DNA of 64,000 bases from assembly GCA_030018315.1 (NCBI GenBank), contig JASEGA010000001.1, forward strand, positions 12,673-76,672. Direction: 5' to 3'. Positions within the stretch are counted from its first letter, which is position 1, and every line of letters begins with the position of its first letter. Both the position numbers and the translations under genes were made by a program. Below are positions 1 through 64,000 of this stretch, one piece after another. The notes beneath the pieces are model-generated. The model was not told the origin of the DNA and searched no databases. It saw only the letters and a program-made list of their open reading frames with translations. Source of the DNA: a bacterium (GTDB taxonomy: Bacteria; Hydrothermota; UBA3073; JACQXS01; JAGMCI01).

Positions 1-296
1 GGAGTGACTTCCACAATCACATTAGCATTACTCTCTTTTATAGTCTTTATACTATCCCATCCTTTTATCCCTTCGGTGTAGTTGTTAATACTTTTCTGCT
101 CTTTTACTAATGATAGAATTTGGTTCAACTCTAACCCTTTTGGCTGATATACCGAGCCTTTTACTGGGTCAGAGATTGCCACCACTGAATAGTCAAGATT
201 GTAATATTTCTTAAGTATGGTCTTCTTCTCTTGTAGAATTTCAGCAAACCCTTGTCCTACAACTCCAAACCCAATAAAAGCTAAATTGTAATTCAT
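1..296 (-). CDS. Partial CDS (N-terminus only; runs off the window 5' end). NAD-binding Rossmann N-terminus resembling homoserine dehydrogenase.
   Basis: The ATG is at 296 on the minus strand. The reverse-complement translation begins MNYNLAFIGFGVVGQGFAEILQEKK, a GxGxxG dinucleotide-binding motif typical of the homoserine dehydrogenase N-terminus. Confidence 0.45.
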   Translation of the reverse strand, partial: MNYNLAFIGFGVVGQGFAEILQEKKTILKKYYNLDYSVVAISDPVKGSVYQPKGLELNQILSLVKEQKSINNYTEGIKGWDSIKTIKESNANVIVEVT

Positions 297-410
297 TTTA
301 GTATTCTCTTTATATCAATAAAATTGAGATTTGTCAAGTTTTATTAATTCTACTCTTGAACGCTTATCAAATCAAAAACTTGACATCAGTATATTTCTAT
401 ATATGATTAT

Positions 411-438
411 GTAGGGGCGTATTGCAATACGCCCCTAC
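411..438. repeat. Perfect 28-bp palindrome GTAGGGGCGTATTGCAATACGCCCCTAC. It is the intergenic member of the GTAGGG...CCCTAC palindromic element family.
   Basis: Read directly. The arms gtaggggcgtattg and caatacgcccctac are exact reverse complements. The element lies between a TTGACA-like box (380-385) and the GT2 start at 462. Confidence 0.8.
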
Positions 439-461
439 ATTAAAGACGATATCTTTTCCAT

Positions 462-1319
462 ATGAAAGAGGAAATTTCTGTAATAATTGTGACCTGGAAT
501 TCAGGCGAATACATTGAAGGTTGTTTAAAAGCACTTGGTCTTGAGCCTGCCTCGCCGAGTCAAGGCGGGTATGAGATAATTCTTGTTGATAATCACTCAC
601 TTGATATAACAGTTGATTTAGTGAGAAAGAATTTTTTGGGCGTCCGTATAATTGAAAACTTCTCTAATGTTGGGCTGTCAAGGGCAATCAATCAAGGTGC
701 TAAAATATCAAATGGTAGATATCTGCTCATCCTTAACCCTGATGTTGTAGTTATGGAGGACACAGTTAAAAAGCTTTACCAATTTATGCAAGAAAGAGAA
801 GAAATTGGTGCTTGTGGACCCCGCTTTTTATGGCCTACAGGTAGAATTCAGCCATCTTGTCGTGAGTTTCCAAATTTTAGCAACTTATTTCTTGAATTTA
901 TAGGAATTGGAAGGATAATGAGATTTTCAAAGTGGAAGATGGGTTATTTCAATCACAATAGTGCGAGAGAAGTAGACCAGCCAGCAGGTTCATGTTTACT
1001 TGTTAGGAAAGAGATTTTTAATAAAGTAGGAGGAATGAATGAATCCTATCCTTTCTTTATGAATGATGTAGATTTATGTTACAAGATAAAAAGGATGGGC
1101 TATAAGCTACATTTTGTTCCAGAAGCAAATGTGATTCACTATTTAGGGGGGTCAACTCGTAAGGTACGACGAAAAATGATTCTTGAAGAACACTTAAGTA
1201 TATATAGATATCTAAGAGACCATTTCAACAATTATTTTTTAATAGCCCTATACGGCTTCTTACTTCTTATTAGCTCTTTTTATCGTATCCTTTTTAGTCT
1301 TATTTGGCATCATCGGTAA
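462..1319 (+). CDS. Glycosyltransferase family 2
   Basis: 285 aa. It carries the IIVTWNS..ILVDNHSLD and DxD-type motifs typical of GT2, and resembles the ORF at 38709-39578. Confidence 0.75.
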   Translation: MKEEISVIIVTWNSGEYIEGCLKALGLEPASPSQGGYEIILVDNHSLDITVDLVRKNFLGVRIIENFSNVGLSRAINQGAKISNGRYLLILNPDVVVMEDTVKKLYQFMQEREEIGACGPRFLWPTGRIQPSCREFPNFSNLFLEFIGIGRIMRFSKWKMGYFNHNSAREVDQPAGSCLLVRKEIFNKVGGMNESYPFFMNDVDLCYKIKRMGYKLHFVPEANVIHYLGGSTRKVRRKMILEEHLSIYRYLRDHFNNYFLIALYGFLLLISSFYRILFSLIWHHR

Positions 1320-1359
1320 TAACAAAATAAAAATAATAAGAATAACTACTTATTTTATC

Positions 1360-1388
1360 TTGACAATTGCTTAAATTTTTGTTATATT
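1360..1388 (+). promoter_or_regulatory. Sigma70-like promoter for tRNA-Val (TTGACA-17nt-TATATT)
   Basis: TTGACA at 1360-1365, a 17-nt spacer, then TATATT at 1383-1388. This places the transcription start a few nt before the tRNA at 1398. Confidence 0.55.
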
Positions 1389-1397
1389 TAAAAAAAA

Positions 1398-1471
1398 GGG
1401 CGGATAGCTCAGATGGTTAGAGCGTCGGTTTCACATACCGGAGGTCATGGGTTCGACTCCCTTTCCGCCCA
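1398..1471 (+). tRNA. tRNA-Val (anticodon CAC)
   Basis: Cloverleaf read by hand. Acceptor stem is gggcgga/tccgccc. Anticodon stem is tcggt/accgg (U-G closing pair) with 7-nt loop ttCACat. T-arm is GGTTCGACTCC. Confidence 0.8.
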
Positions 1472-1477
1472 TTTTAA

Positions 1478-2191
1478 GTGAAAGAAGAGCTAAAGACTCT
1501 CTGGAGGTTACAGAAGCTTGATACAGAAATTTCTAAATTAGAAGCACGTAAAAAGAATATTCCTCAAGAAATTCAGCAGTTAAATAAGAAGCTAAAAGCA
1601 AAGGAAAAAGAGCTCCAGAAGCAGAAAGAAACATTTCAAGAGTTTATCACACGTAGGAGGAATTTAGAACAAGACGCAGAGGAGTCAAAGGATAGGGTAA
1701 GGCGCTATAAAGCTCAACTATTGCAAGTTAAGACAAACAAAGAGTATCAGTCCATTTTACACGAGATAAGCACAGAGGAAGTTAAACTATCAGCTTACGA
1801 AGAGGAAATTATTGATGCTCTTACTCAGAGTGATGAACTATCTAAACAGATAGAAAATTTGAGTAAAGAGTTAGAAAAAGATAAAGATAAATTTTCAAAG
1901 TATGAAGAAAAACTACAAAAAGAGCTTTCTGAAGTAGAAAATGCTCTTCTTACAAAAAAGGATGAATATGAAAAGCTCACAAATAAGATTAACTCTGTAA
2001 TTCTTTCAAGATATCAGCAAATAAAAAGAAGTAGAGATGGAATTGGTGTAGTTGGAATATCGGAATCAACTTGTAAGGGCTGCAATGCTATCCTTCCTCC
2101 TCAATTTGTGGTTGAGGTAAGAAAAGGGAATAAGATATTAACTTGCGAACAATGTGGCAGGATTCTTATTTGGGAAGATGATGTGGATTAG
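1478..2191 (+). CDS. Coiled-coil protein with C-terminal C4 zinc ribbon (COG1579-like, putative nucleic-acid binding)
   Basis: 237 aa. A long heptad-rich coiled coil is followed by C4 Zn ribbon CKGC..x17..CEQC. Immediately downstream of a tRNA. Confidence 0.65.
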   Translation: MKEELKTLWRLQKLDTEISKLEARKKNIPQEIQQLNKKLKAKEKELQKQKETFQEFITRRRNLEQDAEESKDRVRRYKAQLLQVKTNKEYQSILHEISTEEVKLSAYEEEIIDALTQSDELSKQIENLSKELEKDKDKFSKYEEKLQKELSEVENALLTKKDEYEKLTNKINSVILSRYQQIKRSRDGIGVVGISESTCKGCNAILPPQFVVEVRKGNKILTCEQCGRILIWEDDVD

Positions 2192-4085
2192 TTTCCTTAT
2201 TCTAATCCCTTCGCTTAAGACTGTAGGTGATTACTTCTTCACTCATGGCGAGTATAAGAAAGCTGTAGAAATATATAATAGAGCTTATAGAGAAAAACCT
2301 TCCCCTGAGCTTAAGTTAAAAATTGGACTAAGTTTATACAGACTCGGTATTACTGCATTAAAAAAGGATAATTTTAATGAGGCTCTCTCCCAGTTTAAAT
2401 TAGGTGGAAATAAATATGGTATAGGGTTTGTGAATTACAAAGTAGGTAATAAAGAGAATGCGAAGAAAGTCTTCCACGACCTTAATGATTTTTATGCTTT
2501 GGGTGTAATCAGTTATCAAGAAAATGAGTTTAAAGAAGCCCTCCAGTATTTTAAGCTTGCCAATTCTCCTTATGGTATGGGAATATCTTTTTATAGACTC
2601 GGAGCTTATAAAGAGGCCTTAGATTATTTTAAAAAAGCAAACGATAATTTTTTAGCTGCCGAATGTTGTTATAAACTGAAAAAATTTAATGAAGCAGAAA
2701 GTTACTATCAAAAAGCGCTTCAAGAAACAAACTGGACAAGAGATGCATTGTATGGACTTGCATGGACCCATTATAAGTTAGGTAAGTTTAGCCTCTCAGC
2801 ACAGGAGTTTAAAAAATTTATAACCCAATATCCTAAAGACCCTTTAATACCTATTTCTCTCTATTATACAGCAAGAACTTTATTGAAGATTGGAGATTTA
2901 CAATCTGCGATTAAACATTTTAAAACACTTATCAATGAATATCCTGGCTCCGAGTTCATTGATGATTCTTATTATTGGATGGGTAAAGCATATTTTATCC
3001 AATCAGATTATACTGCCTGTATCAAACAACTCAACTTCCTTCTATCAAATTACCCGAACAGCAACCTTCGTTCCTACGCCTATTTGTTGATTGGTGATGT
3101 ATATTACAAGCAGAATGATTATAACTCTGCGATTAACTGGTACAAAAAGGTAAAAGGACCGTCAGATATACTTGACGACGCAAGATTTAAACTTGAAAAG
3201 TGTTATTTTGGGCTTGGTGAATATAGCTCAAGTTTAGATATTTTACACAATTTTATTCACAAGTATCCGAAGTCGCCTCGGTCACCAAAATTTGGGCTTG
3301 AACTTGCCCAGTATTGGGTTAAACAGAACAATTTTCAAAAAGCTATTGAATCGTATAACAATGTAATTTACAACTTTAGCTGGTCTTCATTAGTTGATGA
3401 AGCAAAACTTGGACTCGCTGATTGCTATTTTAGAATTGGAAAATATGATGCTGCTATAGAGACATATCGAGAGTTATTTAACACCTCTTTAGGAATGAAG
3501 GCACAATTTAGTCTTGCAAACACATACTTTTTGCTTGCTGAGTATGACCGAGCAATTCATGAATATGAAATCCTTATTAATGAGTTTCAAAATTCTGACT
3601 TTGCAAAAGATGCACAATATCAGATTGGCTTATCATATGAGCGACTTGAGAAGCCGAGGGAGGCGAGGCTTGCCTTTCAAAAATTTATAGAGAAGTATCA
3701 GAAAGATCCAAATTATTGGGATGCGGAGCTTAAACTATCAAAGACCTATAGGGATGAAGGTTTGATTGACGAATATCTTGAAGCCCTTCTCCATGTTGAA
3801 GCCAAAGGAGAGGGTAAACCAAAGCAGGAAGCTACTTTTTTGCTTGGTTCTTTGTATTTTGATAAAGAAGATTACAAGACTGCAAAAGAGTTTTATCTTA
3901 AAGCAGCTTCACAGTATGAGGACATTGATTCTAAATCAAAGTCGTTCATTTATGCGGCACGGTGTGCTGTAGCTTTAGGGAAAAAGGATGAAGCAATAGA
4001 GCTTTACAAGGCTGTACTCTCATTATTACCAAATCCAGCTTTAGAAGAGGAAGCAAAAAAAGGGATTAAACAACTCGGAGAGTAA
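2178..4085 (+). CDS. Tetratricopeptide-repeat protein with N-terminal membrane anchor
   Basis: Many TPR units (A/G, Y, A spacing, e.g. [26 protein letters not shown]). The in-frame ATG at 2178 avoids the overlap with the upstream ORF. Confidence 0.7.
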
Positions 4086-4087
4086 CT

Positions 4088-6472
4088 ATGAGGAAAGAAA
4101 TTATTCAAGTAGAGATTGAAGATGAAATGCAGCGGTCTTACCTTGATTATGCGATGAGCGTAATTGTTGGGAGAGCTCTTCCAGATGTTAGAGACGGTTT
4201 GAAGCCTGTACATCGTCGCATCCTCTACGCAATGTGGGAACTTGGGCTTACACATAATAGACCATTTAAGAAGTCAGCTGCTGTAGTAGGGGAAGTTCTT
4301 GGAAAATATCATCCGCATGGAGACATAGCTGTTTATGATGCCATGGTAAGGATGGTTCAACCATTCTCATTGAGATGTCCACTTATTCAGGGGCAAGGAA
4401 ATTTTGGCTCTGTAGATGGAGATGCTGCTGCAGCATATAGATACACAGAGGCAAGGTTATCTGAGATTGCCGAGTTTATGCTTATGGATATTGAAAAAGA
4501 AACCGTCCCATTGGTACCAAATTTTGATGGAAGACTAAAGGAGCCATTCGTGTTACCATCTAAGTTCCCAAATCTATTAGTGAATGGGAGCTCAGGAATT
4601 GCAGTTGGGATGGCAACCAATATTCCGCCACATAATTTAGGTGAAGTCGTAGACGCATTATGTGCATTAATAGATAAGCCGGATTTGGATGATTTTTCAT
4701 CTTATATAAAAGGGCCTGATTTCCCTACAGGTGGAGAAATAATAGGAACACGAGAGATAAGGAAAGCATACTTAACAGGGAGGGGCAAGCTTATTTTAAA
4801 AGCTAAAGTGCATACGGAAGAGACAAAGGAAGGTAAACAAGTTATCTATGTAACAGAGATTCCATATCAAGTAAACAAATCTGCGCTAATAGAACGGATT
4901 GCTAATCTTGTGAGATTAAAGAAATTAGAAAGTATATCAGATATAAGAGACGAGTCTGATAGAGAGGGGATAAGGATTGTTATAGAGCTCAAACGTGATG
5001 CTCAAGAGAGGGTAATTTTAAATAGGCTATTTAAACATACGCCATTACAGATAACTTATGGAATAGGACTTCTTGCCCTTCAAGATGGGGTACCAAAATT
5101 TTTGACCCTAAAAGACATACTTAAGGCGTTTCTCAGTCATCGATACGAAATAGTTAAGAAACGTACTGAATTTGACTTACGCCAGGCAGAAAAGAGAGCT
5201 CATATTCTTGAAGGGTTTAAAATTGCACTTTCACATATAGATAAAGTAGTTAAAATTATTAAGACATCAAAAAATGCTGAAAAAGCAAAAGAAAGATTAA
5301 TGAATAGTTTTAAGCTCAGTGATGTGCAATCACAAGCAATTTTGGATATGAAGCTATCTAGGCTTGTTGGACTTGAACGTGATAAAATTGAAGAAGAGTA
5401 TCTTGAGACGATAAAACTTAGAGAGAGGTTGAAAAGAATTCTTGCTACACCAAAAGGTGTAATGAGAGTAATACGAGACGAGCTCATTGAAATCAAGAAA
5501 AAATTTAACACCCCAAGAAGAACTAAGATAATTGAAGCAGAACAAAAAGAGCTTGAAATGAGAGATTTAATTCCAAATGAGCCTGTCTTAATTACTTTAA
5601 CTCAAAAAGGTTATATAAAATCTTCAAAAGCAGCCACTTACATGCGACAATATCGTGGCGGAATTGGAGCATCAGGGATAACACTTACTCCAGAAGATGA
5701 GGTAGCAAGAATTTTTGGTACTGAGACTCATTCTACTCTTGTATTTTTTACCAATACAGGAAGATGCTATTCTCTGAAGGCTTATGAGATTCCAGAGTGC
5801 GGAAGGGGGGCTCGTGGTAAGCCTCTTGTAAACTTGTTACAGCTAAGAGAAGGTGAGGGAGTAGTAGGCTGCTTACCTGTGAAAGAATTTAAAGGTATGA
5901 TTGTTTTAGCCACTAAGAAGGGTATGGTGAAGAAGTTGAAAGTTTCTGCACTTGAGCACATCAGAAGGACGGGTATAATTATTGCTACTTTAAGGAATGG
6001 TGACTCTATAATCTCGGGGATTCATGTAAATCCAAAAGATTATATTTTATTGATTACAAGAAAAGGTAAGGTTATCAGATTTAAAGAAGAGTTATTAAGA
6101 CCTCTATCACGAGTTTCACAGGGAGTGAGAGGTATAACACTTAGGGATAAGAATGAAGTTATAGGTGTAAAAGCTGTACCCGATAAGAAGCTGAGTTTAT
6201 TTTTTATAACATCCGATGGTTATGGAAAAAGGGTGCTGATATCAAAATTTAGACTCACCAACCGGCGTGGTTTAGGAGTAATTGGTGGTAAAGGAGAAAT
6301 AGTAGGCTGTGAAGTAGTAGATGACGATTCTGAAGTTATTATTATCACCCAAAAAGGTCAAACTTTAAGAACTAAAGTTCAAAATGTAAGAAAGATGGGA
6401 AGAGCTGCCAGGGGTGTAAGGCTGATAAGCTTAAGAGAAGGAGATAAGGTTACTGATCTTCATAAACTTTAA
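4088..6472 (+). CDS. gyrA: DNA gyrase subunit A
   Basis: 794 aa. The N-terminus [35 protein letters not shown] is canonical GyrA, followed by a C-terminal beta-pinwheel region. Confidence 0.95.
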
Positions 6473-6571
6473 TCCACAAACATTATAAATTTTGCATAAT
6501 TCAAAAAGGAGAAAAAATTGAAGAAAAGGGAAGAGATAGTCCATAGGTAAATAGTTACGTTATTTTAAAGC

Positions 6572-7351
6572 ATGCAGCGATTTATAGGAATTGACCTTGC
6601 ATGGTCATATAGGAACACATCGGGTATTTTTGCGCTTGAATGTAAAGACAATAAAATTTTTCAACTTACCTATAATAACTCTATTAAAAAAGATGATGAA
6701 ATTTTAGATTTTATTCAAGCGAATAAGGGCAAAGGAGGCTGTCTTGTAGCTATTGATGCGCCACTTGTAGTTCCAAATGTTAAAGGTACGAGACCAGTAG
6801 ATATTGAGATTACAAAGAGGTTTCATTCTCAAGAAGCTGGCACTTTACCTGCAAATAGAAATATACTTAAGAATAATAAAGGCGAGGTGCGAGGTGAGGT
6901 ACTTGTAGAGAAATTAGAAAAAATTGGATGTGAGCATAGCTTTGAAATTAAAAAACACGATAGAGGATTTAAGGTATTTGAAGTTTTTCCGCATCCAGCA
7001 ATGGTGGTTATTTTTGATTTATCTACTATTCTTAAATATAAAGCAAAAAAAGGGAGGACACTTAATTTTCGACTTAAAGAGTTAGACCGCTATAAGACTT
7101 ATCTCTCTAATCTTCAAAAATTTGTCCCCCCATTAGCTCAACCTCCACCTTTACAGGATTGTAGGGACACGGCATGCCGTGTTCCTACAAAATGTTACGA
7201 AGATTTGTTAGATGCCCTTTTCTGTGCTTGGCTTGCATCCTATTTCTGGTATTGGGGACCGCAAGGATTTGAAGTAGTTGGTGATATGCAAAATGGATAT
7301 ATTGTGTTGCCCAAAATGGCGGGATTCCCCGCCTGTCATTGCGACCCCTGA
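6572..7351 (+). CDS. DUF429-family protein (RNase H-like fold). The 3' end is altered by inserted repeats.
   Basis: The N-terminus FIGIDLAW is DUF429-like. The ORF contains the 28-bp palindrome at 7161-7188 in frame, and its last codons run into the family-B repeat at about 7325. Confidence 0.5.
   Translation: MQRFIGIDLAWSYRNTSGIFALECKDNKIFQLTYNNSIKKDDEILDFIQANKGKGGCLVAIDAPLVVPNVKGTRPVDIEITKRFHSQEAGTLPANRNILKNNKGEVRGEVLVEKLEKIGCEHSFEIKKHDRGFKVFEVFPHPAMVVIFDLSTILKYKAKKGRTLNFRLKELDRYKTYLSNLQKFVPPLAQPPPLQDCRDTACRVPTKCYEDLLDALFCAWLASYFWYWGPQGFEVVGDMQNGYIVLPKMAGFPACHCDP
7161..7188. repeat. GTAGGGAC...GTTCCTAC 28-bp palindromic element inserted in frame within the DUF429 CDS (one arm mismatch)
   Basis: gtagggacacggcatgccgtgttcctac. 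Encodes CRDTACRVPT in the host frame. Confidence 0.8.
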
Positions 7352-7400
7352 GATTCCTCGCCAGTCATTGCGAGGAGCAAAGCGACGAAGCAATCTCTCA
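7325..7400 (-). repeat. Family-B dispersed repeat (core GATTGCTTCG..CGCAATGAC), reverse orientation, with a partial second copy
   Basis: The reverse complement of 7340-7400 reads gattgcttcgtcgctttgctcctcgcaatgactggcgagg. An additional gtcattgcgac copy lies at 7334-7346. Confidence 0.65.
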
Positions 7401-7473
7401 ACAGGCTCAGAACAAGCTTGAAAAATTTATGATTTTCTTATAAAAACTGTGATATATCCTAATACTAACAATC

Positions 7474-8060
7474 CTATTGATACGATTTTCTCTTCTTCTG
7501 TAAATTACGCTTTAGGACAAGATATACACCTGAATGTGTAACCTTATACCCCTGACTTTGAAAATGTTTTGCAATCCTATTGCACCCGTAATTAGAATGT
7601 TTTGCTTTGTAATTTAGTATTTCAAGTTCTAAGTTTTGGGGGTCCGTCTTGCAACATACTTCGGTGCACGACAAAGCTCAAGTTGACCGTACCAATTTGG
7701 ATAATATTCGTTAATCTGCTTACTTTTGCTTCCACGGATGTATTTATAAGGAGCAATTTCCAGCTTTGATTTAATTTCCCTCCTGTACGGTCTTTTTGCC
7801 CTAAACCATAATGTCCTATTGAGATATTTTAACACCTTATTTAAAGGGTTTGAGTTTATAAATTTCCAGAATCTTTCTTCTTTTTCCTTCCAGTAATAGA
7901 ATTGACGCCGAGTAATGTTAAACTTCCTGCAAGTATCAGCTGCGGTTGCATCTCCAAGTTCGTGCTTCAATAATATAGTTTTCCTTTTTTAGCCTCTTTC
8001 CTAAAATACAACGGAGTACGTTTCTTCATTAGGTAATAAACTACCATATCCAGCATAAAA
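7474..8060 (-). mobile_element. Decayed IS481/IS3-like transposase remnant: HTH N-terminus, frameshifted at an A7G run, truncated before the DDE domain
   Basis: Minus-strand fragments: MKKRTPLYFRKEAKK, then in another frame LKHELGDATAADTCRKFNITRRQFYYWKEKEE (transposase HTH), then YGCNRIAKHFQSQGYKVTHSGVYLVLKRNL (the YGyrRI region that precedes the catalytic core in IS3/IS481 transposases). No DDE core follows. Confidence 0.6.
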
Positions 8061-8267
8061 GTCAAGATAAATTGAACATATGTTTGAAGATAAACTGAGC
8101 TCAAAGTTGCGTAGACTGTTGAATGGGGCTGTAGAGATTTTTCTTTAGAATTAGGCTTAAAACCAGTTTATTATAATATAAGAGAGCCAAATAGTGGGAT
8201 AAAAGTTATTTAGAATAGAGATTTTATTGGGTCATCACTTAACCTATAATTTTAATTAGGAGGGGCA

Positions 8268-9586
8268 ATGCAAAAGTATAAGTCTCAGGGTCAACTTTTG
8301 GATGATTGGGGTGAGTTGTTGAAGTTGAAAAGGGAGTCTTGGCGAATTAAGGATAAGGATAAAGATAAGGCAATGGAATTGGAGTATGAAATAACGAAAA
8401 GAATTAGAGCTTCGTTATTAAAAAATGTAAGTTTTCCAATTCTTGACATATTCCGAAAATATAAACTGAATGTGGATGAGCAATCTTTATTTATAACTAT
8501 ATTAACAAATACAATCACTGGAGACCACCTGTCAACTGTGCGCCAATTTCTCTTAATGCTATATCCTAAGCCCAGCGATGTTATAGATAAAATAAATTAT
8601 CTGTTTCCTTCTGGCAAGTTAATAAAAAACAAGCTTCTCGTCCTCAATGAAGAACGCTTTCCTTTTAGTAGAGATAATAGTACAATCTTAGATGCGTGTG
8701 TTGGTATCCATCCCGATGTGTTACAACAAATTTTGCATTCCCCGAAGCCACGACACAAACAAAATAAAGTGCCCTCTATATTTGAAGTTCGCAAGCCCAA
8801 AATTGATATGTCACATGTAGTCTTAAAGGAGCACCAAAAAGCTGAGCTATTGGAGATAATTAAATATTTAAATAATTACAAGTTAATCTGTAAGACCACG
8901 AATCTGGCTCAAACTTTTGAGAAAGGTAGAGGTTTTATTCTCCTTTTTTCAGGCCCTCCAGGTACTGGTAAAACCTTATCTGCCGAAGCAATAGCAAACG
9001 AGTTAAATAGGAAGTTATATACAATAAATTTTGCCCAACTTGAAAGTAAATGGGTAGGTGATACTCTGAAAAGAATATTAAAGAAGTTTTTAAGACAGTA
9101 AAAACTACTTCTGCTGTTCTCCTTATAGACGAGGCTGACACAATACTTACGAGGCGTGTCTCTGCTGATAGACATACAGATGTGTCTTATAATAGAAATG
9201 TGTTAGTTCTCATGCAAGAAATAGAGAATTTTGAAGGCATCTTAATTCTAACTACAAATCGTGTTGATATACTTGATAATGCACTTGACAGGCGAATTGC
9301 ATTTAAGATAGAATTTGATTTACCGGGTATTGCTGAGAGGGAAAAAATCTGGCAAGTCCTGGTACCTGATAAGGTGGTAATTGACACAGGGGTTGATTTC
9401 TCTGTTCTTGCTAAACGCTTTCCTTTTGCTGGTGGTAACATAAAGAATGCAGTATTTTGGGCAATTATGAAGGCAGGTGAACGCTCACCTACCTCACCAA
9501 TACTTAAAATGGAAGACTTACTAAGTGCAGGTGAAAGAGAATATAGTAAGATGAATAAAAATTCAAAAAGCAGGATAGGATTTTGA
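8268..9586 (+). pseudogene. AAA+ ATPase (classic clade, single AAA domain with about 220-aa unknown N-terminal domain). Frameshift near 9095-9105, between Walker A and Walker B.
   Basis: ORF 8268-9101 ends ...FSGPPGTGKTLSAEAIANELN..KKFLRQ*. The downstream frame continues VLLIDEADTIL...TTNRVDILDNALDRRIAFKIEF (Walker B, sensor, Arg finger). The break is in a T5 run. Confidence 0.65.
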
Positions 9587-9628
9587 TGTTGACAAAATTG
9601 ACCCAATTATTATGGGTAAGGAGGGAGT

Positions 9629-9919
9629 ATGAACAAAGATGAATGGGTAGAAGAGGCAATTAAAATTGCCAAAAGGACTCACTTAAAAATATGGGAGATA
9701 GAAGACTGTGGCAAAGAGGAGGGCAAACTAATAAGATTTGCTTCTCCTGATGACCATGAAAAAGAAGTTGGTGTCTATCTATGGTACAAAAAAGTAGAGT
9801 GCTGGCCAGAGTTTGCGAGGGAGTTGACTCCTTTAGGTTGGGATTGGGCTCCAAAGTCTATTTCACAGCGTTTGAATGATATTAATGCAAGAATTGGCGA
9901 ACTTATGAAGGCAATATAG
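9629..9919 (+). CDS. Hypothetical protein (96 aa), island gene
   Basis: ORF with an AGGAGG-like RBS (ggtaaggaggg) 8 nt upstream. No recognisable domain. Confidence 0.35.
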   Translation: MNKDEWVEEAIKIAKRTHLKIWEIEDCGKEEGKLIRFASPDDHEKEVGVYLWYKKVECWPEFARELTPLGWDWAPKSISQRLNDINARIGELMKAI

Positions 9920-9939
9920 AAAAAGCCACAGGATACAGG

Positions 9940-10233
9940 TTGGATGCAGGATATGATGGATTTGTAAAGGATATAGATACTCCTAAGGAGGCGATTAAAG
10001 AAGTAAAATTGAGAGTGAAGATGAAGACGAAGGGGAGGTATAACAGGGGGCAAGAGATTGAAAAGTTTTTATTAGAAACTTATGGTAGTGTATGTAATGA
10101 GATAAGATGTTATATGGAGGATACCTTTCGAGAACTTTCAGGAGGCCAGTGTGGTTTGGATGAACAGGAGCATGAAGGAGTTGAATTTAGAGTATATCAT
10201 AAAATACCGACAGATTTGAAGAAGAAGATATAA
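9940..10233 (+). CDS. Hypothetical protein (97 aa)
   Basis: ORF only. Confidence 0.3.
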   Translation: MDAGYDGFVKDIDTPKEAIKEVKLRVKMKTKGRYNRGQEIEKFLLETYGSVCNEIRCYMEDTFRELSGGQCGLDEQEHEGVEFRVYHKIPTDLKKKI

Positions 10234-10347
10234 GGAGGAGAGGAAAATAAAAGTAATAGATTTAGATAAAAGTAAAAGTTGACATGTAAGATTTAAGATA
10301 TAGAATTAAACAACAGTTAGTCTTACACTAAATGGCTAAAGGAGGGG

Positions 10348-10806
10348 ATGATGAAATTATTTATTGCGAATGTTGGAGTGAACACAAGTCATGTAAGTAA
10401 AGGTCTCCGGAGTCCGATATTCTCAGATAAGACCTTTGAGTTTATTCCTATTCCAGAGGAAGAAGAAAGGAAAAAAGTCTTATTTTCTCCTCGATACTGT
10501 GAAATTCGGTGTTTCAACAAGCCAAATCTAGCAATTAGCGAGTATTTATGTCCTGAAAGGCGTTCAGATATTGCTCATAATGATCCAGAGTTTAATGATC
10601 CAGAGTTTAATGATCCAGAGTTCAAGTCTTTTACTTATGGTGATATTTTTTCTCCACGAGCCGCTAATCTCAAGGAAATACAACCAGATGACCTTCTTTT
10701 CTTTCTTGCAAGGTTGTGGTTATATAAAGATGGATTTACTAATGAGAGCGATCTTTACTTCATCGGTTACTTCACGGTAGAAAAAAGATTTGCTCCAAAG
10801 ACATAA
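10348..10806 (+). CDS. Hypothetical protein (152 aa). The N-terminus is faintly reminiscent of Nmad3-type nucleotide-modification-associated domains. Contains an NDPEF x3 tandem repeat.
   Basis: RBS aaaggagggg upstream. N-terminus MMKLFIANVGVNTSHVSKGLRSPIF..FEFIPIPEE. The Nmad3 resemblance is from memory only. Confidence 0.4.
   Translation: MMKLFIANVGVNTSHVSKGLRSPIFSDKTFEFIPIPEEEERKKVLFSPRYCEIRCFNKPNLAISEYLCPERRSDIAHNDPEFNDPEFNDPEFKSFTYGDIFSPRAANLKEIQPDDLLFFLARLWLYKDGFTNESDLYFIGYFTVEKRFAPKT
10582..10626 (+). repeat. In-frame 15-bp tandem repeat x3 (gatccagagtttaat) encoding NDPEFNDPEFNDPEF
   Basis: Read directly. The third unit has 2 substitutions. Confidence 0.85.
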
Positions 10807-11217
10807 TACTACCAGAACCTCAGGATAATAGGATAAAACAGAATGCTCATTTTCGCTGTCTCCAAGAAAATATAGAGACAGATTTTTTCATTATAATAGG
10901 GAAATCAGATGCCTCTTACAGATTTAAAAAAGCGTTAAAAGTCAGTTCTAATATAGTGAAAATTCTGTATAACGCAAAAGAATATGACCAAGAGAATGAT
11001 ATTTTTATAGGAAAAGATGGTAAGATATTACGAAATAAGACAAATCCAAGGCCTCGCAGCCTCCAGCGTTTCCCCCAAGTGACAAGAACAGTTCAATCCT
11101 TCTTGGACTCTTCTAAAAATAGAGAAGGTGAAAATATAAAAAAATTAATGGGAATAGTAAAGGATTGTATTTAAAAGTGATAGAAGTTCTAAGGCAAAGA
11201 GGTAAGGTAACTAATGC

Positions 11218-11517
11218 CTGATTTTTGAGTATCATTGTGAGGAGTGTAAGCGTATTTTAGGTAAGCGGTTTGAGGGAGTTCATAAGTGGTTGGATGAATT
11301 GATGTTTGATAAAAGTATTCCATTATTGTACAGGACGCGGCACCGTAAATTTAGGCATCACAAGGAAGGGATTGAGCAAGTTAGAAAGATGTGGGGTGAT
11401 GAGGCAGCGAAGGCGGCTGAAATACATATAAGAACAGACTTAAAAAGTGACGGCTGGCCAGAACATAATCCAATCTCTTTAAATAAGGAACACTTTGAGA
11501 GAAGTGGGTTGTGGTGA
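11218..11517 (+). CDS. Hypothetical Cys/His-rich small protein (about 100 aa; start codon uncertain, ATG at 11290 or upstream CTG/ATT)
   Basis: The open frame from 11215 reads ..FEYHCEECKRILGKRFEGVHKWLDELMFDKSIPLLYRTRHRKFRHHKEG... Confidence 0.3.
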   Translation: MIFEYHCEECKRILGKRFEGVHKWLDELMFDKSIPLLYRTRHRKFRHHKEGIEQVRKMWGDEAAKAAEIHIRTDLKSDGWPEHNPISLNKEHFERSGLW

Positions 11518-11526
11518 GGAGGTAAT

Positions 11527-12627
11527 ATGAAAGGAATAGCAGTTAAGGATTTCAAAAACAAAAAGGGGGTTTCAAAGATTCTTGAAGAAAACTCAAAGTT
11601 TTGGGAAACAGACATTGTGGAAGATGTATCTAAGAATAAACTTGTTCATATTTATAGAGTATATTTTGACAAGGAAGGTAAACCGATAGTAGTTAAAACC
11701 TATGATAAAAAAGGTAGAAGCTTGAGTCGTATTGGCATTGGGATAGAAGAGTCAAATACTCCCACAACTTCAAAAGGAAGAGTAGTATACATATATCGTA
11801 AGAAGAACAAAAGAGATAAATTAGAGGATGGGATATATTATAATTTTATAGTGCATAACAAGAATGGCAAAGAATTAGAACGTGCAGAGTATTACGGGGA
11901 AAAGCTATATAAGAAATGTAAAAGAGATAGGAAGGGAAAGAAGATTGAATTAAGTTACGGCTATGATATAAATGGAACACTTGAAAACACATGTAAAAAC
12001 TATTACGACAAAAATGAGAATATAATAAAGCAAGAGTCTTCCTTTAAAGGATTATATGGTTGGGACATTGGAGAGCATAGAATATTCTATTATGACAAGA
12101 ACTCAAGGCTTATAAGGACAGAAATATTTTCAAATGGTAAACTTAGGAGTGTAGAACATCGCAAATATTCTAAAAAAGGAAACTTAATAGAGATAAAATC
12201 TAAGTGGTTAAAAGAATCTCATGCTACGATTTATCTCTGGGATGAAGAGAGCAATCTTATTCAACAAGAACTTATATATTCTAATTCCATTCTGCTCTGG
12301 AAAATAAATTATGTATACGACCAGTCGAAAAGGTTAGTTAAAAAGGACTGGTTTAATTCTGAAGGCAGTCTTAAAATATGGGAAACATATGAGTATAATG
12401 AGAATAACAGAATCGCTAAGGAGGAAAAACTGAATTCCGACCACGAAGGTGATAGATGCACTACATACGAATATGATGAGAAAGGCAGGAAAGTTAGAGA
12501 AAATTGGCTTATGAAGTTTCCTGTTGATCCTACCTGCTCTGAACAGACTAATGTGTATAAATATGATGAAAGAGGGAGATTAGTTGAAGAATTATGGGAG
12601 AGTAGAAATAACTTTCCTTTAAAATAG
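11527..12627 (+). CDS. YD-repeat / MORN-like repeat protein (366 aa, no signal peptide)
   Basis: Repeated xYxYDxxGRxV..E.W units: TTYEYDEKGRKVRENW, NVYKYDERGRLVEELWE, IFYYDKNSRLIRTEIF, YGYDINGTLEN. Confidence 0.5.
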   Translation: MKGIAVKDFKNKKGVSKILEENSKFWETDIVEDVSKNKLVHIYRVYFDKEGKPIVVKTYDKKGRSLSRIGIGIEESNTPTTSKGRVVYIYRKKNKRDKLEDGIYYNFIVHNKNGKELERAEYYGEKLYKKCKRDRKGKKIELSYGYDINGTLENTCKNYYDKNENIIKQESSFKGLYGWDIGEHRIFYYDKNSRLIRTEIFSNGKLRSVEHRKYSKKGNLIEIKSKWLKESHATIYLWDEESNLIQQELIYSNSILLWKINYVYDQSKRLVKKDWFNSEGSLKIWETYEYNENNRIAKEEKLNSDHEGDRCTTYEYDEKGRKVRENWLMKFPVDPTCSEQTNVYKYDERGRLVEELWESRNNFPLK

Positions 12628-12738
12628 AATGAAAGGAATTACAGTTATGAATATATATCAGATGAGGAAATAGATTTAATTGAAAAAGATGTAGGTATAG
12701 TTGAACAAATTTTTGACAAAACTTGGTTAGAGTGAATT

Positions 12739-12810
12739 GCCGGTGTAACTCAGTGGTAGAGTAGCTGTTTTGTAAACAGCAGGTCGTCAGTTCAATTCTG
12801 ACTACCGGCT
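12739..12810 (+). tRNA. tRNA-Thr (anticodon UGU)
   Basis: Acceptor stem is gccggtg/taccggc. Anticodon stem is gctgt/acagc with loop ttTGTaa. Short variable loop, T-arm GGTCGTCAGTTCAATTCTGAC. Confidence 0.75.
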
Positions 12811-12954
12811 TAGACAATAAGGAGGTGAAAGATGGGATGCAAAGTGACTAAGAATTTGGGATTACCAAGTATTGGATGCGTCAGGTCTAAAGAAGAACAA
12901 TGCAAAGATGGATATAGAAAAGATGCATGTTCATTCCCTTGATATTACAAATCC

Positions 12955-13200
12955 TTGCAACCAGAAGAAAATGATGATAATTGGATAAAAGATTGGAAAA
13001 AGGAGTTACTTGACAAACTCCAAAATTTTTACAAGAATGGTAAAATTAAGGGGCGGTGCAACCCACACGTACCTGAGATTGAAAAACAGATTGGGGAAAT
13101 TTTAGAAAAAGCAGGTAAAAAGAAAGAAGGATTTCCTGAATTAGAAAAGGAAGGGAAAAAGAGTATCCCAATCTTTCTACACGAACAGGAGAAAATATAA
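12955..13200 (+). CDS. Hypothetical Lys/Glu-rich small protein (81 aa)
   Basis: ORF only; low complexity. Confidence 0.2.
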   Translation: MQPEENDDNWIKDWKKELLDKLQNFYKNGKIKGRCNPHVPEIEKQIGEILEKAGKKKEGFPELEKEGKKSIPIFLHEQEKI

Positions 13201-13542
13201 TGTTGGAGTAGATTGCTTGGCTCGGACAAAAGATAATAAATTCTTGGTTATGGTTGAATTTAAAGCGTATTTTACAGATACAAACTCCATCCGTAGTGCA
13301 GTACTCCATAGAATGTTTCTTAAGGAATTGGGTGAAAAGGAAAAGATGTGTCCTTATAAAAAGATTCTATATTTACTATGTAAGTATCGATTGGAGAGAT
13401 TTTTTGAACGATTTATAGAAAGAGGAAGAGAAGAAAAAAGGCAAAAAGAAAGTGAGTCTTCCATTGATGAAATGGGCAGTTGATAAAAAGTATATAGATG
13501 GCTTCTATGGACTCAAACAAATACAAAAACTGCTAAACGACA

Positions 13543-14235
13543 TTGGGAGAAAGTACAAAAATGAGAAATAAGAATGGAAAAGAAGTGATTGAAGAAACTA
13601 AAGGGCTTTGGGATGTTTTTCATATACCGAGAGAAGAAATAAATAAGCGTACTGATGAAGCGATGAAAAATCCACCATTCAAAAAAGAAATTGAGCAATT
13701 GCTAAAGGAAGTACCATTATCAAAAGTAAATAGGGCAAAAACTTTATGGGATAAATGGTACAAAGAGTATATAAAAAATGAAGAATTGGAGCAAATTTAT
13801 CGTGCATTTTGCTCAAGTCTTAAGACAAGACACTCTTACTGGAGATTTAAGTCAGCTTCTCTCTTGTTCTTGTATATTTACGGGTATGTATCGGATGAAG
13901 AATTAGACTTAATTGAAAAGGATATAGATAACAGCGGGCAAATTTTTGATAAACATAGAGAAGACCTACAAGCAGTTAAAGAAATAAATGATACTTTTAA
14001 AGATGCAACCTTTTGGAGCCATATTCCTATGAATATATCTTGTTTAGCAATTGGTGCAAGTATTGCATTTACAAGGGCAGTGAAAGTGATTTTGGATGTG
14101 ATAGAGAGATTACACAAAAATAAGGACTATAGAGAAGGTCATTATTATGGTGGAGTAATTGATCGGGATGAAGCTATATTACTCCAGGGCTACCCATATG
14201 ATTGGCTCAAAAAAGGAGGGAAAGAGGCTTTGTGA
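13543..14235 (+). CDS. Hypothetical protein (230 aa)
   Basis: ORF with no recognisable motif. Last gene of the putative island. Confidence 0.35.
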   Translation: MGESTKMRNKNGKEVIEETKGLWDVFHIPREEINKRTDEAMKNPPFKKEIEQLLKEVPLSKVNRAKTLWDKWYKEYIKNEELEQIYRAFCSSLKTRHSYWRFKSASLLFLYIYGYVSDEELDLIEKDIDNSGQIFDKHREDLQAVKEINDTFKDATFWSHIPMNISCLAIGASIAFTRAVKVILDVIERLHKNKDYREGHYYGGVIDRDEAILLQGYPYDWLKKGGKEAL

Positions 14236-14273
14236 AAACAGAAAGAAAAAGAAAGCAAATAAAGAGTTAAAAT

Positions 14274-14325
14274 GAGGGACGAGGGGCGCTACGAATGTTT
14301 ATCTGGCTGTTCCTCTCGTTCCCTC
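14274..14325. other. Strong imperfect hairpin (13-bp stem gagggacgagggg / cctctcgttccctc, 25-nt loop) downstream of the island
   Basis: Paired by hand with one bulge and one G-U. There is no U-tract on the plus strand. Confidence 0.4.
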
Positions 14326-14462
14326 TGATAAAGTAAACGCAATCTATCAGTGTAGTTGATTATCACTCTAAATCCAATTATATCAGGTAACTCTCTGCCA
14401 GCCCAAAATGGCTTTTAACTTGACAAAGTCGGTGGTTTGACATATTTTATCTTACAAACACT

Positions 14463-16313
14463 ATGGCATATTCTATACTAACAATCTTATTAATAGGGAT
14501 TCTGGAAGAAAGTTGGCAGCCTGCATTATTTGATGCTTTAAGTTACATTAAAATGACTCCTCAAGATGTCTATATTACTTCACAACCTTCAGATACATTT
14601 TGCCTTCCATTGGTTCTTGACCTCCTAAAAAGACCTATCCAGTCTCCCAAAGTTGTTGATTCCATCGCTTTAACACTTAAAGATGCTGAACTCAGCGAGC
14701 TTGTAGATATAGCAGGTATATGTATAAATTCTACTTTATCTGATAGTAGTCGAGTTCACTTGGACTCGTTAGCGGCAAAACGAGCTCTACAACTACATAA
14801 GGAGCCACTACAATTTTTGCTTTCCCAAATTACTCTTGCAAATAATTTATTAAAGAGAACGACAGCACAACTTGATTCTTCTGAATTAAACTTCTTAAAA
14901 GAGAATTTACCTAAGATTATACTTGAAGACACTACATTTAAGGACAAAAATCCGTATGAAAAAAAGATTGCAGAGGAAGAAAGTAAAGAAATAGTTAAGA
15001 AATGCCTTAATCTTTTGAAAAAAGTGAATAGAGATGAAATTATGCTATCCGCTTATGTAATTGGAAATGCTATTACACAAACCCTTCCTGGTAGGGACAC
15101 GCCGTGGCGTGTCCCTACAATTAAATATGAAGGAAAGGTTGTAACTCCTGTTGCTACAGGTGATGTTGTCTTTGCTAAGCGTATGGAATATGGATGGATT
15201 GTGATTGGTGGCCCCGGTGAGACTATATATACTGGAGACCCTGCTGTAGTTATTGACCTCGGTGGTGATGATAAATACTATGGTAAAGTAGGAAGTGGGT
15301 CCTCCGGAGTTTCAGTGTGTATTGATTTCTCTGGTAATGACTTATATCTCTCATCTATGGATTACAATTTAGGGTCAGGCTTCTTTGGAGTAGGATTCTT
15401 ATTGGACTTTGAGGGCAATGATATATACTCCTCCGGTAACTTTTCTCATGGCTCCGGATTAGTAGGGGTAGGAATTCTATGGGATACTCAAGGTAATGAC
15501 AAGTATTTTTCTGATACCCATTCTCAAGGAGCAGGCAGTTTTGGGGTAGGAGTTTTGAAAGATTTGAGCGGTAACGATTCTTATCATGGTGCACTTTATG
15601 TACAAGGATTTGGTGGCACTTTCGGGTTTGGTGCTCTCGTGGATTCAGCTGGTAATGATGTTTATTATGCAGGCGGAAAATATAAGGATTGGCTTAGATA
15701 TGAGGACCACTTTTTGTCACTATCTCAAGGTTTTGGTTATGGGATAAGACCTTATGCATCAGGTGGTATTGGAATATTAGCAGATTTTCATGGAAATGAT
15801 TCCTATGTATCAGACATTTTTGGTCAGGGTTGCTCTTATTGGTATGCTTTGGGAGGGCTTATAGATTACGAGGGTAATGATGTGTACAGCTCATACCAAT
15901 ATGCACAAGGGGCAGGTGTCCACATTGGAATTGGTGTTCTTATTGATAAATTTGGGGATGACAGTTATTTTGCAAAAGGTGTATCACAGGGGTGTGGTCA
16001 TGATTATGCGACTGGAATCCTTATAGATGGTGGTGGAAATGACTCCTATTCAGCTTACGATTTATCTCAAGGTGCAGGTAATGCAAATGCTGTCTCAATA
16101 CTTATAGATATAGATGGCAATGATAATTATCTTATAAGAGATAAAGAAACTACACATGGATTTAGTGATTTAAGGCGAGATTTTGGTGGTATTGGAGTGA
16201 TACTCGACCTCGGAGGCAAGGATAAGTATTCAGGATATGGTGATAACAATTCAATATGGGTACACTCAACTTATGGGGTCGGTATAGATAAAGAAATAGA
16301 AAGTTTAAAATGA
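14463..16313 (+). CDS. Repeat protein with about 12 units of a 23-residue GNDxY...QG.G..G.G.L.D motif (FG-GAP-like / beta-propeller or beta-helix-like) after a 230-aa N-terminal domain
   Basis: Repeat units: GGDDKYYG, SGNDLYL, EGNDIYSS, QGNDKYFS, SGNDSYHG, AGNDVYYAG, HGNDSYVSD, EGNDVYSSY, FGDDSYFAKG, GGNDSYSAY, DGNDNYLI, GGKDKYSGYG. Contains the 28-bp palindrome in frame at 15091-15118. Confidence 0.55.
   Translation: MAYSILTILLIGILEESWQPALFDALSYIKMTPQDVYITSQPSDTFCLPLVLDLLKRPIQSPKVVDSIALTLKDAELSELVDIAGICINSTLSDSSRVHLDSLAAKRALQLHKEPLQFLLSQITLANNLLKRTTAQLDSSELNFLKENLPKIILEDTTFKDKNPYEKKIAEEESKEIVKKCLNLLKKVNRDEIMLSAYVIGNAITQTLPGRDTPWRVPTIKYEGKVVTPVATGDVVFAKRMEYGWIVIGGPGETIYTGDPAVVIDLGGDDKYYGKVGSGSSGVSVCIDFSGNDLYLSSMDYNLGSGFFGVGFLLDFEGNDIYSSGNFSHGSGLVGVGILWDTQGNDKYFSDTHSQGAGSFGVGVLKDLSGNDSYHGALYVQGFGGTFGFGALVDSAGNDVYYAGGKYKDWLRYEDHFLSLSQGFGYGIRPYASGGIGILADFHGNDSYVSDIFGQGCSYWYALGGLIDYEGNDVYSSYQYAQGAGVHIGIGVLIDKFGDDSYFAKGVSQGCGHDYATGILIDGGGNDSYSAYDLSQGAGNANAVSILIDIDGNDNYLIRDKETTHGFSDLRRDFGGIGVILDLGGKDKYSGYGDNNSIWVHSTYGVGIDKEIESLK
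15091..15118. repeat. GTAGGGACACGCC-gt-GGCGTGTCCCTAC 28-bp palindromic element, in frame (encodes GRDTPWRVPT)
   Basis: Read directly: 13-bp perfect arms and a 2-nt centre. Confidence 0.85.
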
Positions 16314-17221
16314 AAAAGTCAAAATTATTGTCCAAAATTAAAATATACCTTTGCTTCCTTCTGGTTACTATCTGTTTTCTTACTGCTTCTGCCTATCAAC
16401 TCTCACCTATGGACAGCCTATTTGTCAGGGCTTCGACTGGTGAAATAAAATATTTACAATGGAATAAGCCTGCAAGGGATAGTTTTGTTAATTTAGGTGA
16501 AACTGCTATCCCTTATCTCCTTAAGAAATTAGATACTGATGATGCAAGGGAGCAACATACATTGATTGATATACTCAAAAAAATGAAAGTGTATGCAGTA
16601 GCTCCTCTTATTTCAAAAGCAAGTGAAGGTGACAGAGGTAGCAAGCTTGCTGTTTATGTACTTGGTGAGATTGGTGATACCCTTGCTGTGTCACCATTAC
16701 TGAGTTTACTTGATAAAGGCGACTGGCAGTTAAAAGCTAATTGTTTAGTTGCATTAGGAAAAATTGGCGACATAAGGGCGACTTATAAGATTATTCCATA
16801 CGTACAGGACACTATACTTTCTATAAGAAGGAGTGCAAGTATTGCTTTATCAAAGTTAGGCGACTCTACATCAACTAAATCATTGGTTAATGCTATCTTT
16901 GATTCCTGTTATTCTGTGAGATTTGCTGCTTCATCTGGTTTGATAAAGATTGGACAATCTGCCGTTAATCCACTTATTAAAAGTCTAACTACAGCTCTTC
17001 CTCCAATAAACTACCTGATTATCTACACTCTCGGTGAAATAAAAGATAAAAAAGCTATCACTGAGCTTAGGAAGTTACTCAAATCTTCTGATTCAAAAGT
17101 TCGTGGTTTTACAGTGGAAGCACTTGGTAAGTTAGGTGATTATAAAACAATTAAAAAGTTGCATCAAGACGAACAAAATGGGTTTGTAAAAGACAAGTTA
17201 AAAGAGGCGCTTGAACATTAG
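16310..17221 (+). CDS. HEAT-repeat (PBS-lyase-like) protein with N-terminal signal/anchor. Translationally coupled to the upstream repeat protein (ATGA overlap).
   Basis: Repeated A..LG.IGD..A..PL..LL.D motifs. The start overlaps the upstream stop. Confidence 0.65.
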   Translation: MKKSKLLSKIKIYLCFLLVTICFLTASAYQLSPMDSLFVRASTGEIKYLQWNKPARDSFVNLGETAIPYLLKKLDTDDAREQHTLIDILKKMKVYAVAPLISKASEGDRGSKLAVYVLGEIGDTLAVSPLLSLLDKGDWQLKANCLVALGKIGDIRATYKIIPYVQDTILSIRRSASIALSKLGDSTSTKSLVNAIFDSCYSVRFAASSGLIKIGQSAVNPLIKSLTTALPPINYLIIYTLGEIKDKKAITELRKLLKSSDSKVRGFTVEALGKLGDYKTIKKLHQDEQNGFVKDKLKEALEH

Positions 17222-17742
17222 AGACTGGCAATTTTATTTATAATTTTAGTAGTTGAATATCCAGGTACTTTTGGTATTATGACAACTTTACCACCTTCTT
17301 TTTGCACGATCTCTCTACCAACTATTTCGTTTATTTTATAATCCCCTCCTTTTACAAGGATATCCGGCTTTATAGTCTCTATTAACTTTTGTGGTGTAGA
17401 CTCGTCAAACAAGACTATATAGTCAACAAATGAAATAGCACAAAGAACTGCTGCTCTATCTTTTTCGTTAAAAATTGGTCGTCCTTTACTTTTAAATTTT
17501 TTTATAGAATTGTCAGTATTTAATCCAACTATTAGTATATCACCAAGCTCTTTTGCTCTATGTAGACACTCAATGTGGCCACGATGAATTATATCAAAAC
17601 ATCCATTAGTAAACACAACAACCTTACCTTCCACTTTTGCCTTTTTACGAATCTTCACTATTTCCTTTATTTTAACAACAGCACAGTCATCCTTCGCCAA
17701 GTTATGCTTAATTTCGTGTTTCCTCATCTTGTCTCCTTGCAA
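17218..17742 (-). CDS. hldC: D-glycero-beta-D-manno-heptose 1-phosphate adenylyltransferase (RfaE/HldE domain II, standalone)
   Basis: VVFTNGCFDIIHRGHIECLHRAKELGDILIVGLNTD cytidylyltransferase motif. Confidence 0.8.
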   Translation of the reverse strand: MQGDKMRKHEIKHNLAKDDCAVVKIKEIVKIRKKAKVEGKVVVFTNGCFDIIHRGHIECLHRAKELGDILIVGLNTDNSIKKFKSKGRPIFNEKDRAAVLCAISFVDYIVLFDESTPQKLIETIKPDILVKGGDYKINEIVGREIVQKEGGKVVIIPKVPGYSTTKIINKIASL

Positions 17743-17763
17743 AAAATCGAACCTAATTTTTAT

Positions 17764-18409
17764 TTATATTCTGTTATTTAGAATTTCTTTTATTTTAGAT
17801 GCTTTCTTTTTACCAATTAATGGAACTTTGGCAAGTTCCTCTTGAGATGCAAGTAAAATTTCTGAAAGACTTTTATATCTTGTGAGTAGTTCGTGAGTTA
17901 ACTTTGGGCCAATACCAGGAAAGGCTTCAAGTATTCTTTCAAGTTCTTTCTTTAGAGTTAGAGCTTTGGGTTTTGGATAAATTGAGATTTCTGGTCTTAT
18001 AAGTTGTTCTTGTTTAGCAATTGTGAACAGGAATTTAGCTGTATCAGTAGTATTCATAGTGAAAAGGATTGGCATCCTGTGATTCACTGCTATCATTGAG
18101 AGCGCTCCCCTTATTCCTGCTGGATAAACTCCTTTTACTTTGTATAGATTGTAGCCTTCAATAAGTAGTAATGGACGCTCAAATGCATCTTTCAGGTCTA
18201 CAATTTACCTAAATAGCCTCTTAGTCTTAATTGAGCTAACAAAGTCAAATGCGGTCTTTCGTTCCACACATACTCTATCAGAAAGCAGGTAGTCACCTAT
18301 TTGCATAGATTGCTGAATAACATTTATTCCTTTAGCTATTAAGATATCTATAATCCCTGATGTCTTTTTCCCTAACATCAGCATAAATTGTAATAACTTT
18401 GGATTTCAT
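17764..18409 (-). pseudogene. ERCC4/XPF-Hef-type nuclease with C-terminal HhH2 domain, disrupted by a +1 frameshift (near 18355) and an internal TAA (about 18203)
   Basis: Three minus-strand fragments: MKSKVITIYADVREKD; then SGIIDILIAKGINVIQQSMQIGDYLLSDRVCVERKTAFDFVSSIKTKRLFR*IVDLKDAFERPLLLIEGY (ERCC4 GDY..ERK motifs); then MIAVNHRMPILFT..AKQEQ..HhH. Confidence 0.6.
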
Positions 18410-18432
18410 GATATATCAAGAAAAAAGTAAAT

Positions 18433-19431
18433 CTATTTAGAAAATCCCATACCGACTGCTTGGGATAATTCGTCGTAGGTAACGGGAACAGCACCAAATT
18501 TATTCACTTCAATTCCTGCAGTAAAATTTGCTATGTAGGCTGCTTCTAAGAATGACGCTCCCGCCGCCAGTGCCATTGTGGCGCCTGCAATTGCTGCATC
18601 ACCTGCTGCAGTTTCATCGTAAACTTCGCGTGCTTTAGTTGAAATCATATGTTTACCTTTAGAGTCAAAAAGTGCCATCCCATCTTTACCTAAAGTGATA
18701 AGAACAGATTTACATTTTAGTCTTTCTTTCAGCTTTTGTCCTATTTCTTTGATATTTTTTGAACTGAGTTTTACTCCTAATGCAAATTCAATCTCTCTTC
18801 TATTTGGTTTAAATAAAGTGACACCCTCGTATTCAAAGAAATGCTCAAATTTTGGGTCAGCAGTTATAATTTTGTCAGGAACTGCACAAATTATCTTTTT
18901 AATAATTCTACTATCAAGTGTTCCTTTGTCATAATCCTCAAAAAGTACAGCATCAAATTCAGCTTTTACTGAGTTTACGAACCCAATAATATTATTCACT
19001 ACCTTTTTTGATATAGGATGCTTCTTTTCTCTATCTATTCTTGCTATCTGTTGATGTAATGTTTCAACTACTAATCGTGTCTTAACTGTTGTTGGCCTTG
19101 TAGAATCAACGAATATACCAGAAATATCCATTTTCTTTTCCCTTAGTATTTCTTTTAACCTCTTCCCTGCGTTGTCATCTCCAACAACTCCCACAAGCAA
19201 AGGACTACCTTTTAAACAATAGATATTGCAAGCTACGTTAGCAGCTCCACCTGGGTTTTGTGATTCCTTTGTAACCTCTATGATAGGGACAGGTGCTTCC
19301 GGGGAGATACGGTCTACATTCCCCCAGATATACTCATCTAACATTATGTCACCAATTACTAAGATTTTTTTACCCTTAAATTTTTGAATTACGCCATTAA
19401 ATTCCATTTTTTTTATGATAAAATAACCCAC
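18433..19431 (-). CDS. hldA: D-glycero-beta-D-manno-heptose-7-phosphate kinase (RfaE/HldE domain I, PfkB-family sugar kinase)
   Basis: GDIMLDEYIWGNVDRISPEAPVP. Carries a PfkB-type GAGD signature near the C-terminus. Confidence 0.8.
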   Translation of the reverse strand: MGYFIIKKMEFNGVIQKFKGKKILVIGDIMLDEYIWGNVDRISPEAPVPIIEVTKESQNPGGAANVACNIYCLKGSPLLVGVVGDDNAGKRLKEILREKKMDISGIFVDSTRPTTVKTRLVVETLHQQIARIDREKKHPISKKVVNNIIGFVNSVKAEFDAVLFEDYDKGTLDSRIIKKIICAVPDKIITADPKFEHFFEYEGVTLFKPNRREIEFALGVKLSSKNIKEIGQKLKERLKCKSVLITLGKDGMALFDSKGKHMISTKAREVYDETAAGDAAIAGATMALAAGASFLEAAYIANFTAGIEVNKFGAVPVTYDELSQAVGMGFSK

Positions 19432-19440
19432 ATTTCCAAA

Positions 19441-19484
19441 ATTGTCAAGTTTTTGCTTGACAATGAGTGATTGGTAAATATAAT
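19441..19484 (+). promoter_or_regulatory. Divergent promoter region. Operator-like palindrome ATTGTCAAG-N6-CTTGACAAT overlaps a TTGACA -35 box; TATAAT at 19479-19484 (spacer about 15 nt).
   Basis: Read directly. 9-bp perfect inverted repeat between hldA (-) and tilS (+). Confidence 0.4.
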
Positions 19485-19511
19485 TTAATTTATTGATTTC
19501 TGTTTACATCA

Positions 19512-20906
19512 ATGAAAATGATTAATCAAGTACTACAAACTATAAAAAAATATAAACTACTCGCCCCCTATGACAGAGTTCTTATTGCTGTATCTGGTGG
19601 GCCTGACTCAATGTGTTTACTTTGGGTTCTCAAAGATATTAAAGATATTTATTCTTTGGAACTTAGTATTGCTCATCTTAATCACTGTCTAAGGAAAGAG
19701 GCAGCTCAAGAGGCAACTTTTGTTAAAAGGATAGCTCAAAAGATTGGGATTCCTTGCTATATTGAAGAAAGAGATGTTAGACATTATGCAAAAGCTTACA
19801 AACTCTCATTAGAAGAGATGGCAAGGTATGTGAGATATGCATTCTTAGAGGAAGTTGCCCTAAAATCTGGTATGAATAAGATTGCTGTCGGTCATACAGC
19901 AAACGATGAAATTGAAACTCTTATACTTAGAATTGTTAAGGGAACTGGTCTTAAAGGGCTATCGTTAATTCCACCCAAACGTGGCAAGATTATAAGACCG
20001 TTAATAGAGACGGATAGGAGTGACGTACTGAGATTTCTTGATAGCCAAAAAATACCGTATCAAGTAGATAAATCAAATTACGATATCTCATACCCACGTA
20101 ACTTTGTGAGACATAAGATTATACCTTTACTTTCTGAATTTGCGTCTGACTTATCAAAAAAGGTTATCCGATTAAGAGATATTTTAGAAGCTGATGAAGA
20201 GCTTCTTGAGCGCATCGCAAAAGAGAAGCTACAAGCTATAACATTGGAAAGTAAAAAAATGGGACGGGTTCTTGACTTGGTAAAATTCTCAACAACTGAA
20301 TTACCAATAAAAAGGAGAATTTTAAGAGAAGTCATAGAAGAGTTGAGTCCAATTCATAAGGGCCCTCCTTCTTTTGAACAAATAGAGAATACCCTTAATT
20401 ACATAGATAAGGGTAACTCTATGAGTTCGTTTAATTTACGAGGAGTAAAGATTGAAAAGAGCTACGGGAAGCTTCTTATAACACGGATGGATGCAGATGC
20501 AAAATCACTCCCGATTAAGTCGGAACACTCCATAAAAGAAACTGAATTCCTGGTTCCCGGTGAAATTGAAATAAACGGGCTAAAAATTAAATCCCGTATT
20601 TGCACTATGCGGAAAAAGTTTAATTTTGACAACCCAAACAAAGTTTATTTTGACCTTGCTAATCTAAAGCTACCACTTTTTATCAGGGGTAGAAAAAATG
20701 GTGATATATTTTATGGTCTTAATTATGCGAAAAAGTTAAAAGATGTTTTTATTGATGACAAGATACCAAGAGAAGATAGGTCAAGGATTCCATTACTTTT
20801 AGACCGTGAAGGCATTTTATGGATTATTGGCAAAAGGAGAACACGTAGAGCACTGATAGGAGAGCATACTACTCAGGTGCTTGAAGTATGGGCAGAAGAG
20901 ATTTAA
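19512..20906 (+). CDS. tilS: tRNA(Ile)-lysidine synthetase
   Basis: PP-loop SGGPDSMCLL and a TilS C-terminal domain. Confidence 0.85.
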   Translation: MKMINQVLQTIKKYKLLAPYDRVLIAVSGGPDSMCLLWVLKDIKDIYSLELSIAHLNHCLRKEAAQEATFVKRIAQKIGIPCYIEERDVRHYAKAYKLSLEEMARYVRYAFLEEVALKSGMNKIAVGHTANDEIETLILRIVKGTGLKGLSLIPPKRGKIIRPLIETDRSDVLRFLDSQKIPYQVDKSNYDISYPRNFVRHKIIPLLSEFASDLSKKVIRLRDILEADEELLERIAKEKLQAITLESKKMGRVLDLVKFSTTELPIKRRILREVIEELSPIHKGPPSFEQIENTLNYIDKGNSMSSFNLRGVKIEKSYGKLLITRMDADAKSLPIKSEHSIKETEFLVPGEIEINGLKIKSRICTMRKKFNFDNPNKVYFDLANLKLPLFIRGRKNGDIFYGLNYAKKLKDVFIDDKIPREDRSRIPLLLDREGILWIIGKRRTRRALIGEHTTQVLEVWAEEI

Positions 20907-22783
20907 GAATGCGTAATCAAAAAAACAAACCAATTAAACCCAGTCCCTCTCCGAAGGGGCCGGGTAAACCTACAAAAGTATCTTTTATTGTAGGCATAAT
21001 TTTTTGGGTTCTACTTTTTTTCTTCTTTTTCTCTATTATTTCACTTCAAAAAGGTAAAATAGGTGAATCTATGGAAATTCCCTATTCTACATTTTATACT
21101 GAGGTAGATGCAGGAAATGTAAAGAGTATAGTGATTGCAGGTAAAGATATAAGAGGAGAATTTAAAGAGGCTATTAAGTTAAAAGATAGCAGTTACAAGA
21201 AATTTAAAACTGCCATACCATTTGAGGACCCAAATTTTGTAAATGAACTTGTAAAAAAGGGAGTCATAATAGAGTCAAAATCTTCCTTTAATATATGGAG
21301 TAAGTTTTGGCCTTATCTTCCATTTGTCTTCCTAATTATAATTTGGCTTCTTATTCTTCGTCAAGCTGGTCAGGCTCCTCGTCAAGCACTCTCGTTTGGC
21401 CAGAGTAGGGCAAAACGCTTTTCTGGTGAGAAGCACAAGACTACATTTGATGATGTTGCAGGTGTAGATGAAGCAAAGGCTGAACTTAAAGAGATAGTTG
21501 AGTTTCTCAAGTCGCCACAAAAATTTGAGCGTCTTGGTGCAAAAATTCCAAAAGGTGTAATACTACTCGGCGCTCCTGGAACAGGCAAGACTTTACTTGC
21601 ACGTGCTACTGCGGGAGAGGCAGGTGTTCCATTTTTCTCAATGTCTGGGTCAGATTTTGTTGAACTCTTTGTTGGTGTCGGGGCTTCAAGAGTTAGAGAT
21701 TTATTTGAAAGAGGTAAAAAGAACAAGCCTTGCATCATATTTATTGATGAACTTGATGCAGTGGGCAGACATAGGGGAGCTGGAATTGGAGGTGGGCATG
21801 ATGAGAGGGAGCAAACTTTAAATGCATTACTTGTTGAGATGGATGGCTTTGAAGCAAATGAGGGTATCATAGTGATGGCAGCTACAAATAGACCGGATGT
21901 CCTTGACCCAGCCCTATTGAGACCCGGTAGATTTGACCGCCGTATTGTAGTTGATAGACCAGATTTACGTGGTAGAGAAGAAATCTTTAAAGTCCATACA
22001 AGAAATATTCCTCTTTCAAAAGATATAGACCTTAAGGTTATTGCACGTGCGACTCCTGGTTTTTCTGGTGCTGATATAGCAAATACAGTAAATGAAGCTG
22101 CACTTCTTGCTGCAAAGAAAGGCAGAGATAAGGTATTAATGGAAGATTTTGAGGAAGCGCGTGATAAAGTGCTTATGGGAGTGGAGCGTAGGAGTCTTAT
22201 TATACCTGAGAATGAACGTAAAAATACAGCCTGCCATGAGGCGGGTCATGTTCTTGTTTCTAAATTTATACCAGAAGCTGACCCTATCCATAAAGTTACA
22301 ATTATACCGAGAGGTATGGCGCTGGGACTTACTCAACATCTTCCTATTGATGAGCGTCGTAATTATTCAAGAGAGTATTGTCTTGCCCAGCTTGCTGTTG
22401 CATGTGGTGGAAGAGCGGCTGAACTTATTTTACTCAATACAACGACAACTGGTGCTCGTAACGATATTGAACAAGCAACAGAACTTGCAAGAAAGATGGT
22501 ATGCGAGTGGGGTATGAGTGATGCTATTGGACCATTAGCTTTTGGTGATAGGCGTGAAGAAATATTTCTAGGAAGAGAGATTGCACAACGGCGTGATTAT
22601 TCTGAAGAGACTGCTCGTCTTATAGATAAAGAGATTAATAAATTAGTGAGAGGAGCAGAGGAGAGGGCAAAGTGTATAATTAAGGACCACATTGAAGAGT
22701 TACATAAAATAATAAATAGCCTATTAGAAAAAGAGGTTTTAACTGGCTCTGAGATAGACGACATATTAAATATCAAAAATTAA
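20888..22783 (+). CDS. ftsH: ATP-dependent zinc metalloprotease FtsH
   Basis: AAA Walker [12 protein letters not shown], and HEAGH zinc site, with an N-terminal TM pair. The start could be a few codons downstream. Confidence 0.95.
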
Positions 22784-22815
22784 ATTGTAAAAATCAAAAT
22801 GACAAATCAAAAATT

Positions 22816-22932
22816 AAATACCCAAACCCCAAGAGATAAGATACAAACAACGACCAATAACCAATCACCAAATTGTTTGGGTATTGAAATTTGGAATTTG
22901 TTTGGTTATTGTGTCTTGTATCTTGGTTATTA
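22816..22932. repeat. Long imperfect inverted repeat (about 50-bp arms) between ftsH and folP
   Basis: Left arm aaatacccaaaccccaagagataagatacaaacaacgaccaataaccaatcaccaaatt. Right arm aatttggaatttgtttggttattgtgtcttgtatcttggttatt. The centre is gtttgggtatt. Confidence 0.5.
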
Positions 22933-22978
22933 TCTTTACCATTTTTGCATTTTAACATGTATTTTTGATATTTAATTT

Positions 22979-24190
22979 TTGATATTTGATTTTATTATGG
23001 TGAGACTGCTTGATATTAAGACTGCTAATGAAGCGTCTCGTGAAATCAAGGATATAGGTGCGGATTTAGAGAGTATACCAATTTTAAGCCCAAAATTTGA
23101 ACATATAGTAATTAAAATTGAAAAAGTTAACGGGCCTGCCTGTAATATTTTGAAGCAAGAAGCTCTATCAATTGGGGCAGATTGTGCTATCCCGCGTGCT
23201 GCAATACTTGGAGTCCAAACTCCTATGGAAGCAATCGTAGTTGGTAATCTTAAACAAATCAATATGCTTGCTAATAAGCTAAAAAGTCAGCCTTTTGGGT
23301 TACAAGAAATAGGAAGTGAAATAGAAGCCATTATTAATAAGCGGAATCCGTTTATTCTTAGACTTCGGTTTCATAAACTTGACCTATCCCATCCCCTTAT
23401 TTGTGGCATCTTAAATATAACACCGGATTCATTTTATGATGGCGGCAAGTGGCTTAACCCTTCCTGTGCAGTTGATAGAGCCCATAAACTATTAGAAGAA
23501 GGTGCAGACCTCATCGATATTGGAGGTGAATCAACAAGACCGGGTGCAGAGCCTCTGTCTGCTAAAGATGAGTTACATAGAGTTATTCCTGTACTTGAGC
23601 GTTTAAATCTACCAATTCCAATCTCAATTGATACTTACAAGTCTTGTGTAGCAAAAGAAGCTCTTGATGCGGGTTGTGAGCTTGTTAACGATGTCTCTGG
23701 TTTACGATACGATTCAGAGATGCCAAAAGTGATAGTAGACTACGATGCAGGCTGTGTAATTATGCATATGAAAGGTACCCCAAAGACTATGCAGATAAAT
23801 CCTATTTATGATAATAATGATGTTATAGGTGAGATAATACAGTTCTTAAGTGAAAGTATAGAGATTGCTAAGAAATCGGGTATAAATGATGACTCACTCC
23901 TTATAGACCCTGGTATTGGATTTGGTAAGCGTAACCCAGAAGATAACTTACTTATTCTACGTAAACTCAGTGAATTCAAGACTCTTAGAAAGCCAATTCT
24001 TGTAGGTGTATCAAGGAAATCATTTATTGGAAAAGTCCTTGATGTACCACTTGATGATAGATTAGAGGGGTCTCTTGCAGCATCGGTTATAGCAGTGATG
24101 AACGGTGCAAATATCATACGGACACATGATGTACTTGCCACAAAGAGAGCTGTGAAAATGGCAGATGCCATCTTAGGTTGTGAATGCTAA
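22979..24190 (+). CDS. folP: Dihydropteroate synthase with about 130-aa N-terminal extension
   Basis: ICGILNITPDSFYDGG and the downstream Pterin_bind motifs. The N-terminal 130 aa has no recognised motif. Confidence 0.85.
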   Translation: MIFDFIMVRLLDIKTANEASREIKDIGADLESIPILSPKFEHIVIKIEKVNGPACNILKQEALSIGADCAIPRAAILGVQTPMEAIVVGNLKQINMLANKLKSQPFGLQEIGSEIEAIINKRNPFILRLRFHKLDLSHPLICGILNITPDSFYDGGKWLNPSCAVDRAHKLLEEGADLIDIGGESTRPGAEPLSAKDELHRVIPVLERLNLPIPISIDTYKSCVAKEALDAGCELVNDVSGLRYDSEMPKVIVDYDAGCVIMHMKGTPKTMQINPIYDNNDVIGEIIQFLSESIEIAKKSGINDDSLLIDPGIGFGKRNPEDNLLILRKLSEFKTLRKPILVGVSRKSFIGKVLDVPLDDRLEGSLAASVIAVMNGANIIRTHDVLATKRAVKMADAILGCEC

Positions 24191-24200
24191 ATTCTAAATT

Positions 24201-24599
24201 ATGAGTGCTAAATTGGAGAAAAACATAATTAAAGAGAAAGTATATAAATTTGCTTTGCATGTTATTAATATTAAATTTGTAAATTCCTTGCCCAAAAACA
24301 TGGCAATCCCCATTCTTGGTGGACAACTTCTTCATGCAAGTACTTCTGTGGGAGCAAATGTAGAAGAGGCATTGGGTGCGGATAGCAAGAAGGACTTTTC
24401 TTATAAAATGAGCATTTAAAATGAGCATTGCTAAAAGAGAAGCGCGTGAGAGCAAGTATTGGCTTGAGTTGATAACTGACTCAAAATTAGCAAAAAGAGA
24501 TAATGACTTAATTAGGGAAGCAAGCGAGTTAGTGAGTATCTTACCGAGTATTGTTAAGACTTCGCAAAGGAACACAGAACATCGAGCTAGGGGTAACTA
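24201..24599 (+). pseudogene. Four-helix-bundle protein (23S rRNA intervening-sequence protein family) disrupted by a 13-bp tandem duplication (24405-24430)
   Basis: ..YKFALHVINI..LPKNMAIPILGGQLLHASTSVGANVEEALGADSKKDFSYKMSI*, then in the +1 frame MSIAKREARESKYWLELITDSKL... The sequence aaaatgagcattt is directly repeated. Confidence 0.6.
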
Positions 24600-24626
24600 A
24601 TTTAGCATTTAGAATTAAGAATTTTT

Positions 24627-25373
24627 TTGAAAGCTATGGGGTTCATTAAATTCAGATTCATAGATGGGCTGGATATTGTAGTAGTAACTTTAATTATTTA
24701 TTATTTTCTTTCCTTCATAAAAGGGACAAAGGCAATCCAGATGATAATAGGGCTCCTCAGTCTACTTCTTTTAGGTCTATTTGCTGACTTTTTTAAACTT
24801 GAAACCCTTTCTTTTATCACCAAAGGATTTAGTGCAGTCTGGATAATAGTCTTCGTTATCCTATTCCAGCCGGAGTTAAGGAATGCACTTGCAAGAATTG
24901 GTAGGACGAAGATTGGCAAATTCTTTACTAAAGAAAAAAATGTAATAATGGATGAACTTGTAAGTGCATTATTCACATTATCTAAAAATAAGCACGGTTG
25001 TATAATAGCTATTGAGCGAGATACTCCACTCAAAAGTTATATGGATACGGGGCGTATAATTGAGGCAAAGCTATCAAGTGAACTCATAACAACCATATTT
25101 AGTCCACATTCGTCACTCCATGATGGTGCAGTTGTTATTAAAGAAGATACAATAGTAGCAGCTGCTTGTATTCTTCCACTTTCAGAGAAGTCACTTAACA
25201 CTACAATTGGGACACGCCATCGTGCAGCCCTCGGGCTATCAGAGGAGACAGATGCTTTATGTATAATTGTTTCAGAAGAGACTGGTAAAATAAGCTTTGC
25301 AACTGGTGGTAATCTTACAATGAATATTCCAGAAAATGAGCTTAAAAGTAGACTTTTAAAGGAGCTTGGCTAA
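24627..25373 (+). CDS. cdaA: Diadenylate cyclase CdaA (c-di-AMP synthase), membrane-anchored
   Basis: 3 TM segments followed by a DAC domain: DGAVVI, TRHRAALGLSEETDALCIIVSEETGKISFA. Confidence 0.8.
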   Translation: MKAMGFIKFRFIDGLDIVVVTLIIYYFLSFIKGTKAIQMIIGLLSLLLLGLFADFFKLETLSFITKGFSAVWIIVFVILFQPELRNALARIGRTKIGKFFTKEKNVIMDELVSALFTLSKNKHGCIIAIERDTPLKSYMDTGRIIEAKLSSELITTIFSPHSSLHDGAVVIKEDTIVAAACILPLSEKSLNTTIGTRHRAALGLSEETDALCIIVSEETGKISFATGGNLTMNIPENELKSRLLKELG

Positions 25374-25390
25374 TTAGCGAGGCTAAAGCC

Positions 25391-28174
25391 TTGCGATACA
25401 TTATGAGTAAAAGAGGGTATTTATATGGGTTTATTATTATATTTGTAATAGCTTTTTGTGTATACCTTTATACAGTGGAACCAAGTCTATCATTTTGGGA
25501 TTGTGGTGAATTCATTGCATGTGGTTATTCACTTGGTGTTCCACACCCACCAGGTACTCCCCTATACACCCTTATCTGCCGTATATTTAGTCTGATTCCA
25601 TTTGGACGTGAGATAGGATTTAGGGTAAATATGAGTTCAGTGATTACCAGTGCCTTTGTTGCCGTTTTTATCTGGCTATTGATAATTAAAATAATAGAAA
25701 GAGCTAAGAAAATTGATACAAATAAAGATAAAGTTATTGCCTGGTTAAGTGGAGCTGTAGGCGCATTTATAGCCGCCTTCTCATATACTTGCTGGTGGGA
25801 TTCAGTTGAAACTGAGGTATATAGATTAGCAACACTTATACTTTTACTTTGCCTATTTTTGATATTGAAATGGGATGAAAACATTAAAAGCAAAGAGCAT
25901 AAAAAATATCTATTAATCATTGCTTATTTACTAACACTTTCTTGTGGAATTCAATTAATCCCTTTACTTGCAGTTCCCGGGATACTACTATTTGCATTTT
26001 TAAAGAATCGTGAGGGGCTTAATGATTGGGATATTTTTCGTTTCATAGCTTTAGTAATACCATTTTTTGTCCTTTCTGTTGGTGTTCCACTTCCTTTAGT
26101 TGGTGTAATTACAATCTGTATAATTGGGTTCATAATCTTTAGCTATCGTAAAGCAGCATTTGATGGCAAATTCATAGGAATTGTCCTTTTCTTACTTGTT
26201 ATTGGATTTACGACTTACGCTTATCTTATAATAAGAGCGCGCCAAAATCCTGGTATAAATGAAGTAGCTCCAACTACTATTAATAAGTTATGGGATGTAT
26301 TCACAAGGAAGCAATACGGACCGGACAAGGTGTTAGCCGTCTTCATAAGGGAGACTGCAACAAAAGAGAATGGTTACAATTTCTTTCAAGCCTTCTTTGA
26401 GCAAATTAGGTTCTTCACTACCTATCTAATCTGGCAATGGATGCCGTATCCGAGAGAAGTAAGGTGGGAAGGTGCGGTAGTATCAAACTTTACAAAGATT
26501 GGCTCCATAGCTATTAATACTATTTTTATCTGTCTTGGCTTATTTGGAATCTATGCTCATTACAAAAGGGAGAAGAAAACATTTTTACCACTATTTATAA
26601 CATTTTTTATGGTCACCATTGCACTTGTATTTTATATGAATTTTAAATTCTCACCATCTGACCCAAATCCACTTCATAGACCGACAGAGGTGAGAGAACG
26701 GCATTACTTCTTTGACCCCGCCTTTGCATTATTTGGGCTATATATTGGACTTGGGGTATGGGAACTACTTTCACGAATTAGATATGGCTGGCAGGCTATA
26801 GCGCCACTTTTTGCGATAGTGGCTTTTGTTCCAATTGCAGGTAATTTCAACTCACACGTCAATCGTCGTGGTCTATGGGTAGCAGACGATTATGGCTACA
26901 ATATGCTTATGTCATGTGACGATGGTGCGACAGTGTTTACAAATGGGGATAATGACACTTTTCCATTGTGGTTTGCACAAGAAGTGAAGCATACAAAACC
27001 AACTGTGAAGGTTGCTAACTTATCTCTATTAAATACAGAGTGGTACATAAAACAGTTGAAGAGTTGGGGAGTTCCAATCTCATTTACAGACTATGAGATT
27101 GATAACCTTATGCCACTCCCTATGATGAAGGATGGTAAACCTGACCGCAGTCGCTTCCTTTTAGTAAAAGATTTTGGTGTTAGAGATATAATAGCTACAA
27201 ATGGGGGCTATAAGTTTGAGCGTAAAGTATTTTTACCTATAAAAAGAGAAACTTTACCAAAAGAATACAGAAACAGATTCCCTAAAAATATGGAAGTTAT
27301 TCCTCCAAACTACTACGCACGTAGGCTGCCAAGCGACTACTGGGTAAGACTTCCGGAGGAATACTTTTTACCCCCTAATGAATTTGCTAATCTTGTATTA
27401 AAAGATTATAAACCTAATAGTCCGGTATATTTTGCAGTTACATGTTCAAGAGACAACACAGCTGGATTTGAGCCCTACCTTTGTATGGAAGGGCTTGTGC
27501 GTAGAGTAACTGCAGGCGGGGCAGAATTTGACATATGGAAGTCAGATTCACTATTAAATAAGGTTTACAGGTATCGTTCTATATTTGACCCAAAAGTATA
27601 TAAAGATGAAAATATAAAAAAGCTACTAACTAATTATTCAGCTGCCTACTTTGCTCTTGGGATGGCATATAAGGAAAAAGGTAGAATAGATAAAGCCATA
27701 GAGGCTTTTGAGTGTGGCAAGCGGTTCAAGACTGGTGAAACCCTTCTTCCATTTGCTTACCAACTTGCAGCTCTTTATGAAGTTATGGGAGAACACGAGA
27801 AAGCAGAATCTAATCTCAGCGAAATTCCTGAGGAGTCAAGAGGAGCTTCTGTGTGGTATGCATTAGGTGAATTTTACATAAGGAATAAGGATATAAAGAA
27901 AGCAGAATCTTCATTTATGAAGGCAATTGAGTCAGATTCAAATGACCCATCCGGGTATACAGGTCTTATTAAGCTTTACTACACTCAGCAAGATACTTAT
28001 AGACTTCGTAAGTTATTTGAAAAATGTGCCCTTGACCCTAACCTCACGGGGAGGATTGTATCCATTTTTAGATTTGAGCGTGAAAATAAGCTTGCAGCCC
28101 TCATATTAGAGAACTGGCTTTCTTATCATCCACAAGACTCTATTGCTCGTGGTATGCTTAATGAATTACGGTGA
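25391..28174 (+). CDS. Large polytopic membrane protein, DUF2723 (TMEM260-like glycosyltransferase-fold) with C-terminal TPR repeats
   Basis: N-terminus WDCGEFIACGYSLGVPHPPGTPLY, at least 10 TM segments, TPRs at the C-terminus. Confidence 0.65.
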   Translation: MRYIMSKRGYLYGFIIIFVIAFCVYLYTVEPSLSFWDCGEFIACGYSLGVPHPPGTPLYTLICRIFSLIPFGREIGFRVNMSSVITSAFVAVFIWLLIIKIIERAKKIDTNKDKVIAWLSGAVGAFIAAFSYTCWWDSVETEVYRLATLILLLCLFLILKWDENIKSKEHKKYLLIIAYLLTLSCGIQLIPLLAVPGILLFAFLKNREGLNDWDIFRFIALVIPFFVLSVGVPLPLVGVITICIIGFIIFSYRKAAFDGKFIGIVLFLLVIGFTTYAYLIIRARQNPGINEVAPTTINKLWDVFTRKQYGPDKVLAVFIRETATKENGYNFFQAFFEQIRFFTTYLIWQWMPYPREVRWEGAVVSNFTKIGSIAINTIFICLGLFGIYAHYKREKKTFLPLFITFFMVTIALVFYMNFKFSPSDPNPLHRPTEVRERHYFFDPAFALFGLYIGLGVWELLSRIRYGWQAIAPLFAIVAFVPIAGNFNSHVNRRGLWVADDYGYNMLMSCDDGATVFTNGDNDTFPLWFAQEVKHTKPTVKVANLSLLNTEWYIKQLKSWGVPISFTDYEIDNLMPLPMMKDGKPDRSRFLLVKDFGVRDIIATNGGYKFERKVFLPIKRETLPKEYRNRFPKNMEVIPPNYYARRLPSDYWVRLPEEYFLPPNEFANLVLKDYKPNSPVYFAVTCSRDNTAGFEPYLCMEGLVRRVTAGGAEFDIWKSDSLLNKVYRYRSIFDPKVYKDENIKKLLTNYSAAYFALGMAYKEKGRIDKAIEAFECGKRFKTGETLLPFAYQLAALYEVMGEHEKAESNLSEIPEESRGASVWYALGEFYIRNKDIKKAESSFMKAIESDSNDPSGYTGLIKLYYTQQDTYRLRKLFEKCALDPNLTGRIVSIFRFERENKLAALILENWLSYHPQDSIARGMLNELR

Positions 28175-28244
28175 GTGTAGCTCAATTGGTTAGAGCACTG
28201 GACTGTGGATCCAGTTGTTGGGGGTTCGAGTCCCCTCACTCACC
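28170..28244 (+). tRNA. tRNA-His (anticodon GUG) with G-1. Overlaps the stop codon of the upstream CDS.
   Basis: The extra 5' G pairs with C73. Anticodon stem is ctgga/tccag with loop ctGTGga. T-arm is GGTTCGAGTCC. Confidence 0.8.
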
Positions 28245-28289
28245 CAGTTTTTTCTTGACAATGAATAAAAATGGGGTAATATTTTAGAA

Positions 28290-28955
28290 ATGTTATATTT
28301 TATACTTTTTGTTTTCCTTTTAGCAGATTTAAAAGTTTATACTGTAACAAAAACGATTAACTCTCCTTTAACTACCAAAGAAACGCTTAAAGGAAAGAAT
28401 ATACTTATGGTGATTGCACATAATAATTTCCGTGACGATGAATATCAGATTCCAAGAGAGTTTTTTGAAGACTTGGGTGCTAAATTAGTTGTTGCCTCAT
28501 CTGATACTACTCCTGCAATAGGTATGTTTAAGCTCAAAGTAAAGCCTGATATTCTTTTAACCCAAGTTACTATAGCTGATTTTGACGCTTTAGTCTTTGT
28601 TGGTGGCTCAGGTATTACAGAGTACTGGGATAGCAAAGAAGTTCACACTCTTGTTGACATTGCATTTAAGAGTAATAAAGTTGTAGGAGCTATATGCATA
28701 GCACCGATTATTCTTGCAAGAGCTGGTATCTTAAAAGGTAAAAAGGCAACTGTTTGGGAAAGTGTAGAGACAAAGCGCATTTTTAATGAAGAGGGAGTGA
28801 AATACACAAGATTGCCAGTTGTAACGAGTGGCAATATTGTGACTGCAAATGGACCTCAGGCTGCGAAGTTATTTACAGAGTCAATTGTAAATCTTTTGAT
28901 AAAGGGAAATGAGGGTTGTAGTTCAAAGAGTAAAGAGGGCAAGTTGCGAGATTAA
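28290..28955 (+). CDS. DJ-1/PfpI-family protein with N-terminal signal/anchor
   Basis: The motif VFVGGSG..VVGAICIAP is DJ-1/PfpI-like. A TTGACA-17-AATATT promoter lies upstream (28255-28283). Confidence 0.6.
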   Translation: MLYFILFVFLLADLKVYTVTKTINSPLTTKETLKGKNILMVIAHNNFRDDEYQIPREFFEDLGAKLVVASSDTTPAIGMFKLKVKPDILLTQVTIADFDALVFVGGSGITEYWDSKEVHTLVDIAFKSNKVVGAICIAPIILARAGILKGKKATVWESVETKRIFNEEGVKYTRLPVVTSGNIVTANGPQAAKLFTESIVNLLIKGNEGCSSKSKEGKLRD

Positions 28956-29349
28956 TGAAGAAATTATCTCTCAAATTGGGAGTGGGTTTTTAATCCTTAT
29001 TGGAGTAGAAAAGGGTGACAAGCCTCAATCTGCTAAATACTTGGCTCATAAATGTGCTAATTTACGTATCTTTGAAGATTCATATGGAAAAATGAACCTC
29101 TCTCTAAAGGAGATAAAAGGGGGTGAGGTTCTTGTAATTTCTCAATTTACTTTATGTGCTGACTGTAAAAAGGGATTAAGACCAAGTTTTGATTATGCTT
29201 CTTCTCCAGATCAAGCAATCGCCCTTTATAAAAAGTTTATAGAATTCCTTCGTTCTGAAGGCGTTACAGTTAAAGAGGGTGTGTTCGGTGAGAGAATGTC
29301 TATCTCACTTATAAACGAGGGTCCGGTTACCTTTATTTTATCAACATAA
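28909..29349 (+). CDS. dtd: D-aminoacyl-tRNA deacylase
   Basis: MRVVVQRVKRASCEI..GFLILIGVEKGD..SQFTL..GPVTF matches Dtd throughout. Confidence 0.85.
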   Translation: MRVVVQRVKRASCEINEEIISQIGSGFLILIGVEKGDKPQSAKYLAHKCANLRIFEDSYGKMNLSLKEIKGGEVLVISQFTLCADCKKGLRPSFDYASSPDQAIALYKKFIEFLRSEGVTVKEGVFGERMSISLINEGPVTFILST

Positions 29350-29351
29350 AT

Positions 29352-29388
29352 TGTAGATTGCTTTGCTGTCGCTCGCAATGACAGAGGG
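29352..29388 (+). repeat. Family-B dispersed repeat (tgtagattgctttgctgtcgctcgcaatgacag) immediately 3' of dtd
   Basis: Read directly. Near-identical to the copy at 30231. Confidence 0.75.
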
Positions 29389-29394
29389 AGGGCA

Positions 29395-30216
29395 ATGATC
29401 CAGTCTATGACTGGCTATGGGGAGGCTACCTATAGCCACATTCATTGTGAGCTAAAGGCTCTAAATCATAGATTTTTTGATGCAACTCTCAGCATTCCTA
29501 CAAGTCTCTCTTGTTATGAATTTAAAATAATAACTTTATTAAAAGAGCGTATCAAAAGGGGGGCAGTCTTTTTAAAAATTTTTGTAGAGGAGACTCATAT
29601 TAAGCTTGACATTAAACGAGCTAAGGCGTATTATGATTTTATTAATAATTTAAAACTCTCTCTTGGGTTAGAGGAGAGCTCTATCCCAATTGACCTTTTT
29701 CTCAATTTTACAAAACAAGAAGCTCCTCCGTGGAGTGTAGTTAAAAAGGTTATAAACTCTTGTATTGACTGTTTAATTGAGTCAAGATTAGAGGAGGGTA
29801 AGAAATTGTTGTCAGATATTGAAACACATTTTAAAAAGATAAATAAATTGCTTCAAGTAATCGATCAGCGTGTCCCAAAACAAAAAGAGAGAAGGGAACA
29901 GTTTCTGAAAAGGATAACTCCTCTTATAAAAGATGGACTTGATGAGCACAAAATTGACGAAGAGTTTGCTTTCTTACTTATGAAAGAGGATTTCAACGAA
30001 GAGCAATCAAGATTAAAAGCCCATTTTAAGAAGTTCAAAAACATACTGTATAGTAAGAGACCTTCTGGCAAATATCTTGTGTTTCTCATTCAGGAGATGC
30101 AACGTGAGGCAAACACTATTTCTGCTAAAGTCAAGGATGTTGGTGTTTCTCAAGTTGTAGTAGAACTCAAAAAAGAACTTGAAGACTTAAGAGAGCAGGC
30201 TGAAAATGTATCATAG
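29395..30216 (+). CDS. yicC: YicC-family stress-induced protein
   Basis: MIQSMTGYGEA N-terminus and a DUF1732 C-terminus. Confidence 0.75.
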   Translation: MIQSMTGYGEATYSHIHCELKALNHRFFDATLSIPTSLSCYEFKIITLLKERIKRGAVFLKIFVEETHIKLDIKRAKAYYDFINNLKLSLGLEESSIPIDLFLNFTKQEAPPWSVVKKVINSCIDCLIESRLEEGKKLLSDIETHFKKINKLLQVIDQRVPKQKERREQFLKRITPLIKDGLDEHKIDEEFAFLLMKEDFNEEQSRLKAHFKKFKNILYSKRPSGKYLVFLIQEMQREANTISAKVKDVGVSQVVVELKKELEDLREQAENVS

Positions 30217-30230
30217 ATTTAGACTGAATG

Positions 30231-30266
30231 TAGATTGCTTTGCTGTCGCTCGCAATGACAGTGGGG
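30231..30266 (+). repeat. Family-B dispersed repeat immediately 3' of yicC
   Basis: atgtagattgctttgctgtcgctcgcaatgacagtgggg. Confidence 0.75.
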
Positions 30267-30330
30267 TAACTTATTTCGTTTTGGGCAACCACAATACCTG
30301 CCCCTACAATCAGTTCACATTAATGATAAA

Positions 30331-30942
30331 ATGTTAGGTAAAGTTACCCCATTTCCAATAGTTCTTACTGCACCCTCAGGCACAGGAAAGACAACGATAT
30401 GCAGGTGTATACTTAAAAAGAGTCCTCAAATTAGATATTCTATATCTGCTACTACTCGCAAGCCGAGGGATGGTGAAGTTGACAAGAAGGACTACTATTT
30501 TATTTCTAAGTCTACATTTAAGGATTGGATAAAAAGGGGCAAATTTTATGAGTGGGCTCAAGTTTACGGTGACCTTTACGGCACTCCAAAAGAGCCATTG
30601 CTCCAATATTTAAATACTGGTCATCATGTGCTGCTTACTTTAGATATTCAAGGTGCAAGAAGCATAAAGATGGCCTATCCGCTGTCAGTTTGTATTTTTA
30701 TTTTGCCACCCTCTATATCCGAACTTAAAGTGAGATTACTTAAGCGTGATAAGGATTCGTTCAAAGTAATTGGTGAGAGATTAAAAGCAGCTACAGCAGA
30801 ATTACATTACGCAAGTGAATTTGATTATGTTGTTGTAAATGAAAGTCTTGGGACAACAGTGAACAAGATTATGGCAATAATAGTAGCAGAGGAATGTAGC
30901 TTTAAGAGATTATATGAAAAAGCAGAAAAAAGACAAAAATAA
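30331..30942 (+). CDS. gmk: Guanylate kinase
   Basis: P-loop SGTGKTT and the GMP-binding motifs. Confidence 0.85.
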   Translation: MLGKVTPFPIVLTAPSGTGKTTICRCILKKSPQIRYSISATTRKPRDGEVDKKDYYFISKSTFKDWIKRGKFYEWAQVYGDLYGTPKEPLLQYLNTGHHVLLTLDIQGARSIKMAYPLSVCIFILPPSISELKVRLLKRDKDSFKVIGERLKAATAELHYASEFDYVVVNESLGTTVNKIMAIIVAEECSFKRLYEKAEKRQK

Positions 30943-31159
30943 AAAAGATAGAGCTTATTATCTTCCAATAGAAGATATTTGGAACAGATACGGCAATAAA
31001 TATGAGGCAATAACTAAGATAGTTGAAGAGGTGAAGCGGGTTTTAGAAATAAAAAGCGAAGGTGATAGTGATATAAGTGATATAGTTGTTAAAGTACTTA
31101 AAGATTTAGTTAAAAGTGAGACAAGAGATGAAAAAAATAGTTCTGGGAGTAACAGGTAG
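30914..31159 (+). CDS. rpoZ: DNA-directed RNA polymerase subunit omega (probable)
   Basis: Sits in the conserved gmk-rpoZ-coaBC position. Small basic protein with an N.YE...KIVEEVKR motif. Confidence 0.5.
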   Translation: MKKQKKDKNKKDRAYYLPIEDIWNRYGNKYEAITKIVEEVKRVLEIKSEGDSDISDIVVKVLKDLVKSETRDEKNSSGSNR

Positions 31160-32297
31160 TATAGCAGCTTATAAAGCATTAGAAATTGTGCGTTTATTTA
31201 AGAAAAAGGGTGAAGATATATTCTGTGTATTAACTCGGGAGGCAACAAAGTTTGTCTCCCCTCTTTCATTTTATACGCTTTCTGGCAACGAAGTTATATT
31301 TGATTTTTTTGAGTTAAAGAGGACACCAGTCCATGTTGAGCTTGCAACTCTTGATGCTATACTTGTTGCTCCTGCAACTTATAACTTAATAGGTAAAGTA
31401 GCGTCAGGAATAGCTGATGATGCGCTCTCCTGTATAATTGCTGATACTCGGTCACCTGTCATTTTTGCGCCATGCATGGATACAGGGATGTGGGAAAATT
31501 CAATACTTCAAGATAATATAAAGAAATTGAAATCACTTGGCTACCACTTTATAGAGCCAGTTATTGGTGAACTTTCTACCTTACAGATTGGGAAAGGTAG
31601 GTTTCCAACTCCTGAATTCATTGTAGAAGAGACTTATCGTATTCTTTACTCATCTAATGAACTGAATGGCAAGAAGATTCTTGTAACAGCAGGTAGGACA
31701 GAAGAAGACATTGACCCTGTGAGATGTATAACTAATAGGTCATCTGGTATAATGGGATATGCACTTGCATATGAGGCAAGGAGGCGGGGCGGCGATGTCA
31801 CCCTTATTTCAGGTCCATCAAGTAGGGACACGCCATGGCGTGTCCCTACATCTGGGGTGAAACTTGTAAATGTGAGAACTACTAATGAACTTGAGTTAGA
31901 GGTTTTATCACGAGCCTCTGCTTCTGACATACTTATAATGGCGGCTGCAGTCGCAGATTATACACCTGTTCAACAATTTGATAAAAAAGTGAAAAATGAG
32001 TATATGGATATAAAATTAAAGCGGACGCACGATATTCTCAAGCTTGTAAGGAAGAAGAATAAGGGGCTATTTATTATTGGCTTTTCTTTAGAAACCGATG
32101 AGCATATAAAATGGGCAAAAACTAAGCTTAGAGATAAAGCTCTCAATCTCATAGTTTCTAATGATGTAGCTTCAATTGGCTCAAATGAGGCTCGAGTTAG
32201 TCTTATCAATTGCAATTTAAAAATAAAAAAATTGCCACTACTTCCAAAGTCTGAAGTTGCAAAGAAGATAATTGATTATGTGGTAGCCAGTATTTGA
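31116..32297 (+). CDS. coaBC: Bifunctional phosphopantothenoylcysteine decarboxylase / phosphopantothenate-cysteine ligase. Carries an in-frame palindromic element insert.
   Basis: Flavoprotein N-terminus KIVLGVTGSIAAYKA and a DFP C-terminal domain. The insert SRDTPWRVPTS lies at 31822-31849. Confidence 0.9.
   Translation: MRQEMKKIVLGVTGSIAAYKALEIVRLFKKKGEDIFCVLTREATKFVSPLSFYTLSGNEVIFDFFELKRTPVHVELATLDAILVAPATYNLIGKVASGIADDALSCIIADTRSPVIFAPCMDTGMWENSILQDNIKKLKSLGYHFIEPVIGELSTLQIGKGRFPTPEFIVEETYRILYSSNELNGKKILVTAGRTEEDIDPVRCITNRSSGIMGYALAYEARRRGGDVTLISGPSSRDTPWRVPTSGVKLVNVRTTNELELEVLSRASASDILIMAAAVADYTPVQQFDKKVKNEYMDIKLKRTHDILKLVRKKNKGLFIIGFSLETDEHIKWAKTKLRDKALNLIVSNDVASIGSNEARVSLINCNLKIKKLPLLPKSEVAKKIIDYVVASI
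31822..31849. repeat. Perfect 28-bp palindrome GTAGGGACACGCCATGGCGTGTCCCTAC inserted in frame in coaBC
   Basis: Read directly; the centre is CCATGG. Confidence 0.9.
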
Positions 32298-32326
32298 ACT
32301 TAAAGTAAACCCGGATAAAACTCAAC

Positions 32327-32956
32327 ATGGATGAGTTTAAAACAAGATTTATTTCGTGGATTGGTAAATTACTACTTATTGTGATAGGTAGAAGTCTTAG
32401 GATAAGCAATGTAGGATACGGTTTTACCTTTATAACTAATAGAGAAAGGGCAATTTATGCATTTTGGCATGACTGTTTTTTCCCTCTTATATATTTTTTC
32501 AGACCCAAAACTAACAGATTTCGAAATACTGCTGTTCTTGTGAGCGAGCATAGGGATGGCGAATGTTTGGCAAGAATAATAAAGCCATTTGGATATAGAA
32601 TAGTGAAAGCTACAAGTACAGATACGGGTAGAAAAGGGTTATTTGAGCTTCTTAAATTAGACGAAAGTTCACTTGCTATTGCACCGGATGGTCCTAAAGG
32701 ACCGAGGCATAAGGTAAAAGATGGAGTTTTGAGAATCGCCAAACACACGGGGTTACCTATTATACCTATAGGGATTGGTATTTCAAATAAAATAACATTT
32801 GGAAGTTGGGATAGGTTTAACCTGCCGATCCCATTTTCGCGGTGTGTAATTTATTGGGATTCCCCTATATGGGTTGAAGAGATAGATGAGTATGTAAGAG
32901 AGTACCTTGAGACTACTTTGACAAAAATTAACACTCGTGCATCTGCATTACTTTAA
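32327..32956 (+). CDS. DUF374-domain protein (lysophospholipid-acyltransferase-like)
   Basis: FWHDCFFPLIY...IAPDGPKGPRH..GLPIIPIGI. Confidence 0.6.
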   Translation: MDEFKTRFISWIGKLLLIVIGRSLRISNVGYGFTFITNRERAIYAFWHDCFFPLIYFFRPKTNRFRNTAVLVSEHRDGECLARIIKPFGYRIVKATSTDTGRKGLFELLKLDESSLAIAPDGPKGPRHKVKDGVLRIAKHTGLPIIPIGIGISNKITFGSWDRFNLPIPFSRCVIYWDSPIWVEEIDEYVREYLETTLTKINTRASALL

Positions 32957-33021
32957 AGATGTTCTATTTAAGTAGGTCTTTTTACTTGACATAAGTGTGT
33001 ATTTGATGTAATAGTATTCTA

Positions 33022-33816
33022 ATGAATCATAATGAATTAAATGGACTTATCCGAAAATGGCTTCAGAATGAAAAATTGTTGGGTAAAGATGTGATTGAGT
33101 TAGAGGGTGGATGGCAATTTTTACGCTTCTCTAAAAATATTACCGGAGAGGAAACGGCTACGTCAATATTAAAGGGTGCATCTATAAAAAAATGTAATGA
33201 GGATATAGCTACAAAGAAAGCCAGTGAACTTGAAGATTATTACTATGCTATAAAGAATTGCAATAAGTGTAATTTATATAGGACGAGAAATAACCTTGTA
33301 TTTGGAGAGGGCAATCCTTGTAGCAAACTTGTTTTTATAGGCGAGGCACCTGGTAGAGAAGAAGACATGTCAGGACGTCCATTTGTTGGTGAAGCCGGTA
33401 AATTATTAACAAAGTTAATAAAAGAAATGGGGTTAGATAGGAGTGAAGTCTACATAACTAATATAATCAAATGTCGTCCTCCAGATAATAGGGACCCTTT
33501 ACCAGAAGAAATTGAGAATTGTCGTATCTATCTTGAACATCAGCTTGAGATAATAAAGCCAAGTATATTATGTACTTTAGGTAGATATTCTACTTACTAT
33601 TTGCTTGGCCTATCCGGACCATTTTCGAGTATAAGGGGTAAAGTTTATAAATATAAAGATGCATTAGTAATCCCAACTTATCATCCTGCAGCTTTACTTT
33701 ATCACCCTGGATGGAGTGGCGATGTTAAGAGGGATTTAAAATTGGTTATGGAGGTGTATGATGGCAAATTCGCAGAATCCTGTGGACAAGGCAAAACAGG
33801 AACCACAAGCATTTGA
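33022..33816 (+). CDS. Uracil-DNA glycosylase, family 4 (4Fe-4S) with about 80-aa N-terminal extension
   Basis: [48 protein letters not shown]. Confidence 0.8.
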
Positions 33817-35137
33817 GGCTGAGCAATCGGTTTTGGGGGCAATGCTCATTGATAGGGAAGCCATATCACGCGTAATAGAAATTTTGACTGATAAATCATT
33901 TTATACGGATGAACATCAAAAAATTTATCGCACAATAGTTGAGCTTTATGACAAAAATATTCCTATAGATCTTGTAATTCTCACGGAGGAGTTAAAAAAG
34001 AAGGACGAACTCGATGCAGTGGGTGGGGCAAGTTATCTAACTACTTTACTTGATAGAGTGGTATCCTCAGCAAATGTTACTCATTATGCAAAGATTGTAA
34101 AAGACAAGGCTACTCTTCGTGATATGATAAAATCGTGCAATCGTATTATTGAATCCGGGTATAATGGAAGTTCAGATGTAGACGAGATTCTTGATCAGGC
34201 TGAGCAACTTATATTTAACATAAAAGAAAAACGTGTAGAAAAGGGTTTTACTCATGTAAAGTCTGTTTTAAAGTCAAGCTTCGAGTTAATTGAAGAGCTC
34301 TCTGAAAAGAAGAAATACATTACAGGTATTCCATCTGGCTTTCCTGATCTTGACCGTTTGACAGCTGGCTTTCAGACATCTGATTTCATTATTGTAGCAG
34401 GCAGGCCTTCTATGGGTAAGACTGCTTTTTGCCTAAATGTAGCAGAATACACAGGAATAACTCAGGGATTAGGTGTAGGTATATTTAGTTTAGAGATGGC
34501 AAAGGAGCAGGTAGTGATGCGGATGCTTTGTTCACAGGCGAGAGTGTCTTCTCACAAGGTACGGACTGGTTTTGTAAAGAAAACAGATTGGCCTAAGTTG
34601 ACAACAGCGGCTGGTTTACTCTCCAATGCGCCAATCTTTATTGATGATACTCCTGGGATTCCAATTCTTGAGTTACGTGCAAAAGCAAGGAGATTAAAAT
34701 CAATGTACGATATTAAGCTTTTAATTGTAGATTACTTACAGCTTGTCGTAGGTCCGCGGTCTGATACTCGGCAGCAAGAAATTTCAGCTATATCACAGTC
34801 ACTAAAGGGGTTAGCTAAGGAGCTTAATATTCCTGTCATAGCTGTATCTCAGCTTTCAAGGGCTGTTGAGGCTCGTGTAGATAGGCGACCTGTACTTTCT
34901 GACCTTCGTGAGTCAGGCGCTATTGAGCAGGATGCGGATGTAGTTTTGTTCATTTATCGTGAAGAGCGATACCGACACACACCAGAGAATGAAGGGCTTG
35001 CTGAAATCACTATTGGTAAGCAGCGTAATGGCCCTATTGGGAAGATTCCATTAACATTTATCAAAGAATACACACGGTTTGAGAGTTGTGCAAAGGGTGA
35101 AGTAAGTATGTTAGATGAGGAAGCAGTTGAAGGATGA
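33758..35137 (+). CDS. dnaB: Replicative DNA helicase DnaB
   Basis: The DnaB N-terminal domain, Walker A GRPSMGKTAF and the remaining RecA-like motifs. Confidence 0.9.
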   Translation: MMANSQNPVDKAKQEPQAFEAEQSVLGAMLIDREAISRVIEILTDKSFYTDEHQKIYRTIVELYDKNIPIDLVILTEELKKKDELDAVGGASYLTTLLDRVVSSANVTHYAKIVKDKATLRDMIKSCNRIIESGYNGSSDVDEILDQAEQLIFNIKEKRVEKGFTHVKSVLKSSFELIEELSEKKKYITGIPSGFPDLDRLTAGFQTSDFIIVAGRPSMGKTAFCLNVAEYTGITQGLGVGIFSLEMAKEQVVMRMLCSQARVSSHKVRTGFVKKTDWPKLTTAAGLLSNAPIFIDDTPGIPILELRAKARRLKSMYDIKLLIVDYLQLVVGPRSDTRQQEISAISQSLKGLAKELNIPVIAVSQLSRAVEARVDRRPVLSDLRESGAIEQDADVVLFIYREERYRHTPENEGLAEITIGKQRNGPIGKIPLTFIKEYTRFESCAKGEVSMLDEEAVEG

Positions 35138-35871
35138 AGGGTACATTTGAATACATAGGGGATGTGGCACTTTTTGTTAAGGATGTTTTTCGGACTATTC
35201 CAAGATTTTATAAATCAACTCACCTGATAATAGAGCAAATTGTATTTATAGGGGTGGGGTCGCTCCTAATTGTTTTGGTAACTAACTTCTTTGGTGGTGC
35301 CGTAACTGCTTATCAAGCTGCATTTCAAGGCCGTGAATATCTTCCAGATGTGTATGTTGGGATGAGTGTGATAAAGGCTTATATGATAGAATTGGGACCG
35401 CTACTGACTGGTCTAATTGTTGGTGGTAGAGTAGGCTCATCAATAACAGCTGAGATTGGCTCTATGAGGATAACAGAACAAATAGATGCTTTAGAGACAC
35501 TCGCTATTGACCCTATACGATATTTAGTACTTCCTAGAGTGATAGGAGGGGCGATTGCATTACCATTACTTACAGTGGCGGCTGAATTTATAGCTTGTGT
35601 TGGTGGAGGAGTCTGTTCAGTATTTCTTTTACATATAAAGCCCTTGGTTTACCTTGAAGGATTAAGATTTCAGTTTATGCAGCATATACTTTGGGGTGGT
35701 CTTCTCAAGGCATTTGTGTTTGGTATAATAATTGGATTAATGGGTTCGTATCATGGATTTAGAGCTACTGGTGGTGCTGAAGGAGTGGGTAAGGCAACAA
35801 CATATGCAGTTGTTTCTATATTCATACTTGTACTGATTTTTGATTTTGTTATTGCACAGATTGTATTTTAA
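35134..35871 (+). CDS. mlaE: MlaE-family ABC transporter permease
   Basis: MlaE signature EQIDALETLAIDPIRYLVLPRVIGG. Confidence 0.8.
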   Translation: MKGTFEYIGDVALFVKDVFRTIPRFYKSTHLIIEQIVFIGVGSLLIVLVTNFFGGAVTAYQAAFQGREYLPDVYVGMSVIKAYMIELGPLLTGLIVGGRVGSSITAEIGSMRITEQIDALETLAIDPIRYLVLPRVIGGAIALPLLTVAAEFIACVGGGVCSVFLLHIKPLVYLEGLRFQFMQHILWGGLLKAFVFGIIIGLMGSYHGFRATGGAEGVGKATTYAVVSIFILVLIFDFVIAQIVF

Positions 35872-35872
35872 G

Positions 35873-36604
35873 ATGGTAAGTATTTCAAATCTTACGAAAT
35901 CTTTTGGTAATAATAAAGTACTTCAAGGAGTTAATCTTGAGATTCCTGATGGTACCACAACAGTAATTATTGGGAGTTCCGGTTGCGGCAAGACTGTTCT
36001 CTTGAAGCATATAGTGGGATTGATACGACCTGATGCTGGCAAGGTAGTAATAGATGGTAAGGATGTAACAACTCTTTATGGACAGCCTCTTTTTGAATTA
36101 CGTCGTCGTATAGGAGTAGTATTTCAAGGGTCTGCTTTATTGGATTCACTTACTGTAGCTGATAATATAACTCTTGGTATACGTGAGCATACAAGGGTTT
36201 TAGAAAAAGAATTAAATAGAATTGTTAAGGAGAAGTTGGCATTGGTCCATCTTGATGGTGCTGAGAGGTTAACTCCTTCTGAGTTATCGGGTGGCATGAA
36301 GAAAAGAGTAGCAATAGCGAGGGCACTTGCTATGAACCCTGACTATATACTTTATGATGAACCAACTACAGGACTCGACCCTGTAACAGCAAAAAAAATA
36401 GATGAACTAATATGTGACCTACAAAAAGAGCTTTCAATTACTACAATTGCTGTAACTCATGACCTAACCTCTGCTTATAAAATAGGTAATAAAATTGCAA
36501 TGCTATCACATGGCAGGATTATTTTTGAAGGTACTCCTGATGAGATAAAGAATTCTGAGAATAAAGAGATTGATGAATTTGTTAAAGGGAGGGTATATGA
36601 ATAA
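35873..36604 (+). CDS. mlaF: MlaF-family ABC transporter ATP-binding protein
   Basis: Walker A GSSGCGKT, LSGGMKKRVAIARAL, Walker B ILYDEPTTGLD. Start placed at the in-frame ATG after the mlaE stop. Confidence 0.8.
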   Translation: MVSISNLTKSFGNNKVLQGVNLEIPDGTTTVIIGSSGCGKTVLLKHIVGLIRPDAGKVVIDGKDVTTLYGQPLFELRRRIGVVFQGSALLDSLTVADNITLGIREHTRVLEKELNRIVKEKLALVHLDGAERLTPSELSGGMKKRVAIARALAMNPDYILYDEPTTGLDPVTAKKIDELICDLQKELSITTIAVTHDLTSAYKIGNKIAMLSHGRIIFEGTPDEIKNSENKEIDEFVKGRVYE

Positions 36605-37388
36605 AGGATTAAAGGCAGGTATTTTTGTAGTCGCTATCGTTGTGATATTGATTGTAGGCTGGATTTGGTTAGCACAGATTGAGTTTGGTGCAAAAAATTA
36701 CGAGGTGAGTATTAGCTTTCCCGATGTTACAGGACTTAAGGTTAACGACCCAGTTAAAGTTTGGGGAGTAGAAAAGGGTAGAGTTAAAAGTATTGAATTT
36801 AAGAAAGGATATATAGAAGTTAAAGTATTATTAAGTAAAGATGTTAAACTTTACAGTGATGCATACTCAGAAATACTTGATGTAGCTATGATATCTGGGA
36901 CAAAGTATGTTAAACTTGACCCCGGGACATCTGATATTCCATTTGATACTAAAAATTTAATCCCCGGTGAGCCGAGCCTCGGTATACCTTTTTCGTTAAT
37001 AGGTAATTTAGGGGATAAGGTTAACAAGTTATTTACAGTTGCAGAGAATGCAAATTTAATGAAATCTTTTACTATAATTTTGCAAAATTTACAAGAAACT
37101 ACTACTTACTTATTGCAAATAGTCAAAGAGAATGAAAGCGATTTAAAAAGTATTACCAAAGGATTAAAAGATGATTTTGATAAGTTAAGGAAAGCAGGTG
37201 ACAATCTATCATCTGCTGCTTCTCATGTAGATTCTCTCGTTTACGATATGAGGTATGGGAAAGGGACGATAAGTAAGCTTGTAAATGAAGATAGCTTATA
37301 TTTAGAGCTCAAAACGACCCTCTCTGCAATAAAAGGGCTTGCTGAGGATATAAAAGAGAATCCTAGCCGCTATTTAAAGATTTTCTGA
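36597..37388 (+). CDS. mlaD: MlaD-family MCE-domain protein
   Basis: N-terminal TM segment followed by an MCE domain. Confidence 0.75.
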   Translation: MNKGLKAGIFVVAIVVILIVGWIWLAQIEFGAKNYEVSISFPDVTGLKVNDPVKVWGVEKGRVKSIEFKKGYIEVKVLLSKDVKLYSDAYSEILDVAMISGTKYVKLDPGTSDIPFDTKNLIPGEPSLGIPFSLIGNLGDKVNKLFTVAENANLMKSFTIILQNLQETTTYLLQIVKENESDLKSITKGLKDDFDKLRKAGDNLSSAASHVDSLVYDMRYGKGTISKLVNEDSLYLELKTTLSAIKGLAEDIKENPSRYLKIF

Positions 37389-38740
37389 TGGCAAAGCAAC
37401 AAAAGAGATACTTATGTGAGGAGTGTGGCTATTCTTCACCCCAATGGCTTGGTAAGTGTCCAAATTGTGGTAAGTGGGAAACATTTATTGAGGAAGTGAT
37501 AACACCCAAATTCAAGAGTGTCACTAAGGTTAAGCCAAAACTGCTATCTGAAATTGAAATCTTAAAGACAGTCCGAATTTCCACAGGAATAAATGAATTT
37601 GACAGAGTTCTTGGGGGCGGTATTGTAGAGGGGTCAATAGTTCTTGTTGGGGGCGAACCCGGAATTGGCAAATCTACACTTTTACTACAATCTACTGATA
37701 TGTTTGCAAGAAATGGGATAAGCGTTCTTTATGTTTCAGGTGAGGAGTCGCCTGTTCAGATTAAATTAAGGGCAAAACGACTTCAGGTAGCTGAGAATAA
37801 GATTTATATGTTAGCTCAAACAGATATAGAAGAAATTGTAAAAGAGATTGAATTGCTGTCGCCCGATATTGTTATTATAGACTCTATTCAGACAGTATAT
37901 CACACAGAAATTGATGCCCTCCCCGGGAGTGTAACACAAGTTAGGGGTTGTGCATTGAAGCTGATGGAGATAGCTAAATCAAATGGGATTCCAGTATTTA
38001 TAATAGGGCATGTGACAAAGGAGGGAACAATTGCAGGTCCAAAGACACTTGAACATATGGTTGATGCTGTACTTTATCTTGAGGGAGATAAGAATCATTA
38101 TTATAGAATTTTAAGAGCAGCTAAAAATAGATTCGGCTCTACACAGGAGATCGGTGTATTTGAGATGAAAGAGGAAGGTCTTTCTGAGGTTAAGGACCCT
38201 TCGTTTATTTTCTTAGGTGAAAGGCATGAGAATCCACCAGGGACTGTGGTAACTTGTGCTATGGAGGGGTCTCGTCCATTTCTTGTCGAAATTCAAGCCC
38301 TACTTGCACCTTGTGGATACAGGATGCCTCAAAGGGTGAGTGCAGGTATAGATTACAAGAGACTTACAATGCTTTTAGCAGTTGTAGAACGGAGAGTCGG
38401 CGTTAAAGTGAGTACACAGGATGTCTTTATCAATGTAGTTGGTGGGCTTCATATAGAGGAGACAGCGAGTGATTTAGCTGTTATTTTGGCAATAGTTTCA
38501 GGTGCAAGAAATACCCCTGTAGCTGAGCAGACTGCAGCATTAGGGGAGGTAGGACTTACTGGTGAAGTTAGGCCTGTAGGACTTATTGAGAAGAGAGTAA
38601 AAGAGGCAGAAAGGCTTGGGCTTACTCGATGCATAGTGCCTTCAAAATATAGCAAGATTTCTTCGGGTATAAAAATTATTGGTGTTAAGAGTGTAGGTGA
38701 AGCAATTCATGAAACTCTCCATTATCATAGTAAATTATAA
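37388..38740 (+). CDS. radA: DNA repair protein RadA/Sms
   Basis: C4 zinc finger, GGEPGIGKSTLLLQ, KNRFG motif and a Lon-like C-terminus. Confidence 0.9.
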   Translation: MAKQQKRYLCEECGYSSPQWLGKCPNCGKWETFIEEVITPKFKSVTKVKPKLLSEIEILKTVRISTGINEFDRVLGGGIVEGSIVLVGGEPGIGKSTLLLQSTDMFARNGISVLYVSGEESPVQIKLRAKRLQVAENKIYMLAQTDIEEIVKEIELLSPDIVIIDSIQTVYHTEIDALPGSVTQVRGCALKLMEIAKSNGIPVFIIGHVTKEGTIAGPKTLEHMVDAVLYLEGDKNHYYRILRAAKNRFGSTQEIGVFEMKEEGLSEVKDPSFIFLGERHENPPGTVVTCAMEGSRPFLVEIQALLAPCGYRMPQRVSAGIDYKRLTMLLAVVERRVGVKVSTQDVFINVVGGLHIEETASDLAVILAIVSGARNTPVAEQTAALGEVGLTGEVRPVGLIEKRVKEAERLGLTRCIVPSKYSKISSGIKIIGVKSVGEAIHETLHYHSKL

Positions 38741-39578
38741 TACTAAGAATTTCTTACACAGAACTTTGTCCTCAATTTATTCTACTCCACCAGGATTTGA
38801 ATTTGAGACAATAGTTGTTGATAACGCATCTACGGATGGCAGCGTAAATCTATTAAGAGAAGAGTTTCCATATGTAAGGCTAATTAAGAATGTGAGTAAT
38901 GTAGGATTTGCGAGGGCAAGCAATCAAGCTATATCAAGGAGTCGTGGTGAATACATATTATTTTTAAATCCGGATGCTGTCCCAGAATCAGGGGCTCTGG
39001 AGCGGATAGTTAAATTTATGGAGCAAAAACCTCATGCAGGATGTGTGGGTGGTAAATTACTTAATCCTGATGGCAGTCTACAGCTGTCGTGTCGTAGCTT
39101 TCCGACTTATATAAGTATCTTCTTTGGCAGACTTTCCCTTATAAGAAGGATTTTTCCCGGTAACCCATTTTCTAAGGGGTTTTTGTTAACTGACCTTGAT
39201 TACAATAAGGAACAAAAAGTGGATTGGATAATAGGAGCCTGTATGCTTACAAAGCGTGAAATATTGGAAACATTTGGATATTTTGACGAAGATTTCTTCA
39301 TTTTTGTAGAGGATTTAGATTTTTGTTATAGATTGAAAAAAGGGGGGCTTGATATTTATTACTTTCCTGGTGCAGTGTTTTACCATCAACTTGGAGCCAG
39401 TACAAGTAAATATTGGCTAAACTCAATTGTACACCATAATTTTGGGATGTATAAATTTTTTAAAAAGCAGTATCAGCTACCGTTAATTTTTGCAGTAATT
39501 GCAAGTCTTGGGCTTGTTCTAAGGGTATTTTTTATTGTTTTGTCCAAGTTAGTTATAAAAAGTGTAAAAAAATGTTAA
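38709..39578 (+). CDS. Glycosyltransferase family 2 (paralog of 462-1319)
   Basis: LSIIIVNYN..VVDNASTD..DED motifs. Confidence 0.75.
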   Translation: MKLSIIIVNYNTKNFLHRTLSSIYSTPPGFEFETIVVDNASTDGSVNLLREEFPYVRLIKNVSNVGFARASNQAISRSRGEYILFLNPDAVPESGALERIVKFMEQKPHAGCVGGKLLNPDGSLQLSCRSFPTYISIFFGRLSLIRRIFPGNPFSKGFLLTDLDYNKEQKVDWIIGACMLTKREILETFGYFDEDFFIFVEDLDFCYRLKKGGLDIYYFPGAVFYHQLGASTSKYWLNSIVHHNFGMYKFFKKQYQLPLIFAVIASLGLVLRVFFIVLSKLVIKSVKKC

Positions 39579-40906
39579 AAGAGAGGCTGCAAGTATTTGC
39601 AAAAGTAAATCTGCTAATAGACTTATTACTTACTTGCTTATCTTTCATTTTAGCATTTTATTTAAGGGCATCACTGCATCTGCCGGGTGAGATTAGCTTG
39701 AGATTTGACACAGTAAGTTGGCTACTTTTAGTTATTATTCCCGTATGGTGTATTTTGTTTGTTTACGAGAAAGCATATGATGTACTTGGCGAACGCAATG
39801 TTTATCTTTCAAGCTTTAAAGCAATTGCAGAGGGTATGGGAATACTATTTGCCGTGCTTTTCTTTAGGAGAGCATATATTCAATCAAGGCTATTTCTTGT
39901 ATTTTTTGGCGTTATCAATACTATATTTATCCTTCTTTCAAGAAAGGTTGGGACTCTACTATTAGGAGAACAATCGGTCTTTATAATAGGAGGAGGAGAA
40001 AAGGCGACGATATTTTACAACTTCTTAACACGCCATTCTCCTTTAAAGTTTAAGCCAATTGGAACTTTAGAATTGAACTCCAATTTTAGTGATATGAGTA
40101 AGTTAGAATATACTATATCAACTACTCCTATAGACTGGGTAGTTTCTATAGTTGACAATTCTGATTTCAATTTGAGACTTATAGAATTATGTAAGAAAGT
40201 GGGTATTCCTATATCATGGGCGATCCCAACTACAGATGCAAGGGTAGATGTAGAAGCTTATGGTGGGATATCATTTTTTACTTTCTCCACAGCACCAGTG
40301 GTGTCTGTTGCACTTATATTTAAATATACTATGGATAGGATAATTGCCTTTTTATTGCTTTTGTTAACTTCACCATTGTTTTTTTTGATAGTTTGCATTA
40401 TAAAATTAAGCTCTAAAGGGAGCGTATTTTTTATACAAGAGAGAGCCGGATTAAATGGAAAGAAGTTTAGATTCTACAAATTTAGGACAATGGTAGAAGG
40501 GGCTGAATCTATGCAACAAGAGTTTATTCCGTTAAATATTATGGCAGGTGCAGTATTTAAGATACCAGACGACCCAAGAGTTACAAAGCTTGGTAAATTC
40601 TTGAGGCGAATGAGTCTTGATGAATTACCTCAACTTCTCAACATATTACACGGTGATATGAGTTTAGTCGGTCCCCGTCCACCACTGCCATCTGAAATAG
40701 AGAAATATGAAAGATGGCAAAGGCGTAGATTATCAATGAAACCCGGCCTAACCTGTATATGGCAAGTATCGGGGAGGAATGAAATAGATTTTGACAAGTG
40801 GATGGATTTAGACCTTAAGTATATTGATAACTGGGGAATTTGGCTTGACTTCAAAATACTTTTACGTACAATACCGGCTGTCATTTCTCAAAAGGGAGCG
40901 TATTAA
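39572..40906 (+). CDS. Polyprenyl-phosphate sugar-1-phosphate transferase (WbaP/WcaJ-like bacterial sugar transferase)
   Basis: C-terminus SLDELPQLLNILHGDMSLVGPRP; 4-5 N-terminal TM segments. Confidence 0.8.
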   Translation: MLKERLQVFAKVNLLIDLLLTCLSFILAFYLRASLHLPGEISLRFDTVSWLLLVIIPVWCILFVYEKAYDVLGERNVYLSSFKAIAEGMGILFAVLFFRRAYIQSRLFLVFFGVINTIFILLSRKVGTLLLGEQSVFIIGGGEKATIFYNFLTRHSPLKFKPIGTLELNSNFSDMSKLEYTISTTPIDWVVSIVDNSDFNLRLIELCKKVGIPISWAIPTTDARVDVEAYGGISFFTFSTAPVVSVALIFKYTMDRIIAFLLLLLTSPLFFLIVCIIKLSSKGSVFFIQERAGLNGKKFRFYKFRTMVEGAESMQQEFIPLNIMAGAVFKIPDDPRVTKLGKFLRRMSLDELPQLLNILHGDMSLVGPRPPLPSEIEKYERWQRRRLSMKPGLTCIWQVSGRNEIDFDKWMDLDLKYIDNWGIWLDFKILLRTIPAVISQKGAY

Positions 40907-40974
40907 AATAATATTAAATATCAAAAATCAAATACCAAAAAATTAAAAATTCACCGCTTACCCTGTTTACATCA

Positions 40975-42075
40975 ATGATAGAAATTAGAGAACTTAAAGG
41001 GAATGTTATACACGATTTTCCGTATCCTAAAGCTCGCAGGAAATGTCCACATACTGCACTTATATCTGTAACACACTCAGGAGCCTGTATCCATAAGTGC
41101 CCAATGTGCTATGCGAGAGCATACCCATGGTCAGTTGAAGATGAGCTTGTAATTTATGAAAATGTGCCAGATAAATTGGAAAAAGAAATACAGAAGGCAA
41201 AAGTTTTGCCCCCATTTTATATATCACAAGTAAGTGATGCACTCCAACCAGTGTCTGAAGTGAGAGAGCTTACATTTAAAGTAATAAAAATAATTATCAA
41301 ATACAAACTAAGTTTCCATATACTGACTAAATCTGCAGATGGGGCATTAGAACTTATCAACAATATACCAGAACTTATACTGTATCCTTACTGGTATCTA
41401 GCAATGACTGTAGAAGCTACACCTGAGAAGCATGAAATCACATCTCCTTATGCATCCCCTATTGAGGAAAGGTTTAAAGCAATTAAAAAATTAACCCGAT
41501 ATGGAATACCAGTTGTGGGACGAGTAGACCCTACAATACTTGGATTTGTTGAACTTGATGAAGTGTGCTGGATTATAAACAGACTTGCAGATAGTGGTGT
41601 ACAACATATAATTGGATCGCTTGGCTACTATAATACTTTAGCTATGAAGAGATTACTTGATGCCATCTTGCACTCAAATTGGAAAGATTGCATCCCAAAA
41701 GTAGAAAAAATTTATGGCTGTAGGGGTTTGATTAATCAAACCCCTACAATAAATGATTATCCTAAAAGTAAACGATTTATGGCATCTCTTGATACAAGAA
41801 TTAAATTTCATTCAATATTGAGGAGAGAAGCCGAAAAATATGGGCTATCTTATGCTGTATGCTTAGAACTACCCAAAGAATACGATTCAAAAGGAATACC
41901 GTCATGCGAAGGTATAAAAAGGAATTTTGTCCACATTAAAGGAGAAGATGGAGATTTTCACCTTGTGAATTGTTGTGGTGATTGTCTGCACTCTTGCCCT
42001 AATGAGAGCAACCCACCGTGTGGTAAGAAAGAACTACAGATACAATATCCGTATAAACTAAGAACATTAAGTTAA
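40975..42075 (+). CDS. Radical SAM domain protein with C-terminal Cys cluster
   Basis: CIHKCPMC (CX3CX2C) at the N-terminus and CCGDCLHSCPNESNPPC at the C-terminus. Confidence 0.55.
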   Translation: MIEIRELKGNVIHDFPYPKARRKCPHTALISVTHSGACIHKCPMCYARAYPWSVEDELVIYENVPDKLEKEIQKAKVLPPFYISQVSDALQPVSEVRELTFKVIKIIIKYKLSFHILTKSADGALELINNIPELILYPYWYLAMTVEATPEKHEITSPYASPIEERFKAIKKLTRYGIPVVGRVDPTILGFVELDEVCWIINRLADSGVQHIIGSLGYYNTLAMKRLLDAILHSNWKDCIPKVEKIYGCRGLINQTPTINDYPKSKRFMASLDTRIKFHSILRREAEKYGLSYAVCLELPKEYDSKGIPSCEGIKRNFVHIKGEDGDFHLVNCCGDCLHSCPNESNPPCGKKELQIQYPYKLRTLS

Positions 42076-42107
42076 CACCACCTTAAATTACCTGAGTTTG
42101 ACAGCTG

Positions 42108-43439
42108 TTATTTTTGAAGTATCAATTTACCGTATTTAAATAAGTGGATCAGATTTCTGTTTGCTGGGCATACCCATGCACAGCTCCCGCACTCTATGCA
42201 ATCAAGTATTCCGTACTCTTTTGCTCTATCAATTTTTTTATTTGCTACATAGTCTCCTATTGTGCATGGCAATAGTCCCATTGGACACACTTCAACACAA
42301 GAGCCGCATCTTATACAGACCTCTTCCTTAAAAATAGAAACACTATCCTTCCCTTTCCCGATAAATCTGGATTTCCGCTTCGCTCCAAGAACTAATATAC
42401 CTGTAGTTGCCTTTATTACAGGAGCTTCATCGTTTGGCTGTGCTATCCCCATCATTGGACCGCCCATTATAATTTTATCTGGCTCACCATTATAACCACC
42501 ACAAAATTCAATCAAGTCTTTAAAAGGAGTCCCAATCTTTACTCTTAAATTTTTGGGCTCCTTTACTTTACCTGTAACAGTTATTATCCTTTGAATGAGT
42601 GGTTTTCCATGCTTACATGCTTCATAGATTGCAAACGCTGTACCAACATTTTGGACATATACTCCAATATCAAATGGTAGCCCACCGGATGGCACTTCCC
42701 TCTTTGTAATTGCCTTTATAAGTTGCTTTTCTCCCCCTTGTGGGTATTTTGTGTGCATAATGCAAAGTTTGAATTTAAATTCAGGTGCAATTTGCACGAA
42801 TTTCTCTATTGCATCTGGTTTATTCTCCTCTATAGCAATGTATCCTATTTTAGCATTAAGAGCTTTTAATATAAGTTTACCACCTTCAAGTATCTCTTTT
42901 GGATGCTCAACCATAAGTCTATGGTCTGCAGTAAGGTATGGCTCACATTCAGCACCGTTTAAAATAACTGTGTCAACAGGTTTATCTTTAGGTGGTGATA
43001 ATTTTACATGTGTAGGAAAAGCTGCGCCTCCAAGCCCAACAATTCCAGCTTTTTTAACTATATTGACAATTTGGGATGGAGTAAGTGAGTCATAATCTTT
43101 AAGTTCTATAGGTTTATCATATTCGTTTTTGTTATTTGATTCAATAATTGCTGAAAGCGTAGTAATTCCAGCTGGACTGTATCTCGGTTCAATACTCTTT
43201 ACAACACCTGATATACTTGAGTGTACTGAAGCAGATATACGACCTTGTATATCACCAATTTTAGTTCCTATCTTGACTTCATCTTTTGGCTTTACTAATG
43301 GTTTAGCAGGTGCTCCCGTATGCTGTGCTAATGGAATGACCGCAATTTTAGGGGTAGGAGCTTCCTCTATGGGCTTACCTTGAGTTAAATTCTTACACTG
43401 TGATGGATGGACACCACCTCTAAATGTATAGAGGCGCAT
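42108..43439 (-). CDS. RnfC-like electron-transport protein (two 4Fe-4S ferredoxin motifs), standalone
   Basis: RnfC N-terminal and SLBB-like region. CIRCGSCVEVCP and CIECGSCAWVCP. No rnfDGEAB genes nearby. Confidence 0.65.
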   Translation of the reverse strand: MRLYTFRGGVHPSQCKNLTQGKPIEEAPTPKIAVIPLAQHTGAPAKPLVKPKDEVKIGTKIGDIQGRISASVHSSISGVVKSIEPRYSPAGITTLSAIIESNNKNEYDKPIELKDYDSLTPSQIVNIVKKAGIVGLGGAAFPTHVKLSPPKDKPVDTVILNGAECEPYLTADHRLMVEHPKEILEGGKLILKALNAKIGYIAIEENKPDAIEKFVQIAPEFKFKLCIMHTKYPQGGEKQLIKAITKREVPSGGLPFDIGVYVQNVGTAFAIYEACKHGKPLIQRIITVTGKVKEPKNLRVKIGTPFKDLIEFCGGYNGEPDKIIMGGPMMGIAQPNDEAPVIKATTGILVLGAKRKSRFIGKGKDSVSIFKEEVCIRCGSCVEVCPMGLLPCTIGDYVANKKIDRAKEYGILDCIECGSCAWVCPANRNLIHLFKYGKLILQK

Positions 43440-45340
43440 TAATCGGGCTCCTTTTCCAAAGGATTCTGCGAACCAATTGCCTCCCTAGTGATTTTTCGCA
43501 CAAATGGGTCTTTATCATTTATAAATTTTTTGATTCTATCATCTCCAAGTTTTGACAGTGCCTCAATAGCGGCTATCCTTATTTCTCTTGACTTACCTGT
43601 AGAAAATATAGTCTTAGGTGACGTCATTTTAAATAGTATAGGAATTGAACTTGGATTACCAATTTTACCCAAAGATTTACATGCCTCTACCTGGACTGTT
43701 TCTTTTTCCTCTTTGGACTCGATTAGTTTAATTAGTTTTGGGACTGCAGGTTCATATTTCATATCACCCAAAAATTCAATTGCCCTCTCCTTGATGATGT
43801 AGGATTCATCATCAACTGCTTCAAGCAATACCTCCTTTGCAGGCTCTGTCCCTATTTGGCAGAGGATATCAAGCGTCTTTCTACGGACTTGAAAATTTGG
43901 GTTAGCTAATTCTTTATGGAGTCCCTCAACAACCTGTGCTTCATGCCCAATCCCATCTAACACATCTAAAATCCTTAATGATGGTGTGAGCGATGTATCT
44001 GCTTCAAGTTCTTTAATTAATTGATTCACAGCTTCATTGCCAATTTTTACTAAAAGGTCAGCAACACTTTTGCGTAGTCTGAGGTCTGATGTTTCTTTAA
44101 TCTTCTGAATAAGTGGAGAAGCACAAGATTCTCCAAGGTCTAATAGGATTGAAGATGCTTTACTTTGTTTAGACTCATCAGTTGACGATAAGTCATCTAC
44201 AAGCAGTCTTGTAAGTTCGCTACTTACTAATCTATCAATTGTAGCTCTTGCATGTTTCTTTCGCTCTTCAAACTCCATAGATTTTACATGTTCACTAAAC
44301 ATACCTGTAATAGCATGGGTTTTGGCATAATCTCCTTCTTTTAAATATCGATTAGCTGCATGCTCAAGCAGGCTTGCTAACTCTTGGTAAATTTGACTGT
44401 TTGTTTCTTTACGCCCAGTTTCAATAAATTTCTCATCAACTCGCTCAACAATTTTTTTATCAGTTAAAGATTCAATTATTGAGTATAACTTTTTAAATGA
44501 TATTACTGTTTTCAATCTTACATCTGTAATAGATGCCTCAAGATTAGCGGCTAACTTATCGCATAACTCACTGGCGAGTTCTAACTCATTTGGCGAGCGA
44601 AGGCTTTGAAGCAATGTTGGTATTTTTTGAAGTACTTCATCCTTAAGTAGAAAACTTGTGTCTTTCTTAAGAAAAGTTTTTACTTCCTCTACTGGTGAAA
44701 TCTGAACACTGGGCGCTACGGCCGTAGGCGCCTCTTCTTTTACTTCACCAAATAAATCAGCACTAATCTCTGGTTTTGATTTGAGTAATTCAGATAAGAT
44801 TTCAGAGTCATCGAGTGAAAACCTCTTTACGACTTCTAATTTTATTCTCTTTTTTATCTCTTTGTTATCAATTGAATTCATAAGGCTGGAAAGCTCACCA
44901 AGAGTTTGTAGTATCTTTTCCTGTGGAGCTATACCCTCTTTCCCTTTTTCAATAACAATGTCTTTTTCACCTATTGATACATATACTTTTTCGTTTATCT
45001 CAATATGGGGAAGTCCCTTAGGTTCAGCTTTTTGTTTTTCTGATAAATTACGAAGAAAAGTGTACAACTCTCCTTGAGTGAATCCGGGTTTAAATGTTAT
45101 ACTTTTAATATTGCATGCGTATAGGGAATCAAGAAATATACCTCCTTGAGCCTCAATTGGCTTACCATTAGCAAGAATTTTGCCTTCAGATTCACTTATA
45201 ATGAATGTCTTTTCCTTTTTGAGTGCATCGGATAAAATTTTGTGGCAAGTAGTCAGAGAGTCTTTAATAAGACGGCTCTCAGGTGGATACAATAATATAT
45301 TGCTGATAGCAATTCTGAATTCTTTTATTAAATCTTCCAT
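43439..45340 (-). CDS. HEAT-repeat protein (633 aa). Translationally coupled to the RnfC-like gene.
   Basis: C-terminal PBS-lyase-type HEAT units (VRRKTLDILCQIG..ERAIEFLGDM..). Confidence 0.55.
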   Translation of the reverse strand: MEDLIKEFRIAISNILLYPPESRLIKDSLTTCHKILSDALKKEKTFIISESEGKILANGKPIEAQGGIFLDSLYACNIKSITFKPGFTQGELYTFLRNLSEKQKAEPKGLPHIEINEKVYVSIGEKDIVIEKGKEGIAPQEKILQTLGELSSLMNSIDNKEIKKRIKLEVVKRFSLDDSEILSELLKSKPEISADLFGEVKEEAPTAVAPSVQISPVEEVKTFLKKDTSFLLKDEVLQKIPTLLQSLRSPNELELASELCDKLAANLEASITDVRLKTVISFKKLYSIIESLTDKKIVERVDEKFIETGRKETNSQIYQELASLLEHAANRYLKEGDYAKTHAITGMFSEHVKSMEFEERKKHARATIDRLVSSELTRLLVDDLSSTDESKQSKASSILLDLGESCASPLIQKIKETSDLRLRKSVADLLVKIGNEAVNQLIKELEADTSLTPSLRILDVLDGIGHEAQVVEGLHKELANPNFQVRRKTLDILCQIGTEPAKEVLLEAVDDESYIIKERAIEFLGDMKYEPAVPKLIKLIESKEEKETVQVEACKSLGKIGNPSSIPILFKMTSPKTIFSTGKSREIRIAAIEALSKLGDDRIKKFINDKDPFVRKITREAIGSQNPLEKEPD

Positions 45341-45366
45341 TAGGCTAATAAATTATATCCTAATTA

Positions 45367-46215
45367 TTACAAATTGTCAAGTATTTGAAAGCTCTTTTTT
45401 CTAATCACAATTAATGAAATGATAAAAGTTAGCATTCCACAACCACCGATAAACCCTAATATAAAATTAACTGGTAAAAAAGTAACCCAACCTGCTATCT
45501 TTACTAAAACAAATTTGTAAATGTAATAAATTGCAAGCATGGCTATTCCACTCAAAAGTACGCCTTCAATAAAGTTTCTTAAACTAAATTTCCATCTGTA
45601 ACCATTGAATTGATATACTGTTTGAGTTTGTTCAGCCTTCATAGGCTTATCAGGCGTAGTGTTTACCTTAAGTGATGCTAATTTATTCTTTAAAGTGGAT
45701 GCCCTCTCTTTCAAAGTCACAGCAAGTGTAAATATAAGCGAGAGAAATAATAAGCCACCTATTCCAGATGAAATCTGTTTAAAGTAACTTGAGATTGCAC
45801 ATACACTTTGAGTGTATCCTTTACCATAAACAACTTCTTTGATTCCTTGCAAAGCCTTAATTGAGTGCCTTATTGAATCAATGTATTCAGTTGTTCTACA
45901 CTCTGGTCTTAAGATAATTTTAAATGAGGCAGGTAGCGGATTTTCATCCATTTCTCTAAGGAATGGAGTGCTATCTTTAAAGTCTCTTTTAAACTCTTGA
46001 AGTGCTTGCTCTTTAGAAACAAATATGATTTCTTTAACCCCATCTAACTTTTCAATTTTTGAACTTAATGAATAATAGTTTGCGTCATCCTCTAAAAATG
46101 CCTTGACCTCTATCTTGTTCTTAAGGACTTTGATATATAAGTATGAATTAAATTCTAATAGCAAAAAAATTCCAATAATGAGAAAAGTCAAAAAATTCAA
46201 TCCTTTACTTATCAT
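45367..46215 (-). CDS. ftsX: FtsX-like permease (no adjacent ftsE)
   Basis: 4 TM segments and an extracytoplasmic loop KIEVKAFLEDDANYYSLSSKIEKLDGVKEIIFVSKEQALQEF typical of FtsX. Confidence 0.6.
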   Translation of the reverse strand: MISKGLNFLTFLIIGIFLLLEFNSYLYIKVLKNKIEVKAFLEDDANYYSLSSKIEKLDGVKEIIFVSKEQALQEFKRDFKDSTPFLREMDENPLPASFKIILRPECRTTEYIDSIRHSIKALQGIKEVVYGKGYTQSVCAISSYFKQISSGIGGLLFLSLIFTLAVTLKERASTLKNKLASLKVNTTPDKPMKAEQTQTVYQFNGYRWKFSLRNFIEGVLLSGIAMLAIYYIYKFVLVKIAGWVTFLPVNFILGFIGGCGMLTFIISLIVIRKKSFQILDNL

Positions 46216-46346
46216 ATCATATATGTTTTTAATTATAAAATAAATTTCCCATAAATCAAGTTTTAATTACTGGAGTTTTCCCCTTTTTTATTTTTCCAGC
46301 ACACTCAGACTGCTTAACCTTTCAACTGACGCTAATTAAAAAATCC

Positions 46347-46375
46347 TTGACAACTTTTATTAAAGATAGTATATT
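46347..46375 (+). promoter_or_regulatory. Sigma70-like promoter (TTGACA-17-TATATT) for the tRNA-Lys/tRNA-Glu pair
   Basis: Read directly. The predicted transcription start is about 10 nt upstream of tRNA-Lys. Confidence 0.55.
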
Positions 46376-46385
46376 AAAATAAAAT

Positions 46386-46458
46386 GGGCCGTTAACTCAG
46401 GCGGTAGAGTACTGGATTTTTAATCCAGGAGTCGCGGGTTCGAATCCCGCACGGCCTA
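46386..46458 (+). tRNA. tRNA-Lys (anticodon UUU)
   Basis: Acceptor stem is gggccgt/acggcct. Anticodon stem is ctgga/tccag with loop ttTTTaa. T-arm is GGTTCGAATCC. Confidence 0.8.
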
Positions 46459-46460
46459 AT

Positions 46461-46532
46461 GTCCTCATCGTCTAGGGGTTAGGACACCACTCTTTCAAGG
46501 TGGTAACACGGGTTCGACTCCCGTTGGGGACA
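46461..46532 (+). tRNA. tRNA-Glu (anticodon UUC)
   Basis: gtcctcatcgtctaggggttagga... Anticodon stem is ccact/ggtgg with loop ctTTCaa. T-arm is GGTTCGACTCC. Confidence 0.75.
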
Positions 46533-46548
46533 TTGAATTATAAAATAT

Positions 46549-46614
46549 GATTACACAGATGGAAATAGCGATTTATGTTTTAATCTGTGCAATCTCAAAT
46601 AAATCTGTGTAATC
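46549..46614. repeat. 12-bp perfect inverted repeat gattacacagat / atctgtgtaatc (46549-46560 and 46603-46614), with a third degenerate copy between them, directly downstream of the tRNA pair
   Basis: Read directly. Confidence 0.6.
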
Positions 46615-46621
46615 AGGTATT

Positions 46622-47956
46622 ATGCAAATAATCCTAATTATTGCCTTTCTTGTATATCCTGTTAATCCTGATAACAAAGGGTTATTCCACAGTGTATCTC
46701 CTTATTTTTACAAAGAGAAGACACTCTACCTATTTAGCGATGTATTTGGGACTTATGGCCCGAGACCTGATATATTGCGTGATAGACATTGGTATGGCGA
46801 TGGGTTATATGGGGTTGGGTACACAATTTTACCGCAATTGGAGCTGTTCTTGGCAAATCATGGATATGTAAAGTATATAGAGCGGGTAATACTTGGGGAT
46901 ACACGATTTGTGGATATGCCGCAAATCTTACTTGGTGTTAAAACAGGATTCCCGTTGAAGGTTGGTAAATATTCCTTGGCTAACGGATTTATAATATGGG
47001 TTAATCAATGGGTAAGTCGATTAGCAGCAAAAGAAATCCCCAGTGATATTGTAGATGAATTTAAGCCGACAAAACTTTATGATTTAGAGACTGGTATTAG
47101 ATGGCTTCTCGGATTTGAATCCTCAATTGGTACATCTTATTTTAACATTGGATACACGCAAGTCTCTCACTTCCACAATGGTTATCAAAAAGGACTTATC
47201 GCATTGGGAGGAGGTACAGAATTTAATTTTCTACCTTATCTTCATCCGGGAATAGAATTTTCAAAAGATGACATAATAACTTCTGTTACTCCACAGATAA
47301 AGTTCTTATTTAAAGACATATTAAATCTAAATTTTGGCCTCGATTTTCCAATTTCTGACTTTGACTGGGTTCCAGATGATACGCTTGTAAAAACGCCAAG
47401 ATTGATGCTTTCTATGAATTTAAACTTTAATTTAAAGAGACCGGCCATACCAAGTGCAAATATATTAGTTAAAGGAAGTGTGTGTGACTTACTATCAAAA
47501 AAGCCTATCCCTGGGACGATTACCTTTATAGGGCCGGTTTCTGGAACGATAAAAAGTAAAGGTGGAGTTTATGAGCTTGTTCTAAAAAAAGCCGGTGCAT
47601 ATAGGATAAAGGCAGATTGTCCCAGTTATAAGTGGGAGGAGAAAGTTATTAGGGTGATGGACTGCGATTTAGTAAATTTAGATTTTCAATTGTTAAGGGC
47701 AGTGGATTGGTCAATTACTGGCAGAATATTAGATAAAAAGACAGAAAAACCAGTTTATGCAACCATCAAATTAGTTGGCGATGAGGATGCATCAACTTAT
47801 TCGGATTCCTTATCCGGAGAGTATAGACTATGGGTGCAAGCTGGTTCTTATTATTTACATATTAAAGCACCGGGTTACATAAGTAAAAAGATTCCAATTT
47901 TTATTTCAAATGCAACTATTTTACAACAAGATGTACGGTTAGAGCCAAAAAAGTAA
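46622..47956 (+). CDS. Secreted/outer-membrane hypothetical protein with C-terminal carboxypeptidase-regulatory-like (CarbopepD_reg) beta-sandwich
   Basis: Hydrophobic N-terminus. C-terminus ..GRILDKKTEKPVYATIKLVGD..GEYRLWVQAGSYYLHIKAPGY. Confidence 0.4.
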   Translation: MQIILIIAFLVYPVNPDNKGLFHSVSPYFYKEKTLYLFSDVFGTYGPRPDILRDRHWYGDGLYGVGYTILPQLELFLANHGYVKYIERVILGDTRFVDMPQILLGVKTGFPLKVGKYSLANGFIIWVNQWVSRLAAKEIPSDIVDEFKPTKLYDLETGIRWLLGFESSIGTSYFNIGYTQVSHFHNGYQKGLIALGGGTEFNFLPYLHPGIEFSKDDIITSVTPQIKFLFKDILNLNFGLDFPISDFDWVPDDTLVKTPRLMLSMNLNFNLKRPAIPSANILVKGSVCDLLSKKPIPGTITFIGPVSGTIKSKGGVYELVLKKAGAYRIKADCPSYKWEEKVIRVMDCDLVNLDFQLLRAVDWSITGRILDKKTEKPVYATIKLVGDEDASTYSDSLSGEYRLWVQAGSYYLHIKAPGYISKKIPIFISNATILQQDVRLEPKK

Positions 47957-48079
47957 CCATTAGAGTTAAAAAGAAATTTAAAGTAAAGTATGGAATGCGG
48001 ATTGCCCAGCCTGTAATTGCAAAGTCATACCGTGTTAAAATAACAGAGAGAGAAATTTCGTCTACAAAACGAGGTTCAC

Positions 48080-49156
48080 ATGGATTTGGGTCAACAGGTA
48101 TCTAACCTGACTGCTGTCAGGCCTACCTTGCCGTCAAGCAGGCAAGTAAAGATTCTTGTATCGGTTTGGCCTGGATTAGGCGACGTTGTATTTGCGACTC
48201 CAGTATTCAGGATATTGCGTAAAAAGTTCCCGGATGCCAAAATTGCAGTCTTAACTCAGTCTAAAGGTGGAAAAGAGTTATTAAGCCATACTCCGTACAT
48301 TGACGAAATTGTATACTCTCCTCTTTTATCAATACCTGCACTTGTTTTAAAGTTTAAAGGATATGATATTGGACTTCAATGTTCAGGTCCTATCCAGTTA
48401 TTTTTTATACTTTGTAGGATTAAGAAAAGAGTGAGCTTTAGTGGAAATCCATTTTGGTGGCTTTATCCTGTGAGTGATAATAACTATCACTCTACAGAGT
48501 ATTATCTAAGAGCGGTAGATAAGATAGATGGAGTAAAGTTAAGAGATACAAATGGGTGTGAACTCTTTATTGGAGAAAAAGGAAAGAGGTTTGCACAAGC
48601 TATGTTAAAAAATATCCCTCACCCAATTGTAGCTGTACATCCTGGGGCAAGATGCAATAAGAATAAACAATGGGGAGCCAAAAATCTTGTTAAGCTTTGT
48701 AACTCCATCATTGAAAAATTTAACGCCCAAATATTGCTAATTGGAGGTAAAAGTGATGTAAAATTATGTAACTATATCCAGAATCATATCCATACAAAAG
48801 CTTTAAATCTTGCAGGAATGACGACACTACTCCAATCAGCCGCTATTATTGAGGAGTGTGACTTGTTTATAGGACATGCATCCGGGCCTACTCATATAGC
48901 AGCTGCACTTGGCACTCCTGTAGTTGCAATATACGGTGCAGATAACCCAAAAAATTTCGCCCCATTAGGGAGAAGTGTGATAGTTGTGACACCAAAACTT
49001 AGATGTGCACCATGCTTCCACTTTTACAGAAACTTTTTATGGGGTCTTAGGCTAAGATATATCCCAGTTTGCAAAGCTATTCAAACAATTAAGGTGGAAG
49101 ATGTATTTAATGCATGCGCTCAAGTTTTAAAAAATGAGGAAAAAGAAAGAAAGTAA
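48080..49156 (+). CDS. Glycosyltransferase family 9 (LPS heptosyltransferase-like)
   Basis: ILVSVWPGLGDVVFATPVFRILRKKFPDAKIAVL. The C-terminal half is GT-B. Confidence 0.8.
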   Translation: MDLGQQVSNLTAVRPTLPSSRQVKILVSVWPGLGDVVFATPVFRILRKKFPDAKIAVLTQSKGGKELLSHTPYIDEIVYSPLLSIPALVLKFKGYDIGLQCSGPIQLFFILCRIKKRVSFSGNPFWWLYPVSDNNYHSTEYYLRAVDKIDGVKLRDTNGCELFIGEKGKRFAQAMLKNIPHPIVAVHPGARCNKNKQWGAKNLVKLCNSIIEKFNAQILLIGGKSDVKLCNYIQNHIHTKALNLAGMTTLLQSAAIIEECDLFIGHASGPTHIAAALGTPVVAIYGADNPKNFAPLGRSVIVVTPKLRCAPCFHFYRNFLWGLRLRYIPVCKAIQTIKVEDVFNACAQVLKNEEKERK

Positions 49157-49859
49157 AATAAAGTATTTTTTAATATCATTCTTCACTTCTCTCATAGTAG
49201 CCGCTTGTGTTTCATACGGAATTTTTCAATTCTTTTTTAAATTCAAATGGGTTGAAGTACCAAAAATTGATGGAACAACACTTTCGGAAGCAATAACTAC
49301 ACTTGAGAAAAGCGGTCTTGAAATTATAGTAGAAGAAGAGCGCGCTGATACCATCGTCCCTGAAGGTAAGATAATATCACAACAACCACTTCCGTGGAGC
49401 ATAGTAAGAAAGGGAACATTAATTAGAGTAGTGTTGAGCAAAGGGCCGTTGAAGATAAAAATGCCAAATCTTATAGGAATGCCACTGGACGAGGCAGAAT
49501 TTAAACTAAATGAAATTGGTCTATCGGTTGGTGAAGTCAAATATGAAATTTCTGATTCAGCTCCTAATTCTATTATATTAAGCTCTCCCGGCCCAAATGA
49601 GTTTGTAGAGAAAGGTAAAATTGTAGACCTCATTGTAAGTAGAGGAGCATATTTAATCACTGTCCCAAACTTATTTGGAAAGACATTATGGCAAGCAAGG
49701 AAGATTTTAGCGGAGAAAGGACTTAAAATTGGAGATATTTATTATACATGCGATGAAGAATATAGATTTGGTATAATTATACGCCAGGACCCACCTGCTA
49801 ATACCAAAGTGAGTAAAGAAACTCCTATCTATTTTACTATAAATAGGGAAGAGAAATGA
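49134..49859 (+). CDS. Membrane-anchored protein with three PASTA domains
   Basis: N-terminal TM segment; three ~65-aa units each containing G..L.EA...L...GL. Confidence 0.65.
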   Translation: MRKKKESKIKYFLISFFTSLIVAACVSYGIFQFFFKFKWVEVPKIDGTTLSEAITTLEKSGLEIIVEEERADTIVPEGKIISQQPLPWSIVRKGTLIRVVLSKGPLKIKMPNLIGMPLDEAEFKLNEIGLSVGEVKYEISDSAPNSIILSSPGPNEFVEKGKIVDLIVSRGAYLITVPNLFGKTLWQARKILAEKGLKIGDIYYTCDEEYRFGIIIRQDPPANTKVSKETPIYFTINREEK

Positions 49860-50569
49860 AGACATTTGGGATTGTAATTTTGATAATTGTTGTATCTTTT
49901 GCACTTGGTGTGATTGGATTTAATTTCATCGTTATGCCCCTATGGGTGGGACTACATGAGGAAACAACTGTCCCAGATGTTTGCGGTAAAACATTAGAAG
50001 ACGCAAAAAATACGCTATCTAAACTTGAGCTTAAAAGTGAAGTAAAAGCTCAAAAATTTAGCAATATGCCGGAAGGTGTTGTTATCTCTCAAATCCCTTT
50101 ACCTACAAGGCGCGTAAGGAAGGGAAGGATTGTAGAGTTATGCATCTCAAAAGGGATAGAGAAAGTTAAAGTTCCATGGGTTCAAGGGTTGCTGGTCTCT
50201 CAAGCACAAAATTTAATTGAAAGAACAGGATTTAAGTTAGGCGAATTAAATTACGAATACTCAACTACAGTCCCTGAGGGCAAAGTAATTTATACCATAC
50301 CATCCACAGATTCACTTGTTCCTAAAGGATATAAGATTGACATCTTTGTAAGTGGAGTAGTGAAACAAAGCACTATGCCCGAACTTACAGGAAGAAGCTT
50401 AAAAGAGGTAAAAGAAGAGGTAGATAAACTTGGCTTAGATTTAGTAGTTAAGTATGCTGCAGAACCCTCTTCATTAGGAATAGTTATACTCCAATCCCCA
50501 CCAGCTGGGGCCACAGTAAAGGCGGGCGATTCGCTATATTTGATAGTTGGGAGACCGTCTCAAAAGTAA
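49856..50569 (+). CDS. Second membrane-anchored triple-PASTA protein (translationally coupled)
   Basis: Same architecture as the preceding gene. ATGA overlap. Confidence 0.65.
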   Translation: MKTFGIVILIIVVSFALGVIGFNFIVMPLWVGLHEETTVPDVCGKTLEDAKNTLSKLELKSEVKAQKFSNMPEGVVISQIPLPTRRVRKGRIVELCISKGIEKVKVPWVQGLLVSQAQNLIERTGFKLGELNYEYSTTVPEGKVIYTIPSTDSLVPKGYKIDIFVSGVVKQSTMPELTGRSLKEVKEEVDKLGLDLVVKYAAEPSSLGIVILQSPPAGATVKAGDSLYLIVGRPSQK

Positions 50570-50599
50570 AAATAGTAGAATTTAGGGTTTAGGTACTTA

Positions 50600-50800
50600 A
50601 CGCAGCAAAATAAGTTTTTCTGCCTTTATGCAATCTTTTGATACAAATTTTGCAAAATAGACGCCAGATGGAAAGCCTTTGGTAGACCAGTTCACATTAT
50701 AATACTCAGGTTCCTTCTCTCCGTTGACCGTTGTCTCTACCATACAATATAGGAATAGGAAAATATGGGGTCTGTCCTTTGTCCCTTTCTTGTCCTTGTT
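50600..50800 (-). pseudogene. Remnant of a T9SS (Por) C-terminal sorting domain. No intact upstream cargo; split across frames.
   Basis: Minus-strand frame reads ..MVETTVNGEKEPEYYNVNWSTKGFPSGVYFAKFVSKDCIKAEKLILLR*, matching the second half of a type-A CTD. Another frame upstream reads GQTPYFPIPILYG (NPFNP-like). Confidence 0.5.
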
Positions 50801-50817
50801 ATCTTAATCACCTTTGC

Positions 50818-51603
50818 TCAATATTTTTGTATTTTAGCCGTTGTAGTTGGTGAGTAGCCAATTTTGTTATTATAGAAGAATAAATATATAATAAAGTCAT
50901 CTAGTCTATTGAGTTTAGTAGATATGGTGATGTAAGCTTTTCCGTCTCCTCTTTTAGCAATAGGTGTAATTGTGTTTTTGCTTTCTCCACTGTTCCATAT
51001 TTTGATTGTAGTCCACGGTTTAGCATCTGGTATCTCATCTTTTTCGTTTATAGTCCATTGTATAATTATGAGATAAGCCTCATCTTCTTGTTTACCGTTA
51101 AAGTAGCATTCAGTTTTCCATTGTAATTCTATTTTTCCATTTAAATAATTAGCTTTAGTAATTTGAGCTGTTTCAAGTCTTCCCTGGGTGAGTGTTAGTA
51201 CTTTAATATCTGGCATATTTTTGCTTCCATATAGTTTGTCTTTATCAGGTATTGATTGATATAAAGGGGTAATATTGTATTTCATAAACAGGTTATGTCC
51301 ACTCATTGCAACTCTTTTAGCTCTGCATATAGGCTCCCACACAGGTACTATAATGGGTTCAAACAGTTCCTTTCCTATCCAGCTGACTGCGGCAAATACC
51401 ATTTTAGCATTTATCTCTTTAACTGGTATTTTAGCCATCTCAAGTTCATCCCTTTTAGCTTTTTTAACCATCTCAATTGATGCATAGCTTTTTCTTTCTC
51501 TATTTCTTTTTTTAACGACTCGTATTCCTTTATAATTGGAGAATACGAATTCTCCAATACTTCCGTATATTGTTCCAATTATGGATCCTATATATTTAGC
51601 CAT
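50818..51603 (-). CDS. Hypothetical basic protein (261 aa)
   Basis: ORF only, no recognisable motif. Overlaps the upstream gene by 8 nt. Confidence 0.4.
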   Translation of the reverse strand: MAKYIGSIIGTIYGSIGEFVFSNYKGIRVVKKRNRERKSYASIEMVKKAKRDELEMAKIPVKEINAKMVFAAVSWIGKELFEPIIVPVWEPICRAKRVAMSGHNLFMKYNITPLYQSIPDKDKLYGSKNMPDIKVLTLTQGRLETAQITKANYLNGKIELQWKTECYFNGKQEDEAYLIIIQWTINEKDEIPDAKPWTTIKIWNSGESKNTITPIAKRGDGKAYITISTKLNRLDDFIIYLFFYNNKIGYSPTTTAKIQKY

Positions 51604-52270
51604 GTCTATATTTAGGCACTATTGCTGTAGATGTAGAGTATTCGTTGTTCTGTTTAAAATACACATATAGGATTGGGTGATGTAAAAACTGTTTAACCTT
51701 TATCCTAATTTCAGTCTCTGTATTGTATTGTTTTGGTTCAATATGTATGAGTTCAAAGTTTTTAGTATCAAGCACTCCAATTCCTATTTCTTTGTTTTCA
51801 CTTTTGCTATGCTGTCTTGCTTCAATTTTCATTTTTATTGTTTTATTTGAGTATGTACTGTATAAAACTTCTGGTGGTGCTAGTTTTCCTATAGTAATGA
51901 GCATATTTTTCCAATCTGGTGGTATTCCTATCCCCTTCATATTGAGACTGACAAACATATTAAATCCTGATATGTACTTGTGGTGAGTCCTATTCTTGTT
52001 TCTCTCTTTTGTCCATATTGGGTCGATTAAGTCTTGCATATGTCTACTTCCTATTTTTGATATAAAGCTCATTTTTTTCTCCCTCATTTGTTGCATTTTA
52101 GTATTAACCCGTGTTTTAGGCATCAAGCTTCTAATAAATATCCTATTTTTTCTTCTCTGTAGCACTATTCCCTTAGCTCCCTGTTTCATATTGTATCCAA
52201 ACATAAGGTTTGCCTGTTCTCTTGTGAGCGACAGTTTACCAATTATTTGTATTATATGCTTAAGCCACAT
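51596..52270 (-). CDS. Hypothetical basic protein (224 aa)
   Basis: ORF only. Followed upstream by a 280-bp AT-rich non-coding stretch. Confidence 0.4.
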   Translation of the reverse strand: MWLKHIIQIIGKLSLTREQANLMFGYNMKQGAKGIVLQRRKNRIFIRSLMPKTRVNTKMQQMREKKMSFISKIGSRHMQDLIDPIWTKERNKNRTHHKYISGFNMFVSLNMKGIGIPPDWKNMLITIGKLAPPEVLYSTYSNKTIKMKIEARQHSKSENKEIGIGVLDTKNFELIHIEPKQYNTETEIRIKVKQFLHHPILYVYFKQNNEYSTSTAIVPKYRHG

Positions 52271-52552
52271 CTCTCAATAAAAACTCCAAATTTCAGATTT
52301 CAAATTTCATCCTATAATAATATATTTTCTACACTTTTCTTTTTCATTCTATATTTTTCTATTTTTTTTACATCAAGTCCTTATTGGTTTTACATCATCC
52401 TAAAAAGTCAAAAAACTTTTCATTGTTCAAACTCCAATCTTGGCGGTTAAATCGAATGGCATCGACTAAAATAAATATCTTTGATTATGTAGATTCTTTA
52501 TTTTACTCAGGATAACAAGGATAGGTAGTATCCGCAGATTACAAATTACAGA

Positions 52553-55198
52553 TTACAATTTGATTAAATTAATATGCTCTTGTAGTTTAAGTAACTTTTG
52601 TTCATATTCTTTTACCTTTTCTCTTGTCTTTTTTACTATCTCTCGTGGTGCTTTTGAAAGGAAATCGGGTGAACTCAGACGGGCTTGAATGCTTTTGAGA
52701 AGCGAGCTAACTTCTAACTGCTCTGTTTCAAGTTTTTTGAGTTCTGCTTTTAAGTCTATAAGACCTGAGAGCGGTATAAATATTTCTACTCCTTTTGTGA
52801 GTTTAATGGTGCATCCCTTAGGCACAGACTCTGTAAATTCAATTGCCTTAACTTTACCTAATTTCTCAATGTATAATTTATTTTCATCAATAATTGAGCG
52901 TTCACGAGTTCCACACTTTACTAAAAGTCTTATCAATTTAGTTTTAGGAATATTCATAGTAGCTCTTGTATTTCTGCATGTTATTATAATATTTTTGATA
53001 ATTTCAAATCCTTTTTCGGCATCTGAATCAAAGTAACCCGTCTCCGCCTCCGGCCATTTACTTACCATAATTGATGGTTCTTTATGTGTTATCATTTGCC
53101 ACACTTCTTCTGTTACAAATGGCATAAATGGGTGTAATAACTTCAAACTACGGTCAAGAATCTCCAATGCAATTCCTTTACACTTCTTTATTTTAATAAT
53201 TTCAAGGTACCAGTCACAAAAGTCGTGCCATAAGAAGTCGTAAATCCGCATAAGTGGCTCTTGTAATTTATATCTTGAAAGTAATTCAGTCACATCCTTA
53301 GTAAGTTTATGTATCCGTGATAATATCCAGCGGTCAGCAAGACTAAGAGGCAAGTCAGGAGACCTGCCTCTACCCGGTTTTTCTTCTGCGTCCGGTAGTG
53401 ATGCAATAAGTCTGTACGCATTCCAAATTTTGTTCGTAAAATTCCTACCACTTTCAAATGTATTAGTTGCAATATGAGGGTCTTGACCTTCACCAGCCGC
53501 AGTTATAAGTGAAAAACGCATCGCATCTGTTCCGTAGTCCTTTATAATATCTCTCGGGTCTATCCCATTACCTAACGATTTTGACATCTTCCTACCCTGT
53601 GCATCTCTCACAGTTCCGTGTATATACACATCTTTGAAAGGCGGCTTTCCAGTAAATTCGTAGCCCGCCATAATCATGCGTGCAACCCAGAAAAAGATTA
53701 TCTCTGATGCAGTACTAAGCATAGAAGTGGGATAAAAATAATTAAGTTCATCTGTCTCCTCTGGCCACCCAAATGTAGAGAATGGCCATAGCCAGGATGA
53801 GAACCAAGTATCAAGTACATTAGTATCTTGAACTAATGTCTTTGATTCGCAGTAAGGACAATTTTCCGGCCTCTTAGTAGAAACAATAACCCCATTTTGC
53901 ATTTTACATTTTTCATTTAGCATTTCCTTGCAATACCATACAGGGATGCGATGTCCCCACCATATCTGTCTTGATATACACCAGTCTTTGATATTATACA
54001 TCCAGTTCAAATAAACACCTTTCCACCTATCTGGATAAAACTTAATTATGCCATTCTCAACTGCTTCTATTGCTGGCTTAGCCATCTCCTTCATCTTAAC
54101 AAACCATTGTTCAGATAGGATTGGCTCAACTACAGTATTGCACCTGTAACAGTGACCTAATGAGTAACGATAAGGTGTAGTCTTTGCAAGAAGCCCAATA
54201 GTTTTGAGTTCAGATAGAATCTTCTTCCTTGCATCAAATCTATCGAGCCCATTATATTTACCACCATTTTCATTAATCACTCCCCGCTTATCCATAATAA
54301 GTATTTTCGGTAAATTATGACGAATAGAAAGCTCAAAATCAATTGGGTCATGAGCGGGTGTAACCTTAACCACTCCGGTACCAAATTTTGGGTCAACTAC
54401 ATCGTCTGAAATAACGGGTATTTCACGATTCATAAGTGGGAGTATTGCCGTGCATTTAATAAACTTAGCATTCTTTTTATCTTTTGGATTAACTGCACAA
54501 GCAGTATCACCGAGCATTGTTTCAGGTCGAGTAGTAGCTACTTGTATAAATTTATTTTTACCTTTTACCTGTCCGTCGACAGGCAAGATTGGATAATTGA
54601 TATAGTAAAGTTTACCATTAATTTCTTTATGTTCTACTTCCTCGTCAGCAAGTGCAGTCTCACACCTCGGGCACCAGTTAACAATGTAATCCCCTTTGTA
54701 AATCATCCTCTTTTTATAAAGTCTAACAAAAGCCTCATAAACCGCATTGGATAGCCCTTCATCAAGTGTAAACCTTGTCCGCGTCCAGTCACATGAGCAT
54801 CCAATATCTTTAAGTTGCGCAATGATAGTATCCTTTTTTTCATGCACCCACTTCCACACAAGTTCAATGAATTTCTCTTTACCTATTTTTTCTTTTGATT
54901 CGCCCTTCAGTATTTCTTTCTCAACTATAACTTCAGTAGCAATCCCTGCATGGTCGACTCCTGGTAGCCATTCAGCTTCAAATCCCTGCATCCGCTTCCA
55001 TCTAATGAATATATCCTGTATTGTGTTATTTAGAGCTTGCCCAAGATGCAGGACATCAGTTACATTTGGTGGTGGTATTACAATTGAAAATGGCTTAAGT
55101 TCAGGATTAGGGCTTGCATTAAAATAGCCGTTATCAAGCCAAAACTTGTACCACTTACCCTCTACTTCCTTTGGATTGTATATTTTATGAATTTGCAT
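52553..55198 (-). CDS. valS: Valine--tRNA ligase
   Basis: HIGH-type PPPNVTDVLHLGQ, KMSKS, and a C-terminal coiled coil. 881 aa. Confidence 0.95.
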   Translation of the reverse strand: MQIHKIYNPKEVEGKWYKFWLDNGYFNASPNPELKPFSIVIPPPNVTDVLHLGQALNNTIQDIFIRWKRMQGFEAEWLPGVDHAGIATEVIVEKEILKGESKEKIGKEKFIELVWKWVHEKKDTIIAQLKDIGCSCDWTRTRFTLDEGLSNAVYEAFVRLYKKRMIYKGDYIVNWCPRCETALADEEVEHKEINGKLYYINYPILPVDGQVKGKNKFIQVATTRPETMLGDTACAVNPKDKKNAKFIKCTAILPLMNREIPVISDDVVDPKFGTGVVKVTPAHDPIDFELSIRHNLPKILIMDKRGVINENGGKYNGLDRFDARKKILSELKTIGLLAKTTPYRYSLGHCYRCNTVVEPILSEQWFVKMKEMAKPAIEAVENGIIKFYPDRWKGVYLNWMYNIKDWCISRQIWWGHRIPVWYCKEMLNEKCKMQNGVIVSTKRPENCPYCESKTLVQDTNVLDTWFSSWLWPFSTFGWPEETDELNYFYPTSMLSTASEIIFFWVARMIMAGYEFTGKPPFKDVYIHGTVRDAQGRKMSKSLGNGIDPRDIIKDYGTDAMRFSLITAAGEGQDPHIATNTFESGRNFTNKIWNAYRLIASLPDAEEKPGRGRSPDLPLSLADRWILSRIHKLTKDVTELLSRYKLQEPLMRIYDFLWHDFCDWYLEIIKIKKCKGIALEILDRSLKLLHPFMPFVTEEVWQMITHKEPSIMVSKWPEAETGYFDSDAEKGFEIIKNIIITCRNTRATMNIPKTKLIRLLVKCGTRERSIIDENKLYIEKLGKVKAIEFTESVPKGCTIKLTKGVEIFIPLSGLIDLKAELKKLETEQLEVSSLLKSIQARLSSPDFLSKAPREIVKKTREKVKEYEQKLLKLQEHINLIKL

Positions 55199-55343
55199 GT
55201 GAAACTTTAATAGATTAAAAGAAGCATGTTACTTCATCTTTTTATTTATACTCCAATATTACTCTTTTGTCAACTAATTTTTATTTTTTGTTTGACAGTA
55301 AAGGGAAAGCAAAGTATTATAAGTAAATGGTCATTAACCCAAA

Positions 55344-56090
55344 GTGGAAAATTTAGCCAAAAAAGTTTCCAACTCTAAATTTGTAGTGACACTAACAGGA
55401 GCTGGCGTTTCAGCAGAGAGTGGCATTTCTACATTTAGAGATAAAGATGGGCTCTGGAAAACCTATCGTGTCGATGAGCTTGCTACTCCTAATGCATTTG
55501 CAAGGAATCCTAAATTAGTATGGGAATGGTATGAATGGCGCAGAAATATAATCCGCAACGCCTCTCCTAACCCAGCCCATTATGCAATTGCAAAATTAGA
55601 AAGAACTCTACAAAATTTCCTACTCATCACCCAAAATGTAGACAATCTACATAAAGTAGCGGGTTCAGAAAAAATAATAGAGTTACATGGTAATATATTT
55701 AAGAATAAATGCTCAAGGTGTGGCAAAATTTACGATGCAACTAAAGGGCCAGTCCCTTTGGGACAGTCCCTTGAAAATCTGCAGTGTGATTGTGGTGGTC
55801 TTTTACGTCCCGATGTCGTATGGTTTGGTGAATCTATTCCCCATATTGAAGCTGCATTTAATGCAAGTTCAACTTGTGATTTTATGTTAGTTGTAGGCAC
55901 CTCTGGAACAGTGGAGCCAGCTGCTTCTCTTCCCTATATTGCTAAAAGGGCTGGTGCCTTTATCCTTGAGATTAACCTGAATGAGACTCCGCTCACTCAG
56001 GTTGCTGATTATTCTATATTTGGTAAAGCAGGAGAAATACTACCAACTTTAGTGCAAAATTTATTGACAGTTCAAAAATTTAAAGTATAA
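55344..56090 (+). CDS. cobB: NAD-dependent protein deacylase (Sir2 family)
   Basis: GAGVSAESGISTFRD, a Zn Cys pair (CSRCG..CDCGG) and VVWFGE. Confidence 0.85.
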   Translation: MENLAKKVSNSKFVVTLTGAGVSAESGISTFRDKDGLWKTYRVDELATPNAFARNPKLVWEWYEWRRNIIRNASPNPAHYAIAKLERTLQNFLLITQNVDNLHKVAGSEKIIELHGNIFKNKCSRCGKIYDATKGPVPLGQSLENLQCDCGGLLRPDVVWFGESIPHIEAAFNASSTCDFMLVVGTSGTVEPAASLPYIAKRAGAFILEINLNETPLTQVADYSIFGKAGEILPTLVQNLLTVQKFKV

Positions 56091-56100
56091 TTTAAAGAGT

Positions 56101-56183
56101 AAAATTATGAATTATAAATGCTGAATGCTAAATTAAGAAATTCATAATTGAGCATTAAGAATTTAGCATTTCTAAAGTGAAGA
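56101..56183 (+). repeat. 83-bp interleaved-inverted-repeat element (copy 1) forming the leader and GTG-AAG start of tpiA
   Basis: aaaattatgaattataaatgctgaatgctaaattaagaaattcataattgagcattaagaatttagcatttctaaaGTGaag. Interleaved inverted repeats: aattatgaatt/aattcataatt and aatgctaaatt/aatttagcatt. Confidence 0.8.
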
Positions 56184-56965
56184 GGCGTTATCTAATTGCA
56201 GGAAATTGGAAGATGAACAAAACAATTGGAGAAGCAGTAGAGTTAGCAACTAAAATAAAAACTGGACTCACCGAGATAGACGATATAGATATAGCCATAT
56301 TCCCACCATTTACTGCTCTATATCCTGTTTATGAAGTAATAAAGGAGTCAAATATTAATTTAGGGGCTCAAAATTTATGGTACGAATCTAATGGTGCCTA
56401 TACAGGTGAGATTTCACCTATCTTCATTGTAGATGTAGGCTGTAAGTATGTGATTATAGGACATTCAGAGCGTAGACAATACTGTGGTGAAACAGCTGAA
56501 CTTGTAAACCGTAAGCTTAAGACAGCACTCAAATATGGACTTATCTCCATTGTTTGTATAGGTGAAACAATAGAAGAAAGAGAGAATGGAAAAACATACG
56601 AATTAGTTGAGCGTGAATTCAATGTTGCATTTGATGGCCTTCTACCGGGGACAGTCCCCATACGGGGACAGTCCCCTTTTCTACCTATAACTATAGCTTA
56701 TGAGCCAATCTGGGCAATTGGAACTGGGTTTACAGCAACTCCTAAAATTGCAGAAGAAGTGCATAAGTTTATAAGGAAATTGGTGGAAACTAAATATGGT
56801 TACAAAGTAGCAGAAGAGTTTCGCATCCTTTATGGTGGTAGTGTGAACTCTGAAACCATATCTGGACTCCTCCGTGAGCCTGACATAGATGGCGTCCTTG
56901 TAGGAGGGGCGAGTTTGGATGCAAAATCATTCATAGAAATAGTTAAGAAAGCAAACAGTATATGA
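56177..56965 (+). CDS. tpiA: Triosephosphate isomerase with a 13-residue in-frame insertion near the active-site Glu
   Basis: AGNWKMN and AYEPIWAIGTG. GTG start. The insertion at 56647-56685 encodes GTVPIRGQSPFLP. Confidence 0.9.
   Translation: MKRRYLIAGNWKMNKTIGEAVELATKIKTGLTEIDDIDIAIFPPFTALYPVYEVIKESNINLGAQNLWYESNGAYTGEISPIFIVDVGCKYVIIGHSERRQYCGETAELVNRKLKTALKYGLISIVCIGETIEERENGKTYELVEREFNVAFDGLLPGTVPIRGQSPFLPITIAYEPIWAIGTGFTATPKIAEEVHKFIRKLVETKYGYKVAEEFRILYGGSVNSETISGLLREPDIDGVLVGGASLDAKSFIEIVKKANSI
56642..56685 (+). repeat. 39-bp insertion: 2 x GGGGACAGTCCCC palindromic units plus 5-bp direct repeat CTACC (target-site-duplication-like), inside tpiA
   Basis: CTACCggggacagtccccatacggggacagtccccttttCTACC. 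Removing 39 bp restores ..DGLLPITIAYEPIW. Confidence 0.75.
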
Positions 56966-57047
56966 AAATTATGAATTATAAATGCTGAATGCTAAATTAA
57001 GAAATTCATAATTGAGCATTAAGAATTTAGCATTTCTAATGTGAAGA
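56965..57047 (+). repeat. 83-bp element copy 2 (1 mismatch from copy 1) forming the leader and GTG-AAG start of pdxA
   Basis: Same sequence as 56101-56183 except A-to-T 3 nt before the GTG. It begins at the tpiA stop codon. Confidence 0.8.
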
Positions 57048-58015
57048 TTGGTATAACAATAGGCGACCCATCTGGGATTGGACCTGAGGTAACACTAAAA
57101 GCTTTACAATCTCTTAAAACCATAAATGAGGTGCGACCTCAAGAGGTGCAACCTCAAGCTGTTGTAATAGGAGCCCAGTCTATAATTGATGAGACAATAG
57201 AAAGATTTGGCATTCAATGGGATGGCGAAGTAATAAATTGTAGCGAGCTCAAAAGAGTGGATGTAGGCTATGGGAAGCTATCAGCGTTAGCTGGTAGGGC
57301 AGCTTATAGTTTTATTTTAAAAGGATACGAGCTTATAAACGATAAAAAAATTGACGCCTTAGTGACAGCTCCAATTTGTAAAGCTTCGCTAAATCTTGCC
57401 GGTTTTAACTTTCCAGGTCATACTGAGTTGCTTGCAAATCTATCAAATACAAAACGGTTTGCAATGATGCTTTGTGGTGATGAAATTAGAGTAACACTTG
57501 TGACAACACATATTCAACTTAAAAGAGTTCCTGAGGTACTAACAAAAGAGCAAATTGTTGAAAAAATAGAACTAACATATGAGTTTTTGAGTACCCGTTT
57601 TAACATCCATTCACCCAAAATTGGCATTTGTGCTTTAAATCCACATGGGGGTGAGGGTATTTTTGGTAACGAAGAAGCTCTAATAATAAAACCAGCAATA
57701 GATGATGCAAAGAAAAAAGGAATTCTTGTTGATGGTCCCTATGCAGCAGATACTTTATTTACACGTACTGATTTTGATGCAATAATAGCTATGTATCATG
57801 ACCAAGGTTTAATTCCTATTAAACTCAAGGAATTTGGTCATGCAGTAAATGTGACTATAGGACTACCTTTTGTTCGTACATCTCCAGACCATGGTACAGC
57901 TTTTGATATAGCAGGAAAAGGGATAGCAAATCCTGAGAGTATGATTCGGGCAATAAAGCTGGCAGTCCGGCTGGCTCAACTGAAGCCAGAAAGATTAGCT
58001 GAGGGTAGGACATAA
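57041..58015 (+). CDS. pdxA: 4-hydroxythreonine-4-phosphate dehydrogenase
   Basis: KIGITIGDPSGIGPEV and the PdxA metal-site motifs. GTG start. Contains an in-frame 15-bp tandem duplication at 57128-57157. Confidence 0.85.
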   Translation: MKIGITIGDPSGIGPEVTLKALQSLKTINEVRPQEVQPQAVVIGAQSIIDETIERFGIQWDGEVINCSELKRVDVGYGKLSALAGRAAYSFILKGYELINDKKIDALVTAPICKASLNLAGFNFPGHTELLANLSNTKRFAMMLCGDEIRVTLVTTHIQLKRVPEVLTKEQIVEKIELTYEFLSTRFNIHSPKIGICALNPHGGEGIFGNEEALIIKPAIDDAKKKGILVDGPYAADTLFTRTDFDAIIAMYHDQGLIPIKLKEFGHAVNVTIGLPFVRTSPDHGTAFDIAGKGIANPESMIRAIKLAVRLAQLKPERLAEGRT

Positions 58016-58026
58016 TTCAATTTCTT

Positions 58027-58851
58027 ATGGATGAGTTAAAAGAGATTGCAAAAGATGTAAGAAAGGATATAATTAAGATGCTTACTAAAGCGGGCTCAGG
58101 CCACCCCGGGGGTTCGCTTTCCTGTGTTGAGATTCTAGTCACTCTTTATTTTAAAGTGCTGCGTCATAATCAAGCAAATCCTAAATGGGAGGATAGGGAC
58201 AGATTCGTCCTCTCCAAAGGTCATGCGGCACCCACCCTTTACGCTGTTCTTTCGAGAGTTGGCTATTTTCCGCGTGACTGGCTGTGGGAGTTAAGGAAGT
58301 GTGGTGCAAGGCTACAAGGCCATCCTTACTCATTATCTACCCCAGGAGTAGAGGCATCAACAGGGTCACTTGGCCAAGGGTTATCAATTGCAAATGGGAT
58401 AGCATTAGCTGGTAAGATTGACAAGAAAGATTACCGTGTATATGTGCTCATTGGGGATGGTGAAATTGACGAAGGTGAAATATGGGAGGCAAGTCTAACT
58501 GCGTCCAGGTTTAAACTTGATAACCTTTGTGCTATACTTGACCACAATAGATTTCAGATAGATGGCTCAATAAAGGAAATAAAAGACCCTTATCCATTAA
58601 AAGAAAAGTGGCAATCATTTGGGTGGGAAGTCTTTGAGGTAGATGGTCATAATTTTAATGCGCTCCCGGATGTATTTTCTAATGCAAAGCATATAAAAGG
58701 GAAACCAACAATAATAATTGCAAATACTATAAAGGGAAAGGGAGTCTCATTTATGGAGAATGCTATAGAGTGGCATGGCAAGGCGCCAAATGAAGTGGAA
58801 GCAAAAAAGGCGATTGAGGAGATAGAGAGGGGTGAGTCCTCAAATGGATGA
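58027..58851 (+). CDS. Transketolase, N-terminal (TPP-binding) subunit
   Basis: GSGHPGGSLS and GDGE..EG motifs. Split-type transketolase. Confidence 0.85.
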   Translation: MDELKEIAKDVRKDIIKMLTKAGSGHPGGSLSCVEILVTLYFKVLRHNQANPKWEDRDRFVLSKGHAAPTLYAVLSRVGYFPRDWLWELRKCGARLQGHPYSLSTPGVEASTGSLGQGLSIANGIALAGKIDKKDYRVYVLIGDGEIDEGEIWEASLTASRFKLDNLCAILDHNRFQIDGSIKEIKDPYPLKEKWQSFGWEVFEVDGHNFNALPDVFSNAKHIKGKPTIIIANTIKGKGVSFMENAIEWHGKAPNEVEAKKAIEEIERGESSNG

Positions 58852-59776
58852 CCTTATTTCACTCAGGGAAGCTTATGGTGAAACACTGATAGAACTCGGT
58901 AAAGTTAATCCAAACATTATAGTATTGGATGCAGACCTATCGTTTTCTACAAAGACCCATTTGTTTAAAGATGCCTTTCCTGATAGATTTTTTGACCTCG
59001 GCATTTCAGAGGCTGATATGATGGGTACAGCGGCTGGTTTAGCTTCTTGTGGCAAGACAGTTTTTGTATCCACTTTTGCAGTGTTTGCAACTGGTAGAGC
59101 ATGGGACCAGATAAGATTAGGGATTGCTTATCAAAAACTACCAGTTAAAATAGTTGCCTCCCATGGTGGGATTGGGATTGGTGAAGACGGGTACTCACAT
59201 CAAGCTGTCGAAGATATAGCTCTCATGAGAGTTCTACCCAGTATGAGAGTGATAGTTCCCTGTGACGTAGTTCAGACACGTGCAGTTATCCGATTAGTAG
59301 CTAATGAAGAAGGTCCATTTTATGTCAGGCTTGTAAAACAGAGGTTGCCAATAATTTATAAATATGGCTGTAATTTTGAACTTGGCAAATCCATAACACT
59401 GAGAGCTGGTAATGACATTACTATCGGAGCTATAGGCTCTTTGGTGTATGAAGCATTACAATCATACGAAATTTTAAAATCAAATAAAATAGAGGCAAGG
59501 GTAATTGACTTTGCATCAGTTAAGCCAATAGATAAAGAGGCAATAAAAAGGGCTTGTGATGAAACACAAGGTATTATAACCTGTGAAGACCATACAGTAA
59601 TAGGTGGACTTGGCGATGCAGTAGCTGAAGTAATTTTATCCTATCGACCGATTCCTCATAGGAGAGTTGGGATTCAAGATATTTATGGAGAATCTGGTTC
59701 AACTAAAGATTTATATGAAAAATACGGCTTAAGTTCACACCATATAGTAGAGAAAGCAATGGAGTTGTTGAAATGA
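58832..59776 (+). CDS. Transketolase, C-terminal (pyrimidine-binding) subunit
   Basis: Follows the N-terminal subunit with a 20-nt overlap. Typical Pyr and C-terminal domains. Confidence 0.85.
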   Translation: MSPQMDDLISLREAYGETLIELGKVNPNIIVLDADLSFSTKTHLFKDAFPDRFFDLGISEADMMGTAAGLASCGKTVFVSTFAVFATGRAWDQIRLGIAYQKLPVKIVASHGGIGIGEDGYSHQAVEDIALMRVLPSMRVIVPCDVVQTRAVIRLVANEEGPFYVRLVKQRLPIIYKYGCNFELGKSITLRAGNDITIGAIGSLVYEALQSYEILKSNKIEARVIDFASVKPIDKEAIKRACDETQGIITCEDHTVIGGLGDAVAEVILSYRPIPHRRVGIQDIYGESGSTKDLYEKYGLSSHHIVEKAMELLK

Positions 59777-59787
59777 CAGTAGTATGT

Positions 59788-59840
59788 GTATAGATTGCTT
59801 CGCTATCGCTCGCAATGACAGTGGGTAGGTTCACAATGAC
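59788..59840 (+). repeat. Family-B dispersed repeat immediately 3' of the transketolase C subunit, with an extra caatgacag half-copy
   Basis: gtatagattgcttcgctatcgctcgcaatgacagtgggtaggttcacaatgacagc. Confidence 0.75.
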
Positions 59841-59848
59841 AGCTCAAA

Positions 59849-60529
59849 TTATCTAACTATCATTGCTATCACTCTATTGCCTGCATTCTCCATATGGTTT
59901 GCGAGTGCCCCAATTAAGCGAGTAGCTTTTAATAAATGGTAAACAGAAACTGCATCAATAGAGAGCTCGAAAATCTTCTTTCCTAATTTATGTTCTATAA
60001 GGTCTGCTTCTCTCTCTTTTTCGTGTATCGCCTCCATTGCACGAATTGTAGCTTCTCTGCTAATCTTCCTTAAAGACAGTCTTACTATGTCTTTCAAATT
60101 CACTATAGCTTCTCCATATTCTTTTATACTCTCAAGTACCTTATAGAAGTGCTGCAGGAATAGTTCCTTAACTTCATCTGCTAACTTTGTATGTTTAAGT
60201 GTAAGCCATATAGCAATATCCTCTGCAAAATCGAGTACTGTATCCTGTTCACTTAAGCAAGTGAGAAAATCAGTTTTATCTACTGACATGAATATATTCC
60301 TTGGGAGCGATTTTCTAATCTCTATTTTCAAAGTATCAGCTTCCTGTTCAAATTCTACAATCTTTGGAACTATACTTTCACATTTCTCATAATTTCCATT
60401 ACAGTAACATTCTATAAGTTCTTTCAGCACCTTAACGCATTCCTCAACTTTTGCTGCGTGTGCAAGAAGTCCATCAAATGGTGACTTCTTAATTATGTCT
60501 TTCATTGGTGTCCTTATGTGCTCGTCCAT
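59849..60529 (-). CDS. DUF47 / PhoU-like (TIGR00153) family protein
   Basis: All-helical 226-aa protein with the DUF47-type motifs (..FEQEADTLKIEIR.., ..EREADLIEHKL..). No adjacent phosphate transporter. Confidence 0.55.
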   Translation of the reverse strand: MDEHIRTPMKDIIKKSPFDGLLAHAAKVEECVKVLKELIECYCNGNYEKCESIVPKIVEFEQEADTLKIEIRKSLPRNIFMSVDKTDFLTCLSEQDTVLDFAEDIAIWLTLKHTKLADEVKELFLQHFYKVLESIKEYGEAIVNLKDIVRLSLRKISREATIRAMEAIHEKEREADLIEHKLGKKIFELSIDAVSVYHLLKATRLIGALANHMENAGNRVIAMIVR

Positions 60530-60719
60530 TTTTCACCTCCTAATCATTGAGAGGCTGTTTAGCATTCTATAGATACTTATCTACCAGGAATCTATAAGCA
60601 CCAATAAAAATGCTATCACCTCCTGTTTTCATTTGACCTCCTCTCTATTGTATAATATAATTTGTTACAAAAGAGGCCAACATAATTTAAAACCAAAAAA
60701 CAACTTTCCTTTGCACTCC

Positions 60720-61480
60720 TCCCTGCTATTCAAAAGATTAAATCCAGTGACCCCTTAAAGATTATATTTGACTCCATTGGCTGGTCCTTTATTCTACCAC
60801 TTGTAGAGAAATCATATTCAATACAAGGAAATGAAGCTTATAATCCAATCTCTATCTTCAAATGTTTTCTCTTGCCTTACCTTAGAGAGATGACACTTTC
60901 TATCGCATTATGCGACTTCTTATAGCTCAGCTTGTTACAATCGGTATTATAAAAGGCAAGAAAATAGCTATTGATTCTTCTCATATCTCCGCTTATTCCA
61001 ATCCAAAAAAGCATTCAGATCCTGATGCACAATAGGGTTGTAAAAGTGAGGACTACTATTTCTTTGGATACAAAATCCACCTCGTAGTTGACACAGAATC
61101 ACAATTGCCTATTGATGTTATAGTTACGCCTAGCAATAAAGCAGATAGTCCTTATGCCCGACCCCTCATTGAGAAAACTAAAGAACTTGTCTCACCAAAA
61201 TTAGCTGCAATGGATGCTGCTTACGATTCGCACGATAACTACCAACTTTGTAATAGCTCTGATATAATCCCAATCATCGACTTAGGAGTGGAAACTCTTT
61301 TATAATCTCAGGACAAGTGTAGAGAGATGTTTTTCAGAACTCAAGGGTCAGCATTTACTTGAAGACCCAAAGGTACGAGGAATTGTAGGAATATCAATTC
61401 ATACATTTTTAAGCATAATAGCACTAATTATCAAACGAATCAAGGACTTCATTTTCATAGGAGTACATACTTTTACTCAA
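60720..61480 (+). mobile_element. Heavily decayed IS5/IS1182-family transposase remnant: N-terminal InsH-like domain, then DDE core with multiple stops/frameshifts and internal deletion
   Basis: Fragments: DSIGWSFILPLVEKSYSIQGNEAYNPISIFKCFLLPYLREMTLS; IAIDSSHISAYSNPK; GYKIHLVVDTESQLPIDVIVTPSNKADSPYARPLIEK; RCFSELKGQHLLEDPKVRGIVGISIHTFLSIIALIIKRI. Inverted repeat CAGCACATAAtTTATGTGCTG at 61474-61494. Confidence 0.6.
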
Positions 61481-61824
61481 TCCAGCACATAATTTATGTG
61501 CTGTGTAGTTCTTTCACATATTTGAATTTCAAAGAGCGTAGTTTTTATCCACTTGAAGTGGATTTAAAATTTCACCTCACAGAACTTTTACCAGAAAAAC
61601 TGCTCATTTCTAAACAGCCTCTTGAAATTAAAATCATTGCAAAATGATTATTTTGCTTATAGGTTCGAATTCGCTTGCTTTTAATATGCAGAAGTACACA
61701 CCGCTTGCAACCCTCTTACCATCATCTGAACATTCATCCCATTTGACAGTATGTTTTCCCGCGGGCATTGGCTTATCTACCAAAGTCTGTACCAGTTTAC
61801 CTGTGACATTGTATATCTTTAAGG

Positions 61825-62770
61825 TTACACGACTTCTTTTAGAGAGTATATATTGAATATTGACTTCTTTAAAACAAGGGATTGGGATAGGTTTGTAGTA
61901 ATCTTGGATTTAACATCAAGCATTCTGTATTTTGCGTTTTTCTCTTCTGCACCGGTGGTAGAATAGCGAAGTATTAGACCAAGGTCTCCAACAGCCCAGC
62001 CCTCATCTTTGCTTATAAAATAGACAGAACACGGAATGATAAAATGTAGCCCGGGCGTAGTATGCCACTGGTTGTCGTAGAAGTGCAGTATTTTTAGAGA
62101 ATCCGGCGTGTCCTCAATACCATATCCCACTGCCCAACCTTCCTCTTCAACAGGGAAATGTACACAGTGAAGGTAAAGCTCAAAAGATGGAGGGGGACTC
62201 CATACTATACTCCACTCATTTCCATCCCAATGAATTACCTCTCCTCCAACTGCCCAGCCATTAGTAGAGCTTGTGAAATGAACCGAATGCAAACATCCTC
62301 CAGTTGGGCTACTTACTTCACTCCAACTTTCACCATCCCAATGGAGTATAACACCGGGTCCATTAACTACCCAACCAACTGCCCACCCATTGGTGGGAGA
62401 GATAAAAAAAAACTGAGTATAGATGTTCAGTTGTCGGACTTGTGAATGTGTTCCATATTTCTCCATCGTACTGGAGTATAGTACCAAAGTTACCAACTGC
62501 CCAGCCAGTATCTGGACTTGTAAAATAAACGGACCAAAGTACATTACCAGTCGGGGACCCAACAATACTCCAATTATTGCCATCGTAATGAATTATTATT
62601 CCATCGTCGCCAACTGCCCACCCATCATCTTTGGCCACAAAATATACAAAACACAACCTACTTGTAGTCGGACTTGCCACTTGTTCCCAAATTCCATCCG
62701 TAAACCCAAATACACTTATATTTATAGATAATAAGATAATCACTGTTACTACTGACCTACTTAACTTCAT
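61825..62770 (-). pseudogene. Secreted BNR/Ycf48-like repeat protein (GWAVG..WDG repeats), frameshifted at a 9-nt homopolymer (62401-62409)
   Basis: ORFs 62363-62770 (signal peptide MKLSRSVVTVIILLSINISVFG, ..GWAVGDDGIIIHYDGNNW..) and 61825-62583 (..NGWAVGGEVIHWDGNEW..) overlap in different frames around an A9/T9 run. Confidence 0.55.
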
Positions 62771-63155
62771 TTTACGCCTCCCGGTGTAATATTTTTACTT
62801 ATTTTCTCTAATAGGTAAAATAAGAACCGTCTACTTTGAATACCCATCCGCACAATATGCTAATACTTATGGCTAACATTGTAAATACTCTCTTATGCAT
62901 AATTCCCTCCTACTACTTAAGATTATATCCTACCATTGCCCCCAATGGTGGAAAGCCAAAGAAACAAATACATAGTCCTACTTTCTCTAAAGAATTGGGA
63001 GTGCGTTCTCCTACATAATTCATGATCACACAATATCCTCCTATACCTGTGATATATCCTTCTATTACTCCAACTGCAGATTTCCAGAAAGACCCTTCTT
63101 GTCCCAAAAGTTTCCCAGTTCCCCACACCGTAGTTGCAGTCAAAGGTATACTTGC

Positions 63156-63551
63156 TCACATAAAAGAAGTGTATATTATAAAAGGCAAAGGGGTCTCAAG
63201 ATGAGATTTGTAAGCACTCTCGTATCCCTGAAGTAGCCAGAGAGTATTCACAATCTCTCCTGAAAGAAACTCGATCCCATAAATTCCCGCTTTCTTCCAC
63301 CTCGATATATTGTTATTTCCGCTCATTTTTGAACCCTGTAAAGATGAATTACTGAAATAAAGATAATCACTCGCGTGTGAATATTGTGAACCCGCTCTGT
63401 AGGAAGAAACAGGGAAAGCAAAAGTATTTGTAACCGATGAAGAGGAATATTTTCCAAACACATCACAGGTATAAGAAGCTTCTATTTGGAACACCCATCC
63501 TAGCATACCAATACTCACAACTAACATTATAAAAAATTTCTTTTTGTTCAT
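63156..63551 (-). CDS. Hypothetical small secreted protein (131 aa)
   Basis: Signal-peptide-like N-terminus MNKKKFFIMLVVSIGMLGWVFQ. Confidence 0.3.
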   Translation of the reverse strand: MNKKKFFIMLVVSIGMLGWVFQIEASYTCDVFGKYSSSSVTNTFAFPVSSYRAGSQYSHASDYLYFSNSSLQGSKMSGNNNISRWKKAGIYGIEFLSGEIVNTLWLLQGYESAYKSHLETPLPFIIYTSFM

Positions 63552-63616
63552 ACTTCCCCCTTTTTCTTAAGTATAATATTTATTTATAATCCATTTTTCC
63601 AATTTTGCAAGTTATT

Positions 63617-64000
63617 TTTACACTTCCTTGTAACTTGCATCGTCACTGGAATCAAGAAATCTTATTCCATACCAATCTTCCACACCGGGAGTTTCAGTCG
63701 CCGAAGTAAATCTTATTGGATCACTCTCAGTTCCCACTACCAAAAGTGCACCATTTACTATTATTTCACATCTACTAGTATCTACTCCACCTCTCTGGTC
63801 ATCACTCCAAGGTGAAGCCCAAATCTTAACACCCGGTTTTATTGTGAGCGTGACACCACTATCAATTATTACATCGCCTGTGATATAAACATCACGGTGA
63901 AATTGGTGTCGTTTCTCATTTTTCTGTCTTGCTGGCTTGTCAATGAAAAATCAGACCTGACACCATTTTCCGACACCATTTTCCCAACTTTTGGCACAAT
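63617..64000 (-). CDS. Partial CDS (C-terminus only; continues beyond the window 3' end). Beta-helix-like secreted protein.
   Basis: Minus-strand translation reads ..HRDVYITGDVIIDSGVTLTIKPGVKIWASPWSDDQRGGVDTSRCEIIVNGALLVVGTESDPIRFTSATETPGVEDWYGIRFLDSS..*, a parallel beta-helix-type repeat pattern. Confidence 0.4.

Follow-up and report, generated by a model that had tools for sequence, protein, structure and literature searches.

A heptamer-word hairpin repeated before tpiA and pdxA belongs to a word family that brackets a four-helix-bundle gene

Two copies of a gene-less hairpin around tpiA

The window, by which we mean the whole 64-kb stretch of DNA that was analyzed, contains tpiA (56177..56965, + strand; Pfam TIM, E 2e-89) and pdxA (57041..58015, + strand; Pfam PdxA, E 2e-100) downstream of a Sir2-family gene. 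The two genes located 3′ of pdxA encode a split transketolase, as in relatives with the order surA-pdxA-tktN-tktC. An exact 75-nt core occurs twice at this locus (56101–56175 and 56965–57039), with no matches in shuffled sequence, and a repeat finder extended the core to 83 nt (56101–56183 versus 56965–57047) at 99% identity. This agrees with a sequence-only reading of the DNA, which had described two 83-nt leaders with a one-base difference. The sole mismatch is A at 56176 versus T at 57040, one base 5′ of the GTG, and both copies extend through GTG-AAG-A, which places the GTG-AAG inside the repeat as that reading had stated. Copy 1 (56101..56183, + strand) consists of a word hairpin at 56101–56176 followed by a duplicated GTG-AAG-A that is now the tpiA start. 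Copy 2 (56965..57047, + strand) is the tpiA-pdxA intercistronic spacer, its first A is overlapped by the TGA stop of tpiA, and its last 7 nt, GTGAAGA, are the native pdxA start region. The 83-nt elements themselves contain no ORF.

Two perfect 11-nt inverted repeats were found within the element, as had been proposed with coordinates that were one position off. In copy 1, AATTATGAATT (56103–56113) is matched by AATTCATAATT (56139–56149), and AATGCTAAATT (56124–56134) is matched by AATTTAGCATT (56160–56170). These repeats belong to a bigger imperfect palindrome with 35-nt arms (56105–56139 and 56141–56175) that are 77% complementary. The element is a gene-less imperfect hairpin with a 76-nt core of degenerate 7-nt words, in which about five sense words (AATTATG, AATGCTR) are followed by about five antisense words (YAGCATT, CATAATT). 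The sense words of copy 1 read AATTATG AATTATA AATGCTG AATGCTA AATTAAG and the antisense words read CATAATT GAGCATT AAGAATT TAGCATT. Tandem Repeats Finder reported period 7 at 56076–56119, 56115–56133, and 56979–56997, and at 24599–24624 beside a gene described below, with degenerate units (64–83% matches). The heptamer array stops 5 to 6 nt 5′ of the GTG in both tpiA and pdxA. Judged from the sequence, the 7-nt word structure accounts for the interleaving of the inverted repeats without a pseudoknot, because it permits several pairing registers. The predicted RNA hairpins of copy 1 (−14.1 kcal/mol, z −1.9) and copy 2 (−14.7 kcal/mol, z −2.4) exceed shuffled sequence in stability by a modest margin (z about −2; z −1.15 for a 101-nt context). 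A comparison of the element with the Rfam 15 covariance models revealed no riboswitch or known leader; the single hit, to an miRNA, was at chance level (E 0.89; 21 bits versus a gathering score of 69). An integron cassette was also considered, given the one ORF between direct hairpin copies; the attC core is RYYYAAC ... GTTRRRY, and by eye GTT is absent from the element.

A sigma-70 consensus promoter-like site (56064..56091, + strand; TTGACA-16-TATAAT, 12/12 matches) is embedded in the Sir2-family gene at its 3′ end, with 9 nt between the −10 hexamer and copy 1. Three such perfect sites are present in the 64 kb versus 0.16 expected, and the other two, at 19457 (+) and 45380 (−), are intergenic and directly upstream of genes. 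Because the perfect consensus lies 9 nt upstream, copy 1 probably forms the tpiA 5′ UTR, with the consensus match as a putative promoter. The elements do form the leaders of tpiA and pdxA, as had been proposed.

Words shared with a four-helix-bundle gene

Words of the same kind surround a four-helix-bundle (4HB) gene (24201..24600, + strand; PF05635, Pfam E 6e-17; PDB 2RLD, E 8e-18). The left word tract (24178..24216, + strand), AATGCTA AATTCTA AATTATG AGTGCTA AATTGG, holds the folP stop and the 4HB ATG. The right word tract (24596..24630, + strand), TAGCATT TAGAATT AAGAATT, is complementary to the left tract and ends just 5′ of the cdaA start, which is most likely the ATG at 24636, in agreement with the Logan gene call. 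The flank arms (24189–24214 and 24599–24624) are 26 nt long and 85% complementary. Both the predicted MFE and centroid structures contain a flank stem that encloses the 4HB ORF, and the MFE stem closes over the 4HB AUG. A 13-bp tandem duplication (24404–24429) splits the gene into two ORFs, 24201–24419 (72 aa) and 24421–24600 (59 aa), and an independent Logan gene call gave the identical split. Removal of one 13-bp repeat yields a 128 aa frame, and the local split gene may be inactive.

The sequence-only reading had located the same 11-mers beside the 4HB gene, and AATGCTAAATT is indeed found there as an inverted pair at 24183 (+) and 24599 (−). The 64 kb contain six exact occurrences of AATGCTAAATT, four in the two elements and two around the 4HB gene, where about 0.1 would be expected by chance (an estimate from base composition). 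The element and the 4HB flanks have 23 8-mers in common, as compared to a maximum of 7 and a mean of 0.38 for 1682 other segments of equal length. Outside of this genome, exact blocks of 19, 17, 13, and 12 nt connect the element to the ispD-4HB spacer of a locus in another organism (L119), against a background longest common substring with a mean of 6.6 and a maximum of 12. The 4HB protein of L119 is 71% identical to that of the window, and the last array word contains the ATG in both L119 and a second locus, L120. The element and the brackets of the 4HB gene, 32 kb apart, draw on one family of words, which also brackets the closest homologues of this gene in other organisms. The suggested relationship between the elements and the 4HB gene borders was thereby confirmed in the window and around the two closest homologues found elsewhere (L119 and L120).

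We surveyed 23 4HB loci from several phyla for flank periodicity (lag), flank complementarity, and agreement between units. Period 7 was evident on both flanks (lag 7 best) at 21 of the 23 loci, the flanks were significantly complementary at 19/23, and at 17/23 or more the upstream unit was the reverse complement of the downstream unit with at most one mismatch. By our own count, about a dozen different consensus words are used. Among 107 control ORFs, period 7 on both sides was seen only in folP and tpiA, both of which adjoin the tracts described here. Only two phage-borne 4HB genes were found and both were without arrays, thus not every member of the family shows the pattern. We found no paper that connects complementary heptamer brackets with 4HB genes, and 4HB genes are unmentioned in the heptamer-repeat papers PMC4679880 and PMC4692102.

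These data bear on two alternative accounts of the words. Neutral slippage would make them functionless AT-rich simple-sequence arrays, with a likeness to the 4HB flanks that reflects a common mutational bias. Unit copy number does differ between orthologous cassettes (4 versus 8 units upstream and 5 versus 3 downstream in L133 versus L145), and heptamer simple-sequence repeats are over-represented in some bacteria (PMC4692102). We nevertheless consider this account very improbable, since 4HB paralogues within one genome differ in their words, yet each flank pair is complementary, since exact blocks of 17 to 19 nt are retained between organisms with 4HB proteins only 71% identical, and since only 2/107 control genes have period 7 on both flanks. 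The second account is that the heptamers are recognition sites, in RNA or DNA, with one word per subunit of a pentameric 4HB protein, and that the hairpins place tpiA and pdxA under the 4HB protein in trans. Consistent with this are the heptamer arrays at 21/23 loci, the frequency of arrays with 4 to 5 units alongside the approximately five sense and five antisense words of the element, the five chains of PDB 2RLD, the closest solved relative, and the homopentameric 4HB homologue from Xanthomonas (PMC4990558). The words of the element are also those of its own genome's 4HB gene, unlike those of another hairpin at 22.8 kb. On the other hand, arrays have anywhere between 3 and 13 units, the 4HB gene of the window is split, and flank complementarity is the conserved feature, for which a stem is the simpler account. 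Strict covariation of protein and word was rejected as well: two Nostoc 4HB proteins are 75% identical and have unrelated words (GTCGGAG versus CAATTCG), whereas the window and L119 share words at 71% identity. On balance, recognition by the 4HB protein seems quite unlikely.

Origin of the two copies

The sequence-only reading had suggested that the elements are MITE-like, meaning that a mobile 4HB cassette gave rise to a non-autonomous deletion derivative, which was inserted independently before tpiA and pdxA and brought start codons to both. The near-identity of the copies and their palindromic structure are in keeping with this suggestion. In addition, 4HB cassettes that share words with the element are found at unrelated operon junctions in different organisms (ispD/ispF, folP/cdaA, hsdS/hsdR, RND adaptor/permease, and helicase/methylase), which shows that the cassettes move over evolutionary time, and in an Aureispira MAG a ∼230-nt repeat centered on a AATGCTAAATT hairpin is dispersed in at least 18 copies. 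Terminal inverted repeats, a hallmark of MITEs, are present, yet the element is a single hairpin and lacks a body with separate ends.

The proposed spread was not borne out by searches for further copies. There was no third copy in the 64-kb window, among 185,579 species genomes (one genome per species, scanned for AATGCTAAATT-N15-45-AATTTAGCATT), or in JGI metagenome contigs, where a search with the central 26 nt and a free spacer revealed other heptamer hairpins only. More copies may be present beyond the 64 kb of the source genome that were covered. The species-genome scan returned 88 mixed hairpins, none of which is the element, and which include terminator-like hairpins in Peptostreptococcus and Filifactor and word hairpins in Bacteroidota, Patescibacteria, and Elusimicrobia. 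With a profile of 27 close 4HB homologues, no 4HB gene was detected at any of the 88 hairpin loci, and therefore the AATGCTAAATT 11-mer alone is no marker of the family. A tblastn search with the 4HB protein against the first of these loci also gave no match. The idea that Bacteroidales hairpins with the same words reside inside 23S rRNA was discarded because there was no Rfam match in those loci. For an empty-site comparison, ispD and ispF are absent from the window. Further evidence against MITE-like insertion is that the flanks (AAGAGT-element-GGCGTT and TATATG-element-TTGGTA) have no direct repeat that would represent a target-site duplication, that no transposase lies beside any cassette read, and that the related full-length unit encodes a PF05635 protein only. 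To our knowledge, the 4HB protein is not a recombinase, which also counts against such insertion.

The start regions of the two genes were compared to those of related genomes. The WOR-3 relatives have surA-pdxA-tktN-tktC without the element, so it does not represent a conserved promoter or leader of the ordinary kind. Their pdxA genes begin ATGAAGATT, and the nearest relative has ATGAAGATTGGG, with ATGAAGA as the start region versus GTGAAGA here; the TGAAGA that closes the repeat on the right is therefore native to pdxA. The N-terminus of TpiA, MKRRYLIAGNW, has one extra Lys relative to the orthologues MRRYLIAGNW and MRRKFIAGNW. The nearest tpiA adjoins secG and starts ATG AGA CGC, whereas the window tpiA starts GTG AAG AGG CGT. 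From the extra Lys and the native TGAAGA of pdxA, we infer that the pdxA leader and first two codons were copied onto tpiA codon 2. The claim that the element supplied a start codon to both genes consequently stands for tpiA, which gained GTG-AAG and one extra Lys, and fails for pdxA, where the nearest relative already has ATGAAGATTGG. Both the native right end of the repeat and a tpiA that is longer by exactly one codon are at odds with MITE-like insertion, which we regard as unlikely.

The two copies are best read, on the basis of these start regions, as a single local duplication linked to the move of tpiA to this site rather than as two MITE insertions. In the putative ancestral state, the consensus promoter embedded in the end of the Sir2-family gene would have been followed by the hairpin and then by pdxA, with the hairpin as the 5′ leader of an operon of pdxA and the transketolase genes. 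One duplicative rearrangement would then have brought the tpiA frame (codon 2 through the stop codon) downstream of a copy of the leader and the pdxA codons GTG AAG, giving the order promoter, hairpin, tpiA, hairpin, pdxA. The tpiA start codon would be borrowed and that of pdxA its own, changed from ATG to GTG. Other histories could be drawn. Identical copies could also result from two separate insertions and subsequent gene conversion, and the MKRRY N-terminus could be native to TpiA, as one Stahlbacteria orthologue begins MKKY. One Logan contig from this organism begins at the repeat, with the last 30 hairpin bases and the distinguishing T of copy 2. From repeat topology alone, reads could also fit a Sir2 gene-element-pdxA arrangement plus a circle of tpiA and one element.

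A candidate RNA processing stem and its relation to known systems

We lean toward a joint reading that combines a 4HB-type word hairpin, a single leader duplication onto tpiA, and an RNA processing stem. The sense and antisense word arrays would pair in the transcript to form an AU-rich stem that ends 1 to 5 nt before the start codon. By analogy to the 4HB-bearing 23S rRNA intervening sequences (IVS), in which the stem is cut by RNase III, as for the 28-bp terminal stem in Coxiella (PMC4990558), this double-stranded stem may act in RNA processing and stability. In this role it would separate the cistrons and leave a short, unstructured, AU-rich leader without a Shine-Dalgarno motif. Such a leader would suit this genome because Shine-Dalgarno sites are few (a motif upstream of 16 of 51 genes). 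The many stop codons in the words would terminate read-through from the upstream gene. The selection on flank pairing suggested by the 23-locus survey and the 107 control ORFs is counted in favor of this stem model.

The IVS with PF05635 (S23p) ORFs in Coxiella burnetii and Leptospira resemble the arrangement described here in that a small 4HB ORF lies within complementary, stem-forming ends. Forms without the ORF exist in both cases, and the ORF decays, being reduced in Coxiella and split in the window. In contrast to the rRNA IVS, which occupy helix 25 or 45 of 23S rRNA, the cassette has folP and cdaA as neighbors, and its ORF-less relatives are found between the Sir2-family gene, tpiA, and pdxA, that is, in intercistronic spacers and a 5′ leader of mRNA. 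The stems here are also built of tandem 7-nt words, and cleavage is proposed by analogy. Stems between cistrons or in polycistronic 5′ leaders that are processed by RNase III are known from phage T7 early mRNA and the rnc and pnp leaders of E. coli. These serve as our working model for the element, as an analogy only, with no sequence relationship.

Known heptameric arrays include the cyanobacterial STRR, the TAACTGA arrays of Beggiatoaceae, cyanobacteria, and Bacteroidetes (PMC4679880), and the GGGAATC arrays (PMC4692102), the last with about 70 convergent pairs in Xanthomonas (PMC4692102). Like the element, these are intergenic tandem 7-nt units of variable copy number that often end beside a start codon in forward orientation and are sometimes arranged as convergent pairs. 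The lineages in which they occur overlap with lineages rich in 4HB genes. They differ in having one unit, whereas the words here are degenerate and drawn from a small vocabulary, and the sense array here runs directly into its own antisense array. With MITEs and REP-type palindromes the element has in common that it is short, palindromic, non-coding, and intergenic, and such repeats can break assemblies. It differs from them in lacking a target-site duplication, a cognate transposase, and demonstrated multi-copy dispersal (two adjacent copies in 64 kb), and in that the copy boundary takes in host coding sequence.

A broader proposal, which we offer tentatively and as a possibility rather than an expectation, is that free-standing PF05635 genes with complementary heptamer arrays are widespread IVS-like selfish cassettes. 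These would settle where RNA cuts do no harm, for instance at rRNA helix tips, in 5′ leaders, and in intercistronic spacers. On this view, many heptamer arrays that have had no explanation in cyanobacteria, Xanthomonas, Bacteroidota, and Beggiatoaceae would represent their gene-less stems or footprints, and the hairpin-flanked tpiA would be a host gene captured and relocated as a cassette. Two puzzles of some 30 years are touched by this proposal, namely the purpose of the abundant 7-nt arrays in cyanobacteria and other bacteria, and the role of the 4HB "23S IVS" proteins and the spread of their genes. The general pattern is that of 4HB genes between complementary heptamer arrays, in which the word varies by cassette and the pairing is kept. 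If it holds in a full census, the two puzzles would be joined and would become testable in experimentally tractable bacteria, Nostoc punctiforme and Xanthomonas among them. The window provides the particular case of a housekeeping gene that appears to carry the hairpin leader and start codon of another gene. For annotation, it is relevant that the tracts provide neighboring genes with stop codons, C-terminal tails, and start codons.

Two copies of a heptamer-word hairpin

The leaders of tpiA (56177-56965) and pdxA (57041-58015) share a 75-nt core whose sole two exact occurrences in the 64-kb window lie at 56101-56175 and 56965-57039; shuffled sequences gave 0 occurrences. Allowing for a single difference (A at 56176 versus T at 57040, one base 5' of GTG), the repeat reaches 83 nt, in keeping with the near-identity described in the sequence-only reading. 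The gene tpiA is located between the two copies, copy 2 lies directly 5' of pdxA, and a Sir2-family gene (55344-56090) precedes tpiA and copy 1. Both 11-nt inverted repeats attributed to the element are present and perfect. Read in 7-nt steps, its first half consists of about five sense words (AATTATG AATTATA AATGCTG AATGCTA AATTAAG) and its second half of about five antisense words ((A)AATTCAT AATTGAG CATTAAG AATTTAG CATTTCT), and Tandem Repeats Finder returned a period of 7. A repeat finder delimited two 35-nt arms, 77% complementary with 1 base between them, and several further pairing registers. Given such a small vocabulary of words, the "interleaved" arrangement of the inverted repeats is a by-product. 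Folding of the 83-mer, as suggested in the earlier reading, predicted a single RNA hairpin for each copy (-14.1 and -14.7 kcal/mol, z -1.9 and -2.4), with a z of only -1.15 in a 101-nt context. No Rfam family was matched by the element.

Relation to four-helix-bundle cassettes

The proposal that blocks of the element also border the four-helix-bundle (4HB) gene, a member of the 23S-IVS-type family PF05635, was supported by AATGCTAAATT, of which the 64 kb contain six exact matches, four within the two copies and the other two flanking the 4HB gene in inverted orientation. The 4HB gene (24201-24600) is present as two ORFs of 72 aa and 59 aa, split by a perfect 13-bp tandem duplication (TAAAATGAGCATT x2, 24404-24429), and with one 13-bp copy taken out it encodes a 128-aa PF05635 protein (Pfam E 6e-17; PDB 2RLD E 8e-18). 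The first ORF terminates in ...YKMSI*, and MSIAKREA... opens the second one base on; together the two coupled half-genes retain all residues, and the gene may be either a pseudogene or a split gene that still functions. The left border (AATGCTA AATTCTA AATTATG AGTGCTA) encodes the FolP C-terminus and stop (...GCEC*) and contains the 4HB ATG, and the right border (TAGCATT TAGAATT AAGAATT) extends to the cdaA start. These borders form 26-nt arms that are 85% complementary and are predicted to pair over the 4HB AUG. They have 23 8-mers in common with the 83-nt element, as compared to a maximum of 7 and a mean of 0.38 in 1682 control windows.

The two closest 4HB homologues (L119 and L120; 69% and 67% identical by BLASTP, 71% and 68% by local alignment) both come from short metagenome contigs, where they separate ispD from ispF and are bordered by the same words as in the window. 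The word tracts encode the IspD C-termini and stops (...MLNAKL* and ...INAKC*). In L119, both spacers are complete sense and antisense hairpins, and the ATG of the next gene lies in the last word of its spacer. The element and the L119 ispD-4HB spacer have exact blocks of 19, 17, 13, and 12 nt in common, as compared to a background longest common substring of mean 6.6 and maximum 12. Taken together, the common words and exact blocks argue for a genuine relationship between the element and 4HB-cassette spacers, as the earlier reading had suggested.

Further 4HB loci were picked from chromosomes and plasmids for taxonomic spread, without consideration of their flanks, and all carry tandem short repeats upstream and the reverse complement downstream. 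Examples (upstream/downstream) are Nostoc punctiforme pNPUN01 (L133, GTCGGAG/CTCCGAC) and pNPUN02 (L144, CAATTCG/CGAATTG), Nostoc flagelliforme (L142, TAATTCG/CGAATTA; L141, GATTGGA/CAATCTC; L143, AATTCAA/TTTGAAT), Planktothrix (L135, AATCCCC and AATCGTA/CGATTTA), Euhalothece (L136, CCAGTGA/TCACTGG x13), and Chlorohelix (L139, ATGAAGG/TTCATAA); other words occur on both sides in Treponema, Monoglobus, two Bacteroidota, two IMG/VR contigs, and two metagenome contigs. The best period was lag 7 on both flanks in 21 of 23 loci and 8 in one more, flank complementarity exceeded shuffles in 19/23, and the upstream consensus unit was the reverse complement of the downstream unit, with at most one mismatch, in 17/23, where we estimate a chance rate of ∼1% per locus. 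By our count, the consensus units comprise about a dozen different words. Among 107 control ORFs, period 7 on both sides was found only for folP and tpiA, which adjoin the word tracts described here. Paralogues within one genome differ in words, orthologous cassettes keep words with varying unit number, and protein and word show no strict covariation. The conserved feature is the pairing between flanks, which points to a putative selected stem. The pattern is not universal, since arrays were missing at two phage-borne 4HB genes.

The 4HB genes are always codirectional with their neighbors and fit tightly between two genes of an operon (hsdS|hsdR, RND adaptor|permease, helicase|methylase, fabH|hydrolase), in agreement with reports of 4HB genes within cas operons (PMC3936711). 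In the Planktothrix agardhii plasmid AP017994 (L135, 950-1100), a second sense array (AATCCCC, AATCGTA) follows the antisense array 3' of the 4HB gene and starts before the next gene; this order of sense array, gene, antisense array, and sense array indicates that arrays can be chained.

Cyanobacterial STRR repeats are known heptamer arrays. TAACTGA heptamer repeats often stop 1 nt short of a start codon (PMC4679880), and GGGAATC arrays form ∼70 convergent pairs in Xanthomonas (PMC4692102); neither paper mentions 4HB genes. RNase III cleaves the complementary ends of 23S rRNA IVS that bear a 4HB gene, and mobility of these IVS has been proposed (PMC4990558). No paper linking 4HB genes with heptamer arrays was found in the full-text literature covered, which lies mostly outside subscription journals.

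Probable origin and proposed role of the leaders

The source organism is related to candidate division WOR-3, to which its best PdxA and TpiA matches belong (70% and 66%). The sequence-only reading proposed that the element spread as a MITE-like derivative of a mobile 4HB cassette and supplies GTG starts to both genes; neither the spread nor the supply of both start codons was supported. In relatives, the tpiA and pdxA leaders lack the element. In four WOR-3-type genomes, surA-pdxA-tktN-tktC occurs without it, with surA-pdxA spacers of 7 nt (L121/L122) and 59 nt (L124/L125); in another locus (L123), other genes separate surA and pdxA. The pdxA of the nearest relative begins ATGAAGATTGGG, so "TGAAGATT" in the window is native pdxA sequence. 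That relative has tpiA behind an upstream region of its own and ahead of secG and rplU; the gene starts ATG AGA CGC AAA TTT ATT GCT GGA, versus GTG AAG AGG CGT TAT CTA ATT GCA GGA in the window. Five close orthologues begin MRR(Y/K)... versus MKRRY in the window, and this extra residue indicates that GTG-AAG took the place of the tpiA ATG. The genes surA, secG, and rplU are absent from the 64-kb window, and no target-site duplication surrounds either copy.

The simplest account of these sequences is that both copies came from one duplication event, not two insertions. A gene-less IVS-type heptamer-word hairpin would have been the pdxA leader; this leader plus the first two pdxA codons would have been duplicated when tpiA moved in, such that tpiA, read from codon 2 through its stop, came to lie between the copies. 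Judged by repeat topology only, these junctions could also belong to sir2-element-pdxA plus a circle of tpiA and the element.

As for MITE-like spread, no third copy was found in the 64-kb window, among 88 hairpins sharing the 11-mers in genome contigs (one genome each from 185,579 species), or in metagenome contigs. A Logan contig from the same organism begins inside copy 2, with the last 30 bases of its hairpin and then the distinguishing T, which only shows that at least two copies exist. Separately, an Aureispira MAG (CALDEP01; L002, L006, L009, L035, and other loci) carries a ∼230-nt repeat in 18 or more dispersed copies. With inverted ends ..GCGTAACATGAG / CTCATGTTACGC.. and a central AATGCTAAATT...AATTTAGCATT word hairpin, this repeat has the look of a true MITE built around a word hairpin.

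A perfect TTGACA-16-TATAAT (56064-56091) lies within the end of the Sir2-family gene, 9 nt 5' of copy 1. Only three such sites occur in the window versus 0.16 expected, and the remaining two are intergenic and directly upstream of genes. Based on this placement, a tpiA-pdxA-tkt transcript probably has copy 1 as its entire 5' UTR and copy 2 as a spacer between cistrons. An AU-rich leader without a Shine-Dalgarno-like motif is normal for this genome, since only 16/51 genes in the window have one. We infer that the element acts as an RNA stem in processing, stability, and cistron insulation.

Other repeats in the window

The ftsH-folP spacer (22765-22995) is a ∼230-nt imperfect palindrome (words AAAAATC and ACCAATA versus GATTTTT and TATTGGT; RNA fold -57.6 kcal/mol, z -5.0) with a single-arm relative at 40911-40950. 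This spacer appears to be another word hairpin that has no gene and uses a different vocabulary. Short G+C-rich palindromes occur as tandem in-frame copies inside three adjacent housekeeping genes: GGGACAGTCCCTTT x1.9 in the Sir2-family gene (55746-55772), GGGGACAGTCCCC twice in tpiA (56655-56685), where it adds ∼10 residues (GTVPIRGQSP) missing from orthologues, and GAGGTGCAACCTCAA x2.1 in pdxA (57128-57158, EVRPQEVQPQ). A dispersed 29-nt G+C-rich palindrome, GTAGGGACACGCCGTGGCGTGTCCCTACA, is present in three copies (7161-7189, 15091-15119, 31822-31850; 86-100% identity), together with 25209-25231. A 46-nt family (..GTAGATTGCTTTGCTGTCGCTCGCAATGACAGNGGG; 29343-29388, 30220-30265, 59780-59825), whose members each lie at a stop codon or overlap one, is reminiscent of REP elements or terminators. 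Lastly, a perfect three-fold 15-nt tandem repeat (TAATGATCCAGAGTT, 10578-10622) lies inside the ORF at 10348-10806.

Follow-up and report, generated by a model that had tools for sequence, protein, structure and literature searches.

The analysis covered one 64-kb stretch of DNA (hereafter the window), in which the ORF at 56177..56965 (+) encodes triose-phosphate isomerase (TIM). The top PDB match of the protein is the Thermotoga maritima enzyme (1b9b, E = 3e-73), Pfam PF00121 is among its precomputed assignments, and the catalytic columns are invariant across the aligned homologues. The exact protein is on record from a metagenome assembly under the label 'bacterium', and its nearest relatives, which are 55-72% identical, come mostly from candidate division WOR-3 and similar uncultivated lineages. 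Within the gene lies a GC-rich segment built around a palindrome. The features of the gene and the segment are as follows (no strand is assigned to the repeats).

56177..56965, + strand: tpiA, the host gene, with N10, K12, H96, E176, the AYEPIWAIGTG lid, YGGS and GGASL present
56640..56646: left copy of the 7-bp direct repeat TTCTACC, taken as host sequence outside the element, other copies of which lack the repeat
56647..56676: core element, a 30-bp imperfect palindrome, GGGGACAGTCCCC-ATAC-GGGGACAGTCCCC, with an identical 30-mer in 8 metagenome contigs
56647..56659: unit 1, GGGGACAGTCCCC, which matches the GGGG[AT][CG]A[CG] motif as quoted in PMC3733652 and PMC6006769
56664..56676: unit 2, GGGGACAGTCCCC, which together with the TTTTCT after it resembles a terminator on the sense strand
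56679..56685: right copy of the 7-bp direct repeat TTCTACC, preceded by a TTT codon for a Phe conserved in most relatives

The 30-bp palindrome in tpiA

Positions 56642-56685 of the window read CTACCGGGGACAGTCCCCATACGGGGACAGTCCCCTTTTCTACC, that is, CTACC-GGGGACAGTCCCC-ATAC-GGGGACAGTCCCC-TTTT-CTACC, exactly as the initial annotation had described. The two tandem near-palindromic units of that description are present and jointly form the single 30-bp palindrome, and the direct repeat, given there as 5 bp, is actually 7 bp long. The segment is in frame and is translated as LPGTVPIRGQSPFLP (residues 156-170), which is followed by ITI and then by AYEPIW, the motif that contains the catalytic Glu (residue 176). 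The GC content of the segment is 70% versus 39% for the gene and about 36% for the window, and the 30-bp core is foreign by composition.

The core 30-mer amounts to ten codons (GTVPIRGQSP in the tpiA frame) and lacks stop codons in all six frames. As single-stranded DNA it is predicted to form a hairpin with a 4-nt loop, the 13-bp stem of which is interrupted at its centre by one A.A (or T.T) mismatch. The fold has z-scores of -5.0 on the plus strand and -4.9 on the minus strand, and none of 200 shuffled sequences was equally stable. The 13-mer GGGGACAGTCCCC occurs five times when up to two mismatches are allowed, versus 0.35 occurrences expected, and five or more were obtained in 0 of 100 shuffles. 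Both tpiA units begin with GGGGACAG, consistent with GGGG[AT][CG]A[CG]. The peptides GTVPIRGQS, GQSPYGDSP, GDSPHTGTVP, GLSPYGDCP, GTVPVWGLS and GDCPRMGTVP were each found in open frames elsewhere.

The length of the TpiA loop was measured as the distance from the GE[TS] motif (after strand 5) to AYEP, and about 115 of the 119 nearest homologues could be measured in this way. The distance is 30 in five proteins, 31 in one, 32 in 20, 33 in eight and 34 in 81, and is 42 in the window protein. Thus, the ortholog comparison called for by the initial annotation found no relative with a loop of equal length, and none of the measurable homologues has the insert. Together with the foreign composition this bears out an in-frame insertion of palindromic repeat-type DNA. 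Removal of 30 bp leaves a loop of 32 with the sequence DGLLPFLPITIAYEP, a length shared by 20 homologues. The relative closest in the loop region (P0004) has DGLASVTPITIAYEP, of the same length, and the loop of P0051 is also 32. As most relatives have a loop of 34 rather than 32, a clean addition of 30 bp would be one reading of the alignment among others.

The AlphaFold model of the window protein is a TIM barrel (mean pLDDT 87.9) in which residues 152-171 form a coil between a helix (140-151) and a strand (172-175), with pLDDT falling to about 53 at residues 161-170. The loop modelling that the initial annotation had proposed therefore yields a low-confidence coil on a barrel that is kept. 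In TIM barrels the loops that lead from a helix to a strand are found on one face, and the catalytic ends of the strands on the other. In the model the insert would belong to such a loop, joining helix 5 to strand 6, and would lie on the opposite barrel face from the active site. Hence, the earlier placement of the insert immediately before the catalytic strand holds for the sequence, whereas the closeness to the active site that it implied does not.

Copies in other genomes and in the window

An identical 30-mer, loop included, is present in eight further metagenome contigs, which range from 0.32 to 0.70 in GC content and have unrelated flanks. As the sequences flanking these exact copies are wholly different, we place the element boundaries at 30 bp; the inserted unit is most likely, from these comparisons, the palindrome at 56647-56676 rather than a 39-bp unit with a target-site duplication. 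GTAG, which the minus strand of tpiA has at two places close to the doublet (4 nt ahead of it and 1 nt beyond it), was considered as a component of the tpiA element and was rejected because the eight exact copies carry other flanks.

Genomes were scanned, one per species, with the pattern GGGACNGTCCC-N(1-8)-GGGACNGTCCC, with N at the unit centres, which gave at least 120 loci. The matches listed span Actinomycetota, Pseudomonadota, Planctomycetota, Omnitrophota, Patescibacteria/Saccharibacteria, Acidobacteriota, Bacillota, Myxococcota, Verrucomicrobiota, Armatimonadota, Chloroflexota, WOR-3 and others; among them, genomes from about a dozen phyla carry dispersed GGGGACWGTCCCC doublets. The genome from which the window comes is not one of those listed. 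Several of these genomes have three to four separate loci apiece, again among the matches listed, for which the commonest form of the doublet is GGGGACTGTCCCC-GCA-GGGGACTGTCCCC. The free unit-centre positions of the listed matches are A or T in 137 of 160 cases and both centres have the same base in 103 of 160. Since the free centres are biased to A/T and are paired, the doublet motif is specific rather than a by-product of GC-rich hairpins.

Isolate genomes also have the doublet (for example Metabacillus, Amycolatopsis and Pseudoduganella). It is in frame in Saccharibacteria genes for valyl-tRNA synthetase (L102) and, in several copies, for a glycosyltransferase (L007), in UvrC of a Patescibacteria metagenome-assembled genome (L058), in a CobQ-like protein (L049) and in giant proteins (L083, L109, L120). 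The exact doublet was not found in viral contigs, and full-text searches of one library of papers with the 11-mers returned unrelated primers only, with no relevant context.

At three loci (L068 and L112, both Planctomycetota, and L100, Actinomycetes) inverted doublets bracket an ORF of the IS200-like Y1_Tnp family (PF01797, E = 1e-8 to 3e-15), which is the layout typical of REPtrons and TIRtrons. The top NCBIfam match of all three proteins is 'REP-associated tyrosine transposase', with scores of 67.6-79.6 bits against an equivalog cutoff of 80, and Pfam gave no C-terminal HTH domain in any of them. By raw count among the matches listed, 6 of 120 loci have Y1 ORFs. The L100 genome contains dispersed doublets as well, and the L059 copy is of the type that brackets its transposase gene. 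The 64-kb window has no Y1 ORF, and when a small HMM built from three sequences was run against the window, the relatives' loci and the eight metagenome contigs, it gave no match. According to Di Nocera et al. (2013, PMC3733652), Y1 genes can be flanked by inverted repeats that contain GGGGWSAS, some of them 'double palindromic', and these form repeat families. Quentin et al. (2018, PMC6006769) equate TIRYTs with subclass 2.1 of TnpA_REP.

The window itself has two copies of the doublet, the intact one in tpiA and a decayed one nearby, as well as further palindromes (no strand is assigned). Besides that of tpiA, at least six palindromes are in frame.

55747..55775: decayed second doublet, GGGCCAGTCCC-TT-TGGGACAGTCCCTT, in frame (GPVPLGQSL) in a Zn-ribbon loop of the neighbouring Sir2-family gene
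31821..31850: GTAG-ended 30-bp palindrome, (A)GTAGGGACACGCCATGGCGTGTCCCTACA, in frame in coaBC (SRDTPWRVPT)
15090..15119: GTAG-ended palindrome of the coaBC type, in frame in ORF 14463..16313 (GRDTPWRVPT)
7160..7189: slightly decayed GTAG-ended palindrome of the coaBC family, within the DUF429 gene 6572..7351 and in its frame (CRDTACRVPT)
41719..41748: GTAG-ended 30-bp palindrome whose centre differs, TGTAGGGGTTTGATTAATCAAACCCCTACA, within the radical-SAM gene 40975..42075 and in its frame (CRGLINQTPT)
410..439: GTAG-ended 30-bp palindrome between genes, TGTAGGGGCGTATTGCAATACGCCCCTACA
57128..57157: distinct 30-bp double hairpin, GAGGTGCGACCTCAA-GAGGTGCAACCTCAA, in frame in pdxA (EVRPQEVQPQ)

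The Sir2-gene copy forms a weak hairpin (z = -1.5) and is not demonstrable as a clean insertion, because its PDB homologues differ from it by only +3-4 residues. The palindromes at 7160, 15090, 31821, 41719 and 410 start with GTAG and finish with CTAC, and those within genes (TGTAGGG...CCCTACA) share one common reading frame. The core that the initial annotation attributed to both the tpiA palindrome and a 28-bp family, given there as GGGACA...TGTCCC, is indeed shared, as GGGAC...GTCCC, with the 28-30-bp GTAGGGACACGCC... family of the window. The pdxA hairpin is a clean addition of ten residues relative to the nearest relatives, and other relatives have other odd insertions at that loop.

In CoaBC and the radical-SAM protein the palindrome is ten codons long, yet all close relatives are, unexpectedly, only five residues (15 bp net) shorter there. 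Judging from the alignments, about five native codons appear to have been lost or overwritten in these two genes. The native DNA of a CoaBC relative matches the palindrome arms at 10 of 15 and 9 of 15 positions.

Origin of the segment

The tpiA segment is probably a copy of a small mobile REP-like 'double palindrome' consisting of two GGGGACWGTCCCC units that lie 3-6 nt apart. By analogy with IS200/IS605 and REP/RAYT, such elements would spread as single-stranded hairpins through the action in trans of a Y1/HUH transposase and without target duplication. This copy would have landed in the codons of the TpiA loop between helix 5 and strand 6. It could persist there, having a length that is a multiple of three and no stop in six frames. 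The Gly/Pro/Ser/Thr-rich peptide that it encodes would occupy a surface loop opposite the active site, and TpiA would remain functional for that reason. The mobile-palindrome interpretation of the initial annotation is therefore retained as to kind, that is, selfish palindromic DNA in an essential gene, and is abandoned as to the element boundaries, the target duplication, the restoration of the gene and the closeness to the active site.

A palindromic miniature transposon of 32-34 bp moved by a cut-and-paste DDE-type transposase is an unlikely alternative, although one with a definite observation behind it. Such an element would have duplicated a 5-7-bp target (CTACC or TTCTACC) and left a 39-bp footprint, the precise excision of which would restore the gene. 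The perfect TTCTACC repeat touches the palindrome on the left and is 2 nt away on the right, and as a 7-bp repeat so near a 30-bp gap occurs at only about 0.3% of random window positions (P about 0.003), it is not easily dismissed. The frame does not discriminate, since 30 and 39 are both multiples of three and it is kept either way. However, none of the eight exact copies of the 30-mer has a flanking repeat and none has CTACC. Repeats of at least 5 bp flank only 11 of 155 related doublets, the longest of them in tandem arrays, and the five other 30-bp palindromes in the window have at most 3 bp common to both flanks. Moreover, removal of 39 bp shortens the loop to 29, below every measured homologue (minimum 30), and deletes the TTT codon, which lies inside the supposed footprint and aligns with the Phe conserved in most relatives. 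The earlier claim that this excision restores a canonical TIM is thus right about the frame and wrong about the length (29 versus 30-34), and the 39-bp unit with its CTACC target-site duplication is set aside, such repeats not being a feature of the exact copies, the 155 doublets or the five window palindromes. A MITE derived from a DDE transposon would have terminal inverted repeats and a target duplication of fixed length at every copy; here the repeat accompanies the tpiA copy only, and no parent transposon was seen. Most likely the TTCTACC repeat is pre-existing host sequence or a by-product of insertion rather than a regular target-site duplication. In its pre-existing version it may reflect near-tandem codons of the loop, CTT CTA CCT and TTT CTA CCT (LLP/FLP). 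A duplication-free insertion mechanism does not account for the 7-bp repeat.

Decidedly less probable is that the segment is a selected cis-acting structure, either an intragenic hairpin plus U-run acting on the tpiA mRNA (in attenuation, pausing or stability) or a protein site composed of two 13-bp operators. A consensus scan scored unit 2 (56664-56676) together with TTTTCTACCT (TTTTCT) as terminator-like on the sense strand, in mid-gene, 289 nt before the stop codon. The RNA hairpin with short flanks is predicted to be very stable (-25.4 kcal/mol), and many doublets elsewhere are framed by A-runs and T-runs, resembling bidirectional terminators. Against a selected structure, the segment is missing from all tpiA relatives examined, the same 30-mer occurs in unrelated coding and non-coding contexts, and Rfam gave no relevant family for 56400-56900 at a permissive threshold. 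A mid-gene terminator would be detrimental where the gene is essential, and terminators so placed would normally be suppressed by translation. Given the terminator-like pattern and the A-run and T-run framing of many doublets, a side effect of the hairpin and TTTTCT on transcription is possible; it is not why the sequence is there.

Local de novo origin by replication error, either a 17-bp tandem duplication or template switching from a native GTCCCC...ATA without any mobile element, is very improbable. The two units do repeat in tandem at an interval of 17 bp, the aligned P0004 sequence ...GTG ACC CCC ATA... resembles the GTC CCC ATA of the insert, and a net gain of only 15 bp was seen for the palindromes of CoaBC and the radical-SAM protein. 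However, the 30/30 identity, loop ATAC included, with eight unrelated contigs would be impossible by independent events and rules out an independent local origin of the tpiA 30-mer, and elsewhere the doublet family is tied to transposase genes. A template-switch hairpin was likewise rejected for tpiA on the exact copies elsewhere. Assembly or sequencing artefact is equally hard to credit, for although the window comes from a metagenome-assembled genome and hairpins can cause polymerase and assembly errors, the frame is kept, the window has six or more further palindromes in frame and the same element occurs in isolate genomes.

Beyond the mobile REP-like element in tpiA, we put forward a broader proposal much more tentatively. 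The GGGGACWGTCCCC doublets may constitute one pan-bacterial family of 'coding-compatible' mini-elements, held near-constant at about 30 nt across 32-70% GC and roughly a dozen phyla, presumably by what a horizontally moving Y1 transposase needs for recognition. Being free of stops in all six frames, the doublet could then colonise essential genes such as tpiA, valS and uvrC. The second point of the proposal, held with the same reserve, is that some of the 30-bp palindromes in the window replace target DNA; to our knowledge this insertion mode has not been described for REPs.

The tpiA case shows that REP-like hairpins, usually seen as extragenic, can be read in frame as part of a central metabolic enzyme, here that of an uncultivated low-GC bacterium; several genes within a single 64 kb have such in-frame inserts. 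For annotation, recurring peptides such as GTVP..GQSP, RDSP..GLSL and RDTPWRVPT in metagenome proteins are repeat footprints rather than protein motifs. For protein science, the inserts flag loops that tolerate ten extra residues. The near-identical 30-mer in very different genomes and its Y1 link provide a defined candidate substrate-enzyme pair for REP-type spread. The constancy of the 30-mer across phyla and the apparent replacement of target codons seem the points most worth following.

Relation to known repeats

In fungal mitochondria, GC-rich palindromic clusters and double-hairpin elements enter coding regions in frame within an AT-rich genome. These elements differ from that of tpiA in being organellar, in their unrelated sequence, in often having TA or AG target duplications and in having no known Y1 transposase.

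The likeness to REPs and REPINs and their RAYT transposases is closer. These combine a short GC-rich imperfect hairpin, multiple copies that are often paired, a single-copy IS200-like Y1 gene and insertion free of target duplication, traits that the tpiA element would share. Its stem mismatch also resembles the irregularities used for strand-specific recognition. In contrast to REPs, the tpiA repeat has no GTAG of its own, and the GTAG-ended palindromes of the window suit the GTAG class better. A further difference is that REPs are typically extragenic and lineage-specific, whereas the 30-mer of tpiA recurs unchanged in organisms whose GC content ranges from 32 to 70%.

Palindromic repeats within genes are also familiar from the RPEs of Rickettsia, of which RPE-1 is about 100-150 bp. 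The RPE trait of an in-frame insertion that leaves the host protein intact is seen in the tpiA element, to judge from the kept frame, the invariant catalytic columns and the modelled barrel. The host in this case is a relative of candidate division WOR-3, and CGTC-type RPEs are without a known transposase. PMC3733652 describes intragenic REPs, often dimers that code for 20-30 residues, as well as Rickettsia RPEs, with the inserts thought to lie in loops. The tpiA element resembles those cases (RPE-1, RPE-4/6 and the GTAG REPs of Opitutus terrae), which as described there are in-frame palindromes in known, often essential proteins. It differs in being 30 bp, in lacking a CGTC tag and in its unrelated sequence; RPE-4/6 are given in the same text as CGTC-tagged REPs (PMC3733652).

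The comparison with the TIRs of TIRtrons was made by published motif and description, as given in PMC3733652 and PMC6006769. By motif, the tpiA unit GGGGACAG agrees with GGGG[AT][CG]A[CG]. By description, some published TIRs are 'double palindromic', and three genomes have Y1_Tnp genes between inverted copies of the present doublet, which is also dispersed in them. One difference is that subclass 2.1, to which the TIRYTs are assigned, is said to have a C-terminal HTH, which by Pfam is lacking from the three bracketed Y1 ORFs. The element class is that of the REP/TIR-type repeats of Y1 transposases, which are already known within genes, and the tpiA case is therefore a clear example of such repeats rather than a new kind of element.

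Palindromic sequences in pdxA, a Sir2-family gene and valS

In the window, pdxA, a Sir2-family gene and valS carry palindromic sequences, one of which is a decayed copy of the tpiA doublet, the 30-bp imperfect palindrome of two 13-bp units that is read in frame in tpiA:

57128-57157: two tandem 15-bp units in pdxA, each with a 13-bp palindrome; peptide EVRPQEVQPQ
55747-55775: decayed tpiA doublet in the Sir2-family gene 55344..56090; peptide GPVPLGQSL
about 53346-53371, minus strand: 26-nt GC-rich hairpin, AGAGGCAAGTCAGGAGACCTGCCTCT, inside valS; encodes PGRGRSPDLPLS

The pdxA double unit is a clean gain of 10 residues relative to the homologues P0242 and P0243. Long insertions of other kinds, such as IGSPLQDSPLRD or EVRPSRQVGISAPD..., occupy this loop in other relatives (P0244, P0245, P0250, P0251 and P0256), suggesting an insertion hot spot. 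The decayed doublet of the Sir2-family gene is read in the same frame as that of tpiA. It falls within the zinc ribbon, with one Cys pair on either side, and at this place the protein is only about 3-4 residues longer than its PDB homologues. The valS hairpin may be a further in-frame palindromic insert. A Saccharibacteria ValRS (locus L102) has the GGGGACWGTCCCC doublet, likewise in its C-terminal part.

Reading frame and length balance of the GTAG-ended palindromes

The separate 30-bp palindromes that begin with GTAG and end with CTAC are intragenic at four places:

7160-7189: intragenic palindrome
15090-15119: intragenic palindrome
31821-31850: palindrome in coaBC, encoding 10 residues
41719-41748: palindrome in the radical-SAM ORF 40975..42075, encoding 10 residues

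All four share one reading frame, giving the peptides xRDTPWRVPT/CRGLINQTPT; TAG stops are expected in one of the three frames. Although 10 residues are encoded, the net gain is 5 both in CoaBC relative to its close relatives (39 of 39) and in the radical-SAM protein relative to its two closest relatives, P0361 and P0362. Both palindromes appear to substitute for about five native codons each instead of simply extending the coding sequence.

Longer dispersed repeats

56101-56183 and 56965-57047: 83-bp AT-rich repeat, 99% identity between copies
24594-24624: partial third copy of the 83-bp repeat
29343-29388, 30220-30265 and 59780-59825: 46-nt repeat, ...TAGATTGCTTTGCTGTCGCTCGCAATGACAGTGGG, 85% identity between copies

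The 83-bp repeat, which contains inverted repeats, lies directly 5' of both the tpiA and pdxA start codons, and a perfect TTGACA-16-TATAAT promoter-like site (56064-56091) sits just ahead of its first copy. The 46-nt repeat is another dispersed repeat family of the window, with two copies just past an ORF end and one across the stop of ORF 28909..29349.

Doublets in other genomes

At 2800-4000 of locus L007, from a Saccharibacteria MAG, several peptides that derive from the doublet occur in one glycosyltransferase-like ORF: GTVPEGQS, EGLSLRDSPL, QGLSLKD and GQSLGYSP...RGTVP. This indicates that doublets have colonized the one gene repeatedly. Short tandem arrays of doublets together with their flanks (L010 1006-1098, L016 5805-5876 and L115 6012-6053) occur in Pseudoduganella, Kuenenia and an Actinomycetes MAG, whereas the tpiA doublet is a single copy.
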